The position numbers were made by a program, and so were the translations under genes. Of a DNA stretch of 48,585 nucleotides, positions 1 through 48,585 are shown piece after piece; position 1 is the first letter of the stretch; the number at the start of each line of letters is the position of its first letter. The stretch lies in IMG/VR virus record IMGVR_UViG_3300023065_000152, positions 1 to 48,585 of that record; one strand, written 5' to 3'. The notes beneath the pieces are model-generated. The model was not told the origin of the DNA, did no database searches, and saw only the letters and a list, made by a program, of their open reading frames with translations. Source of the DNA: a virus. Lineage: Duplodnaviria; Caudoviricetes.

Positions 1-699
1 TTAATCCTCCGGCCATGTCCAGGACGGCCAGTAATACCCCTGGCCGAGATCTGCGCCTGCCTGCAGTGCCCAGGTACGATCGCGTTCAGTCTCAATACCT
101 TCGATAAGCACTTTCCCGGCCAGCTGAAAGCAAAGGGAAACCAGTTGCCTCAGCGCAGGGGTGTCGCGTAAACGCCAGAATGCTTCCTTATCTATTTTGA
201 TGCCGCTTAACGGGAGTCGGCAGGATAAAAACGACTGCACTAAGACGTCATCCACGTCATCCAGCCAGATAGCGTGTCCCTGTCTGCGAAGCTGCTGCAG
301 ATTCTGAACCGCATGCTGCTTTTGCGCGACGGGCAGCGCCAAAAAGGACGCGAGGTCGACAATCTCAATATTGAGCGGCACGCCGGGCAACCGGATAAGT
401 CGCTGAAAAGACGCAGGCTCTGTCAGGACGGTTATCGGCAGATTAATAAAAAGGTTATGACCGTGCGGCGGTTTTTTTAACGCGGCAAGCTGTGCTTCAA
501 GCAGCGTTATCGACCAGTCTGCGGACCGATCGCAAAAAAAGTCCTCGCTGTGCCGCGTGTCGGACAGAACGCTAAGTACCTCCACGCCAACATGGCGCAT
601 GGAGGAAAGGGCGACGATGGGCTCTAGCTTAATGCCGACGATGTCCTGAGAAATGTACTGTAACCGGGGGGGCGTATCGATCGGGTTTTGCGCTGTCAC
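1..699 (-). CDS. Host EAL-domain protein, probably degenerate c-di-GMP phosphodiesterase-like
   Basis: EAL motifs in order: EPIV, EVLS, FINLP, IEI, WLDD, IKIDK, IEGIET, GQGYY. Loop-6 DDFGTG is replaced by DDVDDV. GTG start. High GC, outside the prophage. Confidence 0.8.
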   Translation of the reverse strand: MTAQNPIDTPPRLQYISQDIVGIKLEPIVALSSMRHVGVEVLSVLSDTRHSEDFFCDRSADWSITLLEAQLAALKKPPHGHNLFINLPITVLTEPASFQRLIRLPGVPLNIEIVDLASFLALPVAQKQHAVQNLQQLRRQGHAIWLDDVDDVLVQSFLSCRLPLSGIKIDKEAFWRLRDTPALRQLVSLCFQLAGKVLIEGIETERDRTWALQAGADLGQGYYWPSWTWPED

Positions 700-910
700 T
701 CCATTGTCCTGTTGTCTGTCAGCCTCCAGGCGGCCGGGATACCTGACTCTAGTGTGACGAGCTGACGTTCAGGAAAACAGCAGGCGTTACTTAAATGCAA
801 CTAAGCCTTTTCGCAGCGCTAAATTTTACGGTGAAACAGGGGAGAATGTTGAGAAAATAGCCGTATTTACAATCGGCTAGCGGTAATTGCCGTGGAAAAC
901 GGAAAAGGCA

Positions 911-938
911 TTGACTCACCTGCCATTGACCGTATAAT
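911..938 (+). promoter_or_regulatory. Sigma70 promoter of the tRNA gene
   Basis: TTGACT (911-916), 16-nt spacer, TATAAT (933-938), upstream of the tRNA. Confidence 0.8.
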
Positions 939-977
939 TCTTCGCGTTTCACCACCGCGAAGTTCACGCTTTTCAGT

Positions 978-1054
978 GCGCCCTTAGCTCAGTTGGATAG
1001 AGCAACGGCCTTCTAAGCCGTAGGTCGTAGGTTCGAATCCTACAGGGCGTGCCA
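978..1054 (+). tRNA. argU: tRNA-Arg (anticodon TCT); prophage attachment site
   Basis: 77-nt cloverleaf GCGCCCTTAGCTCAGTTGGATAGAGC...CTTCTAA...GTTCGAATCC...GCCA, directly adjacent to the integrase 3' end. Confidence 0.97.
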
Positions 1055-1069
1055 TTATTAATCATGCAC

Positions 1070-2233
1070 TTACGCCTCCTTCAATTCCTCCTTATTTACG
1101 GCGTGGGACATATTTGGGACATCAACCCCAAAAATTGAGTCAATTTGCTTCGCATGCTCAGTTAAATGGTTAGGTGCTAAGTGGGCATATCGACGGACCA
1201 TTTCGATACTTTCCCAGCCGCCCATTTCCTGCAATACAGATAACGGAACACCAGACTGAATTAACCAGCTCGCCCACGTATGTCTCAGGTCGTGGAACCG
1301 GAAATCCTCAATACCTGCACGACGACATGCTGCATTCCATGCGCTCTGGTCATCAACCCGCATCTTCCTTACTGATGGCGTCTTAGAACCATCAGGACGA
1401 ACACCGGCTTTCATGTGGACGAACACCCATTTATGATGATTGCCAATCTGATCGCGTAGTACCTTACAGGCCGTATCATTCAGTGCTACGCCAATAGCTC
1501 TGTTTGATTTGCTGTCTTCAGGATTCACCCAGGCAACCCGACGCTGCATGTCGATTTGCTGCCACTCCATATTGATGATGTTTGAACGGCGAAGCCCAGT
1601 CGCCAGCGCAAACTTAACAACCGACTTCAGTGGCTCCGGGCATTCCTCAATAAGCCTCTTCGCTTCCTCATGCTCCAGCCATCTAACCCGCTTATTCCTC
1701 ACCGCGGGAACTTTAATCACAGGTGCTTTCTCAAGCCATTTCCAGTCACGTTCTGCCGCGCGCAGAATGGCTTTCATCAGTGCCAGATGTTTGGCCTTGG
1801 TTGAAGTGGTGACGGGGGAGGCTGAATACACTGGTGCAGGATGTCCATTCTTCTGCGCCGCTGCTGCCTGAATCTTCCATATCTCAAGCAGCTTGCGGTT
1901 GCTCATCTTGTTTACTGCTGAGTAAATCCTTTGCTCAGTGACATCCTTTAATCGAATCCCTTCGAAGTGTGCCAGCCAGAATGCCATGCGGCTGCGGTCG
2001 TCCTTCAGTGACTTCTTCTCGGCCTTTTCCTCAAGCCACCGCATACACGCATCATCAAACGTTACATCAGGGAAATCGCCAAGCCGGTCTACTCGCCACA
2101 GTTCAGCTTTGCGCTTGTCATGTAGTTCAGTAGCGAGCCGCTTGTCGGAAGTCCCAAGGCTTTCCTTAATTCGCTTCCCGCCCGGGAGCGAGTACGATGC
2201 GTACCATATTTCACCTCTGCGGAAGAGTGACAT
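1070..2233 (-). CDS. int: Tyrosine integrase (P22 Int / DLP12 IntD-like)
   Basis: [22 protein letters not shown] and RRYAH catalytic motifs; N-terminus [13 protein letters not shown]. Confidence 0.97.
1104..1122. repeat. Direct repeat TGGGACAT x2, likely Int arm-type binding sites
   Basis: TGGGACAT at 1104-1111 and 1115-1122 (11-bp period), about 50 bp from att. Confidence 0.55.
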
Positions 2234-2460
2234 TTCGTTTCCTCTTTAATGCCATCACCCGCGCTCACGCCGACAGTATGCAGCGGAGACTGAAGCGCCG
2301 CAATGCAGGCTTGCCGTGTTGTGAGGTATGGGGATTTAGGTTTTGAAGGGTCTTTGCGTGTTGCCTGAAGGCGGCCTGTGCGGATCCAGTTAGTAGCGGT
2401 AGGTCTGGATATCTTTAGAAATGCACAGGCCTCATCGAGTGTGAGACTGTGTGATTTCAT
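2089..2460 (-). CDS. xis: Excisionase (HTH, P22 Xis-like)
   Basis: [26 protein letters not shown] excisionase-type HTH; overlaps the int start. Confidence 0.85.
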
Positions 2461-2462
2461 TG

Positions 2463-2888
2463 TTACTCCTTGACGGCAAAGTCACAGGGAACCAATTTTC
2501 CAATTTCCAGCATGAATTCTCCGTAATGCATGTCGACAATATCCTGATTGCCGTTGCGGTAATATTTTGCATCCACAGATGGTTTCACAACCAACGCATC
2601 GGAACCAAACTGATCAGCAGTAATATCCACAATCAATGCCCCTGTCGCTGCTTCAACCTCCACCCAATAATGACCACTTCCAATGCCATCCTTAAAGAAC
2701 CCTCCATCATCCTTTCCATCTCCACCGCGAACGATTGATTGGTAATCAGTAAACTGGCTTACCATAGTGTGGACAAGATGAGCACCATACAAACAGGCCC
2801 CCTTAGTATTGTCTTTGTTCATGCAGTGAAGAAGGGCATCTTGCAGTATCCTTCGCGCAAGGTGAGCGATTTCTTCTATTTGCTTCAT
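2463..2888 (-). CDS. Hypothetical protein with a putative Cys-His-Asp (transglutaminase/papain-like) triad
   Basis: GACLY...GHYWVEV...IVDITADQF; GGAG RBS. Confidence 0.55.
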   Translation of the reverse strand: MKQIEEIAHLARRILQDALLHCMNKDNTKGACLYGAHLVHTMVSQFTDYQSIVRGGDGKDDGGFFKDGIGSGHYWVEVEAATGALIVDITADQFGSDALVVKPSVDAKYYRNGNQDIVDMHYGEFMLEIGKLVPCDFAVKE

Positions 2889-2902
2889 TATCTATCTCCA
2901 AT

Positions 2903-2924
2903 AAAAAACCGCCATTGCGGCGGT
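2903..2924 (-). terminator. Rho-independent terminator
   Basis: ACCGCC/GGCGGT stem followed by a T-run on the minus strand. Confidence 0.7.
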
Positions 2925-3692
2925 CTAGTCGATGCGGATGTGTTCTGCTATAGCTTCATAGATTACCTGTGGTACTGCATCGCTATGCGGGCAATCTATG
3001 TAAGCTTTCTCTATCTTAGAGATGATGATGTCTCGCTTCTTATCTGCTTCTGAACGGATGGGACGGAAAGAGCCATGTGGTAATGAGTAGTCGAGCAATG
3101 AGTAAATCCCGTCACCTTCAAGCCATCTTCCAATAACTGCGCCATTATCATGGGCAAGTATTTTTGCTAAAAACCACTCACCCCTTCCAGAGTCATATAG
3201 AGCTTCACACTCACACCCCACAGGAGGCAAGCCCTCGCCATCCCATTCTGGTTTCTGATGCTCTGACTTGTGCAATCGGTATGCCACGACATCGGCACCA
3301 TTACTGAAATGTTCCCAGTGGAAATTATCTGCGACATCACCATCAAGATCAGCCTGACCCTGCGCGCGGAATTTAACGTCAACCACCACATCACCATCTA
3401 CCGGGCACTCACCACCACACCACGAAATCCAGCCATCGGAATCAGGTTTGTTGATGATCATCTCTTTTCTGGCTGCAAGTGCGATTTCATATTGCTCGCG
3501 GGTGACAACTTCTGAGGATATGAATATCTGTGGTGAAAAAAGCGTGTTAGATAGGCTTGGTGGGCTCACATAATCAAAATAAAAATTCACACTCCTACCG
3601 CCTTTAGTTGAAGCTGCCTTAACTATGCTGCTTGGCCACTCCCATCCTTTTTTTGCCTCGGAAATCAAAAAATCAATAAGTTTCACATCCAT
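2925..3692 (-). CDS. Phage accessory hypothetical protein
   Basis: 255-aa ORF with GGAG RBS; contains WISWCGGECPV and WDGEGLPPVG motifs typical of phage early-region proteins. Confidence 0.75.
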   Translation of the reverse strand: MDVKLIDFLISEAKKGWEWPSSIVKAASTKGGRSVNFYFDYVSPPSLSNTLFSPQIFISSEVVTREQYEIALAARKEMIINKPDSDGWISWCGGECPVDGDVVVDVKFRAQGQADLDGDVADNFHWEHFSNGADVVAYRLHKSEHQKPEWDGEGLPPVGCECEALYDSGRGEWFLAKILAHDNGAVIGRWLEGDGIYSLLDYSLPHGSFRPIRSEADKKRDIIISKIEKAYIDCPHSDAVPQVIYEAIAEHIRID

Positions 3693-3696
3693 CTCC

Positions 3697-3897
3697 TTAC
3701 GCTAATTTCTTATACACGCGAGGCTCATCAACAGTAGCCGCGCGAAGTTCGTGTTCGTGATGCACCGAGTAGTTGCCGCCATCCCATTTGCACCAGCACC
3801 TAGGATGGTCGCTATCCGGCTCAATCTGGCTCTCAACCATCCCTCTGATGCCTCCAGACTTAAGCTGCACTAACGCGCCCACAGAAAATTTAGCCAT
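3697..3897 (-). CDS. YodC/DUF2158-like small protein
   Basis: F-x-VG-x-LVQLKSGG...CxW pattern. Confidence 0.6.
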   Translation of the reverse strand: MAKFSVGALVQLKSGGIRGMVESQIEPDSDHPRCWCKWDGGNYSVHHEHELRAATVDEPRVYKKLA

Positions 3898-3986
3898 AAC
3901 AAGCCCTCTGACATGTGAATGAGTGAAGAGATAGCGCTCAGAGCCATAATTCCGACTATGAGCCAGATAATTGGATTAGCGTGCAT
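3870..3986 (-). CDS. Small hydrophobic membrane peptide (38 aa, not in ORF track)
   Basis: Hand translation MHANPIIWLIVGIMALSAISSLIHMSEGLLWLNFLWAR; GGAG RBS upstream. Confidence 0.5.
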   Translation of the reverse strand: MHANPIIWLIVGIMALSAISSLIHMSEGLLWLNFLWAR

Positions 3987-4027
3987 GGTGACTCCGGATA
4001 AAGAAAAACCAGCTGGGTGCGGGTTTG

Positions 4028-4639
4028 TTATTGGTGGGGTTGTGCAATTAGCGGTATAACTTGCACATCGAAACCTCCACTTCTGTGCAGAGATACCGCA
4101 GACTCCATCGCTACCTCATCCTCAAATATCTTTTTGAAGTTACTGCCTGGCTGTCCATGCATTGTGAATATCACTTTCCATGCCAAAGGTTGAGCCGGAA
4201 TCACCGGAGAGTTGCCATCGGCACCCTGAAGCATGGCGGCGCGGCACTCTTCAACAGCCTGACACAGCTTGGTACGGTGATGCCCAGCCATAGTCCCTTT
4301 GTTCCAGTCATGCCCCATTGTCATACCGTAAGCATGGTGGAGAAGGCGCTTGAAACACTCCGGCACAGATACCGTCGCTGGCGGGTAGGTGACATTGGCA
4401 AACGCAGCGCGCAATCCCGTCTTAATTTCCTCTACGTCATCAGCTCCAAGTGATGAATCTGACAGAGCATGATGGAACGCGAAAGCCATATAGTCATTGA
4501 TGGCCACAGGCTCCGCTTCGAGCGATGCCAGCGCGATACGCGCCATTTCCATAATTTCATCGTCAGTGATTGGAGATATGATTCGGCCTGCACCAAACTC
4601 TAAAATGTCTTTCACACGCTCTTCGGAAATAGTGCTCAT
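4028..4639 (-). CDS. Eaa-like phage early protein
   Basis: MARIALASLEAEPVA and CRAAMLQG...NSPVIP modules typical of P22 ea-region proteins. Confidence 0.65.
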   Translation of the reverse strand: MSTISEERVKDILEFGAGRIISPITDDEIMEMARIALASLEAEPVAINDYMAFAFHHALSDSSLGADDVEEIKTGLRAAFANVTYPPATVSVPECFKRLLHHAYGMTMGHDWNKGTMAGHHRTKLCQAVEECRAAMLQGADGNSPVIPAQPLAWKVIFTMHGQPGSNFKKIFEDEVAMESAVSLHRSGGFDVQVIPLIAQPHQ

Positions 4640-4989
4640 GATGCCTCTCCTTTACAGGCTGCCGCTGCCGACTCTTCATATGCGCGTTTGGAGGCATTCA
4701 GAATTGCAGCCAGCGGCGTGTAAGCACCTCCACCTGTGATTGTGTTGTGAATGCCAGCCATTGCCTCGCGAAGATTTTCGTGGCTGGCTGACAGCTCAGC
4801 AATCCGCTTCTCTACGGCTTCCAGCTTTTCACGGTTTGACTCCGCCGTTTTTCTCCACGTCGAGCTGATTCGCTCTTCTGCTTCCAGTTCATCCAGCAGC
4901 GCCAGCGCTAACTTCCGCAGGTGGACATTACTTCCGATCGCTGGGTTCGATAACTCTTCCCGTAATGCGCGTTTGTCGATGTTGCTCAT
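4636..4989 (-). CDS. Ead/Ea22-like protein
   Basis: MSNIDKRALRE...LALLDELEA...coiled coil. Confidence 0.7.
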   Translation of the reverse strand: MSNIDKRALREELSNPAIGSNVHLRKLALALLDELEAEERISSTWRKTAESNREKLEAVEKRIAELSASHENLREAMAGIHNTITGGGAYTPLAAILNASKRAYEESAAAACKGEAS

Positions 4990-5492
4990 TGGGCGTTACC
5001 TCCATCATTCGCAAACTCACCATGAATCTCTGCCCGAGCTTTTTTAATTGCCTCAGCCGCTTCCTGCTTGTCAGAAAAGGATCCAACATTGATGTGCTTG
5101 CCTTCATACATAATTGAGGCCTTCCATTTTTTAGAGTTCCGGCACCATGAAACGCCCTTTATTCCGGAAGTATTGGTGGACTGTATCTTCCTGTTAAGCG
5201 CGTTTTGTCTTAAAGAGACAATGCGGAGATTGGCGATCCTGTTGTCTTTCCTGTCGCCATTAATGTGGTCCATAATCCCTTCTGGAAACTCTCCATATAC
5301 GTATAACCATGCGAGTCTATGAGAAAGATAAACAACACCGTCCACGCAAAAACGCAGATATCCATGTGAATTAGTTGTTCCAGCTATATCGCCTTTAATC
5401 GCCCTGCTAGATGTCGACTTTATCCTTGTGAATACACCCGTATAGCTGTTGTAGTGAAATAACTCCCTGAGCCTTTTCTGAGTAAGCATCAT
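4986..5492 (-). CDS. HNH homing endonuclease with C-terminal AP2-like DNA-binding domain
   Basis: HRLAW...MDHINGDRKDNRIANLR; NTSGIKGVSW...KWKASI...GSF...HGEFA. Confidence 0.92.
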   Translation of the reverse strand: MMLTQKRLRELFHYNSYTGVFTRIKSTSSRAIKGDIAGTTNSHGYLRFCVDGVVYLSHRLAWLYVYGEFPEGIMDHINGDRKDNRIANLRIVSLRQNALNRKIQSTNTSGIKGVSWCRNSKKWKASIMYEGKHINVGSFSDKQEAAEAIKKARAEIHGEFANDGGNAQ

Positions 5493-5752
5493 TCACCCCT
5501 TTCGCTCATATAGGCGTCCGTAGCTGGGGTTTTGATGTCGTTAAGCGCATCAGTGAATCCGCCACGCTCCATACCTAATTCAGCTTCATAATCAGCATCG
5601 AACGCAGCGTCTTTGCAGAATTTCTTCAGCCCCGCATTCTCCGCAGCCAGCGCCGCGCATCTGGCTTCAAGTGCGGCGTAGTCTTCATATTTAACAAGGT
5701 TCCCATTCGGGTCTATGCCATCTACGCCTACGCTATAACGATTCACGCTCAT
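5489..5752 (-). CDS. Ea-region coiled-coil protein, possibly 3'-truncated by the HNH gene
   Basis: ATG at 5752 overlaps the upstream stop; VKYEDYAALEARCAALAAENAGLK...IKTPATDA. Confidence 0.6.
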   Translation of the reverse strand: MSVNRYSVGVDGIDPNGNLVKYEDYAALEARCAALAAENAGLKKFCKDAAFDADYEAELGMERGGFTDALNDIKTPATDAYMSERGE

Positions 5753-5922
5753 TTCTTCGCCCTCTGGTTTAACCACGCTGTCAGGAATTTGTTCTCGTTC
5801 ACGCTTGGGAATGATTCGCGCTTCAGCATTTCTTCGCGTGGGATATCGCTGATGGGTTTGAAGCGGTGGCCGGCGATAAGCTCTTGGGGTTGTATGAAGG
5901 GGTCGTATGTCATGCCTATCAT
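5749..5922 (-). CDS. Small conserved phage protein (DUF2737-like; not in ORF track)
   Basis: Hand translation MIGMTYDPFIQPQELIAGHRFKPISDIPREEMLKRESFPSVNENKFLTAWLNQRAKK; ATGA-coupled on both sides. Confidence 0.65.
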   Translation of the reverse strand: MIGMTYDPFIQPQELIAGHRFKPISDIPREEMLKRESFPSVNENKFLTAWLNQRAKK

Positions 5923-6209
5923 TGTGCACGCTCCAGAAAGTCATTAACGCCTTCTGCCAGCTCGATAGACAGGTCGTCGATGTGGGTTTTCAGCTCTTCC
6001 AGTGACTGTGCTTCGGATTCCAGAATCTCTTTGTGGCAAAGCTCTTTCACCAGCTTGTCGAGGGTGCTGAAGTAGCCGAGGCGAGAGATAATTTCCCTTC
6101 CAAAGTTCTTGCTCTTCTCGTCTGTTACTTTTTTCTTTTCGCTGAGAACGAGGTCAAACTTAGTGCCGGTGATTACGTATTTACTGCCAACTTCGATATT
6201 GAGTTTCAT
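5919..6209 (-). CDS. Hypothetical phage protein (DUF5405-like)
   Basis: Likely start MKLNIEVGSKYVIT with AAGGA RBS; the upstream ORF extension overlaps another gene. Confidence 0.6.
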   Translation of the reverse strand: MKLNIEVGSKYVITGTKFDLVLSEKKKVTDEKSKNFGREIISRLGYFSTLDKLVKELCHKEILESEAQSLEELKTHIDDLSIELAEGVNDFLERAQ

Positions 6210-6219
6210 GATGGTTTCC

Positions 6220-6558
6220 TTAGTCACTACGGACATGACCAAATCGGCCGTAGTAAACACGGTCACGGTCATTGCATCTTGATGGTTGTTTAGGTCCGAC
6301 TGTTTCCCAGCCAGGAGAGAAGGAGGCCATGAAGTTGTCATGCCAGAGCTTTGACTCGTACTTTCTTGTGAGCTTTTCTATCCAGTAATCGTCCTGTGCA
6401 TCCTGAATCTGCTCAGGCGTGCGCTCATCCTTTGGCAGAGTTCCTTTCTCTTTCTGCTGGTAGTAAAGCTCCAGGCCAGCGCATACCCGGGCAATAACTT
6501 CTTCCTTCGATTCCAGTTTTTTAGGTGCACGGAAATAACCATTTTCATCAGGTGACAT
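6220..6558 (-). CDS. Hypothetical protein
   Basis: 112-aa ORF with AAGGA RBS, in the pL operon direction. Confidence 0.65.
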   Translation of the reverse strand: MSPDENGYFRAPKKLESKEEVIARVCAGLELYYQQKEKGTLPKDERTPEQIQDAQDDYWIEKLTRKYESKLWHDNFMASFSPGWETVGPKQPSRCNDRDRVYYGRFGHVRSD

Positions 6559-6633
6559 GGCTTAATCCTTAAACTGGAGGCGAAGTTATGCCGCCTCCGT
6601 GAGGTGAAATAGAATGTTCAGGTGGTGGTTAAA

Positions 6634-7005
6634 TCAGAAGGGGATAGTTGAGTCGAAATCTGGTTCAGGATGTTGCTGTGCGGCCTGTTTGTTGCCAGAA
6701 GAACCGAAGTCAATATCCATTACGATGATTACCGGCTGTGAGCGCTTACCGCCGTTCTGGTCTGTCCATTCTTCCATGACAAACTCGCCAGTTACCGTAA
6801 CCTTTGTTCCCTTTGTCAGGTATTGTGGAAGCTTCTCTGCTTTCGCACCGAACAGCATGCACTTAACCCAGGAAGTTTTTTCTCTTTCACCATATCCCTG
6901 ACGAACAGGAAGAGAGAATGATGCGATGCACTTCTGGTTAGGCGTCCAGCGCTGCTCTGCGTCCTTTCCGATATTGCCTGATGCACAAATTACGTTGATG
7001 CTCAT
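6634..7005 (-). CDS. ssb: Single-stranded DNA-binding protein
   Basis: GNIGKDAE...LTKGTKVTVTG OB fold; C-terminal DFDSTIPF. Confidence 0.95.
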   Translation of the reverse strand: MSINVICASGNIGKDAEQRWTPNQKCIASFSLPVRQGYGEREKTSWVKCMLFGAKAEKLPQYLTKGTKVTVTGEFVMEEWTDQNGGKRSQPVIIVMDIDFGSSGNKQAAQQHPEPDFDSTIPF

Positions 7006-7637
7006 TATGCTGCGACCCCTTCAATTTCTGATTTACGATCTAAATAAACTGACTTGGCTTTGTCGTGCTGCTCTGTGCCAGAAAGCTTCTTGTCTACAGC
7101 CTTCCATGCCTCTTCAAGCTCAGGCAAAGTTGCTTTCAGTGCGTATGCTGAGAAGTCAGTTAAGAACTGCTGAGGAGAGCGAGAATCATGCTGCTTGGCA
7201 TGATTTGCTGCCTGTTGTTGTTTCACAGGCTGCTGCGCGCCCTGCTGCTGCTTGTGCTCGTCAGTGTCAGCGTCTTTGGCATCATCAATACCGAATAACC
7301 CGTTAAGGCAGTATTTGCGCGCATATGAGCTTGTAGCGCCCGTTACCTGAGCAGCATCCATTCCCTTCTTGTTTTCTTCTTCTCGCGCCATAGCGCTTGC
7401 TGAGTGGCTATTTTCACCATCCGTGATGGTTGCAGTAGCTTTTACGTAGTAGCGATCGCCAATTAGTACGATTTCATCGCTAATGGAAAGAAACAAACCT
7501 TTCAGCAGCGGCTTAACCCCTTCCAAGATATCTTCGCAGCTGCGGTATTTGTATTTACCAAACGAGTTGTACTGATTTTTTGGCGCGTTTAAGTGCGCCT
7601 GTATATCAGCAAGGCGCTCATAAAATTGAATGCTCAT
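7005..7637 (-). CDS. erf: ERF-family single-strand annealing protein
   Basis: KYRSCEDIL...AQVTGATSSYARKYCLNGLFGIDD. Confidence 0.93.
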   Translation of the reverse strand: MSIQFYERLADIQAHLNAPKNQYNSFGKYKYRSCEDILEGVKPLLKGLFLSISDEIVLIGDRYYVKATATITDGENSHSASAMAREEENKKGMDAAQVTGATSSYARKYCLNGLFGIDDAKDADTDEHKQQQGAQQPVKQQQAANHAKQHDSRSPQQFLTDFSAYALKATLPELEEAWKAVDKKLSGTEQHDKAKSVYLDRKSEIEGVAA

Positions 7638-7644
7638 ATAAACC

Positions 7645-7815
7645 TCAGAACGGGCATCCGCCCAGGAAATAACGTTGATTAAGCACTTCTAATCGCGACA
7701 GGTTGAGATACACACGCATACGCTCTCTGTCACCCTTGTGACGCCACCACAGAGCCTGCGTTGTTGTCAGGCGGCGTTGTAGCTGACTCTCTTTCACTGT
7801 TGTTGTCGGCCGCAT
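7645..7815 (-). CDS. Hypothetical protein
   Basis: GGAGG RBS before ATG 7815; 56 aa. Confidence 0.55.
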   Translation of the reverse strand: MRPTTTVKESQLQRRLTTTQALWWRHKGDRERMRVYLNLSRLEVLNQRYFLGGCPF

Positions 7816-7887
7816 GGAAACCTCCTTGGCTGCCAATTAAATCTTTCATCAGATGGTAAAACTGCTCGTCTGACATATCTCTGATAC

Positions 7888-8034
7888 TCATGATTTGCGA
7901 TACCACGGCATGCCAACTGCTGACTTCATTTGCTCATTGGCCTGCAGCCACATCTGAGCGTTCCCGAGATAGCGAGCGATAACCGCTTTGCTCTGCGCTG
8001 CTTTGAGCAGGCTGTGATTTATAACTGGTGACAT
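7888..8034 (-). CDS. kil: Kil-like cell division inhibitor (not in ORF track)
   Basis: Hand translation MSPVINHSLLKAAQSKAVIARYLGNAQMWLQANEQMKSAVGMPWYRKS; resembles the lambda Kil core; canonical position after cIII. Confidence 0.7.
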   Translation of the reverse strand: MSPVINHSLLKAAQSKAVIARYLGNAQMWLQANEQMKSAVGMPWYRKS

Positions 8035-8153
8035 AAACCCTCCAGGTGCTTACGGGCAGCACGAATAAGACGGCGAACACGTTTGGATAATTCGGATTCA
8101 GCGGGGAAATAAGCGGACATGACGCCGCTACCCGCGAAGCTGTAGTGCATCAT
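8019..8153 (-). CDS. cIII: CIII protein (FtsH inhibitor; not in ORF track)
   Basis: Hand translation MMHYSFAGSGVMSAYFPAESELSKRVRRLIRAARKHLEGLCHQL, closely P22 CIII-like. Confidence 0.85.
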   Translation of the reverse strand: MMHYSFAGSGVMSAYFPAESELSKRVRRLIRAARKHLEGLCHQL

Positions 8154-8239
8154 GGGCTGGTTCCTTATGTTGTGTGTGATTGCATAGCGATAGAGACTCG
8201 TGAATCTCTGTTGATATGCGCATATGAAAAAGCCGCTTG

Positions 8240-8494
8240 TTAGGCGGCTTCTGATTTCTCTTCTTCGTAACGCTCGATAACCTCGTCGCTGTATCCGTTC
8301 TCTGTTAGGTAGGAGATGATTTCATCCATTTCCATCTCAGCAAAAGCGGTATCTAAAAGGTGATGGCAAAATTCTTTAATATCGCCTTTGGTGTCTAAGT
8401 AGAACTTAATGGTCGTGTTATCTTCTTTGACTGTTACTTCTCTCCATCCACCATTTGATGAATAATTTGCAACTTTTCGAATATCAATTTCCAT
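8240..8494 (-). CDS. Acidic hypothetical protein
   Basis: 84 aa, GGAGG RBS, followed by a terminator-like hairpin. Confidence 0.7.
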   Translation of the reverse strand: MEIDIRKVANYSSNGGWREVTVKEDNTTIKFYLDTKGDIKEFCHHLLDTAFAEMEMDEIISYLTENGYSDEVIERYEEEKSEAA

Positions 8495-8508
8495 GCTTTC
8501 CTCCAGGC

Positions 8509-8539
8509 AAAAAGAATGCCGCCCTGACTGCTGGCGGCA
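8509..8539 (-). terminator. Rho-independent terminator
   Basis: TGCCGCC/GGCGGCA stem plus TTCTTTTT on the minus strand. Confidence 0.7.
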
Positions 8540-8735
8540 AAGACATAACTAGGGATTTCCAATAATCAGAACTATCGAATCGTCTCCGATAGTACGGTGC
8601 GGTATTACACCCAATAGCTAACTCAGAGAATTAGCTATCAGCTGCTATTCGCTTGGTGGTTCAGGTAATGGCATCCAGTGGGTATGCTTATAATGCGTCA
8701 AATAATCTTCAATCAAACTAGTTTTGTGTATGAAA

Positions 8736-8984
8736 TCAGGTAGGTTTGCGGTCTACGGCTTCCCATAAGTTTTCTGCTTCTTTCGTATGGGTGTAGGGTT
8801 CCCAGCCTTGCGATTTTACGTCTTCTAAACGCACTTGATTGAGTGACTCGCGACCTAAGCGCTCACTCACATATACGTCTGGTGAGTAGTAAGCCTCATT
8901 ACCGTCAACATAGATCATGTCAAAATAGTCCTCTGGTTGGTCCAGCAGGCGACGCAGTGTAAAGCCGTTATTTAATTTCATCAC
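8736..8984 (-). CDS. Hypothetical protein
   Basis: 82 aa; GTG start overlaps the upstream TGA. Confidence 0.55.
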   Translation of the reverse strand: MMKLNNGFTLRRLLDQPEDYFDMIYVDGNEAYYSPDVYVSERLGRESLNQVRLEDVKSQGWEPYTHTKEAENLWEAVDRKPT

Positions 8985-9121
8985 TCATCCCCCAGAGCCT
9001 TGCTGACGAATCCTGTTAATTGCTCATGCAACTCAACCAAAACCTCATCATCAAACCCATCCAGAAACGCTTGTTCGATAAGCTTGATAACTTCTGTTGC
9101 TTGTTCCTGTGTTAATTCCAT
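8981..9121 (-). CDS. Small acidic protein (46 aa; not in ORF track)
   Basis: Hand translation MELTQEQATEVIKLIEQAFLDGFDDEVLVELHEQLTGFVSKALGDE; GAGGTG RBS. Confidence 0.65.
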   Translation of the reverse strand: MELTQEQATEVIKLIEQAFLDGFDDEVLVELHEQLTGFVSKALGDE

Positions 9122-9172
9122 ATTCACCTCTGTGGCTTGCTGCCAAAAGAAAACCCGCCGTAGCGGGTTTAT

Positions 9173-9406
9173 TCAGTCCAAGTATTCAGGTTCGGATTTT
9201 TTCTCTAATCCTGCGTGCTCAATTATCCGGTTTAACTGCTTGGTTCCACCCTCCAATGAAGCTTCACGATATTGCTCATACATTTTCATGGGGATGCTCA
9301 CCCACATCTCATCAATTTCGCAGTTTATGTTTACTGCCAATCCAGCGCTTAGCGCCTTTTCCATATCGCCGTCATTCTTGACGACAAGGCATCTCATTTT
9401 ACCCAT
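9173..9406 (-). CDS. Hypothetical protein
   Basis: ORF 9173-9433; GAGGT RBS favours ATG 9406; followed by a terminator. Confidence 0.6.
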   Translation of the reverse strand: MGKMRCLVVKNDGDMEKALSAGLAVNINCEIDEMWVSIPMKMYEQYREASLEGGTKQLNRIIEHAGLEKKSEPEYLD

Positions 9407-9490
9407 AAATACCTCAGTGGTTACTGGCATCAAAGACTATCATGATGGGCCAGATGCAAGCCATCTTGCTTGCTGCCAAAAGAAGGCCGG

Positions 9491-9661
9491 CTATGCGGCC
9501 TCGAATCCCGTCACCTCTACTCGGCAGAATGCATAGGTGTAGAGTTTTTTCTCCCTAATCATCGCCTCAGCAGACTCAATGCTGTCCGCATCATCGACGA
9601 ATTTAATATTTTCGCCATCGTCATCAATCTTCCCTGCTATTACCGTATAAATCAGAGACAT
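9491..9661 (-). CDS. Small acidic protein (56 aa; not in ORF track)
   Basis: Hand translation MSLIYTVIAGKIDDDGENIKFVDDADSIESAEAMIREKKLYTYAFCRVEVTGFEAA; GAGGTG RBS. Confidence 0.65.
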   Translation of the reverse strand: MSLIYTVIAGKIDDDGENIKFVDDADSIESAEAMIREKKLYTYAFCRVEVTGFEAA

Positions 9662-9669
9662 ATCTCACC

Positions 9670-9960
9670 TCAAATAAGTGGCTTACTGCTCAGCTTCATG
9701 CGCTGAACGGCGTGGATTTTGTTACCGAGCGGGTTAGCGTCACGGTAGTAGGTGCGATTCTGCTTAACCGCTGTAACTTCAACTTCCTTCTGACGCATTC
9801 CGGCAAGCGAAATGGCCTTCGAAACCCGTGTACTACATGTGCTATTTGCTACCCGGCGTGCAAGAGAAGCGTCCTGCATTGCCTGTTCACGTTGAGCTTG
9901 TCTGCGTGCTCTGCGGCGATTTCTGGCGTTATCATCAGCCAGGTAAGTAACGATTATCAT
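9670..9960 (-). CDS. N: Antitermination protein N
   Basis: Arginine-rich motif DNARNRRRARRQAQ; first gene after pL/nutL; GGAGG RBS. Confidence 0.88.
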   Translation of the reverse strand: MIIVTYLADDNARNRRRARRQAQREQAMQDASLARRVANSTCSTRVSKAISLAGMRQKEVEVTAVKQNRTYYRDANPLGNKIHAVQRMKLSSKPLI

Positions 9961-9975
9961 GTTGACCTCCAATGA

Positions 9976-10126
9976 TTGGCTTTGGTGATTGGATGGCCGG
10001 TACTGATCTCCGGCATAAGGCGCTTATTCGGCGGCTTCGAGCTTGCTTATTCGCTTGAGCCATCCTCGTGAGTCAGCCACGTCCCACTGCGCATCAGCCT
10101 GCGCATTCATCCAATCCCAAAGCCAA
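9976..10126 (-). ncRNA. N-leader RNase III-type stem enclosing a multi-hairpin RNA
   Basis: TTGGCTTTGGGATTGGATG pairs with CATCCAATCACCAAAGCCAA, analogous to the lambda N-leader rIII stem; internal hairpins visible. Confidence 0.7.
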
Positions 10127-10138
10127 ACACTCTTTGGT

Positions 10139-10179
10139 TCCCGCATTTCGGCGGGACAATCCATCAATGTTAAAGAGCG
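10139..10179 (-). promoter_or_regulatory. nutL (boxA + boxB)
   Basis: boxA CGCTCTTTAAC; boxB TCCCGCCGAAATGCGGGA; matches nutR. Confidence 0.9.
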
Positions 10180-10220
10180 ATTCACCATCCTGGTGAGTAG
10201 TGCGTCCTGCTGATGGCTTA

Positions 10221-10255
10221 AATGTATGCGTTAAACGCAAATGCGTCAAGCGCAT
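10221..10255 (-). promoter_or_regulatory. pL promoter with OL operators
   Basis: TTGACG, 17-nt spacer, TACATT, then ATCAGCAGGACGCACT (lambda pL-like start). Operators ATGCG-N5-CGCAW at 10226-10240 and 10241-10255. Confidence 0.85.
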
Positions 10256-10347
10256 ATTTATCGCAAATGGAAGCAAATAAGCTAAAAATTACTTATGCGT
10301 ATGATTCAAAAAGGAATAAAATTTTTTGATGGATTTGCAGCGGGCAC

Positions 10348-10370
10348 AAAAAAACCCGCAAAAGCGGGTT
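10348..10370 (-). terminator. Terminator downstream of cI
   Basis: CCCGC/GCGGG stem plus T7. Confidence 0.8.
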
Positions 10371-10389
10371 CATAAGGCGGGGGAGGTGG

Positions 10390-11097
10390 TTATCCGTGTC
10401 GTCGGAATTGCTGTGACTGGCTCAGCATTACGCGGCCTGATACGTGAAGCATTGCAGCTTCTTCCTGGTTGATCGACCATTCCCGGTATTTTGGGTTGTC
10501 GGATATGACAAAGAGGTCGTTTTTAACCTTCTGCAGACGCTTAACAAATGTATCGCCATTGAAATCGAATACGTAGATACCGTCACCATCGAAATAGTTA
10601 ACTCTGATGTCCACAAAAATGAGATCACCAGGCTCAATGGTTCCCTGCATGCTGTCGCCACGAACGTTTATCAGCTTAACGGAACGCTGCGGGATGTTTC
10701 CAAAGATAGATTTCGCTTGGTCAATGTCGTACTCAATTGATCTAACCACCTCCACAAGGTCTTTGGATGGAGCACCATCACCTGCACTGGCAGAAACGTT
10801 AAGAACATCAACTCTATACACATTCTTTTCCTCCCGATGATTTAGGGAATTAACACTGTACGAATCTACAGTATTTTCTGTCTCATCGGAAGAGAATAGT
10901 ACAGCCACAGGAACATCAAGGGCTTTTGCAATCTTTCTTAGAAGCTGATCACTATAGCCCTGAACGCCACGCTCAAGACGTGATAGGTTGCCTACGTCGC
11001 TATCAACAAGCAACGCCAGCTCGTTTAATGTGTATTTGTGCTGCTTCCGTAGAAGCCTAATCTTTTCACCTACTTTCATATCGTTATTAGAAAACAT
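10390..11097 (-). CDS. cI: CI repressor (HTH + S24 peptidase)
   Basis: N-terminal HTH; SAG cleavage site; VRGDSM (Ser) and FVKRL (Lys). Confidence 0.95.
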   Translation of the reverse strand: MFSNNDMKVGEKIRLLRKQHKYTLNELALLVDSDVGNLSRLERGVQGYSDQLLRKIAKALDVPVAVLFSSDETENTVDSYSVNSLNHREEKNVYRVDVLNVSASAGDGAPSKDLVEVVRSIEYDIDQAKSIFGNIPQRSVKLINVRGDSMQGTIEPGDLIFVDIRVNYFDGDGIYVFDFNGDTFVKRLQKVKNDLFVISDNPKYREWSINQEEAAMLHVSGRVMLSQSQQFRRHG

Positions 11098-11099
11098 TT

Positions 11100-11162
11100 A
11101 TGCGCTCTCCGCAAAGCGCCTTGCGCAAAATCTGCGTATGCATTATTATGCGTATAACGCAT
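11100..11162 (+). promoter_or_regulatory. OR operators / pR promoter
   Basis: ATGCG-N5-CGCAW at 11100-11114 and 11148-11162; TTGCGC (11121), 17-nt spacer, TATTAT (11144). Confidence 0.8.
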
Positions 11163-11176
11163 TAAGGAGGTGCATT

Positions 11177-11389
11177 ATGTGTACACCATTAAGAAAAATG
11201 CGTGTGGAGAAAGGCCTGACAATCGCTGAAGTTTCGAAGCTGACAGAGATTGACGTTGGGAACCTGAGCCGAATTGAGCGAGGAAAGCAAGTTACCTCTC
11301 TGGAAACGGCTGAAAAGCTCTCGAAATTCTTCGAAGGGAAGATCTCCGAGATGCAGATTCTCTACCCGCATCGCTATATGGCTGCTTAG
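11177..11389 (+). CDS. cro: Cro-like repressor
   Basis: AAGGAGG RBS before ATG 11177; HTH; divergent from cI. Confidence 0.9.
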   Translation: MCTPLRKMRVEKGLTIAEVSKLTEIDVGNLSRIERGKQVTSLETAEKLSKFFEGKISEMQILYPHRYMAA

Positions 11390-11395
11390 CAGCGA

Positions 11396-11438
11396 CGCTC
11401 TTTAACAGCTCTGGCCTCATTCCCGCCGAAATGCGGGG
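11396..11438 (+). promoter_or_regulatory. nutR (boxA + boxB)
   Basis: CGCTCTTTAAC and TCCCGCCGAAATGCGGGG after cro. Confidence 0.9.
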
Positions 11439-11486
11439 ATAAACCAACGCATCAACAGATGCGTATTTACTTATTAACTAAGGAAA

Positions 11487-11519
11487 ATATTAATCAATGG
11501 AACTAGCAAAAGACAGCAA
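11487..11519 (-). promoter_or_regulatory. pRE, CII-activated promoter
   Basis: Minus strand TTGC-N6-TTGC (11519-11506), then 13 nt, then TAATAT; overlaps the cII start as in lambda. Confidence 0.75.
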
Positions 11520-11787
11520 AAAGGTACGCGAAGTGGAAACAGAGCTTCGTGCCCGACTCGTTTCAATGGGTCAGACAAATTTCGCAAAGATGGCGGGATG
11601 GGCTGATTCAAAGGTGAGTCGATTAAACATTCACGATATGGCTGTGACGTTTGTTCTTCTGGAGAAAGTCTGGGAGACAAGCCTGATTCGTGAAGTGGCA
11701 AGGCAGGCTATTGCAGCTGTTATGCCAGAAAGCAAAAAGCGCCCGGTGGTGGCCGGACGCTCTGAGCAACTAACTATCGACTTTTAA
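11497..11787 (+). CDS. cII: CII transcriptional activator
   Basis: Position after cro/nutR; MGQTNFAKMAGWADSKVSR HTH; C-terminus KKRPV...SEQLTIDF. Confidence 0.88.
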   Translation: MELAKDSKKVREVETELRARLVSMGQTNFAKMAGWADSKVSRLNIHDMAVTFVLLEKVWETSLIREVARQAIAAVMPESKKRPVVAGRSEQLTIDF

Positions 11788-11849
11788 ACACACTGTGTTA
11801 CGTCAATAACAACAGGAGTAATTATGAGTTCTCTATCTCAGCTTTACAA
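11733..11849 (-). ncRNA. oop: OOP-like antisense RNA to cII, with its promoter
   Basis: Minus strand TTGTAA (11849-11844), 17-nt spacer, CATAAT (11826-11821); terminator hairpin plus T-run at about 11760-11733 inside the cII 3' end. Confidence 0.65.
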
Positions 11850-12639
11850 GTCCAAGGATAAAAACGGTACCGAAACCACAGTGAAGAAAACCTTCCTGGT
11901 GCCGCTGTCAGAAATCTATGTGGAGCCTGGCTTTAACGTTCGTGAAATCGACCAGGTTCACGTCGAAGAGTTTCGGGATGCGTTTATTGCCGGCGAGTAC
12001 GTTCCGCCATTGGCTGTTCAGGTAACAGAGCAGGGCGTAAAAATTATTGACGGCCATCACCGCTATTACGGCGCACTGGCGGCACAGGAATCCGGTACCG
12101 AAATCCCACGCCTGGAATGCAAAGATTTCATTGGTTCTGATGCCGATCGCATCGCTTTCATGGTCACCAGCTCACAAGGTAAACCTCTGACGCCGCTTGA
12201 ACGCGCAGCAGCCTACCAGCGCCTGAGTAATCAGGGCTGGGAGCCAGCAGAGATTGCGAAGAAGGTTAAACGTTCAGTTGCTGATGTTGACCACCATCTT
12301 CAGTTACTGACTTGCGGTGATGAGCTGATTGGCATGGTTCGCTCCGGTGAAGTCGCTGCCACCACAGCAGTTGCATTATCCCGCGAGCATGGCTCTCAGG
12401 CGTCCGCAGTAGCGGTCGAGCAGATGGGCAAAGCCAAAGCCGCTGGGAAGTCAAAACTAACGCGTAGTGCGGCTCTACCGCAATTCAGTGCTGTTAAGGC
12501 AAGAGAATTCATCCAGCTGATTGCTGATCACCATCCAGTCACAATTCCCGAAAAAGCACTGACCATCCTGAATGAATATCGCCAGTTCCTGAAAGATGCT
12601 GGCTGGGAGGAAAAGAGTGAGCATGCTTCTAATGGCTAA
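11824..12639 (+). CDS. ParB/Srx N-terminal domain protein with HTH
   Basis: FNVR...PPLAV...IIDGHHRY ParB/Srx motif; LTPLERA...EIAKKVKRS HTH. Confidence 0.8.
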   Translation: MSSLSQLYKSKDKNGTETTVKKTFLVPLSEIYVEPGFNVREIDQVHVEEFRDAFIAGEYVPPLAVQVTEQGVKIIDGHHRYYGALAAQESGTEIPRLECKDFIGSDADRIAFMVTSSQGKPLTPLERAAAYQRLSNQGWEPAEIAKKVKRSVADVDHHLQLLTCGDELIGMVRSGEVAATTAVALSREHGSQASAVAVEQMGKAKAAGKSKLTRSAALPQFSAVKAREFIQLIADHHPVTIPEKALTILNEYRQFLKDAGWEEKSEHASNG

Positions 12640-13318
12640 AGCCATGACGATGAAAGTAGGTAATCCCCTGAGAAAGCTGGTACTCCTGAAGCTGGCAGAC
12701 AATGCCAGCGATTTGGGCGAGTGTTGGCCTAGTTATCAACATATCGCTGACCAGTGCGAGATAAGCAAGCGCTCTGTGATGAATCACATCGACGCATTAT
12801 GCGATGCCGGCCTGGTGAGAAAAGAGTATCGGCCTGGACCGAAAGGAAACTCCAGCAATGTGTATCACCTCAACCTACATGGTGCAGGAGATTCACTAGG
12901 GGGTAGTGCAGCAAATTCACCAGGTGGTGCAGGAGATTCACTAGGGGGTAGTGCAGGAGCTGCACCCAGAACCAGTCACTCTTTTGAACCTATCAATGAA
13001 CCTATACAGCAGGTCGCTAACGCTCCATGTGAGGTACATGACGTTTCTTCGAAATATGCTTTTGCAGGGAATGTCATTCGACTTAACCATGAGCACTTCC
13101 AGAAATGGAAAGCACTCTACAGAAACATCGACCTGGTTTATGAGCTGAATCGACTTGATATCGAGTTCACTGCTGAAAAGCCAAAGAACTGGTTCATCAC
13201 TGCAAGCCAGAAGCTTAGCTATCAGAACAAACAATCCTCCGGCCGACCAATGCAGAAGACGGCTGTTAACCAATCACACTGGAACGACAAAGACGAGTGG
13301 GAGAACAACTTCCTATGA
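12623..13318 (+). CDS. Replication initiator (O-like, N-terminal wHTH)
   Basis: RKLVLLKLADNA...CWPSYQHIADQCEIS; contains iterons; start may be GTG 12617. Confidence 0.88.
   Translation: MLLMAKAMTMKVGNPLRKLVLLKLADNASDLGECWPSYQHIADQCEISKRSVMNHIDALCDAGLVRKEYRPGPKGNSSNVYHLNLHGAGDSLGGSAANSPGGAGDSLGGSAGAAPRTSHSFEPINEPIQQVANAPCEVHDVSSKYAFAGNVIRLNHEHFQKWKALYRNIDLVYELNRLDIEFTAEKPKNWFITASQKLSYQNKQSSGRPMQKTAVNQSHWNDKDEWENNFL
12881..12966. repeat. Replication origin iterons (4x GTGCAG-N-A-N-N-T-N-CAC)
   Basis: Copies at 12882, 12906, 12927 and 12951, including a 31-bp exact direct repeat (12881-12911 / 12926-12956). Confidence 0.85.
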
Positions 13319-14007
13319 AAAACCTTGCCCAGGCAATTCACAATCGCGACAGCAACGCACTGGCTCGCCTTGCTGGAGAAAACAAAGAGCCAGATCGCGG
13401 AGTCAACAACGAGGCAGAGAGGCTGGTAGATATCCTGTTCGACAACCTCAAGCAGCTTTTCCCGGCATCAGTCAGTACCGCCCTGAAAGACCCGCGTGAC
13501 GAAGCAGCTGCAAAGCGCCAGTGGATAGCGGCATTTGCAGAGAACAACATCCGCAGCAGAGAGCAGCTTAAATCCGGAATGCAGCACGCCCGGGCAAGCG
13601 CATCACCATTCTGGCCTTCCCCTGGGCAATTCATCGCCTGGTGCAAAGACGCAGAGTTCAAAGCTGGCGGCCTCCCTGATACAAACGAACTTTACGACAT
13701 GGTCATGGAATACTGCGCCCACAAAATTGAGTACGAAACTCCTGAGCGTTACCCATGGAAGAGCAACGCCTGCTACTGGATGGTGACGAAACTATACGAC
13801 CTGATACGATCGCTTAACCTGACAGACTCAGAGCTGCGAAAGCGATGCACTGAAGAGTTGAGAAAAATGGCTCACCGCATTGAGTCAGGAGAAGAAATCC
13901 CTGCGCCGGTTGTTCAAATTCCAAAGCTTCACATCCCGCTAAGCAACGATAAAGGCCTGGCTAAAATCGCCGAGCTACGTGCAAAGCATCGCCTGGGGAG
14001 GCATTGA
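13315..14007 (+). CDS. Replication protein P (lambda P-like helicase loader)
   Basis: KRQWIAAFAEN...PFWPSPGQFIAWC; ATGA-coupled to O. Confidence 0.9.
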   Translation: MKNLAQAIHNRDSNALARLAGENKEPDRGVNNEAERLVDILFDNLKQLFPASVSTALKDPRDEAAAKRQWIAAFAENNIRSREQLKSGMQHARASASPFWPSPGQFIAWCKDAEFKAGGLPDTNELYDMVMEYCAHKIEYETPERYPWKSNACYWMVTKLYDLIRSLNLTDSELRKRCTEELRKMAHRIESGEEIPAPVVQIPKLHIPLSNDKGLAKIAELRAKHRLGRH

Positions 14008-14008
14008 A

Positions 14009-14146
14009 ATGGACGCAGAACGCGAAAGATTCGAAGGTTTTTTCCGAAGCGTTTACCGCGAAAGATACCGACTAGAGAGAACCTATCTCGGATATCAGGA
14101 CCCATTCGTAAACACATTATTTTTCTTCTGGCAGGAGGGAAGATGA
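14009..14146 (+). CDS. Small hypothetical protein (45 aa; not in ORF track)
   Basis: Hand translation MDAERERFEGFFRSVYRERYRL...WQEGR; GGAGG RBS; coupled to the next ATG. Confidence 0.5.
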   Translation: MDAERERFEGFFRSVYRERYRLERTYLGYQDPFVNTLFFFWQEGR

Positions 14147-14595
14147 ACGCACGAGACAAGATGCTTGCTCATCTCGAAACCAGCAAGCCAACATCATCAT
14201 CTGAGTTTCACACACTAACCAGAGCACCAAAATCCTGCGTTAACCAAATCCTCAAAGAGCTACTCGAGTCCGGCCATATCGAAATTGACAGTCAGATTAA
14301 CGATATTAAGCGCTACCGACTAACTAGCCTGCACAGCAACCGTCGTCAGGCGATTCTTGACTATCTGGATGATGGTCACGAAGGAACCTCTGGGGATATC
14401 TCAGCGGCTACCGGCGTATGCCTGTCAATGACAACGCAGATACTGGCATCCCTGAACAAGAGGGGTGAGGTTTATCGCGAGTGGTTAGGGCGCGAAAAGG
14501 TCTGGATGTACCGCAAGAATGCGCCGCATAAGTTTGGTTGCGCCAACCCACTGACTGCATTTATCAACCAGAGATTGAGAGAGGTGAGGGCATGA
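14143..14595 (+). CDS. Tandem winged-helix DNA-binding protein
   Basis: Two wHTH-like repeats; C-terminal FGCANPLT. Confidence 0.65.
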   Translation: MNARDKMLAHLETSKPTSSSEFHTLTRAPKSCVNQILKELLESGHIEIDSQINDIKRYRLTSLHSNRRQAILDYLDDGHEGTSGDISAATGVCLSMTTQILASLNKRGEVYREWLGREKVWMYRKNAPHKFGCANPLTAFINQRLREVRA

Positions 14596-14852
14596 AAAGT
14601 TACATAACGATTCATAGTTGTATTATCGGAAGTGGCAATGATTTTGATATCGACTACAGCTCTGACTGTATGCATTTCGAAAAAAGAGATAAGGCAATCA
14701 AGCATGGACTAAAAAATCAGGGTAGCGATGATTTCAACGTTGGTGTTGTCGATGATGGAAGGCTTGTATCGCTCGATTGGATGAATGAGGTTGTATCTTC
14801 AGATCCTGATGAGTTACATAAAATTGAGCTTGCAATTGGACTTAACGACTAA
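14592..14852 (+). CDS. Hypothetical protein
   Basis: ATGA overlap, GAGG RBS. Confidence 0.6.
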   Translation: MKSYITIHSCIIGSGNDFDIDYSSDCMHFEKRDKAIKHGLKNQGSDDFNVGVVDDGRLVSLDWMNEVVSSDPDELHKIELAIGLND

Positions 14853-14877
14853 CACCCCAGCACGCTGATGGAGAGGA

Positions 14878-15204
14878 ATGATGAGTAACGAGAATGAATT
14901 AGCTAAATGGCTGCAAAGTGGTGGATACCTTCCGGAGTTTCTACGTGACTTCCACGACCAGAAAGACGTGTTTAAGGCTATGCATGACACCATTGGGAAT
15001 GCTAACGAAAACGGCAATGCGAGAGACGGTCATATCTATGTTATCGATACCTTTCTTTGGTACATGGGTCGATGCGGGTACACATTGCAGAAATCAAGAA
15101 AAAACGTCGAATTTAAATACATGCAGGATGACATTGATCGCAGCAAAGAATTTCGCCGAGAAGCGTTTGCTCGTGTCATTTCAGAGCAGCAGAAAGGCGA
15201 GTGA
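14878..15204 (+). CDS. Conserved phage hypothetical protein
   Basis: 108 aa, strong RBS; YLPEFLRDFHDQKD...FLWYMGRCGYTLQ. Confidence 0.7.
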   Translation: MMSNENELAKWLQSGGYLPEFLRDFHDQKDVFKAMHDTIGNANENGNARDGHIYVIDTFLWYMGRCGYTLQKSRKNVEFKYMQDDIDRSKEFRREAFARVISEQQKGE

Positions 15205-15215
15205 TGGAGAGGAAT

Positions 15216-15407
15216 ATGGACGAATCAAGAAAGCAGTTTGAGCGGTGGTGGGAAATTAACTACCACAATGGCAATCCTCCTCGCTTCGGCTGGGAGGCAT
15301 GGCGAGAAGGTGATGGTTACAAGGTTGATGATGATGAGTCAGAGCTGGATGGAATGTGGCAGGCATTTCAGGCTGGCATCGCCGCTGGAATCAAAGTGAA
15401 GGAGTGA
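15216..15407 (+). CDS. Nin-region hypothetical protein
   Basis: MDESRKQFERWW...WQAFQAG...GIKVKE. Confidence 0.65.
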   Translation: MDESRKQFERWWEINYHNGNPPRFGWEAWREGDGYKVDDDESELDGMWQAFQAGIAAGIKVKE

Positions 15408-15422
15408 GTATGAGGCCAACTT

Positions 15423-15872
15423 ATGCAAATCGAGATGATCAAGACCGCAGGGGGAGTATTCGCTCCGGCATTTGAGCATGACCTTCCCCGCCTTACCAAG
15501 TTTCAAAACGGCGAGATGTATACAGCCGAATTCAAGTTAACCCGTAACCCCGCATTCCATAGAAAAATGTTCGCGTTCTTCAACTTTTGCTTTCAGCACT
15601 GGGCTGCTGACAAGGCAGGGCTTGAACATGCTGACGAAACTACTCAGTTCAACCGGTTCAGAAAAGACCTGACGATTCTGGCTGGCTTCTACGACATGGT
15701 AACGAACATCCGTGGTGAGGTTAGGGCAGAGGCAAAAAGCCTGTCATACGGCAGCATGGAGCCTGATGAATTCGAGCGATGCTACAGCGCCATGATTAAC
15801 GCAGCTATTAAGCATGTGTTTGGCAAGACGAAAGACCAGAACGTGCTGAATCAGCTCTATTCATTTTTCTGA
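15423..15872 (+). CDS. DUF1367-family protein
   Basis: RNPAFHRKMFA...FRKDLTILAG...AKSLSYGSM. Confidence 0.8.
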   Translation: MQIEMIKTAGGVFAPAFEHDLPRLTKFQNGEMYTAEFKLTRNPAFHRKMFAFFNFCFQHWAADKAGLEHADETTQFNRFRKDLTILAGFYDMVTNIRGEVRAEAKSLSYGSMEPDEFERCYSAMINAAIKHVFGKTKDQNVLNQLYSFF

Positions 15873-15878
15873 GGATTT

Positions 15879-16103
15879 ATGAGCCTACGAGTTAGAGACA
15901 TCCCGTCCGGGGTAAAATTCTGCCTTGTTCGCAACGGGCATAAGTTCACCATGATTCGTCAGCACGAGGAGCTTCACTATCTCTACAGGGTGATAGCGCA
16001 TCCGTGGGTCGATAAGAAAATGGGCCTCTTCCGTGAGCAGGAGAAATCGCTTAACGGACAGAGTTTCGCAAAACCAGTTATCAGGATAACGCCATGCGGA
16101 TGA
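15879..16103 (+). CDS. Hypothetical protein
   Basis: GAGGA RBS; within the nin operon. Confidence 0.55.
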   Translation: MSLRVRDIPSGVKFCLVRNGHKFTMIRQHEELHYLYRVIAHPWVDKKMGLFREQEKSLNGQSFAKPVIRITPCG

Positions 16104-16294
16104 CATGGTTTTACCATCACGACCTTACAAACGAAGAAGCAACTCAGTTAATCACCGCCTACCAATCTCGCAACGTAAAAACTCAAAGAACGCTAAGCGC
16201 AGACCCTCGGTTTTGGGTGGTTTCCGCCTTGTTGCCCGAATACGCCAGCGAGCCAAAGGGTAGGAGTCAGTATCAACAGAGGATATGGAGTTAG
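16094..16294 (+). CDS. Hypothetical protein
   Basis: Coupled ORF in the nin region. Confidence 0.6.
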   Translation: MRMTWFYHHDLTNEEATQLITAYQSRNVKTQRTLSADPRFWVVSALLPEYASEPKGRSQYQQRIWS

Positions 16295-16296
16295 CC

Positions 16297-16527
16297 ATGA
16301 GTGAAATTGAAGACTATCAAGACCGGCTAGATGACCTTTTGCAAGACGCGATTGGCGATGATGTCGACCCGCTTTTCCTACTTCTAAGCGCAGTAAAGGC
16401 ATGCATGGAAGAAGAGCTGGAAGATTTGGGTGGCGAAAGCGATGAGCCGCTCAGTATCGACTTCGGAGAAAAGGTGCTCACGGTAAAAATTGAAACGCAT
16501 GAAGAAATTAACGCGAGGTTGCATTGA
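16297..16527 (+). CDS. Highly acidic hypothetical protein
   Basis: 23 D/E versus 5 K/R in 76 aa (hand count); GGAG RBS. Confidence 0.65.
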   Translation: MSEIEDYQDRLDDLLQDAIGDDVDPLFLLLSAVKACMEEELEDLGGESDEPLSIDFGEKVLTVKIETHEEINARLH

Positions 16528-16528
16528 T

Positions 16529-16888
16529 ATGGACTATTCGAAACTAACTAAGCATGAATTAGCAGACTTGCGGAACGCTATTGAGAGAGAGCAGAAGCGC
16601 AGAGATGGTGAGCCAAAAGTAATCACATATCGCGTTACATCCTGCATGACAGACCATCGATACTTCAAAGACCTTAAGTGTGCCCTGGTATGCCTGAAAG
16701 AAACGGTGGATTTGGTAATCGAAAACTCTCTGGAAGATGGTGGAGATTACGTTAACAAATGCACTGGAATAGTTGGCGTCGTGTTTCGCGTAGAGGAAGT
16801 TTCTCAGTCTGATTTCGATGCGTGGGAAAAGGAAAAGCGTTACGACGACATTTGCTTTGCTGAAAGAGTGAGTAGCTTAAATGCTTAG
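16529..16888 (+). CDS. Hypothetical protein
   Basis: GAGG RBS, ATG 16529. Confidence 0.65.
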   Translation: MDYSKLTKHELADLRNAIEREQKRRDGEPKVITYRVTSCMTDHRYFKDLKCALVCLKETVDLVIENSLEDGGDYVNKCTGIVGVVFRVEEVSQSDFDAWEKEKRYDDICFAERVSSLNA

Positions 16889-17063
16889 CCAATCAGAAGC
16901 CCAATCCTACGAGCAGCAGAGCATACGTAGAACGTTGTGCGCAGGCTGCACGAAGGAGCTAACGCCAGAGGAAACCTACGCATGCTCTGAGTGCGTGGAT
17001 GAATGGCTTATTTATCGCGATCCGAACGGAGATATCTCAGATGGCAATATACAGGAGCAGTAA
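16881..17063 (+). CDS. ninF: NinF-like zinc-binding protein
   Basis: YEQQSIRRTLCAGC...CSEC...RDPNG. Confidence 0.75.
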   Translation: MLSQSEAQSYEQQSIRRTLCAGCTKELTPEETYACSECVDEWLIYRDPNGDISDGNIQEQ

Positions 17064-17322
17064 ATGGCTTCAGGCGGTCAGGGAGATAGATTGCTGCGTT
17101 CTATGTGGTCGATATGGAGTTCAGGCGGCACACCGTAACGAAGGGAAGGGAATAGGACTGAAGGTCGATGACTGTTTAACGGCAGCACTATGCGAACAAT
17201 GCCATACGCGCATAGATAACGGTAAGGATATGACCCGGGAAGAGCGCAGGGCAGAGATGGACAGAGCCATAGTCCTTACACTTAAGCACCTAGCGAACGG
17301 AGGGAGGTTATCGGTCAGATGA
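17041..17322 (+). CDS. Small HNH-like Zn-binding protein (DUF968/DUF1364-like)
   Basis: YRSSKWL...CVLCG...QAAH...LCEQCH. Confidence 0.7.
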   Translation: MAIYRSSKWLQAVREIDCCVLCGRYGVQAAHRNEGKGIGLKVDDCLTAALCEQCHTRIDNGKDMTREERRAEMDRAIVLTLKHLANGGRLSVR

Positions 17323-17714
17323 ATAGATACCTGTTACAGCTACCCTGGCCACCATCCAATAACCGGTACTGGCGACACTCACGAGGAATCCACTACATCA
17401 GCGATTGGGGAAAGAGATACCGAAAAGAAGTAATCGAAATAATCCAGCAACAACAGTTAGACATCAAAATCACACCTCGCATCAGAATCACCATCCACGC
17501 AGCACCTCCCGATAACCGCAAACGAGATTTGGACAATCTACCCAAAGCCGTTTTTGACGCACTCACCAGTGCGGGCTTCTGGCTGGATGACGGTCAGATA
17601 GACGATATGCGCATTAAGCGCTGTCAGGCGATTAAAGGCGGAATGCTTGTGCTGGTAGTGACTGAGACATGCGGGAGCTTGCCAATGATTACAGAACTAC
17701 TGGAGGCAGCATGA
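17319..17714 (+). CDS. rusA: RusA Holliday junction resolvase
   Basis: LPWPPSNNRYWR; PPDNRKRDLDNLPKAVFDAL...DDGQID. Confidence 0.95.
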   Translation: MNRYLLQLPWPPSNNRYWRHSRGIHYISDWGKRYRKEVIEIIQQQQLDIKITPRIRITIHAAPPDNRKRDLDNLPKAVFDALTSAGFWLDDGQIDDMRIKRCQAIKGGMLVLVVTETCGSLPMITELLEAA

Positions 17715-17977
17715 CAGACATAAGCAGAGAGGTCTGCGAAGAGTATCTGGATGCTCTGGTGACAGTGGAGTTATCCGTACGATTCGCACAGCTCGAAGAC
17801 CGCAAGATTAACGCCACCATCCGCGCAACAGTAACCGAGTTACTCAAGCGTATCCGAGACAAGAAAATCCGCGCCATATTCGCAGGCTTAGCCCGTCAGC
17901 CATTTCCGGACGGAGCCCTGAAGATGATGCGTCGCCAGTTAGACAGCTTAGTAGGAGAACCCGTATGTGCAGCGTAA
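17711..17977 (+). CDS. Hypothetical protein
   Basis: ATGA overlap with rusA; GGAGG RBS. Confidence 0.65.
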   Translation: MTDISREVCEEYLDALVTVELSVRFAQLEDRKINATIRATVTELLKRIRDKKIRAIFAGLARQPFPDGALKMMRRQLDSLVGEPVCAA

Positions 17978-18147
17978 CTAACATCCAACAAGTCAAATGG
18001 CAGCGTCATGCAGGCATGGAGAAGCTCAAGGATATTGATGCGCAGATTACAGATGCGGAGCGAGCCTTGAGCTTATTGGCAGAGCGTCGTCGTGAGCTCG
18101 TTAATCGCTTAGGGCTTAATAAGCCAGATGGTCCGGAGGCGGCGTAG
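17965..18147 (+). CDS. Hypothetical coiled-coil protein
   Basis: AGGAG RBS. Confidence 0.55.
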   Translation: MCSVTNIQQVKWQRHAGMEKLKDIDAQITDAERALSLLAERRRELVNRLGLNKPDGPEAA

Positions 18148-18330
18148 ATGAATAAGTGGAAACGGACAAGACAAGAACTTCCTCCAGAAAATGTCCTGGT
18201 ATACACAATCAGCCCGGGCGGAATGGAGAAAAAGCTTAAGCGACAGGGAAGCCTCTGGTTTGTTAATAGTGGTGATATGTACGTTTATTACACGCCAGAG
18301 AAATGGCGCTATATCGTGGGGGCAAGATGA
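18148..18330 (+). CDS. Hypothetical protein (DUF551-like N-terminus)
   Basis: W-x5-ELPPENVLVY; GGAGG RBS. Confidence 0.55.
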   Translation: MNKWKRTRQELPPENVLVYTISPGGMEKKLKRQGSLWFVNSGDMYVYYTPEKWRYIVGAR

Positions 18331-18938
18331 GACACACACCGATATTCGGCATGGTCAACTTCATCGACGATGCTCATTTCCGCCGCGTATGGAAGCACCC
18401 AAAGAAAACCATCAACACCCGCCAGAAAGCATGGGTTCACTACATGCTACAGGTATGGGGTAAGGTTAACGCCGGTGATGATTCCCCGGGTGGTGCAATC
18501 AACGTTATAGGTCGCCTGATGATTCGTAGCCAGTGGAGCGATGACAAGGCCAAACAGATTGAGTCTGTCGTCATGCGCCTCTACCAAGAAGATGGACTGC
18601 GTGGAGATGCGCTCTATAAGAAAGCTCGCGAACTGGTCATCCCTCAATCATCATTCAGCAACATCATCGCTCTCGCCAAAGAATCCGATGATGCTGCTTT
18701 CGTTGAACGTGTGATGGTCAAGACGTTTCACCGTGAAAGCCCCGTCCGCGATGTAGCTATTAAGCGATATTGCAATCGCAATTGCACGCAAGATATCGCC
18801 AGGCTGATGAACGCAGTAACTGGAGTGGATATCCAGGCATGCAGGCGCAGGGTTGTCTGGTGCGAGAATGTGCTCGATTCGGAAATCTTTTATGCGATGA
18901 GGCGCGAAATTGAGAAGGAATTTCCACAGGCAGCATAA
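18327..18938 (+). CDS. Late antiterminator Q-like protein
   Basis: Last nin-region gene, directly before the pR'/tR' elements; C-terminal HTH (TQDIARLM...ACRRRV). Call is mainly positional. Confidence 0.75.
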   Translation: MRHTPIFGMVNFIDDAHFRRVWKHPKKTINTRQKAWVHYMLQVWGKVNAGDDSPGGAINVIGRLMIRSQWSDDKAKQIESVVMRLYQEDGLRGDALYKKARELVIPQSSFSNIIALAKESDDAAFVERVMVKTFHRESPVRDVAIKRYCNRNCTQDIARLMNAVTGVDIQACRRRVVWCENVLDSEIFYAMRREIEKEFPQAA

Positions 18939-18964
18939 TATTTAGGTAAATTGTCCTAAATAAC

Positions 18965-18993
18965 TTGCCATCGCGAAATGGAAGTAGTACATT
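18965..18993 (+). promoter_or_regulatory. Late promoter pR'
   Basis: TTGCCA, 17-nt spacer, TACATT directly after Q. Confidence 0.75.
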
Positions 18994-19037
18994 TTGTGTA
19001 TGCTCGGAGCAAAAGCGAACAGAGCAGCCAAACAAAC

Positions 19038-19068
19038 AAGCCCTGAGGTTCACGCCTTGGGGCTTTTT
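19038..19068 (+). terminator. tR' terminator
   Basis: AAGCCCTGAGG/CCTTGGGGCTT stem plus T-run. Confidence 0.8.
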
Positions 19069-19074
19069 CGTTTG

Positions 19075-19358
19075 CACAACAGGTAAGAGCATTAACTCAT
19101 GACGGTCATCATCCAGCCAATCCATGAGTGCATTGTTGCCGCAATGCCAGTGCTCTTTCCGTTGTGATAAGCCATCTTGATTATTTGGATAGGGTTGCAG
19201 CCTTCAATCTGCCAAGCAGGGTCAATCGCCTGCCATCACACACCTAACCTGCTACCTCAGGCAATTGGTCGAAAGACGCCGGATAAACGTAACCGGCATA
19301 CTTGAGCTATGGCTAGACCGGCCAGTCGAAAAGCAGTATCGTCACTGCCTGCCATAGC
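19075..19358 (+). ncRNA. Tandem structured RNA modules in the late leader
   Basis: Four closed multi-hairpin units read by eye: 19075-19166, 19164-19239, 19256-19306, 19306-19358. Confidence 0.5.
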
Positions 19359-19389
19359 GAACATTGACGAGCAACTAGACGAGGTTGTT

Positions 19390-19644
19390 ATGGATTTATC
19401 CAGGTTTATAGCGCCAGTGAAAACTGATGAGGTTGAGTATGTAATCATTGGTGGAAGGCGTGATGGTGAGAGGGGTGTGATGGATAAGAAAATCGACACC
19501 ATTAATGGACAGGGTATCTACCATAAGAAGATAATTACCTGTGGTGGATATGTGGCTACCTTTTTTGTTTCTTCTGACATGGGAGATGCAACACCTGGCG
19601 AAGTCATGTCAGTCCTCTGTCATGGTTACCGAAAGCCAAAATGA
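19390..19644 (+). CDS. Hypothetical protein (moron-like, own terminator)
   Basis: GAGG RBS before ATG 19390; terminator at 19654-19678. Confidence 0.65.
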   Translation: MDLSRFIAPVKTDEVEYVIIGGRRDGERGVMDKKIDTINGQGIYHKKIITCGGYVATFFVSSDMGDATPGEVMSVLCHGYRKPK

Positions 19645-19653
19645 ATTAAAGAC

Positions 19654-19678
19654 AGGTCGCTAAGGCGGCCTTTTTTAT
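19654..19678 (+). terminator. Rho-independent terminator
   Basis: GGTCGC-TAAG-GCGGCC plus T6. Confidence 0.75.
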
Positions 19679-19769
19679 TGCACGACCTTTCTGAAAGCGC
19701 ATCCCACCAAATACCAGACAGACAAAAACCTCACCTTATCCGCTGTGGCTACGGTGCTATGCGCTTTAC

Positions 19770-19799
19770 AAAAAAGAAAACCCAGCACTATGGCTGGGC
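19770..19799 (-). terminator. Minus-strand terminator (antisense to the late transcript)
   Basis: CCCAGC/GCTGGG stem plus TTTTCTTTTTT on the minus strand. Confidence 0.7.
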
Positions 19800-19967
19800 T
19801 TCGTGAAGATGGGTGGCAAGAGACTGCGCTAACAGCCTCTTGCCTGATTTGCTCATGCCTTTAGTCACGAACAAACCACGTTACCGCAAAATGTATCCTG
19901 GATTTGTTCTCAAATACATCAACCTTTTCTTAATTACGAACAAATCCCCCGCAATGAGGGGTAGAGC

Positions 19968-20294
19968 ATGTTCCGCATGAATACACAAAACGGCTTCTGG
20001 TCGTATTTCTGGTCTTCAATAACGGGTTTTATGACCATGCTAACTTTGCAGGATGTGCTTTTTGCATTTGGTGCGGTGGTCTCTGCGTTATTCGCCTGGC
20101 TTACGTACCGTTCAAACGACAGGAAAAACAAAGCTGCGATTGAAGAAGATCGCAAGCGTACCGAAATCCTCAAAGCGGCGTATGCAAGAGGGGACGTATC
20201 CAACATCACCGAAGGCGCAAAGATAGTTCGAAGTATAGAAACCGAACTACAGCCTCAGGACTCCATCAATGGTGCTACCTCAAAAACTACGTAA
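19968..20294 (+). CDS. Holin
   Basis: Two hydrophobic segments then a charged tail; immediately upstream of the endolysin; M1-F-R-M4 possible dual start. Confidence 0.8.
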   Translation: MFRMNTQNGFWSYFWSSITGFMTMLTLQDVLFAFGAVVSALFAWLTYRSNDRKNKAAIEEDRKRTEILKAAYARGDVSNITEGAKIVRSIETELQPQDSINGATSKTT

Positions 20295-20751
20295 CAGCAT
20301 AATCGCTGCATCGGTTGCAGGTGCAGTCTCAATTGCTGGAGTGCTTATTACTGACCAGGAAGGCGTTAAATTCAAACCTTATCTGGATCCGATTGGCATC
20401 CCTACTGTCTGTGCCGGTGTAACAGGTTCAGATGTGAAGATGGGAAAGACCTACACGAAGCAAGAATGCGATGCGCTTTTGTATAAGCACATGCAGCCAG
20501 CCATTAAGGCTGTAGATGGCTCAGTAAAAGTGAAGTTGAATGACTACCAGAAAGCCGCGCTTTACTCATTCACCTACAACGTAGGCGCAGGTGCTTTCCA
20601 GTCTTCTACATTGCTAAAAAAACTCAACCGCAATGATATCCATGGCGCATGCGATGAAATGCGACGATGGACATATGCAGGCGGTAAGCAGTGGAAAGGA
20701 CTCATCACACGAAGAGAAGTGGAGCGCCAGTTATGCTATGGAAAACCGTAG
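20269..20751 (+). CDS. SAR endolysin (GH24 lysozyme)
   Basis: Ala/Gly-rich N-terminal TM segment; E-x8-D-x5-T triad (EGVKFKPYLDPIGIPT); GLITRREVE. Confidence 0.93.
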   Translation: MVLPQKLRNSIIAASVAGAVSIAGVLITDQEGVKFKPYLDPIGIPTVCAGVTGSDVKMGKTYTKQECDALLYKHMQPAIKAVDGSVKVKLNDYQKAALYSFTYNVGAGAFQSSTLLKKLNRNDIHGACDEMRRWTYAGGKQWKGLITRREVERQLCYGKP

Positions 20752-21197
20752 TATCTCACTGGAAGGTGATTGTCTTTGCTCTGATGTTCGTGTGGGTTGT
20801 CATTGCCGGCAAGATGGCAAACAACTACCACGATAAATACCTGCAAGCTGACAAAGACCTGAAGCTCGCCACGCAAACAATCTCTGATATGCAGACACGG
20901 CAGCGCGATGTTGCCACTCTCGACGCCAAATACACACAGGAGTTAGCCGATGCAAAAGCTGAAAATGATGCTCTGCAGCGCAAGCTTGATAATGGTGGTC
21001 GGGTGCTCGTCAAAGGCCGCTGTCCAGTGCCAACCACAACCAAAACCTCCGGCTCCTCCAGCCTGGGCAATGATGCCTCCGTCGAACTCTCTGACGTTGC
21101 TGGACGAAACGTTCTCGGTATCCGCTCCGGAATCATCAGTGACCAAAAATCCCTGAGAGTCCTGCAGGAATACATTAAAACTCAGTGCCTGAAGTAA
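20733..21197 (+). CDS. Rz: Rz i-spanin
   Basis: N-terminal TM; QRDVATLDAKYTQELADAK; QEYIKTQCL. Confidence 0.9.
   Translation: MLWKTVVSHWKVIVFALMFVWVVIAGKMANNYHDKYLQADKDLKLATQTISDMQTRQRDVATLDAKYTQELADAKAENDALQRKLDNGGRVLVKGRCPVPTTTKTSGSSSLGNDASVELSDVAGRNVLGIRSGIISDQKSLRVLQEYIKTQCLK
20950..21156 (+). CDS. Rz1: Rz1 o-spanin lipoprotein, nested in Rz
   Basis: Lipobox VVGC, Pro-rich PPAPPAW, alternate frame inside Rz. Confidence 0.88.
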   Translation: MQKLKMMLCSASLIMVVGCSSKAAVQCQPQPKPPAPPAWAMMPPSNSLTLLDETFSVSAPESSVTKNP

Positions 21198-21466
21198 CCC
21201 ACCATAGCGCCACATCTTCGCTGCTTACCTGCATTAGCCATGACTGCAGTCCCTCCTTCTGCAAAAGCGTGCGGGTTATTCGAAAAAGATGATACCGCGT
21301 CACAGCATTGCGGGATGTCTGTGGCGTTCATAGCTGCCTTCTCAAGCAGTGGTAGAAGAATTGAGACTGCAATACAGAGCATTCTTTCGAGAATGTTCAA
21401 TATTGCAGCAACTTTTATGTGTGCGCCTACGGGCGGGATATTCACTTTTCAGCAGGAAATTCTATT

Positions 21467-21688
21467 ATGCCTACTCGTGTAATTGCTCAATCAGGTGCCA
21501 CTGCAGTAGTGGCTAATATGGATGATGTATCCAGTGGCGGTTATGTTCTGCCTGCAGCTACCACATCCACTCTGGGTGGAGTGAAGAAGATGGCAACTCA
21601 GGCCGACTCTACTGCAACTGATGTCGCTGGCCTGGTGGCTGACTTCAATGCTCTGCTGGCAAAAGCCCGCACTGCAGGTCTCATCTAA
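21467..21688 (+). CDS. Head-fibre-like small protein
   Basis: [14 protein letters not shown]...FNALLAK-x-R-x-AG motif; AGGA RBS. Confidence 0.65.
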
Positions 21689-21849
21689 TGATCACCATAA
21701 AGGTGGTTGCACAAAAGCGATGGTGGGTTAGTCCACTCATGACGGTGCTTAAAGCATTTGTCTGCGCACGCATCGTAAGAGAGAAACACTTCAAATCTCT
21801 TTCAAGCCTAATCGCTCGATGGGGATTTAAGTTCAAGACAGAGAAATAA
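21688..21849 (+). CDS. Small basic hypothetical protein (53 aa; not in ORF track)
   Basis: Hand translation [24 protein letters not shown]...GFKFKTEK; fills the gap exactly with a TAATG overlap. Confidence 0.5.
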   Translation: MITIKVVAQKRWWVSPLMTVLKAFVCARIVREKHFKSLSSLIARWGFKFKTEK

Positions 21850-21850
21850 C

Positions 21851-22126
21851 ATGAGCGATAAAACAGAATTCGCCCGCATTGTGCCTGCAATGGTGCAGGA
21901 TAAAGCTACTGACTGGCTTCTAAGTAAACTAGATGAGCAGTTGAGTGATTTGAATGAGTACATAGCTCAAGGAGGTGATGCTCAGAGGGCAATGAAAGGC
22001 TCTTTAAATGTCGCAGCCTTTCGCGGGAAGTTAGTACACGAAACATTTATAGCTCAGTACGCAGACGAGAAAGAAAATGTTGAGGTCACAGTCGGCCCGA
22101 TCAACATCGAAACGTTAGAGGATTAA
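21851..22126 (+). CDS. Hypothetical protein
   Basis: 91 aa, tightly packed before terS. Confidence 0.6.
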   Translation: MSDKTEFARIVPAMVQDKATDWLLSKLDEQLSDLNEYIAQGGDAQRAMKGSLNVAAFRGKLVHETFIAQYADEKENVEVTVGPINIETLED

Positions 22127-22127
22127 C

Positions 22128-22718
22128 ATGGCAAAGCTCACCGACAAACAAGAGCTGTTTGCCCGTGAGTTCATTAAAGACCTCAACGCCACTCAGGCGG
22201 CCATCAGGGCGGGATACAGCGAGAAGTCATCCCGCAACCAGGGCGCGAGGATGATGGCAAATGATGACATTTTAGACCGCATTGCTGAGCTTAAGGCCGA
22301 GCGCAATGAGCAAGTAGGCGTAGACGCTGCTTACGTATTGCGACGCCTCACTGAAATCGACCAAATGGACGTGCTCGACATCCTGCTTACCAATGGCGAA
22401 CTCAAGCCGATTAAGGACTGGCCTAAGGTATGGCGCACAACGCTATCAGGAATGGATGTCGTCGAAATGGCATCTGCTGACAGCGCCGCCCTACTGAAGA
22501 AAATTAAATGGCCTGACAAGGTGAAGAACCTTGAGTTGCTCGGCAAGCACGTAACGGTGCAGGCATTCAAAGAGCAGGTGTCGAGCGAGGTCACCGGCAA
22601 GAATGGCGGCCCCATTCAGTACACCGATATCACTGAAGAAGAATTAGATGAACGCTTGAAGGAGCTTGGTCATGGCAGACACAGATCACAGCTCGCTGAG
22701 AAACAGGCAGACACTTGA
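22128..22718 (+). CDS. terS: Terminase small subunit
   Basis: LTDKQELFAREFIKDLNATQAAIRAGYS; DKVKNLELLGKH. Confidence 0.95.
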   Translation: MAKLTDKQELFAREFIKDLNATQAAIRAGYSEKSSRNQGARMMANDDILDRIAELKAERNEQVGVDAAYVLRRLTEIDQMDVLDILLTNGELKPIKDWPKVWRTTLSGMDVVEMASADSAALLKKIKWPDKVKNLELLGKHVTVQAFKEQVSSEVTGKNGGPIQYTDITEEELDERLKELGHGRHRSQLAEKQADT

Positions 22719-24192
22719 GGCATTCAAGCGCCGCGCAATAGCAGAAGCCAGACAGTCACTGATGGGGTTTACGCTCTACACCAACCCGCTGTATGAGACA
22801 GGCTGGTTTAACGAATTGCTTTCTGCTGAGCTAGACCATTTCCTCGAAGAGGTTGAGGCAGGAAATATGCCGCGCCTGATGATATTCGCGCCTCCTCGTT
22901 CCGGGAAAAGTGAAAAAGCATCGCGTCGATTTCCCGCTTACGTGCTGGGAAAGCATCCTGACTGGAATGTGATCGCATGTTCATATTCTTCAGACCTTGC
23001 AAACCGCATGTCACGAGACACCCAACGCATAGTCGGCTCAAAGAAATACGCAGACGTATTCCCTGATACCGCATTGCCATCCGGGAGAACAGGAGCTGGA
23101 GGCGCTATCCGCACCGCTGAGCTATGGGAAGTGGTAAATGCCAATGGCGAACTGCATGGCGGCTCATATCGTGCTGCAGGCGTGAATGGCGGTATCACTG
23201 GCCAGGGTATGAACATCGGCATTATAGATGACCCTGCAAAAGACTATAAAACTGCCTCATCCCCAACGTACCAGGAATCAGTTATTGACTGGTATGACAC
23301 GACATTCTTTACGCGTGCTGACCCTAAAATTAACGGAATCATCATTATCCTTACGCGCTGGCATAAAGATGACCTTGCCGGTCAATTGCTGAAAAAGGCA
23401 GAGGAAGGCGGGGAACAGTGGCGGGTGGTTAGCTTCCCTATGGAGGCTGAGAAAGAAGAGACTCACGAACTGAATGGAAAAACCTACCTGTTACGCAAGC
23501 CAGGTGAAATTCTTTTCCCTGAGCGTATGCCTCAGGAGTTCGTAGATAAAGCCAAGCAGCGTGGCTCACTGGTATGGAACGCCCTTTATCAGCAGCGACC
23601 AACCGCCAAAGGTGGCGGACTCATCAAGTCTGAATGGTTCGGTGAATACCGTGAACTGCCGGTGATGAAGTTCAGGGCTGTGTATGGCGATACCGCGCAG
23701 AAGACCAAAGAGGCCAATGACTTCTCAGTGTTCGAGCACTGGGGGTTAGGCGTTGATGGTTACATGTACCTGATAGACATGATTCGCGGAAAATGGGAAG
23801 CCGATGAGCTGAAACGTCGAGCGGTAGCGTTCTGGTCTAAGTGCAAAATGCTCCGTAACGGGCCCCTGCGCCACATGGCAATCGAAGACAAGGCATCTGG
23901 TACCGGACTCATTCAAAGCATTCGCAAAGACGCCCTATGCCCCGTTAAAGCCATTCAGCGAGACAAGGACAAATACACTCGCCTGATGGATACCCAGGGC
24001 TATATCGAATCTGGCTACATCAAGCTTCCAGCCAATGCGGACTTCATCAACGACTTCCTGGTGGAAATGGAAGCGATCAACCCTGACTTTAACACACATG
24101 ATGACCAGCTCGACCCAATGATGGATGCCATCACCGAGATGAAGGGTAAAGCAGGCATCCTGTTCCATATTCCTGACGAGATACTCCAATGA
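22666..24192 (+). CDS. terL: Terminase large subunit
   Basis: Walker A APPRSGKS, Walker B IIDDP, TRWH, IEDKASG, HDDQLD. Confidence 0.95.
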   Translation: MVMADTDHSSLRNRQTLEAFKRRAIAEARQSLMGFTLYTNPLYETGWFNELLSAELDHFLEEVEAGNMPRLMIFAPPRSGKSEKASRRFPAYVLGKHPDWNVIACSYSSDLANRMSRDTQRIVGSKKYADVFPDTALPSGRTGAGGAIRTAELWEVVNANGELHGGSYRAAGVNGGITGQGMNIGIIDDPAKDYKTASSPTYQESVIDWYDTTFFTRADPKINGIIIILTRWHKDDLAGQLLKKAEEGGEQWRVVSFPMEAEKEETHELNGKTYLLRKPGEILFPERMPQEFVDKAKQRGSLVWNALYQQRPTAKGGGLIKSEWFGEYRELPVMKFRAVYGDTAQKTKEANDFSVFEHWGLGVDGYMYLIDMIRGKWEADELKRRAVAFWSKCKMLRNGPLRHMAIEDKASGTGLIQSIRKDALCPVKAIQRDKDKYTRLMDTQGYIESGYIKLPANADFINDFLVEMEAINPDFNTHDDQLDPMMDAITEMKGKAGILFHIPDEILQ

Positions 24193-25664
24193 CAAGACGC
24201 AACCAAACAGCGCAAACCACTCGGCAGGGGCCAGCAAAAATCACGCAGATGCATCTTGATAATGCCTCTGTAGCAAATGATGAGAAGCCGTTCGCTGAAT
24301 TTAAACGATATGAACCACTGCCCGGGGTAATCCCTGAGGCGAAGAAAGAAGCCACTCTGGCGATGGATTCAACGCCGTATGATGTGCTTAACAGCATGTC
24401 TATCGGCACAGAGTATTCAGGCTTCCGTGGTTACCCGATTCTGGCCGCCATGTCTCAGCAGGTAGAGTATGCGAACATGCATACCGTCATGGCTGACGAG
24501 ATGACGCGCAACTGGATTGAGATTAAAAGCCGCAAAGACGGCGACCCTGACATCGACCTGATGGAGCAGGCGCTCGTTAAGTACGATGTGAAGCGCTTAA
24601 TTCATGAAGCTGTGAAGCAGGACTCCATGTTTGGCGTGGCGCACATCTACGTTGACACAGGAGCGAGCGATACAGAGCTTGAGAAACCGCTCTTCCTCGA
24701 CCCTCGAAAGATTCCAAAGGGTTCTCTGAAAGGCCTGCGTTGCGTAGACCCAACATGGATTTATCCGGCGATGTACAACACTCGCTGGCCTCTGTCCGAT
24801 AACTACTACAAGCCGCAGGCATGGTTTGTTATGGGGCAGACGGTTCATGAGTCACGCTTCATCGACATTATCAGCCGGCCAGTTCCAGACATCCTCAAGC
24901 CATCCTATTCGTTCGGAGGCCTGTCACTGACTCAGTTGATGGAGGATTACGTTACTGACTGGCGTGATGCCAAGAAGAACGTTATCAAGATTCTCCGCAC
25001 GCTGCGCATGAGAGCACTGAAGACCGACATGGATGCTCGCCTTGCTGAGCCTGGTCAGTTCGATAAACGCATTAAGCTATTCACTCAGTTGCAGGACAAC
25101 CAGGGAATTTGGGCAATCGATAATGATGAAGACCTGCTCCACATGCAGACTTCTCTCAGCGAACTGTCCAACCTGCTGTCCAACTATCAGGACCAGATGT
25201 GTATCCCGGCGCGCATCACTAACCTGAAGCTCCTTGGGAACGCTCCAGCCGGTTTAAACGCATCAGGTGACTCAGAGCTTGAGACGTGGCATGAAACCAT
25301 CTCAGGGATGCAGGAACGCGATATACGCCGCGCTCTTGAGAACATCTTCAAGATTATTCAGCTCTCTGAGTTTGGTGAAATCAAGGAGGACATCTATTTC
25401 GAGTTCCGTCCACTGGATGAACTGAGCGAGAAAGAGAAGGCTGAGATTGCCAAGATTAAGGTCGAGACAGTAACTACCGCTGCTGACTCGCAACTGGTTA
25501 ACTCCGAAGAGGCTCGCGATGCACTGAAATGCATTGAAGGTGCAGGCTTCGAAAATCTGGATGGTGATTATGAACCGGAAGAAGACGAAGAGTCTGAAGC
25601 CAGTGAACTACAACGCGGGGAACATCAGGTGGTACCAGAAAGAGCTGCTCAGAACGATTCGTGA
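24189..25664 (+). CDS. Portal protein (DUF1073-like)
   Basis: Position after terL; VHESR, IPARITNLKLLGNAPAGLNASGDS, FEFRPL. Confidence 0.85.
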   Translation: MTRRNQTAQTTRQGPAKITQMHLDNASVANDEKPFAEFKRYEPLPGVIPEAKKEATLAMDSTPYDVLNSMSIGTEYSGFRGYPILAAMSQQVEYANMHTVMADEMTRNWIEIKSRKDGDPDIDLMEQALVKYDVKRLIHEAVKQDSMFGVAHIYVDTGASDTELEKPLFLDPRKIPKGSLKGLRCVDPTWIYPAMYNTRWPLSDNYYKPQAWFVMGQTVHESRFIDIISRPVPDILKPSYSFGGLSLTQLMEDYVTDWRDAKKNVIKILRTLRMRALKTDMDARLAEPGQFDKRIKLFTQLQDNQGIWAIDNDEDLLHMQTSLSELSNLLSNYQDQMCIPARITNLKLLGNAPAGLNASGDSELETWHETISGMQERDIRRALENIFKIIQLSEFGEIKEDIYFEFRPLDELSEKEKAEIAKIKVETVTTAADSQLVNSEEARDALKCIEGAGFENLDGDYEPEEDEESEASELQRGEHQVVPERAAQNDS

Positions 25665-26373
25665 AATGAACGATGACGTTAAGGCAGAGATAGTCACCAT
25701 CATGCGGGATAACCCGCTAGCGATGGATATGGCTATGGATGCTAACCCGGTTGACCTGGTGAAGCGTGCCATATCCTCACTGGCTAAGAAGTGGATAGAC
25801 AACTTCATCAGGAAGGCGATTCCGGTTTCCGATGAGGTGGCAGGTAAGACGCTAAAGGCAGTCGACCGTGGCATTCTCGCATCCGCCCGCAAAGATTCAC
25901 TGGTTATCAACCTGCAATGGACTGACGCCATGCTGCAAAAGCGTGACGCCATCATTGCTGAAAACGTGTCTCTGATTCGCTCGATACCTGAGAAATACTT
26001 CACCGAAGTGGAGTCGATGGTATTCAGGTCTATCGCCAAAGGTGGGGATCGCAAACAACTGGCTGATGAGATTGAGCGTGAATTTGGCAAGCGTCATGGA
26101 ATCACCAGACGCCGCGCAGAGTTCATTGCTCGCGACCAGGTGCGCAAGGCTACCAGTGCGCTATCAAATGCACGACAGCAGGCCGCAGGCATTAAGAAAG
26201 GCATCTGGCTGCACAGTGGCGGCGGCAATCAGCCACGACACAAACATGTGCAGGCTAACGGCAAAGAGTTCTACCTCGACAAGGGATTGCCAATTGGCGA
26301 CAAAGGCCAGTATGTGCTGCCTGGTGAGGAGCCAAACTGCGGTTGCACGTGGAAGCCGGTGCTGCCATTCTGA
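25570..26373 (+). CDS. MuF (SPP1 gp7-like) head morphogenesis protein, short form
   Basis: RRAEFIARDQ...WLHS...RHKH...PGEEPNCGC; no C-terminal toxin extension. Confidence 0.88.
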   Translation: MNRKKTKSLKPVNYNAGNIRWYQKELLRTIREMNDDVKAEIVTIMRDNPLAMDMAMDANPVDLVKRAISSLAKKWIDNFIRKAIPVSDEVAGKTLKAVDRGILASARKDSLVINLQWTDAMLQKRDAIIAENVSLIRSIPEKYFTEVESMVFRSIAKGGDRKQLADEIEREFGKRHGITRRRAEFIARDQVRKATSALSNARQQAAGIKKGIWLHSGGGNQPRHKHVQANGKEFYLDKGLPIGDKGQYVLPGEEPNCGCTWKPVLPF

Positions 26374-26419
26374 TAGATAACCTTCTGGCTATTGTGGCGA
26401 GAGAAAATGGAAGTCTTCT

Positions 26420-26584
26420 ATGACCGATAAAACAGAGCGAGAACTGATATCTCTCCTTGATGAATTACTGGAGAAAGGCGACTTCTTTCATTCTGCCATT
26501 GAGCAAAACGATCTGATGTTTGATTTCGAAAAGTGGAAAGAAAGAGTGCTAGTTGCTTTGGAAGAAGCTAAATCTAGACGTTAA
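26420..26584 (+). CDS. Small moron-like ORF (54 aa; not in ORF track)
   Basis: Hand translation MTDKTERELISLLDELLEKGDFFHSAIEQNDLMFDFEKWKERVLVALEEAKSRR; AT-rich; followed by a terminator. Confidence 0.55.
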   Translation: MTDKTERELISLLDELLEKGDFFHSAIEQNDLMFDFEKWKERVLVALEEAKSRR

Positions 26585-26601
26585 AGAAACAAATTAAACA
26601 T

Positions 26602-26630
26602 AAGGCTGCCTTCTGGTGGCCTTTTTTATT
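26602..26630 (+). terminator. Rho-independent terminator within the head cluster
   Basis: AAGGCTGCC-TTCT-GGTGGCCTT plus T-run. Confidence 0.75.
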
Positions 26631-26650
26631 GCCTGAAGAAAGGTAATCCA

Positions 26651-28522
26651 ATGCCAGTACATCAAAAAGACGGCAAGTGGTATTTGGGTTCGAAAGGGCC
26701 ATTCGATACACAGGAAAAAGCCGAAGAAGTAGAGCGAGCGGCATACGCGAACGGCTATGCAGGAGATGAGGCTGAAATATATACGCTTGCAAATGATGCA
26801 GATGAGAAAGACAAGTGGATAACCATTAATGGAGCGCACGTAAAAGTAAATGGTAACGGCGAAGTAACAGCCGGTGCGGAAGGAAAAATTAAAAAGGTAT
26901 CACCAAGTAAAGTCTCCGGCAGTGCAAAGCTCTCACCAAACGAAAAGTCAGCAATTTCGAGTTACTCAGGCGACAACTTCCTCAAGCTTAATTCTGAATT
27001 AAGGAGCGGAAACACATCCGATCCTGACATCTCACGCATTGACTCAGCAGTTTCAAAGGGTCAACTCAGCGGAGAAACCCTATACCGAGGAATTAGTAGA
27101 GAGGATGCAAAAAAACTATTCCCCAATGGTGAGATCAAAAAGGGAATGGTCGTTTCCGATAAAGCATTCCTCTCCACCTCAAAGGAAAAGAAAATCGCCG
27201 GGATGTTCAGTATTGGCGGTGTAATGCTTGAGATTGACACCGAAGAAGGGGCTGCTGGTCTCGATGTCACTGGCATGTCCAGTAATAAGCATGAGAGTGA
27301 AACTCTTCTGCCAAGGGATGCAAAGCTAGAAGTTTCGAGCATCCACCCTCCAAAACAACCAGGGCAGCCAGTGGTTGTAAAAATGAAATATTCAAAACAA
27401 GAGCCAGATATGGCAAGGGACTCTGCATTCGCATTCGACAGGGCAAGCGTGCGCACCTATGACGCGGACGGAAAGCTTCACGTAGAGCTAACCCCAATCA
27501 GCAAGGCTAACATCTGCGTCTACTACGGGCGCGAGATTCCAGGCTGCGATGACTTGGGACTCATTCCTGACAAAGCATATCGCCTGCTGCGTGACCCTGA
27601 AGAGCTGCGCAAGGCCGCAGACACATTCAACAACCAACCGCTGCTGAACACGCACATCGCCGTGTCAGTGCTTGACCCACCGAAAGAGGCAATCATCGGC
27701 TCAACCGGTGAAAGCGCGGAATTCGACGGCACCTACCTGAAAAACTCTCTCGTCATCTGGGATGTGAATTCCATCATCGGCGTGGAGAACAAGCAGCAGC
27801 GAGAAATTTCATCCTCATACCGCTACCGGCTAGATATGACCCCCGGCGAGTACGAGGGAGAGGCATACGATGGCGTCATGCGTGACATCGTTTGTAACCA
27901 CGTGGCAATCGTGCCATCGGGTCGTGCAGGCCCGGATGTATTTGTTTACGACTCACAACCGACAGGACTCAAACTGATGTCAAAAATCAAATCACTCATG
28001 ACTCTCATCCGGCCATATCTGGCTAACGATGAGAAGTCCGAAGAGGTAGAAAAGAAAGTCGAAGCCATCATCAAAGATGAAGACGAAGACAAGAAGAAAG
28101 CAGAAGACGAAATGTCCGAGGAAGAGAAGAAAAAACTCGCCGAGGACGAAGAGTCGGAGAAAGACAAAAAGGCTGAAGACGAAGCCGAAGAAGAGAAAAA
28201 AGAGAAAGAAAAAATGGCAAACGACAGCAAGTTAGCGATGGACGCAGCGGTTAAAGCCGTTGAGCAGCGCTTCATCGACCTGCGCAAAGCTGAGCGTGAT
28301 GTGCGCCCGGTAGTTGGAGAGCTGGCCTGTGATAGCGCAGAGGAAGTGTATCGCACCGCCCTGAAACAACTTGGCTGTGATGAGCACGCTTCAATCCCTG
28401 CCGCTGCACTGAGCTCTGTATTCAAAGCCTATGCACGCCAGCCGTCATCCATGGCTCAGGACTCCGCAGTTATCACCACGTCTTCTCGCGAAAACGTTAA
28501 AAACTTCTTTGAGGGCAAATAA
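26651..28522 (+). CDS. ADP-ribosyltransferase - DUF2213-type prohead protease - scaffold fusion protein
   Basis: ART motifs LYRG, FLSTS and HESETLLPR at about 26930-27390; protease ISKAN...YYGREI...EISSSY...[12 protein letters not shown]; acidic/Lys-rich scaffold tail. Confidence 0.85.
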
Positions 28523-28524
28523 CA

Positions 28525-29013
28525 ATGGCTTTCCAGACAAGTGTATCTGTTTACTCTGGCGTTGGTCAGGCTGGTCAGCCTGCTTCTAACAGCCCAATCA
28601 TTGCTGCTGCAGGCGGCCCAGGTGCATATCAGGCTGGCTCAAGCGGTCTGGTAATGGCCCGTTTCGCCTGGCGTGACGGCACTAACCCACTCCTGCTGAA
28701 CAACACCGGCACCGGCAAGCCTGTTGGCTTCGTCTACAACAACGCAAACGCCACGATCGGCTATCTGCAGAACTCCAGCATGACTATTCCTGCTGGCCGC
28801 GAAGCATCTCCGGTGGTTGGTGGTGACTTCTGGGCTCTGTCTGCAACTGACGCGACTGTAGGCCAGAAAGTATTTGCGGTACTGGCTGACGGCACACTTA
28901 AGACCGGCGCAGCTGGCGCAACCATCTCCGGTGCTGTTGAAACCGACTGGTACGTGGCTAGCCCTGCAACAACCGGCAATCTGTTAATCATCTCTACCTG
29001 GAGCAAAGCATAA
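28525..29013 (+). CDS. Head decoration / minor capsid protein
   Basis: Gly/Ala/Thr-rich 162 aa between protease and capsid; GDFW motif. Confidence 0.7.
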   Translation: MAFQTSVSVYSGVGQAGQPASNSPIIAAAGGPGAYQAGSSGLVMARFAWRDGTNPLLLNNTGTGKPVGFVYNNANATIGYLQNSSMTIPAGREASPVVGGDFWALSATDATVGQKVFAVLADGTLKTGAAGATISGAVETDWYVASPATTGNLLIISTWSKA

Positions 29014-30038
29014 TGCCTCAACTGACTCAGGCTGATTTCGCTGCCTTTAAAGCGGAAGCCGAATCTCGCGGCATTTACCTGCCTGCATCGGTAACTAAGT
29101 TTGCAATGGATGCCGACCCTCAGCCGGGTCTTGGCGCAAACGGCGGTATTCCTGCTGTAGTATCAACCTTCATCGACCCTGAAATCGTGCGCACTATCTT
29201 CGCTAAGCAGAAAGCGACAGAGATTCTGGGCGAGAAGAAAAAAGGCTCATGGGCTCAAGACACCATGATGATCCAGCGCGTTGAGCAATCCGGTGACGTT
29301 GTGGCGTATGACGACTACAGCGAGCAGGGTGCTAACCAGGTAACTTCCCGTTGGGAAAACCGTCAGGTGTTCCGCTACCAGACCATGGTTACCTATGGTG
29401 AGCTGGAGCAGGAACGTTATGGCCTGGCTATGCTGCCATACGTCGCAGAGAAGCAACGTGCTGCAGCGTGGACTCTGAACCAGGCGCAGAACAAATTCTA
29501 CTTCTACGGCGTATCTGGCCTGCTGAACTACGGCATCCTGAACGACCCATCACTGCCGACTCCGATCACCCCAGCAACTGTAGGAGGCGCGACCCTGTGG
29601 AAAGACAAGCAGGTTATCGACATCTACAACGATATCCTGGCGCTGTATGCAGACCTGATTGCTCGTACCAACGGCGCAGTAGGTGATGGTGTTGATATGG
29701 CCTCTCCTCTGGTGCTGGCAATGTCTCCAGCCGCATCTGTTTGGTTCAAAAAATCAAACGAAATCTTCGGTAACTCTGTCGAGAAGATGGTTAAAGACAC
29801 CTTCACGAACATTCGTATCGAAGTGGCTCCTCAGTACAGCACTGCGGCCGGTGAACTGGTGCAGATGTTCGTTGAGACCGCTCAGGGTCAGGATGCGGGT
29901 TACTGCGCATACAGCGAAAAACTGCGTGCTCATCCTGTCATCACCATGACCTCCAGCTGGAAGCAGAAACACTCCGGCACCACCTACGGCGCGGTTATTA
30001 CTCAGCCTTTCTTGTTTGCACAGATGCTGGGCGTTTAA
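29013..30038 (+). CDS. Major capsid protein (DUF2184/linocin-like HK97 fold)
   Basis: 341 aa; YFYG...YGILNDPSL; position in head cluster. Confidence 0.88.
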   Translation: MPQLTQADFAAFKAEAESRGIYLPASVTKFAMDADPQPGLGANGGIPAVVSTFIDPEIVRTIFAKQKATEILGEKKKGSWAQDTMMIQRVEQSGDVVAYDDYSEQGANQVTSRWENRQVFRYQTMVTYGELEQERYGLAMLPYVAEKQRAAAWTLNQAQNKFYFYGVSGLLNYGILNDPSLPTPITPATVGGATLWKDKQVIDIYNDILALYADLIARTNGAVGDGVDMASPLVLAMSPAASVWFKKSNEIFGNSVEKMVKDTFTNIRIEVAPQYSTAAGELVQMFVETAQGQDAGYCAYSEKLRAHPVITMTSSWKQKHSGTTYGAVITQPFLFAQMLGV

Positions 30039-30089
30039 TTCATCGGGCTCTAAATTGAGCCCGTAACAATATTCTTTGGAGAATTTAGA

Positions 30090-30530
30090 ATGGCTGATGA
30101 AAAAGAGATCGTCGAGCAGCAGGAAGAAGTAGTTACACAGCAGGAAAACTCCGCAGAACCGGAAGGTAAAGCCGGGAATAAGAAAGGTGCCAAGGCCGCC
30201 AAGGTTGGAAAGACCGATTCATATGTGATCGGCTGCAAGCTTCCTTGTGGTTTGAAAATCGGTCATGGCTCAAATGCTGTCACCCTGAAAGGCGCAAACG
30301 ACTCCATGCTCATCAATGGCTTTGGTATTACACAAAATGTTCCCGCTGATGTGTGGGAAGAATTTGAGAAGAACCACAAGTCATCTCCTATGTTCCTGAA
30401 TGGAATCATCTTCGCTGTAACTGATATGAAATCAGTAGAAGACGCCTCTCTGGAGCGCTCACGACAGAAGACGGGCCTTGAGCAGGTTAATGCCAAAGAC
30501 GCAGGCGTAGAGGAAGACAAAGAGGAATAA
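30090..30530 (+). CDS. Virion-associated hypothetical protein
   Basis: VIGCKLPCGL...FGITQNVPAD; follows the capsid gene. Confidence 0.65.
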   Translation: MADEKEIVEQQEEVVTQQENSAEPEGKAGNKKGAKAAKVGKTDSYVIGCKLPCGLKIGHGSNAVTLKGANDSMLINGFGITQNVPADVWEEFEKNHKSSPMFLNGIIFAVTDMKSVEDASLERSRQKTGLEQVNAKDAGVEEDKEE

Positions 30531-30533
30531 ACC

Positions 30534-30938
30534 ATGGCTGTCGTGACTCTGGATATCGCCAGTTTCCGCGCCATGTACCCTGAATTCTCCAACGTTCCAG
30601 GTGCAATCCTTCCATTCCTGTTTGACCAGTCCACTGACTATCTGAATAACACCGATTACTCACTCGTCGATGACGTCGTGAAGCGAGAGCGTTTGCTCTA
30701 CATGCTCATGGCGCATCTGGCGTATGTGCGTTACGGCGACAATCGAGGTCGTGGTGGTTCAGGAATGGTTGGGCGCATTGCATCGGCTACCGAGGGCAGT
30801 GTGTCAGTTTCATCTGACCTCGGCCCTATTGAGTTCAGGTATGCGTGGTATACGCAGAGCCCATACGGATTGGACTTCTGGCAGGCGACGAAAGTCTACC
30901 GGATGGCTAATTACTATCCTGGAGATAACTATGTCTGA
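30534..30938 (+). CDS. Head-tail adaptor (DUF4054-like)
   Basis: FRAMYPEF...AHL...EGSVSVS...QSPYGLDFW. Confidence 0.8.
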   Translation: MAVVTLDIASFRAMYPEFSNVPGAILPFLFDQSTDYLNNTDYSLVDDVVKRERLLYMLMAHLAYVRYGDNRGRGGSGMVGRIASATEGSVSVSSDLGPIEFRYAWYTQSPYGLDFWQATKVYRMANYYPGDNYV

Positions 30939-31377
30939 CGGCCTCGATAAGTACCTGGAAGGAATGGCTGAGCGACTCAATGCCACTGAGGTAAGGGCCG
31001 GATTTCTCGGCGGATCAACATACCCAGACGGAACAAGCGTCGCGATGATTGCCACTCGTAACGAGTACGGTGACCCGGCAAACAATCAGCCTCCACGTCC
31101 ATTCTTCCGCAACGCAATCGCAGAAAAAAAGGAAGAGTGGAAGAAGACGATTGAGCGCGGACTTGCGTCAGGTCTTGATTCCAGAACGGTGCTTGAGGTC
31201 GTCGGCGCTCAGATTAAGGGTGATATTCAGGAGTCGATTGCCACGCTCATTGAGCCTGCTTTATCTCCAGTCACGCTTGAGCGACGCAGAAACAGGAAAG
31301 TAATGCCTAACCAGTCAGATAAGCCTCTCGTCGACACCAGGGTGATGATTGGCGATGTTAACTACGAGGTTACCTGA
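30931..31377 (+). CDS. Neck / tail-completion protein
   Basis: NEYG...PPRPFFR...KPLVDT; GGAG RBS. Confidence 0.7.
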   Translation: MSDGLDKYLEGMAERLNATEVRAGFLGGSTYPDGTSVAMIATRNEYGDPANNQPPRPFFRNAIAEKKEEWKKTIERGLASGLDSRTVLEVVGAQIKGDIQESIATLIEPALSPVTLERRRNRKVMPNQSDKPLVDTRVMIGDVNYEVT

Positions 31378-31745
31378 TGAACCTGCATCAAATTGTTCGC
31401 GGGGCGATCACAACGGTTAACCCTGACGTTCCCGGCGTGCTGAAAGTGAACAGCGGATTCACAACTGCACCGGGAGGTAAGCGTGTGCAGTCATACACCG
31501 ATGTTGATGTGATTGTGCAAATGCAGTCTCTGTCATCCACCGACCTTAAACAGGTTGATGCGATTAACGTTCAGGGGATTCTGCAAAGCGCCTATCTGAA
31601 TGGAAATTTCAACGGCATTAACCGCCCAGAACAACAGGGTGGGGACATGCTGATTGTGGATGGCAAGACATGGCTGGTTGTGAAAGTGGCAGAGCTTTAT
31701 CCGGACTGGTGTCACCTGATTGTTAACCTGCAGAGGTCGCCATGA
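31377..31745 (+). CDS. Head-closure protein
   Basis: Size and position; W-x-V-x-K...W C-terminus. Confidence 0.6.
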   Translation: MNLHQIVRGAITTVNPDVPGVLKVNSGFTTAPGGKRVQSYTDVDVIVQMQSLSSTDLKQVDAINVQGILQSAYLNGNFNGINRPEQQGGDMLIVDGKTWLVVKVAELYPDWCHLIVNLQRSP

Positions 31746-32290
31746 CAGTCACAGTAGACATCACCGAGCTTGACCTGCGCATTGCGCTGCAGGCGTTTCT
31801 GATGGATATCACCGGCCTCACCATCGACAACGTGCTGGTAGGTCAGCAGAACCTCACGCCAATGCCGCTTCATGACTTCATCATCATGACACCGCTGAAG
31901 CAGATAGGGCTGTCTACCAACCGCGTCAAATACGACGATAACGGTGTGTATGGCGAAGGAAAGCAGCTCAACCAGCGCAGCACGCAATGGCCCTGTCAGA
32001 TTGACTGTTACGGCGAAAACGCGGCTGATAACGCTGCAATCATCGGCACGCTAATCCGCTCAGACTTTGCCTGTGAATGGTTCAGACAAAACGGCAATGT
32101 CATCACTCCTCTTTACTGCTCAGACCCTCATCAGACAACGATGATAAACGGCGAGCAACAATACGAAGGCCGCTGGACGATGGAATTCATCGGGCAATTC
32201 AACCCGTCTGTTACCACACGCCAGGACTTCATGGACAGCATTACAGTCGGCGTTATTGCCGCAGATTTAAAATACCCTCCGGAGAGTTAA
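31742..32290 (+). CDS. Tail terminator / neck protein
   Basis: QIDCYG motif; directly before the sheath gene. Confidence 0.65.
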   Translation: MTVTVDITELDLRIALQAFLMDITGLTIDNVLVGQQNLTPMPLHDFIIMTPLKQIGLSTNRVKYDDNGVYGEGKQLNQRSTQWPCQIDCYGENAADNAAIIGTLIRSDFACEWFRQNGNVITPLYCSDPHQTTMINGEQQYEGRWTMEFIGQFNPSVTTRQDFMDSITVGVIAADLKYPPES

Positions 32291-32293
32291 TAA

Positions 32294-33772
32294 ATGGCAA
32301 TCCCATTAAGAAAGGACGTCCAGATTAACCCTGGCGTTTTGCCTGCTGGCGGTTCAGCGCTTGACTTGAATGGCCTAATCCTTACCGACAGCGCTTATGC
32401 TCCGGTGGGGAGTGTTATCACATTCACGAACAAAGAAGACGTAGCAGCCTATTTCGGTAGTGCATCGCCTGAATTCAGCATGGCTGAAGTGTATTTTCAG
32501 GGCTACGACAATTCCACCAAGACACCAGGCGCATTGCTGTTTGCACGGTTCAACCCGGAAGCAGCTGCAGCATGGTTGCGATCAGGTTCAATGGCGGCTG
32601 TAACGTTAGACCAACTCAAATTGCTGAGTGGTGTACTGACCCTGACCGTTGACGGTACTGCGCACACCTCAGCCAGTATCGACCTGAGCACGGCAACCAG
32701 CTTTGCCATGGCTGCTGACCTGATCGAAACAGGTATCGGCTCCAGTGTTACGGTAGAGTACGACACTACTCAGAAGCGTTTCATCATCACCAGCGCGACC
32801 GATGGCGCGGCGAGCACTATTACCTACGCAACCGGTACTCTTTCTGCTGGGCTGAAACTGACGGCCGCTACCGGCGCTCAGTTGTCACAGGGCGCAGATG
32901 CAGCAGTAGTCACTACGGCTATGCAGTCAGTGCTTGATAGCTCTCAGAACTGGGCAATCTTCACTACATCCTTCACACCGACCGAGCAAGAGGCGCTGGA
33001 CTTCTCTGCCTGGGCTAACGGTCAGAATTACCGGTTCGGCTATGTGCCATTCACGCTGGAAGAGTCAGCGCTGGTATCTGGCTCAACAGATACGCTGGCT
33101 TACAAAATCATCAGCACTTACGACTATTCGAATGTAATCCCAGTATTCGGTGACCAGGCGCACGCGGCAAGCATCCTTGGATATGCTGCATCACTTGACT
33201 TCGACAGGTTAGAAGGTCGCGTAACCCTTAAATATCGTGAACTATCTGGGCTGTTAACAGAAGTAAGTACCTCAGCAAATTACGATGCACTTATTGCGAA
33301 TGGATACAACTTCTACGGACAGTATTCAGAAAACAAAGTTGAAGAGAATTACTGGGCTGACGGGACGATCACTGGTGATTTCAAATGGGTAGATTCCTTC
33401 TGCTTCCAGATTTGGCTAAATGCAAACCTGATGGGCGACGCCATTCAGCTATTTAAATCAAACCGGACACTCCCCTATAACACCCGAGGAGATGCGGCCA
33501 TTGAGGCCTCGTTTGCAGACACCATCAATCAGGGTATTGCGTTTGGTGGTATTCGTACCGGAATTGACCTTTCCAGCTCTCAGGCATCAGAAATTAATAA
33601 CGCTGTTGGGGCCGATGTAATTCCATCTATCACAGCAAAAGGCTGGTATCTGTACATTCCTAAGGCAACGGCAGAGCAGCGCGCTCAGCGCATTCGCCCG
33701 GGGTGCTCGCTTTATTACACCGATGGTGGAAGCGTACAGAAACTCACTTTAGCCTCAGTAATGGTTCAGTAA
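32294..33772 (+). CDS. Contractile tail sheath protein (DUF3383-like)
   Basis: 492 aa; YFG-x-S-x-E...YF, NGYNFYG, YYTDGGSVQ. Confidence 0.88.
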   Translation: MAIPLRKDVQINPGVLPAGGSALDLNGLILTDSAYAPVGSVITFTNKEDVAAYFGSASPEFSMAEVYFQGYDNSTKTPGALLFARFNPEAAAAWLRSGSMAAVTLDQLKLLSGVLTLTVDGTAHTSASIDLSTATSFAMAADLIETGIGSSVTVEYDTTQKRFIITSATDGAASTITYATGTLSAGLKLTAATGAQLSQGADAAVVTTAMQSVLDSSQNWAIFTTSFTPTEQEALDFSAWANGQNYRFGYVPFTLEESALVSGSTDTLAYKIISTYDYSNVIPVFGDQAHAASILGYAASLDFDRLEGRVTLKYRELSGLLTEVSTSANYDALIANGYNFYGQYSENKVEENYWADGTITGDFKWVDSFCFQIWLNANLMGDAIQLFKSNRTLPYNTRGDAAIEASFADTINQGIAFGGIRTGIDLSSSQASEINNAVGADVIPSITAKGWYLYIPKATAEQRAQRIRPGCSLYYTDGGSVQKLTLASVMVQ

Positions 33773-33782
33773 GGAGCAATCA

Positions 33783-34223
33783 ATGTCTAACACAATTACG
33801 AGTGCAGACTCTATTTTTGCCCTCACTGTTACCAACCTGTTCCCCAGCGCTCAAACGCTGGAAGGATACGCAGCGGACGCGATGTTTGCTCTGGGTGATA
33901 CAGAAATGGCGGTTTCCGTCCGTGGCGCTGACGGTAAGCTCTCTGGCGGCTTCGTTTTCGGTGAATATCTGCAGACGATCACAATCATGCCTGACAGCCC
34001 ATCTCGTGACCTGTTCGAGACCTGGCAACTGACGTCTCTGACCTCAAAGGCAGTATTCCGCTGCAACGCAACAATCATCCTCCCGGCGATTAGTCGCAAG
34101 TTCACGCTGACCAACGGCATTCTGCAACGCGTAAAAGCCATCCCTGATGCGCAGCGAGTACTGCAGGCAATGACCTTCCAGATTAACTGGGAATCAGTCG
34201 TGGGCGAAGCGTACAACGCATAA
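33783..34223 (+). CDS. Tail tube protein
   Basis: 146 aa after the sheath; GADGKLSGG. Confidence 0.78.
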   Translation: MSNTITSADSIFALTVTNLFPSAQTLEGYAADAMFALGDTEMAVSVRGADGKLSGGFVFGEYLQTITIMPDSPSRDLFETWQLTSLTSKAVFRCNATIILPAISRKFTLTNGILQRVKAIPDAQRVLQAMTFQINWESVVGEAYNA

Positions 34224-34231
34224 GGACTAAC

Positions 34232-34636
34232 ATGGCACGCAAAGAGATTTTCTACACCGTCGAAGATAAAGGCCGTGATAATGGGAAGGTTTTCTACATT
34301 CGCGAAATGTCTGCTACTCAGGCTGAGTGGTGGGCAATTCGTGCCGGACTGGCAATGGCTAAAAACGGCGTTAATCTTCCGGATAACTTTTCAGATATGG
34401 GTATGGCAGGCATGGCGAAGGTCGGCCTCGAAATGGTGGCTAAAATCCCTCCAGAGGATGCACGGCCTCTCCTGGACGAGCTGATGAAGTGCGTTCAGGC
34501 AGTGCCAAACCCAGCAGATCAAAACATCAAGCGACCACTGATTGATGATGACACTGAAGAAGTTATGACGCGCCTAAAACTTCGCGGTGAAGTCTTTAAG
34601 CTGCACGTCGATTTTTTGACCGCCGCCGCCAGTTAG
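34232..34636 (+). CDS. Tail assembly chaperone (G-like)
   Basis: Between tube and tape measure; slippery T TTT TTG at 34612-34618. Confidence 0.75.
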   Translation: MARKEIFYTVEDKGRDNGKVFYIREMSATQAEWWAIRAGLAMAKNGVNLPDNFSDMGMAGMAKVGLEMVAKIPPEDARPLLDELMKCVQAVPNPADQNIKRPLIDDDTEEVMTRLKLRGEVFKLHVDFLTAAAS

Positions 34637-34650
34637 ACATCCCTCCGGTA

Positions 34651-34848
34651 ATGGGTCAGCAAATCGCTGGCCTGACCGACTATGCCAACGTACCTAAAAC
34701 AATAGCGACGGTTTTGTCTTCGGGTAAGTGCTCGTTGACAGAACTAAGCACAACGCTTGGCGTAGAGGATATGTGGTGGTGGCTTGAGATAATCACAGTC
34801 GACAATTACAACCAAATGGTCATCAACAGGGCTCAGGAGAATGGCTGA
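34651..34848 (+). CDS. Tail assembly chaperone frameshift extension (T-like)
   Basis: In the -1 frame relative to 34232 and open from the slippery site. Confidence 0.7.
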   Translation: MGQQIAGLTDYANVPKTIATVLSSGKCSLTELSTTLGVEDMWWWLEIITVDNYNQMVINRAQENG

Positions 34849-36626
34849 TGCCAACGATTATTGACTCACTGGTAGTCACTCTTGGTCTTGACTCTTCCGG
34901 ATTCAAGAAAGGCCAGACAGAAGTAAAAAAAGGCCTGGACGATACCAGAAAGAATGCTGACCAGACAGCTAAAGACATGGAGGCCGCAGGTAAAAGAGCG
35001 GCCTCTTTTTTTGGCTCAATCAGAACAGAATTACTTGCGCTGGTAGGCGTTACTTTATCGGCGCAGGGTATCAAGACCTTCATCACCAACATGACATCGG
35101 ATTTGATGCGATTGGGGATTGAATCTCGCGCTCTGGATATCTCAGCTAAGTCTCTTGATGGATGGGAGAGAGCAGCGGCGGCAGCCGGTTCAACTGCAGA
35201 GCGCATGGCAGGCACGCTGGGTAACTTCCAGAAGACGCTGACAAACATTCGCACCGGTGGCGGACAGGACGATCCGCTTTTCGGCGCTCTGGCCTCATTC
35301 GCCGGTGCAACAGGCGCTAACTTCGACTACCAGAACGACAACGCCGAAAAAATCATGCGCAAGATTGCCAGTAACTGGGGCAAGTTGAGTAAAGATGCTC
35401 AGCGCAGATTTGGCGGCATGTTTGGCTTTGACAATGCCACTCAGCAGGGGCTTGCTAACGGTTCGCTGGTTCAGGATGCAGATCGGTTTGCGAAGATATC
35501 ACGAGCCACTGATGAAGCAACTAAAAAGGCTCTGGAGTTTAACCGCCGCCTGCAGGAGATGAAGCAGAACTTTGCTGCGGCGTCTCAGGTGCTGTACGAA
35601 GCGCTTATTCCATACATCGAGAAGCTAATTCCCCTGATTGAGAAATTCGGGATATGGATTAGCACTCACGGACCTGAAATAAGCAAATTCTTCTCCGAAA
35701 CAGCAGATGAAATTAATAAGGTTGTTGATGCTGTAGGCGGGCTTGAAAATGCGCTGAAACTGCTTCTGGTGTTTGTTGGCGGGAAGTGGCTGTTAGGCAT
35801 GACCGCATCGATTGGCGGGGTAAGAGGGGCAATGCTCGCCCTCGGCCGCTTGAGTCTCATTGCCGGGCTTGTCGAATTACAAAAGTACGCTGAGCAGCTT
35901 GAGAAGAAGTACTCCTGGCTTACCAATAACCCCGTGGCGGATTTCCTGAATAGCGGTGCAGGTACAGATACAACTACGGAGTGGGGAAAGCAACTTCACG
36001 ACTGGATATTTGAGAAGACTGGAATACAGCTTCCTCGCGGTGACGGATACAAGTCAGCTCCTCGCGGCATACGCAATAATAACCCTGGCAATCTGAACTA
36101 TGCCAATCAGTCTGGCGCAACGATGGAAGGAGGAGAAGGCGGTCGCTTTGCCGTATTCGAGTCAATGCAGCACGGAATTGCAGCGCTATATAAGCAACTT
36201 CAGCTGTACTTCAAGCGCGGTATCAACACTCTTTCTTCAATCGTCAAAACCTACGCTCCGGCATCAGACAATAACAACGTCGATGCTTATATCTCTGCGC
36301 TTTCAAAAGCGACAGGAAAAGGCGCTAACGAGGTGCTGGATTCAGGAGACACGGCAACGATGGCCAGGTTGATGAAGGGGATTGTCGACCATGAGAACGG
36401 GAAGGGCTACATCAGCTCATCTGACATCATGGGGGGCATTCAGTTAGGAGCAGGGTCATCGGCATCTCGCAATATGCCAGCGGCCGCAGGAAGCCAGACC
36501 AACATCAATATCGGAAAAATCGACATGCAGACATCGGCCGGAAACGCCAATGCTCTGGGTGCTGATATCCAGAGAAACCTTCAGAGAAACCGACTGGTAA
36601 ATCCAGCAATGTCAGGGCAGGGATAA
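34848..36626 (+). CDS. Tape measure protein with C-terminal lysozyme-like domain
   Basis: Ala-rich helical body; RGIRNNNPGNL...FAVF...YAP...N-x-x-AY...HENG. Confidence 0.85.
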   Translation: MPTIIDSLVVTLGLDSSGFKKGQTEVKKGLDDTRKNADQTAKDMEAAGKRAASFFGSIRTELLALVGVTLSAQGIKTFITNMTSDLMRLGIESRALDISAKSLDGWERAAAAAGSTAERMAGTLGNFQKTLTNIRTGGGQDDPLFGALASFAGATGANFDYQNDNAEKIMRKIASNWGKLSKDAQRRFGGMFGFDNATQQGLANGSLVQDADRFAKISRATDEATKKALEFNRRLQEMKQNFAAASQVLYEALIPYIEKLIPLIEKFGIWISTHGPEISKFFSETADEINKVVDAVGGLENALKLLLVFVGGKWLLGMTASIGGVRGAMLALGRLSLIAGLVELQKYAEQLEKKYSWLTNNPVADFLNSGAGTDTTTEWGKQLHDWIFEKTGIQLPRGDGYKSAPRGIRNNNPGNLNYANQSGATMEGGEGGRFAVFESMQHGIAALYKQLQLYFKRGINTLSSIVKTYAPASDNNNVDAYISALSKATGKGANEVLDSGDTATMARLMKGIVDHENGKGYISSSDIMGGIQLGAGSSASRNMPAAAGSQTNINIGKIDMQTSAGNANALGADIQRNLQRNRLVNPAMSGQG

Positions 36627-36627
36627 T

Positions 36628-37431
36628 ATGGCCTTTTCACTGAACGAAACAACGCTACTCAGCGCGATAAACAGCGGCAATATCTTTTCCATAATCAACA
36701 GTACCCTTTCGCCTGGTTACGGGATTTACCTTAAATCAGGCTTAAGGGCATTGTCTCCTTCATCGTTTCTTGGGATTGAGTATGGGGCAGATGCTTCAGT
36801 GGTATCTGCTCCAATTGAGCAAGGTTCTTACAGCAGCTTTAACAAGGTAAAACGGCCGCCAATTATCCGGGTGCTGTTTACGCTGGAAGGATGGACGGGA
36901 TTTAGCGGTAGCATCCCTAATCTGACAAACTTCACCCTGACGAGTCGCTCAGACATGCTGGCTGCGCTTGATGCGATGGTTGCTGATGCACAGGTGTACG
37001 ACATCGAGACTCCGGACACGACATATGAAGACTATGACCTGGTTAGATACAATTACCGGACATCAGATCGCGATGTGACCCTTCTGACAGTGGAAGCCAT
37101 CTTCCAGGCTGTTTTGCAGGAAGCTGAAGTAACCCTGACAAGCACTACAGCCAATAGCAACACTACATCAAACGGCACAAGCAAGGCAGCCAGCGTCGTT
37201 ACGGAGAAGGCAAACTCAACAGCCACTAACTCAACTCTTGAAGATGTCAAAGGCGCGCTAACCGGCCTGAAAGAGTCAGTGTCCAGTGCTGCAACAACCG
37301 TAGCCACTTCCGTAACGAATGCCGTTAGCAATGCAACATCAGGTGCGACAAGTGCCATCAATGGCGCGGCAACATCGGCCATTAAAAACCTTGCGACAAC
37401 GGTGGATGAACTGGTAGCGGGGTTATCCTGA
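36628..37431 (+). CDS. Baseplate/tube initiator (Dit-like)
   Basis: PIEQGSYSSFNKV; directly after the tape measure gene. Confidence 0.65.
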   Translation: MAFSLNETTLLSAINSGNIFSIINSTLSPGYGIYLKSGLRALSPSSFLGIEYGADASVVSAPIEQGSYSSFNKVKRPPIIRVLFTLEGWTGFSGSIPNLTNFTLTSRSDMLAALDAMVADAQVYDIETPDTTYEDYDLVRYNYRTSDRDVTLLTVEAIFQAVLQEAEVTLTSTTANSNTTSNGTSKAASVVTEKANSTATNSTLEDVKGALTGLKESVSSAATTVATSVTNAVSNATSGATSAINGAATSAIKNLATTVDELVAGLS

Positions 37432-37736
37432 TGCAGAACATTTCTCTCAAGCCTCTTAAGGCTCAGGAAGTAAGCGTTAACCTTGATGGTCAGTCGGTAA
37501 CCTTGCGCATCGTACAGCGCTCTACAGGCATGTTCATTGACGTTGGCTTAGATAATTTGTGGATAGCTCAGGGCGTTCTTTGCCATAACTGCAACAAGAT
37601 AGTCCGCTACCCCTATCTGGGCTTTAAGGGGGAGCTTTTCTTCGCTGATACCAAAGGAAGCCTTGACCCTGTTTATGACGAGCTCGGGACGCGATTCAAG
37701 CTGTTCTACGCCACGGCAGATGAGATGGCAGCATGA
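37431..37736 (+). CDS. Baseplate protein
   Basis: 101 aa; position. Confidence 0.6.
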   Translation: MQNISLKPLKAQEVSVNLDGQSVTLRIVQRSTGMFIDVGLDNLWIAQGVLCHNCNKIVRYPYLGFKGELFFADTKGSLDPVYDELGTRFKLFYATADEMAA

Positions 37737-38587
37737 CCTATAAAAAGAGAACGCTGAAATTTCAGTTCACGCTGAAAGACGGTGCTTTCGATGAGTCAGG
37801 AAACAATATCCTGACCATCGACAACATCAAGGCAGAAATAGAGATAGGTGCTTACGGCGGGATATCAGGAACGACACTGGAAGCAAGGGTGTTTGGACTG
37901 AGCATCGAAAACATGGCCCTGCTGAGCTACAAGGGCATCCAGTTAAACGGTGCCAAGCAGAACATGATGAAGGTTTGGGCAGATGACAGGCCGGTATTCT
38001 TCGGCTCTATCACTAACTGCTTTGCCGACCTTAACCAGATGCCAGATGCGCCATTGATAATCAGCGCTTTCTCCACTGGTTTCGACCAGTCAATTACTGC
38101 CCCGCCATTCTCAAAAGAAGGCATTGCAAGCGTTGCTGAAATTATCACGACAATAGCAGCAAGTATTGGCTATACGGTGGTTAACAACGGCGTGCTGGCG
38201 AAGCTTGAAAATCCTTACTTCGAAGGCAACCCGATAGCACAGATTCAGCAGTGCGCTCACGCGGCAGGCATCGAGATTGATTTCAGGCTGGGAGCTATTT
38301 ACATCTGGCCGCAGGGTGGAAGCATCGACGACACAATGCCTCTCATATCACCAGAGCACGGCTTAATTGGATATCCGGTATTCAGTAACTACGGGATTAA
38401 CTTCCAGTGCCAGTACAGCGATCTGATTTTGCGAGGTCGCAAGGTGCAGATAGAAACCTCATTACCAAACGGCAGCGGGGTTTATACGGTGCAGTCGGCA
38501 ATTCACCATCTTTCGACATGGACTGAAGGCGCTCCGTGGGCAACCATCGTTTGGGCATCTATCGGGCAGCTAACAGTGAGGCAGTAA
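37733..38587 (+). CDS. Baseplate hub protein
   Basis: ISPEHGLIGYP motif; position before the spike gene. Confidence 0.7.
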   Translation: MTYKKRTLKFQFTLKDGAFDESGNNILTIDNIKAEIEIGAYGGISGTTLEARVFGLSIENMALLSYKGIQLNGAKQNMMKVWADDRPVFFGSITNCFADLNQMPDAPLIISAFSTGFDQSITAPPFSKEGIASVAEIITTIAASIGYTVVNNGVLAKLENPYFEGNPIAQIQQCAHAAGIEIDFRLGAIYIWPQGGSIDDTMPLISPEHGLIGYPVFSNYGINFQCQYSDLILRGRKVQIETSLPNGSGVYTVQSAIHHLSTWTEGAPWATIVWASIGQLTVRQ

Positions 38588-39288
38588 TGAACCTATTTAC
38601 TACGCGGCCTCAGGACACGGCAACCGATGCCAATTCTCAGCAATTCCTGATGCATCAGTTTCTGATGGGGAAGTCATTCATCACGTTGGCGATCGTAACT
38701 TCGGTTAATGAATCCGGAGAAGTCGTATCAGTGAAACCAATGGTGGAGGGGTTCACTGGAGGTGGAGACCTCATTCCGAACTCGGTGATTCACGGCGTTC
38801 CGGTCTGGCGACTGCAGCGCGGTGCCAGCGCCGTAATCATGCCTCCCGTAGAGGGAGACATTGGTCTTATTGCCATTTGCGATCGCGATATCACGGCCGT
38901 GAAGAAGACAAAGCAGTCAGCACTGCCCGGTTCAAATCGCACCCACAGTTATTCGGATGCCATCTATCTAGGTGGGGTGCTGAACGCCGAACCAAGCCAG
39001 TATGTGAAGTTTGCCAATGATGGGATTGATATCGTTTCTCCTCTGGTTGTCCAGGTTAATGGGAACACTGTTGTAGTCAATGCTGACGACAAAATATCCC
39101 TGAATGCCCCCATCATTGAGGCAAACGGACAGCTTACACAGGGCTCAGGTAGCTTTGGTGGTAATGCGACATTTGGAGGTACGATTACCGCAACCGGAGA
39201 AGTCACAGGAAATGGCATCCATCTTAGTACGCACAAACACGGCGGCGTACAAACAGGCTCCGGAAGCACCGGAACGCCAACAAACTAA
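38587..39288 (+). CDS. Baseplate central spike (gp138/gpV-like)
   Basis: P-x-x-GDIGL...DRDI; C-terminal HKH metal-binding tip. Confidence 0.85.
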   Translation: MNLFTTRPQDTATDANSQQFLMHQFLMGKSFITLAIVTSVNESGEVVSVKPMVEGFTGGGDLIPNSVIHGVPVWRLQRGASAVIMPPVEGDIGLIAICDRDITAVKKTKQSALPGSNRTHSYSDAIYLGGVLNAEPSQYVKFANDGIDIVSPLVVQVNGNTVVVNADDKISLNAPIIEANGQLTQGSGSFGGNATFGGTITATGEVTGNGIHLSTHKHGGVQTGSGSTGTPTN

Positions 39289-39310
39289 CCCGCTTCGGCG
39301 GGTTTTTTAT
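39287..39310 (+). terminator. Rho-independent terminator
   Basis: ACCCGC-TTCG-GCGGGT plus T-run. Confidence 0.8.
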
Positions 39311-39324
39311 TGCCCGGAGTTTAC

Positions 39325-39681
39325 ATGCTCACCAAATCACTGCTTTTGACTGACCAGTGGGATATCACGCTAGACGACACCGGAAGCATGGCTATAACCG
39401 CCAATCCCTATGCAGTAGCGCAGGACGTAGCATGCGCGTGCTCAACCTTCCTGGGAGAGCCCTGGTATGACACCACGCTTGGGATTCCGTATTACGAGCG
39501 GATTCTCGGGCGCTGGCCAGGAACGCAGCTCATCAATACCAAAATGGCTACAGAGGCCAAAAAGCTCCCATATGTTCAGGCTGCATTCTGCGCCACCACA
39601 GTTGGCAAAGCAGATCGCCTTGCATCCGGCGTGATGACCATAACAGACACGAACAACGTTCAGACCACAATCCAATTCTGA
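39325..39681 (+). CDS. Baseplate wedge subunit (gp25/gp46-like)
   Basis: FLGEPWYDTTLGIPY; GGAG RBS before ATG 39325. Confidence 0.7.
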   Translation: MLTKSLLLTDQWDITLDDTGSMAITANPYAVAQDVACACSTFLGEPWYDTTLGIPYYERILGRWPGTQLINTKMATEAKKLPYVQAAFCATTVGKADRLASGVMTITDTNNVQTTIQF

Positions 39682-39689
39682 GGTAACAA

Positions 39690-40922
39690 ATGGCTGAAGT
39701 AACAGTTAGCACAGCCGTCCCCTCTGTCACGTTTTCCGCTACCGGCATTGCCGTTCCTGATGAGATAGACATTCTCAACGGGCGATTAACTGACCTTGAT
39801 ACCGCCATGGGCGGAGGGATGAGTAAGAGTCTGACGACTCCACAGGGACAGATTGCTATGAGCGACACGGCAATCATCGGAGACAAGAACGACAATCTGG
39901 CATGGCTGGTTAACCAGATTAACCCTGACTTTGCTGAAGGTCGCATGCAGGATGCGATCGGACAGATTTACTTCATTGACCGTATTGCTGCGATTGGCAC
40001 AACGGTAACCGCTACGTGTACAGGTCTTGTTGGAACGGTTATCCCGGCAAACAGCATCGCTCAGGATTCCAGTGGTTATCTTTACTTCTCTCTGGCTGAC
40101 GCCGTAATCACTTCTTCAGGGTCTGTCGATGTCGTGTTCCAGAATCAGTCATCAGGACCTATTGCTTGCCCTATCGGCGCGCTGAACACTATTTACCGCG
40201 CAATACAGGGATGGTCTGGCATTACTAACGCCACCGCTGGCGTGCTGGGAAATGAGGTGGAGAGCCGGGCTAACTTTGAGTATCGCCGCAAGCAGTCTGT
40301 AGCTGGAAACTCAAACAATCAGCTCGGGGCTGTATACGCAAACGTGCTGGCTGTCGGCGGGGTAACTGACGCATATGTTACACAGAATAACACAAGCCTG
40401 ACTGTAACTAAGGGATTCACTAACGTCTCACTGGAGCCGCATTCACTCTATGTATGCGTGTATGGAGGTGCATCTGCAGATATTGCAAACGCGATCTGGC
40501 AAAAACTACCTCCTGGTCCATCAATGGTGGGTAACACGAACTACACGGTGGTTGATGATGTTAACTATGTTCAGCCATACCCTGAGTACGAAATTAAGTG
40601 GCAGACACCTTCTGCAGTAAGCGTCTACTTCAAGGTTGAACTTGCAGACAACAACGCATTGCCTGGCGATATCGTCAACAGAGTTAGAGCCGCCATCCTT
40701 AGCTCTTTTAATGGCGAGGATGGCGGAACACGAGCGCGTATTGGCTCAACCATTTATGCCGGTCGTTACTATGCAGGCGTTCAGGCAATAGACAGTGATA
40801 ACGTAGATATCTTCAGCATCACCATCAGCCGTGATGGCACTACCTATCAAACCTCAGCATCCTTTGGCATTGATGAAGTGCCAACACTGGATGCATCAAA
40901 CATCTCGGTGACACTGGCATGA
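39690..40922 (+). CDS. Baseplate J-like protein
   Basis: GWSGITN...G-x-EVES-x-x-x-F-x-x-RR; GVTDA. Confidence 0.88.
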   Translation: MAEVTVSTAVPSVTFSATGIAVPDEIDILNGRLTDLDTAMGGGMSKSLTTPQGQIAMSDTAIIGDKNDNLAWLVNQINPDFAEGRMQDAIGQIYFIDRIAAIGTTVTATCTGLVGTVIPANSIAQDSSGYLYFSLADAVITSSGSVDVVFQNQSSGPIACPIGALNTIYRAIQGWSGITNATAGVLGNEVESRANFEYRRKQSVAGNSNNQLGAVYANVLAVGGVTDAYVTQNNTSLTVTKGFTNVSLEPHSLYVCVYGGASADIANAIWQKLPPGPSMVGNTNYTVVDDVNYVQPYPEYEIKWQTPSAVSVYFKVELADNNALPGDIVNRVRAAILSSFNGEDGGTRARIGSTIYAGRYYAGVQAIDSDNVDIFSITISRDGTTYQTSASFGIDEVPTLDASNISVTLA

Positions 40923-41506
40923 TAAACGTCGCGGATACCATCCTGACGCAATATGCCGACAGCCCGAAGTTAAAATCCCTGATTTATTCGTTCAATGAAG
41001 CGGTAGGTATTGAAGGTTTTCTGGATGATTTCTATGACGTTATATGGAACATCCAGACAGCCGATACCTACGGCCTGGACGTATGGGGAAAAATAGTGGT
41101 TGTCAGCAGACAGCTGACGGTAACAGAGAACCAGATATATTTCGGTTTTAATGAGGCTTCATCGACACCACCAGTAGTGGATGATCCACAGCCATTCAAC
41201 CAGGCACCTTTTTACTCTGGCGAGCTTTTAACATCCACCGTAACTCTTTCAAATGATGCCTATCGTAAGCTCATCATGATGAAAGCTGCAGCAAACATCT
41301 CCGACTGCACAATCCCAAACCTAAACAAACTTCTTACCTTTATGTTTGGTGATAGTGGCCGCTGTTACGTTCGAAACGATGGGGACCTGGTAATGAGCTA
41401 TGTATTCGAATTTGCTCTTTCCACATCGGAACTCGCAATAGTTCAAAGCTCAGGCGCACTTCCCTCCCCAATCGGGGTAACTGTTAATATTGTTCAGCAG
41501 GTATGA
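40919..41506 (+). CDS. Baseplate protein (DUF2612-like)
   Basis: QYADSPKL; GLDVWGKIV; YRKLIMMKAAAN; LPSPIGV. Confidence 0.8.
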   Translation: MINVADTILTQYADSPKLKSLIYSFNEAVGIEGFLDDFYDVIWNIQTADTYGLDVWGKIVVVSRQLTVTENQIYFGFNEASSTPPVVDDPQPFNQAPFYSGELLTSTVTLSNDAYRKLIMMKAAANISDCTIPNLNKLLTFMFGDSGRCYVRNDGDLVMSYVFEFALSTSELAIVQSSGALPSPIGVTVNIVQQV

Positions 41507-41507
41507 C

Positions 41508-42788
41508 ATGAACTCCTCAGACTCACCATCGAAAATAATCAAAGCCTTTGGTGTTAATGGGCTAAAAAACACCATTCCTGTTGATTCAAGCACGACGACG
41601 GATAACAACGGTGTAGCCACTTTTGATAAAGGCTTCCCGCCGATTACCATGCAGCCTTTGAGTGCGGGTGGCATTCCTCCGTCCGGCAAAGATGTGAATG
41701 GCGTGCTGTATTCAGTAACAATTCAGCAGCAATGGCAAAACGCAGGCATGGGATATCTGTTCGATTCAACCTATGCTTCAAATATCTCTGGATATCCACA
41801 AGGTGCCACTATTCCCTCAAGTGATTATTCTGGTTTCTGGATTAACACAACTAACGGGAATGCAAATAATCCAGAAGGCACTACAGCCCTTCCTACCGGA
41901 TGGGTGCCTGGATATGCATATGGTAGTTCCTCTGTAACGATTTCTACCGCCAATGTGAACCTGAGTGACATCCTGGCCGCGAAAAAAAGAATAATCCTTT
42001 CAGGAACGCTAACTGGCAATCGGATCCTTTATCTTCCGCAATGGGTAAAGGACTGGACAATTGAAAACAACTGCACGGGCTCTGGATTCTCCGTAATTCT
42101 TAGCACAAGAGCGGCAGGAACTACCGTTCAGTCATTGCCAGGAACAGTTATTAATATTCATTCAGATGGAACGGATATCAGTAATTATGCAGAGCCAAGG
42201 GGGAGAGCAGTATTCCTTTCTTCCGGTTCGTTTGTTGCCCCGCAGGGTGTTACCAGAATAAAGGTGACAGTGACTGCAGGTGGTGGCAGCGGCTCAGGGT
42301 GCAGAGGAACCAGCACCGCACAAACTGTTAGTGGGTCTGGTGGCGGGGCGGGTGGGACAGTAATCACATGGATTAACGTAATCCCCGGAACCTCCTATCC
42401 CGTTGTTGTCGGCAGTGGAGGAAACGCGGTATCCGGTGCGGTAAATGGAAATAATGGCGGTAACTCATCTTTCAATTCCACAGCGCTCGCCACTGGAGGT
42501 CTTGGTGGCACTGCTGGCGGCGGCGGTGGTAATGGTGGTAGCGGCTCAGGTGCGGATATTGTTATTGCCGGTGGTGATGGAAGTGACGGGCAGTCTGGTG
42601 ACTTTATATTTTCAGGAAATGGCGGCGCTTCTATTTGGGGTGGCGGCAGCAGGGCTGGCAATGGCGGCCCGGGAAGAGCGGCCTTAGCGTATGGCTCTGG
42701 CGGTGGCGGTGTCTATGATAGCAGCATGACAGGCGCTTCAAGAACATCAGGTGCTGGAGCTCCAGGCATCGTAGTAATCGAATACTAA
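41508..42788 (+). CDS. Tail fibre protein with Gly-rich C-terminal domain
   Basis: GFPPITMQP...GGIPP-x-GKD baseplate-anchor N-terminus; GGG repeats ending GIVVIEY. Confidence 0.8.
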   Translation: MNSSDSPSKIIKAFGVNGLKNTIPVDSSTTTDNNGVATFDKGFPPITMQPLSAGGIPPSGKDVNGVLYSVTIQQQWQNAGMGYLFDSTYASNISGYPQGATIPSSDYSGFWINTTNGNANNPEGTTALPTGWVPGYAYGSSSVTISTANVNLSDILAAKKRIILSGTLTGNRILYLPQWVKDWTIENNCTGSGFSVILSTRAAGTTVQSLPGTVINIHSDGTDISNYAEPRGRAVFLSSGSFVAPQGVTRIKVTVTAGGGSGSGCRGTSTAQTVSGSGGGAGGTVITWINVIPGTSYPVVVGSGGNAVSGAVNGNNGGNSSFNSTALATGGLGGTAGGGGGNGGSGSGADIVIAGGDGSDGQSGDFIFSGNGGASIWGGGSRAGNGGPGRAALAYGSGGGGVYDSSMTGASRTSGAGAPGIVVIEY

Positions 42789-42806
42789 TCTGACTTCAAT
42801 CTAATA

Positions 42807-42832
42807 AACCTCGCTTATGCGGGGTTTTTTAT
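42807..42832 (+). terminator. Rho-independent terminator
   Basis: CCTCGC-TTAT-GCGGGG plus T-run. Confidence 0.75.
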
Positions 42833-42847
42833 TTTCAGGAACCGCAA

Positions 42848-45295
42848 ATGTCAATTTCAGACACCTTAAAAGCACAGAAGTACGCTTCGATTGCGGAGAT
42901 CGCCGCAGCGCAAAGTAAGCTATATGCAGACAAACTGGAAGCGGCTCCCGATTACGCAGCGCAGGCTGCAGCATCAGCAAACCTTGCCGCTACGTCAGCT
43001 TCACAAGCAGAGTCTGCATCATTAACTTCGGTATCAGCAGCCAACTCTGCAACAGCATCAGCAATTTCTGCCTCTAACTCAGCCGAAGCAGCAGGAGAGG
43101 CCGCTGCTGATGCAATTCAAAACTACGTAGATCAGAGTGTCAGGGTTCCTGGTTCTGAAACGGTTAACCCAGTTCCAGCGGCGTCATCAAGAGCGAACGC
43201 TGTGTTTCTCTGGGATGGCGCATCACAGCCCACAGGAAAGCTTCTTTCTGAATTTGCTACTCTGGATGGTACCGGAAAGATTCCGGTGTCCATGATCCCA
43301 TCTATCGCATTAACGGAGCCATTTGTAGTTAGCTCCCAGTCGGCCATGCTTGCGCTAAATGCCCAAGTAGGGGATATCGCAAAAAGGACTGATTTAGGCT
43401 ACTCATTCTGCCTTGCAACATTGCCACCATCTACACTGGCGAACTGGGTTCAGCTTACTGATGATGTCCTGGCTCAGCTTGGATTGTCATCTGGCGCAAC
43501 GATGGTTGGTGCTGTTGACGATAGCTCAAATCCTACAACCGTTCAGGGCGCACTAAACCTGAAGGCCTCCATTGCATCTCTTGCTGCATCGACCGGCGCA
43601 ACATTAATTGGAGCGACTAACAATGCAGGGGCAACCTCGACAGTTCAGTCAGTCTTAAATCTGAAGCTGGAGAAGACAGAGTTAGCTGCAAATGACGGTG
43701 AAAAGTTTATTGGCATCTGCCCTTCAATAGCCACCCTGCGCTTAACAGAGCCTACATCGAATGGTCAAAGGATTACCCTAAGGGAATATACAACTGGTAC
43801 CGGTTATGGTGGTGGTCAGTTCAGGGCTATTCTGTCCGCATCGACGTATACGGATAACGGCGGAACAATCATCAAAACTACCGCCGGTAATGCGTGGCTA
43901 CGAATTAACGCGGATGTTGTAAACCCTTTAATGTTTGGGGCCGTTCCTCGCGTTGACGACACAACGCCATCTGCCCACGCAGCTATAACCAATGCGCACA
44001 ATGCGGCTAGCGGAAAGCTTGATGGTTTGGGTCTGACTTATAACGTCACAGACGAAACCAACTTTGCCAGCAGCACTCCTAAAAACAATGAGGATATAAA
44101 GCTATACTGCATTCCTTCCTCGGCTGTTGGGAATATTTTGCGCGTACAGAATGCTTCCCACCGCGTTAACAGAATCACTATTTTTGGTAACTCAACGGAT
44201 GCGGCTATCGGGATTAACCATAGCAGCACTGCAACAAATGCAGTTATCGAAAACTGCAGAGTAACCAACACAGGTCGAAATGGAATTCTGGCGCAGGGAT
44301 ATGGTGTCAAAATCAGGAATAACTTCACTGATGGATGCGGCTATGCGGGGACTGGTAACTTTAGGTTATCTATTCAGGTGAACGAAGCAGAGCATTGCAT
44401 TATAGAAGGGAATCAGTGCACAAACTGTGTTTGGGGAATTTTGACCCGTAATGAAATTGGAGTTACTCAAGGTTTCTTCAATGTCATGCGGAACAACATA
44501 ATTGTTTCCAAGTCTGGAAACGTATCCGATGCTCAGGGGATATCCGCCGCAGCGCAAGTGCATCTATCAACCATAGGTAACATTGTGAGGAATTTCCCAA
44601 ACAATGGGATTGACCATCAAAACTGTTTTGGAATGATTATTTCAGATAATCAGATAGTTAGTTGTAATGATGGTGTATTTATAGGGGATCGCTCATGCGG
44701 AAGGATCTTAATAACAAACAACAATATAGATGGATGTGTAACTGGAGTCAGATTCTACAACCCTGCAGGAACGTCCTGGCCAGGGCAAACATTCTCAGAC
44801 GTAAGAATATGCGGAAATGTTATATTCCAGTCAACGACATATGGCATTTGGGTGCCTATGGGCGGGGAAAGCAGCTCAAACTGGCTCATAGAGGTTGATG
44901 ACAACCTTGTAGATGGTCAAGGAATCGGTGGTCGCGGTATTGTTATGAGCAGCGTAACTCAGGGAAGTTGTAGCGGGAATATGGTTAGACGTGTAGCGCA
45001 GCATGGTATTGATTTAAGCTCTTGCGATAACATGAGAGTTGTTAACAACACCATACTTGATGCTGGGTACGGAACCACCGCAACCTATAACGGAATCAAT
45101 GCCGCAACCTGTTCTAGACTTACTTTAACTGGAAACTCCGCAACTGGCGCTTCTATGGTATACGCAGTTAACGTGAGCGGCGGAAGTCAAAACATTGTCG
45201 ACTCAGTAATCAGCAGAAGCCTTAGCGGCTCAACAGCTGTGAACGTTACCAGCAGCACAGGAACGCTAACAGGAACTCTTCTGATTAAAGGGTAA
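42848..45295 (+). CDS. Tailspike / putative polysaccharide depolymerase (right-handed beta-helix)
   Basis: Ala-rich N-terminus, GGGQF and NPLMFGA motifs, then many I-x-x-N / G-I beta-helix repeats. Confidence 0.85.
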   Translation: MSISDTLKAQKYASIAEIAAAQSKLYADKLEAAPDYAAQAAASANLAATSASQAESASLTSVSAANSATASAISASNSAEAAGEAAADAIQNYVDQSVRVPGSETVNPVPAASSRANAVFLWDGASQPTGKLLSEFATLDGTGKIPVSMIPSIALTEPFVVSSQSAMLALNAQVGDIAKRTDLGYSFCLATLPPSTLANWVQLTDDVLAQLGLSSGATMVGAVDDSSNPTTVQGALNLKASIASLAASTGATLIGATNNAGATSTVQSVLNLKLEKTELAANDGEKFIGICPSIATLRLTEPTSNGQRITLREYTTGTGYGGGQFRAILSASTYTDNGGTIIKTTAGNAWLRINADVVNPLMFGAVPRVDDTTPSAHAAITNAHNAASGKLDGLGLTYNVTDETNFASSTPKNNEDIKLYCIPSSAVGNILRVQNASHRVNRITIFGNSTDAAIGINHSSTATNAVIENCRVTNTGRNGILAQGYGVKIRNNFTDGCGYAGTGNFRLSIQVNEAEHCIIEGNQCTNCVWGILTRNEIGVTQGFFNVMRNNIIVSKSGNVSDAQGISAAAQVHLSTIGNIVRNFPNNGIDHQNCFGMIISDNQIVSCNDGVFIGDRSCGRILITNNNIDGCVTGVRFYNPAGTSWPGQTFSDVRICGNVIFQSTTYGIWVPMGGESSSNWLIEVDDNLVDGQGIGGRGIVMSSVTQGSCSGNMVRRVAQHGIDLSSCDNMRVVNNTILDAGYGTTATYNGINAATCSRLTLTGNSATGASMVYAVNVSGGSQNIVDSVISRSLSGSTAVNVTSSTGTLTGTLLIKG

Positions 45296-45322
45296 AAAAA
45301 GCGCCCCGGCAGGGGCGCATTC
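45294..45322. terminator. Terminator between the convergent tailspike and gtr genes
   Basis: A7-GCGCCCC-GGCA-GGGGCGC. Confidence 0.7.
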
Positions 45323-46795
45323 TTAAAATTTAATATCAAACTGCTTATTCTTTTCGATATCCGGCTGAACCTTGATAGTAATATTCCTGTCTATCACGCC
45401 ATTTGATTTCAATGTCCAGGATATCTCCCTTCCTCTTGTTACTGGTATAGGCCAGTTATCTGCATCATTACTAAATGGAACGTACAGTGTCATCTCTCTC
45501 TTGTTTTCAGCTACTGCATTTTCAACTTGCGTTATCATATCCTGAGTAACTGCGTTGGCTTTATTGTATGTAAGGCCATTATTCTGCGGATATTTTAATG
45601 AATGATTCTGACTTGTGCAGGCGTTAACAAGTATCAACAATACAACAGGAGTTAAGTAAATGGCATAATTATGCTTCAGTAATGAAGCAATGCCAAATGA
45701 TGAAAGTACGATCATATACATCAGAACACCCCACATCACAACAGGCTTTCCTATGTACCCAGGGCTGGCTTTAGCACTTATCATTACCAAAGCTATGAAT
45801 ATGATAAGCATTGATATTAATGAGATTAAAACTAATCTGCATTTTTCTTCCTGGCTCATGACTGCTGATACACATGAAATCGCGCAAGCTACGAAGCCAA
45901 CAACAAGAACAACGATAAACACGCCACTCATCTGGGAAAGAAGACCGAAGGCATTGTGAATGGTTCCTGCAAAGTCCAGTGATGCCTTGCCCATCCTCTC
46001 TGCACGTCCGCCATTTGCTTCAAAGACAGTAGATATAACCCAAAGCACCAATACAGCAACATGCAGTGGATATGTTTTGACAGCGTTAACAATTTTGAAT
46101 CTGGAAGAGATTAATTCAATAAGAATTACCGAGCCACATGTCACCGCAAGAATAACGCTAGAGAAAATGTTGGAAAAGATGGAAAGATAAATCGAAAGAA
46201 TGATGAAGCCAGAAACAACCGGATTCGTCATCAGAATAGATTTAAGGTCTTTACCTTTTCTGAGAACATATAGCGTAACAGCGCCATTTAGAAGTGCCGG
46301 GAGAAGATAGTGGTAATAGCATGTTAAGTTCTGTTCCCAAAGCATGTATGTGCTTTTGCTATCGTTGAGAGTCCTGAACAGGCCAAACAAGCACAGGTAA
46401 TGAAAGAATGTGACAACAATGCCAGAATATAGCGAGCATCCCATTCGTTCAATGGCAAAAAGATAGAACTGTCTTAAATACACAACAACCATAACTGCAA
46501 TAAATGCTGCAGTGAAAAAAGTGACAGACTGAAGAAATGAGAGACCAATCGGCATTAGAGTAAAAGATGCCACGTTGATCAGAAGAGGGAAAGACACCTC
46601 TGGAACAACCTTGATTGGGTTGAAGCCATGCCACTCAGGCCATGCCTTTCTTCCCAGGGAAAGATTGTACCATTCATCACCTGTGAAAATTGTGGTCGGA
46701 TGGATGAACCCAAAAAATACGAAAACAGAAAGCAGCACAAAGAGATAGAATGACCATTCTATCTTGCAACCTTTAAATCCGCTAGACTCTAACAT
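45323..46795 (-). CDS. Serotype-specific O-antigen glucosyltransferase (GtrC-like polytopic membrane protein)
   Basis: Many TM segments, early DE motif (FTGDEW), low GC, third gene after gtrAB. Confidence 0.8.
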   Translation of the reverse strand: MLESSGFKGCKIEWSFYLFVLLSVFVFFGFIHPTTIFTGDEWYNLSLGRKAWPEWHGFNPIKVVPEVSFPLLINVASFTLMPIGLSFLQSVTFFTAAFIAVMVVVYLRQFYLFAIERMGCSLYSGIVVTFFHYLCLFGLFRTLNDSKSTYMLWEQNLTCYYHYLLPALLNGAVTLYVLRKGKDLKSILMTNPVVSGFIILSIYLSIFSNIFSSVILAVTCGSVILIELISSRFKIVNAVKTYPLHVAVLVLWVISTVFEANGGRAERMGKASLDFAGTIHNAFGLLSQMSGVFIVVLVVGFVACAISCVSAVMSQEEKCRLVLISLISMLIIFIALVMISAKASPGYIGKPVVMWGVLMYMIVLSSFGIASLLKHNYAIYLTPVVLLILVNACTSQNHSLKYPQNNGLTYNKANAVTQDMITQVENAVAENKREMTLYVPFSNDADNWPIPVTRGREISWTLKSNGVIDRNITIKVQPDIEKNKQFDIKF

Positions 46796-46811
46796 TACAT
46801 CCTCCCAAGAA

Positions 46812-47723
46812 TCATTTCTTCAAAACATATCGAGGTCGGTTCTTTACCTCAACATAAATCCTGCCAATGTACTCGCCCAGAACACCAATCCCAATCAACT
46901 GAACCCCACCAAGGAATAGTATTGATACCAGCATGGAAGGATATCCGCGAACCGGATTGCCGAATGCTAATGTGTCGACGATCATCCATGCGCCATATAC
47001 GAACGCCATGCTGGCAACGAATAAACCGATATAAGTCCACATGCGCAACGGGAACGTCGAAAAGCTTGTAATTCCTTCCAATGCCAAATTCCATAGCTTC
47101 CAGCCATTGAACTTGGTACTCCCGGCAACACGCTCCGCCCTTGCATATTCGACCACATCGGTACGGCCACCAACCCAGCTCAACACGCCTTTCATGAATA
47201 GATTACGCTCAGGCATGAGCTTGATATTCTCAACAACATCGCGAGACATCAGGCGGAAATCGCCGACGTTTTCCTCTATCTGTGGGTTACTGATTTTATT
47301 GTGGAGCTTATAGAACCATTCAGCAGTCTTGCGCTTCAGTCTTCCATCTGTAGAGCGGTCAGTGCGCTTAGCCAACACCATATCTGCACCAGCCTGCCAT
47401 TTCTCAATCAGGTGTGGAATTACCTCAATTGGGTCCTGCAGGTCAACGTCAATTGGTATTATTGCCTCGCCGGTTGCGTGGTCTAGCCCGGCAAACAGAG
47501 CTGGTTCTTTACCGAAGTTACGTGTGAATGACAATGGAACAACTAACGGGTCAGCAATAGCAAGCGCATTTATAATTGATTCTGTTGAGTCTTTACTGCC
47601 GTCATTGATGAAGATGATTTCAACATCATGCGGCTGCAGACCTTCAAATTCCCGCACAGTTTTATAGAAGATTGGAATGGCTTCCTCTTCATTAAACACT
47701 GGCACGACCAAAGAAATTTTCAT
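46812..47723 (-). CDS. gtrB: Bactoprenol glucosyltransferase
   Basis: [32 protein letters not shown], two C-terminal TMs. Confidence 0.96.
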
Positions 47724-48082
47724 TTCGCATCCCTAAAGACAATGAATTTTGAGTATATGAACCCGGCAACAAGACTGAACCCTGAGAACGCTATTAGGGT
47801 TACAATCGGCGGTGCACCAATCGCATCCGCGATGTACCCTGTCATTCCAGCCATGATGCACATAAATGAGACGAACGCTATATAACGCCCTGACGTTGCC
47901 TGTGACCTGAACGTCCATTTTGCGTTAGCGAAGAAACTAAACGTAACCGCAATACTGAATGCGATCACATTTGCTACGGCCTGAGTGGCTCCAAGAAAAT
48001 GCAGAAGCGCACCGAAGCATAACCAGTGCAGAGCGGTGTTAATCACGCCTACTGAAATGTAGCGACTAAATAACTTTAACAT
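47720..48082 (-). CDS. gtrA: Bactoprenol-glucose flippase
   Basis: [16 protein letters not shown]...[11 protein letters not shown]; 4 TMs. Confidence 0.95.
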
Positions 48083-48160
48083 TAGAAATATCAGTCAATT
48101 CTGAAAGGGCTGAAGTTTAGCACCTGATCAACCATTGATCACCCCCAATGATTAATTATA

Positions 48161-48176
48161 CTGTATGAGCATACAG
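48161..48176. promoter_or_regulatory. LexA (SOS) box overlapping the promoter of the umuD-like gene
   Basis: CTGTATGAGCATACAG (CTG-N10-CAG, near-perfect palindrome); TTGATC (48135) and TATACT (48157) promoter elements. Confidence 0.9.
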
Positions 48177-48195
48177 TGTTTATGGGAGGTGAGTT

Positions 48196-48585
48196 ATGGG
48201 ATTCCCAAGTCCAGCACAAGACTACGTTGAAGATCGCATATCGCTAGACAAGCGTCTTATCGCGCATCCTGCAGCCACGTACATGATGATAGCTGGCTCT
48301 ACATACCTGCGCGCCGGAATCATGAAGGGCGCAATGCTTATCGTCGATTCGTCTCTGACACCGAAAGACGGTTCTCTGCTGGTGTGCACTATTGATGGTG
48401 AATTCAGGATTATGCGCTACAGGACACATCCTCAGCCGTATCTGGAAAACCCTGAAAATGGGAGGAGGGAGCCGTTACCGCAGAAGGACGAAGTGTCGGA
48501 TACATCGCGGCCGGTGTTTGGTGTGATTACGTATTGCATCAACGATGCCCGGTCAGGTGAGTTTGATGATTGCCCGGTGATGTGA
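48196..48585 (+). CDS. UmuD'-like (HumD-like) protein
   Basis: Starts MGFPSPAQDYVE, equivalent to cleaved UmuD'; catalytic Ser/Lys positions appear substituted. Confidence 0.85.
   Translation: MGFPSPAQDYVEDRISLDKRLIAHPAATYMMIAGSTYLRAGIMKGAMLIVDSSLTPKDGSLLVCTIDGEFRIMRYRTHPQPYLENPENGRREPLPQKDEVSDTSRPVFGVITYCINDARSGEFDDCPVM

Follow-up and report, generated by a model that had tools for sequence, protein, structure and literature searches.

A predicted ADP-ribosyltransferase in an optional cassette at the N-terminus of a DUF2213 prohead protease of a temperate phage

The provirus and its head gene module

The window, that is, the whole stretch of DNA analysed (48,585 nucleotides), is a complete 48.6-kb provirus record (IMGVR_UViG_3300023065_000152), the nearest GenBank phage to which is Pantoea phage PA-1. 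The phage is classed as temperate from the integrase and CI-like repressor genes present in the window and from the listing of the record as a provirus; genes for a lambda-P-like replication protein, terminase, portal, MuF and minor and major capsid proteins were also identified. A Q-like antiterminator gene lies upstream of the late head operon, which holds an open reading frame (ORF) at 26651-28522 encoding an ADP-ribosyltransferase (ART) domain joined to a DUF2213 domain. This ORF occupies the prohead-protease position, between the portal and MuF genes and the capsid genes, and the next gene encodes a minor head protein. The portal (491 aa) and MuF (279 aa) genes are located at 24189-26373 on the plus strand, and both proteins have an N-proximal AMD motif and carry no cargo; MuF (25534-26373) is indeed short, as had been remarked from the sequence alone, and is without a C-terminal cargo. 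The major capsid protein (29013-30038, plus strand) contains F-A31-M-D33, a predicted propeptide cut site.

The interval between the MuF and protease genes (26420-26623) contains an AT-rich 54-aa ORF (26420-26584) and a terminator-like hairpin (26602-26623), and in relatives it holds other small ORFs or none, making it a second variable slot. Upstream of the ART ORF no plus-strand promoter match was found, the terminator-like hairpin lying just ahead of the gene. The 54-aa ORF was considered as a possible ART immunity gene and rejected; since it is missing from the ART-bearing relative L021, no linked immunity gene is apparent. Soil 'metatranscriptome' runs containing the region were rejected as evidence of expression, because their contigs reach 234 kb with even coverage of regulatory, early and late genes, as expected if the libraries contain DNA; these runs may also be where the window itself came from.

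Elsewhere in the window, a small head-fibre gene (21419-21688) lies upstream of the terminase, and a beta-helix tail-spike-like gene (42848-45295) follows the tail fibre. On the minus strand (45323-48082), ORFs of 490 and 120 aa flank a glycosyltransferase family 2 gene (46812-47723, PF00535). This trio presumably resembles a gtr-type serotype-conversion cassette, the middle gene alone being identified. At another locus (L069) the MuF gene encodes 579 aa and, as judged by eye, seems to be split near its C-terminus by an intein-like insertion.

Architecture of the fusion protein

The ORF at 26651-28522 lies on the plus strand, as do the parts of it described below, encodes 623 aa and contains no internal stop. 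The ORF call and the Pfam matches bear out the sequence-only reading of a single protein with an N-terminal segment, an ART domain, a DUF2213-type protease and an acidic tail. A 39-aa leader (26651-26767), ending in A37-G-D39, is shared with alleles that lack a cargo and with distant backbones of the protease; it is itself mobile, has a cut-like site at its end, and occurs at two loci with cores 41-45% identical (L002, L017) and in a variant form at a third (L016). Next comes the optional cassette of 218 codons (26762-27415), which is missing from alleles with a 98-99% identical core. Near its start stands A47-N-D49 (26789-26797), a predicted cut site on the N-terminal side of the ART, with an Ala-x-Asp (AxD) motif at this place in 120 of 120 listed homologues, followed by a tag of about 25 aa with the pattern 'WIT..G.HV.V...G.V..G..GK' (26816-26890), which recurs before unrelated cargos. 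The ART domain itself extends over 26924-27361, and two further predicted cut sites, A255-R-D257 and A261-F-D263 (27413-27439), mark the boundary with the protease. From the comparison of these alleles, the ART is an insert behind a leader that is shared with cargo-less alleles, which refines the earlier picture of the locus.

The DUF2213 protease core occupies 27422-27961 (PF09979 match at aa 268-435, E 3.6e-44), and an acidic scaffold tail (27977-28522) with eight AxD sites (1.9 expected) completes the protein. The ART part is more AT-rich than the protease part, as first noticed by inspection, with a GC content of 44.5% for aa 40-253 (GC3 41%) against 55.4% for the protease core (GC3 65%).

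A Shine-Dalgarno-like AGGA and an in-frame ATG (M443) are present at 27964-27979, the AGGA lying 9 nt upstream of the ATG at 27977. Among 52 distinct homologue junctions, Met was present in 48, and a Shine-Dalgarno-like word preceded it in 38 of these 48, against 7 of 280 control ATGs within the core. It is therefore likely, on these sequence patterns, that the scaffold is mostly made without the ART as a separate protein from a conserved internal start, and the ART copy number should then follow the lower level of the protease rather than that of the scaffold. The earlier suggestion that the cargo rides on the protease/scaffold is corrected to this extent. A second candidate internal start, at M254, was rejected, no Shine-Dalgarno-like site being evident there.

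The ADP-ribosyltransferase domain

The Pfam family ADPrib_exo_Tox (PF03496) matches aa 92-237 with 60.7 bits, above the curated cut-off of 23.4 (E 1.5e-16), and PHROG 802 matches the ART part alone (aa 85-192, E 1.9e-8). The three R-S-E family motifs lie where they had been read from the sequence: LYRG with R146 (27080-27091), FLSTS with STS at residues 175-177 (27167-27181) and HESE, corresponding to E215-x-E217 (27290-27301). LYRG, STS and ExE are all present in 120/120 listed homologues. Members of this family have an Arg in strand 1, the STS motif and a catalytic Glu, with ExE marking those specific for arginine. Motifs and profile together support the assignment of the domain as a putatively intact ExE-type R-S-E ADP-ribosyltransferase, for which specificity for arginine is presumed. 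The solved structures closest by sequence are the bacterial toxins ExoT, ExoS, Vis, SpvB and a Tre1-type PAAR protein, these matches being weak and at family level (E about 2.9e-6 to 0.07), and a single-sequence model of the ART was of low confidence (pLDDT 39). Between the ART of the window and that of L021 there are 28 synonymous and two non-synonymous changes, giving a dN/dS of 0.017 for this one pair, while a second pair (with L028) was saturated at synonymous sites. By the comparison with L021, the ART is under purifying selection.

The join between ART and protease recurs widely. A search with the cassette (aa 40-255) yielded 524 proteins, the best 120 of which all combine PF09979 with PF03496; these 120 fusions are mostly from Klebsiella, and also from Citrobacter, Lelliottia, Hafnia and Phytobacter. 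Several lie on multi-megabase contigs (Lelliottia, Citrobacter, Hafnia, Phytobacter and Klebsiella), and contigs span the join without differences. The join is not an assembly artefact, because the best 120 of 524 proteins share the fusion and several of these are on multi-megabase contigs. One database record (P0291) already names the architecture of ART plus DUF2213. In E. coli, the protease part was present in 26 of 5426 complete genomes and a blastn match to the cassette in none.

The DUF2213 protease and its predicted cut motif

The model of the protease core (pLDDT 91.8) superimposes on T4 gp21 (5JBL; Z 10.7, rmsd 2.7, 128 residues aligned) and on herpesvirus assemblin (1VZV; Z 8.8, rmsd 2.6, 111 residues aligned), and the best Foldseek match to the core model had an E value of 3e-3. 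His335, Ser387 and Arg425 are invariant in 23/23 aligned cores, His and Ser being the candidate catalytic residues and putative counterparts of gp21 H85 and S140. The fold match together with the invariant His/Ser supports the prediction that DUF2213 is a prohead protease of the T4 gp21/assemblin fold, and agrees with what had been proposed for this part of the protein. Its only sequence relative in the PDB is Pa193 gp24 (E 1e-19), which its authors report detecting by LC-MS in mature virions; cryo-EM showed its residues 286-326, in the tail region and not at the N-terminus, bound inside the five-fold vertices (PMC11456595).

The distribution of the AxD motif suggests where this protease cuts. 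The protein of the window has 14 AxD motifs against 4.5 expected (0 of 10000 shuffles), with none in aa 61-245. Among 400 possible XxY pairs in 150 DUF2213 representatives, AxD ranked first in scaffold tails (1250 vs 615), third in N-terminal extensions and 89th in the core, and AxE was depleted in the tails; the z-scores of this enrichment overstate independence, because the representatives are related. AxD is present at the start of the core in 145/150 representatives, and within the first 75 aa of the capsid protein in 53 of 54 cases (shuffle mean 25.6, maximum 37). In the ART fusions the motif stands on both sides of the cassette in 120/120, and 108 have none inside it (12 do). Within Nudix cargos AxD is not depleted (40 vs 38.3 expected), the linkers behind these cargos are enriched (88 vs 50.6 in 46 proteins), and AxD precedes 14/32 Nudix domains. 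By eye, the T1-like DUF2213 protease and head proteins of Bas11 (L102) have RFD, KFD, KAD and EFD near their ends, not AxD, which hints at a subfamily-specific motif that keeps the Asp.

Cutting at such a motif is documented for phage KPP12, whose ORF21 is a DUF2213 protein. The N-terminus of its mature capsid protein was determined by Edman degradation as SNFTAPVTT (PMC3474789), and in the KPP12 capsid gene this sequence directly follows S-A-M-D64, so that a relative cuts after A-M-D; the cryo-EM capsid models of E217 and Pa193 start at residue 66. DUF2213 would then be the enzyme that makes the AxD cut, KPP12 being a distant relative whose paper does not attribute the cut to DUF2213. In keeping with the proposed release of the ART, the cassette is flanked by the predicted cut motif of the DUF2213 family. 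Cutting at every AxD outside the core would yield an ART fragment of 208 aa (aa 50-257; computed mass 22.2 kDa, pI 8.6), a protease of 21.9 kDa (aa 264-460) and peptides of less than 5 kDa, nearly all of them acidic. A likely cleavage motif (A-x-D, cut after D) can in this way be assigned to a large protease family that Pfam lists as uncharacterised.

Presence and absence of the cassette

Where the window has ANGY-AGD-cassette-ARD-SAFAFD, alleles whose core is 98-99% identical have ANGY-AKD-SAFAFD, a difference of 218 aa. Of 16 loci whose core identity is 90% or more, three carry the ART and 13 have nothing inserted at this AxD; two of the three are 100% identical to the window and so possibly not independent. 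On a Klebsiella-type backbone, 78 loci comprised 28 with ART, two with another cargo, 46 empty and two truncated (dropped); the two with other cargo (L125, L133) have the same N-terminal tag and a different domain without assignment. The notion that the protease N-terminus is an exchangeable slot was therefore upheld, since one backbone may be empty or carry an ART or another domain, and the N-terminal domain varies among homologues, with 13/16 close loci empty and Nudix, Acb1 and other domains found elsewhere.

On a tree of 51 hand-picked, de-duplicated cores, with rough bootstrap values, the ART label requires 14 changes, of which at least nine are forced by starred branches, and it is not clustered beyond shuffles (57/500 as low). 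The cassette of the most distant ART fusions shares 70-72% identity with that of the window, and their core 57-62%. The pattern fits repeated exchange, in which recombination would take place where the protease begins (the conserved AFDRASVR), and would be consistent with either gain or loss.

Other cargos, carriers and tags

A profile search gave 14293 DUF2213 representatives, the best-scoring 150 of which were examined; clustering at 50% identity means that cargo-bearing forms are over-counted among them. More than 100 aa precede the core in 95 of these 150. When these and six shorter ones were scanned (101 in total), 66 contained Nudix, two Acb1, one PBECR1, one LPD3 and two DUF5710 domains, and an ART was found in none. 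In the Acb1-DUF2213 fusions (P0254, P0265), an enzyme that counters CBASS is attached to a member of a family sensed by CBASS itself, and one further protein (P0292) has both Acb1 and ART.

The portal is a second carrier. In Pseudomonas phage Orisa03 the same ART clade is located at the C-terminus of the portal (54% identical) and the protease is bare. A search from the portal-type ART gave 12 matches, namely ten PF06381 portals, one DUF2213 protein and one PF06074 protein with Acb1. Among 509 candidates of 118-378 aa no standalone ART was found, the six matches all being partial or short forms. Other cargos at the portal C-terminus include InPase in E217 (L099:9124-11421) and unassigned domains behind an AxD plus an HPR tag at L013 and L015.

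Besides standing before the ART of the window, the WIT tag is found ahead of unrelated domains in phiAC-1, L125/L133, P0219, P0225, P0261, P0235 and P0174, several of these carriers having been seeds of the tag profile. L125 and L133 begin with the tag and have no upstream AxD. No match to the tag was found in Pfam, PHROG or the ESM Atlas, tblastn with the tag gave phiAC-1 as the sole convincing match among five records, and the cargo of L125 had no usable match in the ESM Atlas. WIT-tagged domains in the protease slot (L125:2995-3378, L098:4968-5474) are candidate new effectors. In the phiAC-1 record the protease is annotated from 5253, the N-terminal part having been missed. A second tag, F.E..HPR..G.F, is present in 20/150 DUF2213 representatives, 15 of them with AxD within 8 aa, and before the portal-type ART in all eight parsed matches (of 12), with AxD in seven. 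That the two post-cut tags serve as retention or ejection signals is a guess.

Proposed mechanism and alternative explanations

The reading to which we lean, by a modest degree, is one of delivery in the manner of T4 Alt, in which the ART reaches the prohead attached to the protease, is released by cleavage and, after ejection, ADP-ribosylates a host protein on arginine. The ART would be carried into the prohead covalently on the protease, which would cut after the Asp residues of AxD and so liberate the basic 208-aa fragment (aa 50-257). Being folded and basic, this fragment would be retained while acidic peptides leave, and would later be ejected with the DNA, so that host-protein arginines would be modified at an early stage of infection. 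In T4, cutting followed by ejection is described for Alt and for internal proteins of 20 kDa (PMC9026906). However, carriage by the protease does not ensure retention of the ART, because T4 gp21 numbers 72 copies in the prohead and three in the mature head (PMC9026906). The purpose would most likely be counter-defence; an essential role in takeover fits less well with a dispensable cassette, a temperate phage and alternative cargos that include Acb1 and Nudix. We infer, rather than observe, the cut by the protease, the retention and ejection of the ART, its arginine specificity and its target.

The chief rival explanation, possible though clearly less probable, is that the ART acts late in the producing cell, where the protease would free it in the cytoplasm or at the prohead, so that counter-defence is coupled in time and amount to an immune-sensed protein and nothing is delivered onward. 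In support of this, mutations in the prohead protease of the T1-like phage Bas11 allow escape from CBASS (bioRxiv 2023.05.21.541620), and this protease belongs to DUF2213 (E 4e-26); CBASS is triggered by the activity of prohead proteases, as shown for T4 gp21 (bioRxiv 2026.03.04.709575); and Acb1 is fused to DUF2213 in P0254 and P0265. Nevertheless, a purely late enzyme would need no head-interior carrier, whereas the same ART clade is mostly found on portal tails (10/12), behind AxD plus a tag (7/8 parsed), and no standalone form, save partial sequences, exists among the 509 candidates of similar length.

Distinctly less likely is that the ART is packaged and then stays or is degraded in the head, at most acting on virion components, with no benefit in the next cell. 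The absence of the ART from 13/16 close alleles and the extensive degradation of prohead proteases in T4 would be in keeping with such an outcome, but the strong purifying selection, with ExE in 120/120 listed homologues, and the repeated exchange across backbones (core 57-62%, cassette 70-72% identical) argue against it. It is very improbable that the ART is a toxin, expressed by the lysogen or released on lysis, that is directed at a eukaryotic host or at bacterial competitors. The solved structures closest to it in sequence are indeed bacterial toxins, yet they match weakly and at family level, and the gene, which forms part of the late head operon behind the Q-like antiterminator, has a hairpin upstream, no plus-strand promoter match and no linked immunity gene. 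That the join arose in assembly or is a chance fusion in decay, for which the GC contrast alone speaks, is refuted by hundreds of homologues (the best 120 of 524 all fused), join-bridging contigs and the dN/dS of 0.017.

Beyond delivery of the ART by this one phage, it may tentatively be proposed, with a good deal of doubt, that DUF2213 phages run a general modular delivery code, in which any domain behind an AxD on the protease or portal is released by the prohead protease, and one of the two tags that the cut exposes (WIT..G.HV or F.E..HPR..G.FG) retains the cargo in the head or steers it out with the DNA, the ART being one allele of a counter-defence slot common in enterobacterial prophages. 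The slot also offers a route to mine new anti-defence proteins, Acb1 being already there beside several uncharacterised domains. Packaging and injection of head-fused effectors have been proposed from genomics for years, and direct tests are now possible: what was a domain fusion in a database becomes a model open to experiment, with predicted cut points and with matched natural alleles that have or lack the cassette on almost identical backbones.

Comparison with known systems

The fusion of effectors to head proteins is already published in concept. Iyer et al. 2022 (PMC9503650) described Nudix domains fused to a capsid-processing serine peptidase as well as to MuF and portal, together with Alt/VIP2 ARTs carried by MuF or by head/portal proteins, and proposed packaging and injection for both; the present fusion follows the same principle. 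In the portion of that article covered, no ART on the peptidase, cleavage motif, allelic presence/absence or tags were found, and its figures and supplement may differ. Likewise, nothing on such fusions was found in the sections covered of a 2024 anti-defence survey and a 2026 editorial. Within a mostly open literature, whose figures and supplements may hold the architecture, no published ART-DUF2213 fusion, AxD motif, allelic slot or tags were found; the cleavage code, the allelic slot and the two recurring post-cut tags were accordingly not found in print.

A close parallel is T4 Alt, also an R-S-E ART, whose orthologues modify host RNA polymerase. T4 Alt is described as a non-essential component of the head core, targeted there by a CTS, processed by gp21, which has the fold of the present protease, and ejected (PMC9026906). 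T4 Alt is a separate protein (PHROG profile of 674 positions) in a system where propeptides are cut at I/L-x-E (PMC9026906), whereas the ART here is a domain of 22 kDa, covalently attached to the protease and bounded by A-x-D. MuF toxins, covered by Jamet et al. 2017 (PMC5576092) and Zhang 2012, share with the present system a temperate phage, a head module and a variable toxin-like domain, with ARTs among the cargos described (PMC5576092). Unlike in MuF toxins, the carrier here is the protease and the cargo is N-terminal, a MuF domain is absent from the ART protein and encoded by a short gene of its own, and no small immunity ORF lies downstream of the ART gene.

Pbunavirus gp24/ORF21 proteins (Pa193, E217, KPP12) and those of Drexlerviridae are likewise DUF2213 proteases with a scaffold tail at the same gene position, but have no N-terminal cargo, and E217 has its InPase cargo on the portal instead. 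Finally, polyvalent proteins, as described by Iyer et al. 2017 (PMC5512222), also place effector domains before an assemblin-like peptidase that is thought to process virion proteins. Their ART is of the H-Y-D clade and lies within a multi-effector polypeptide (PMC5512222), whereas the protein described here combines one R-S-E ART with a full scaffold tail.
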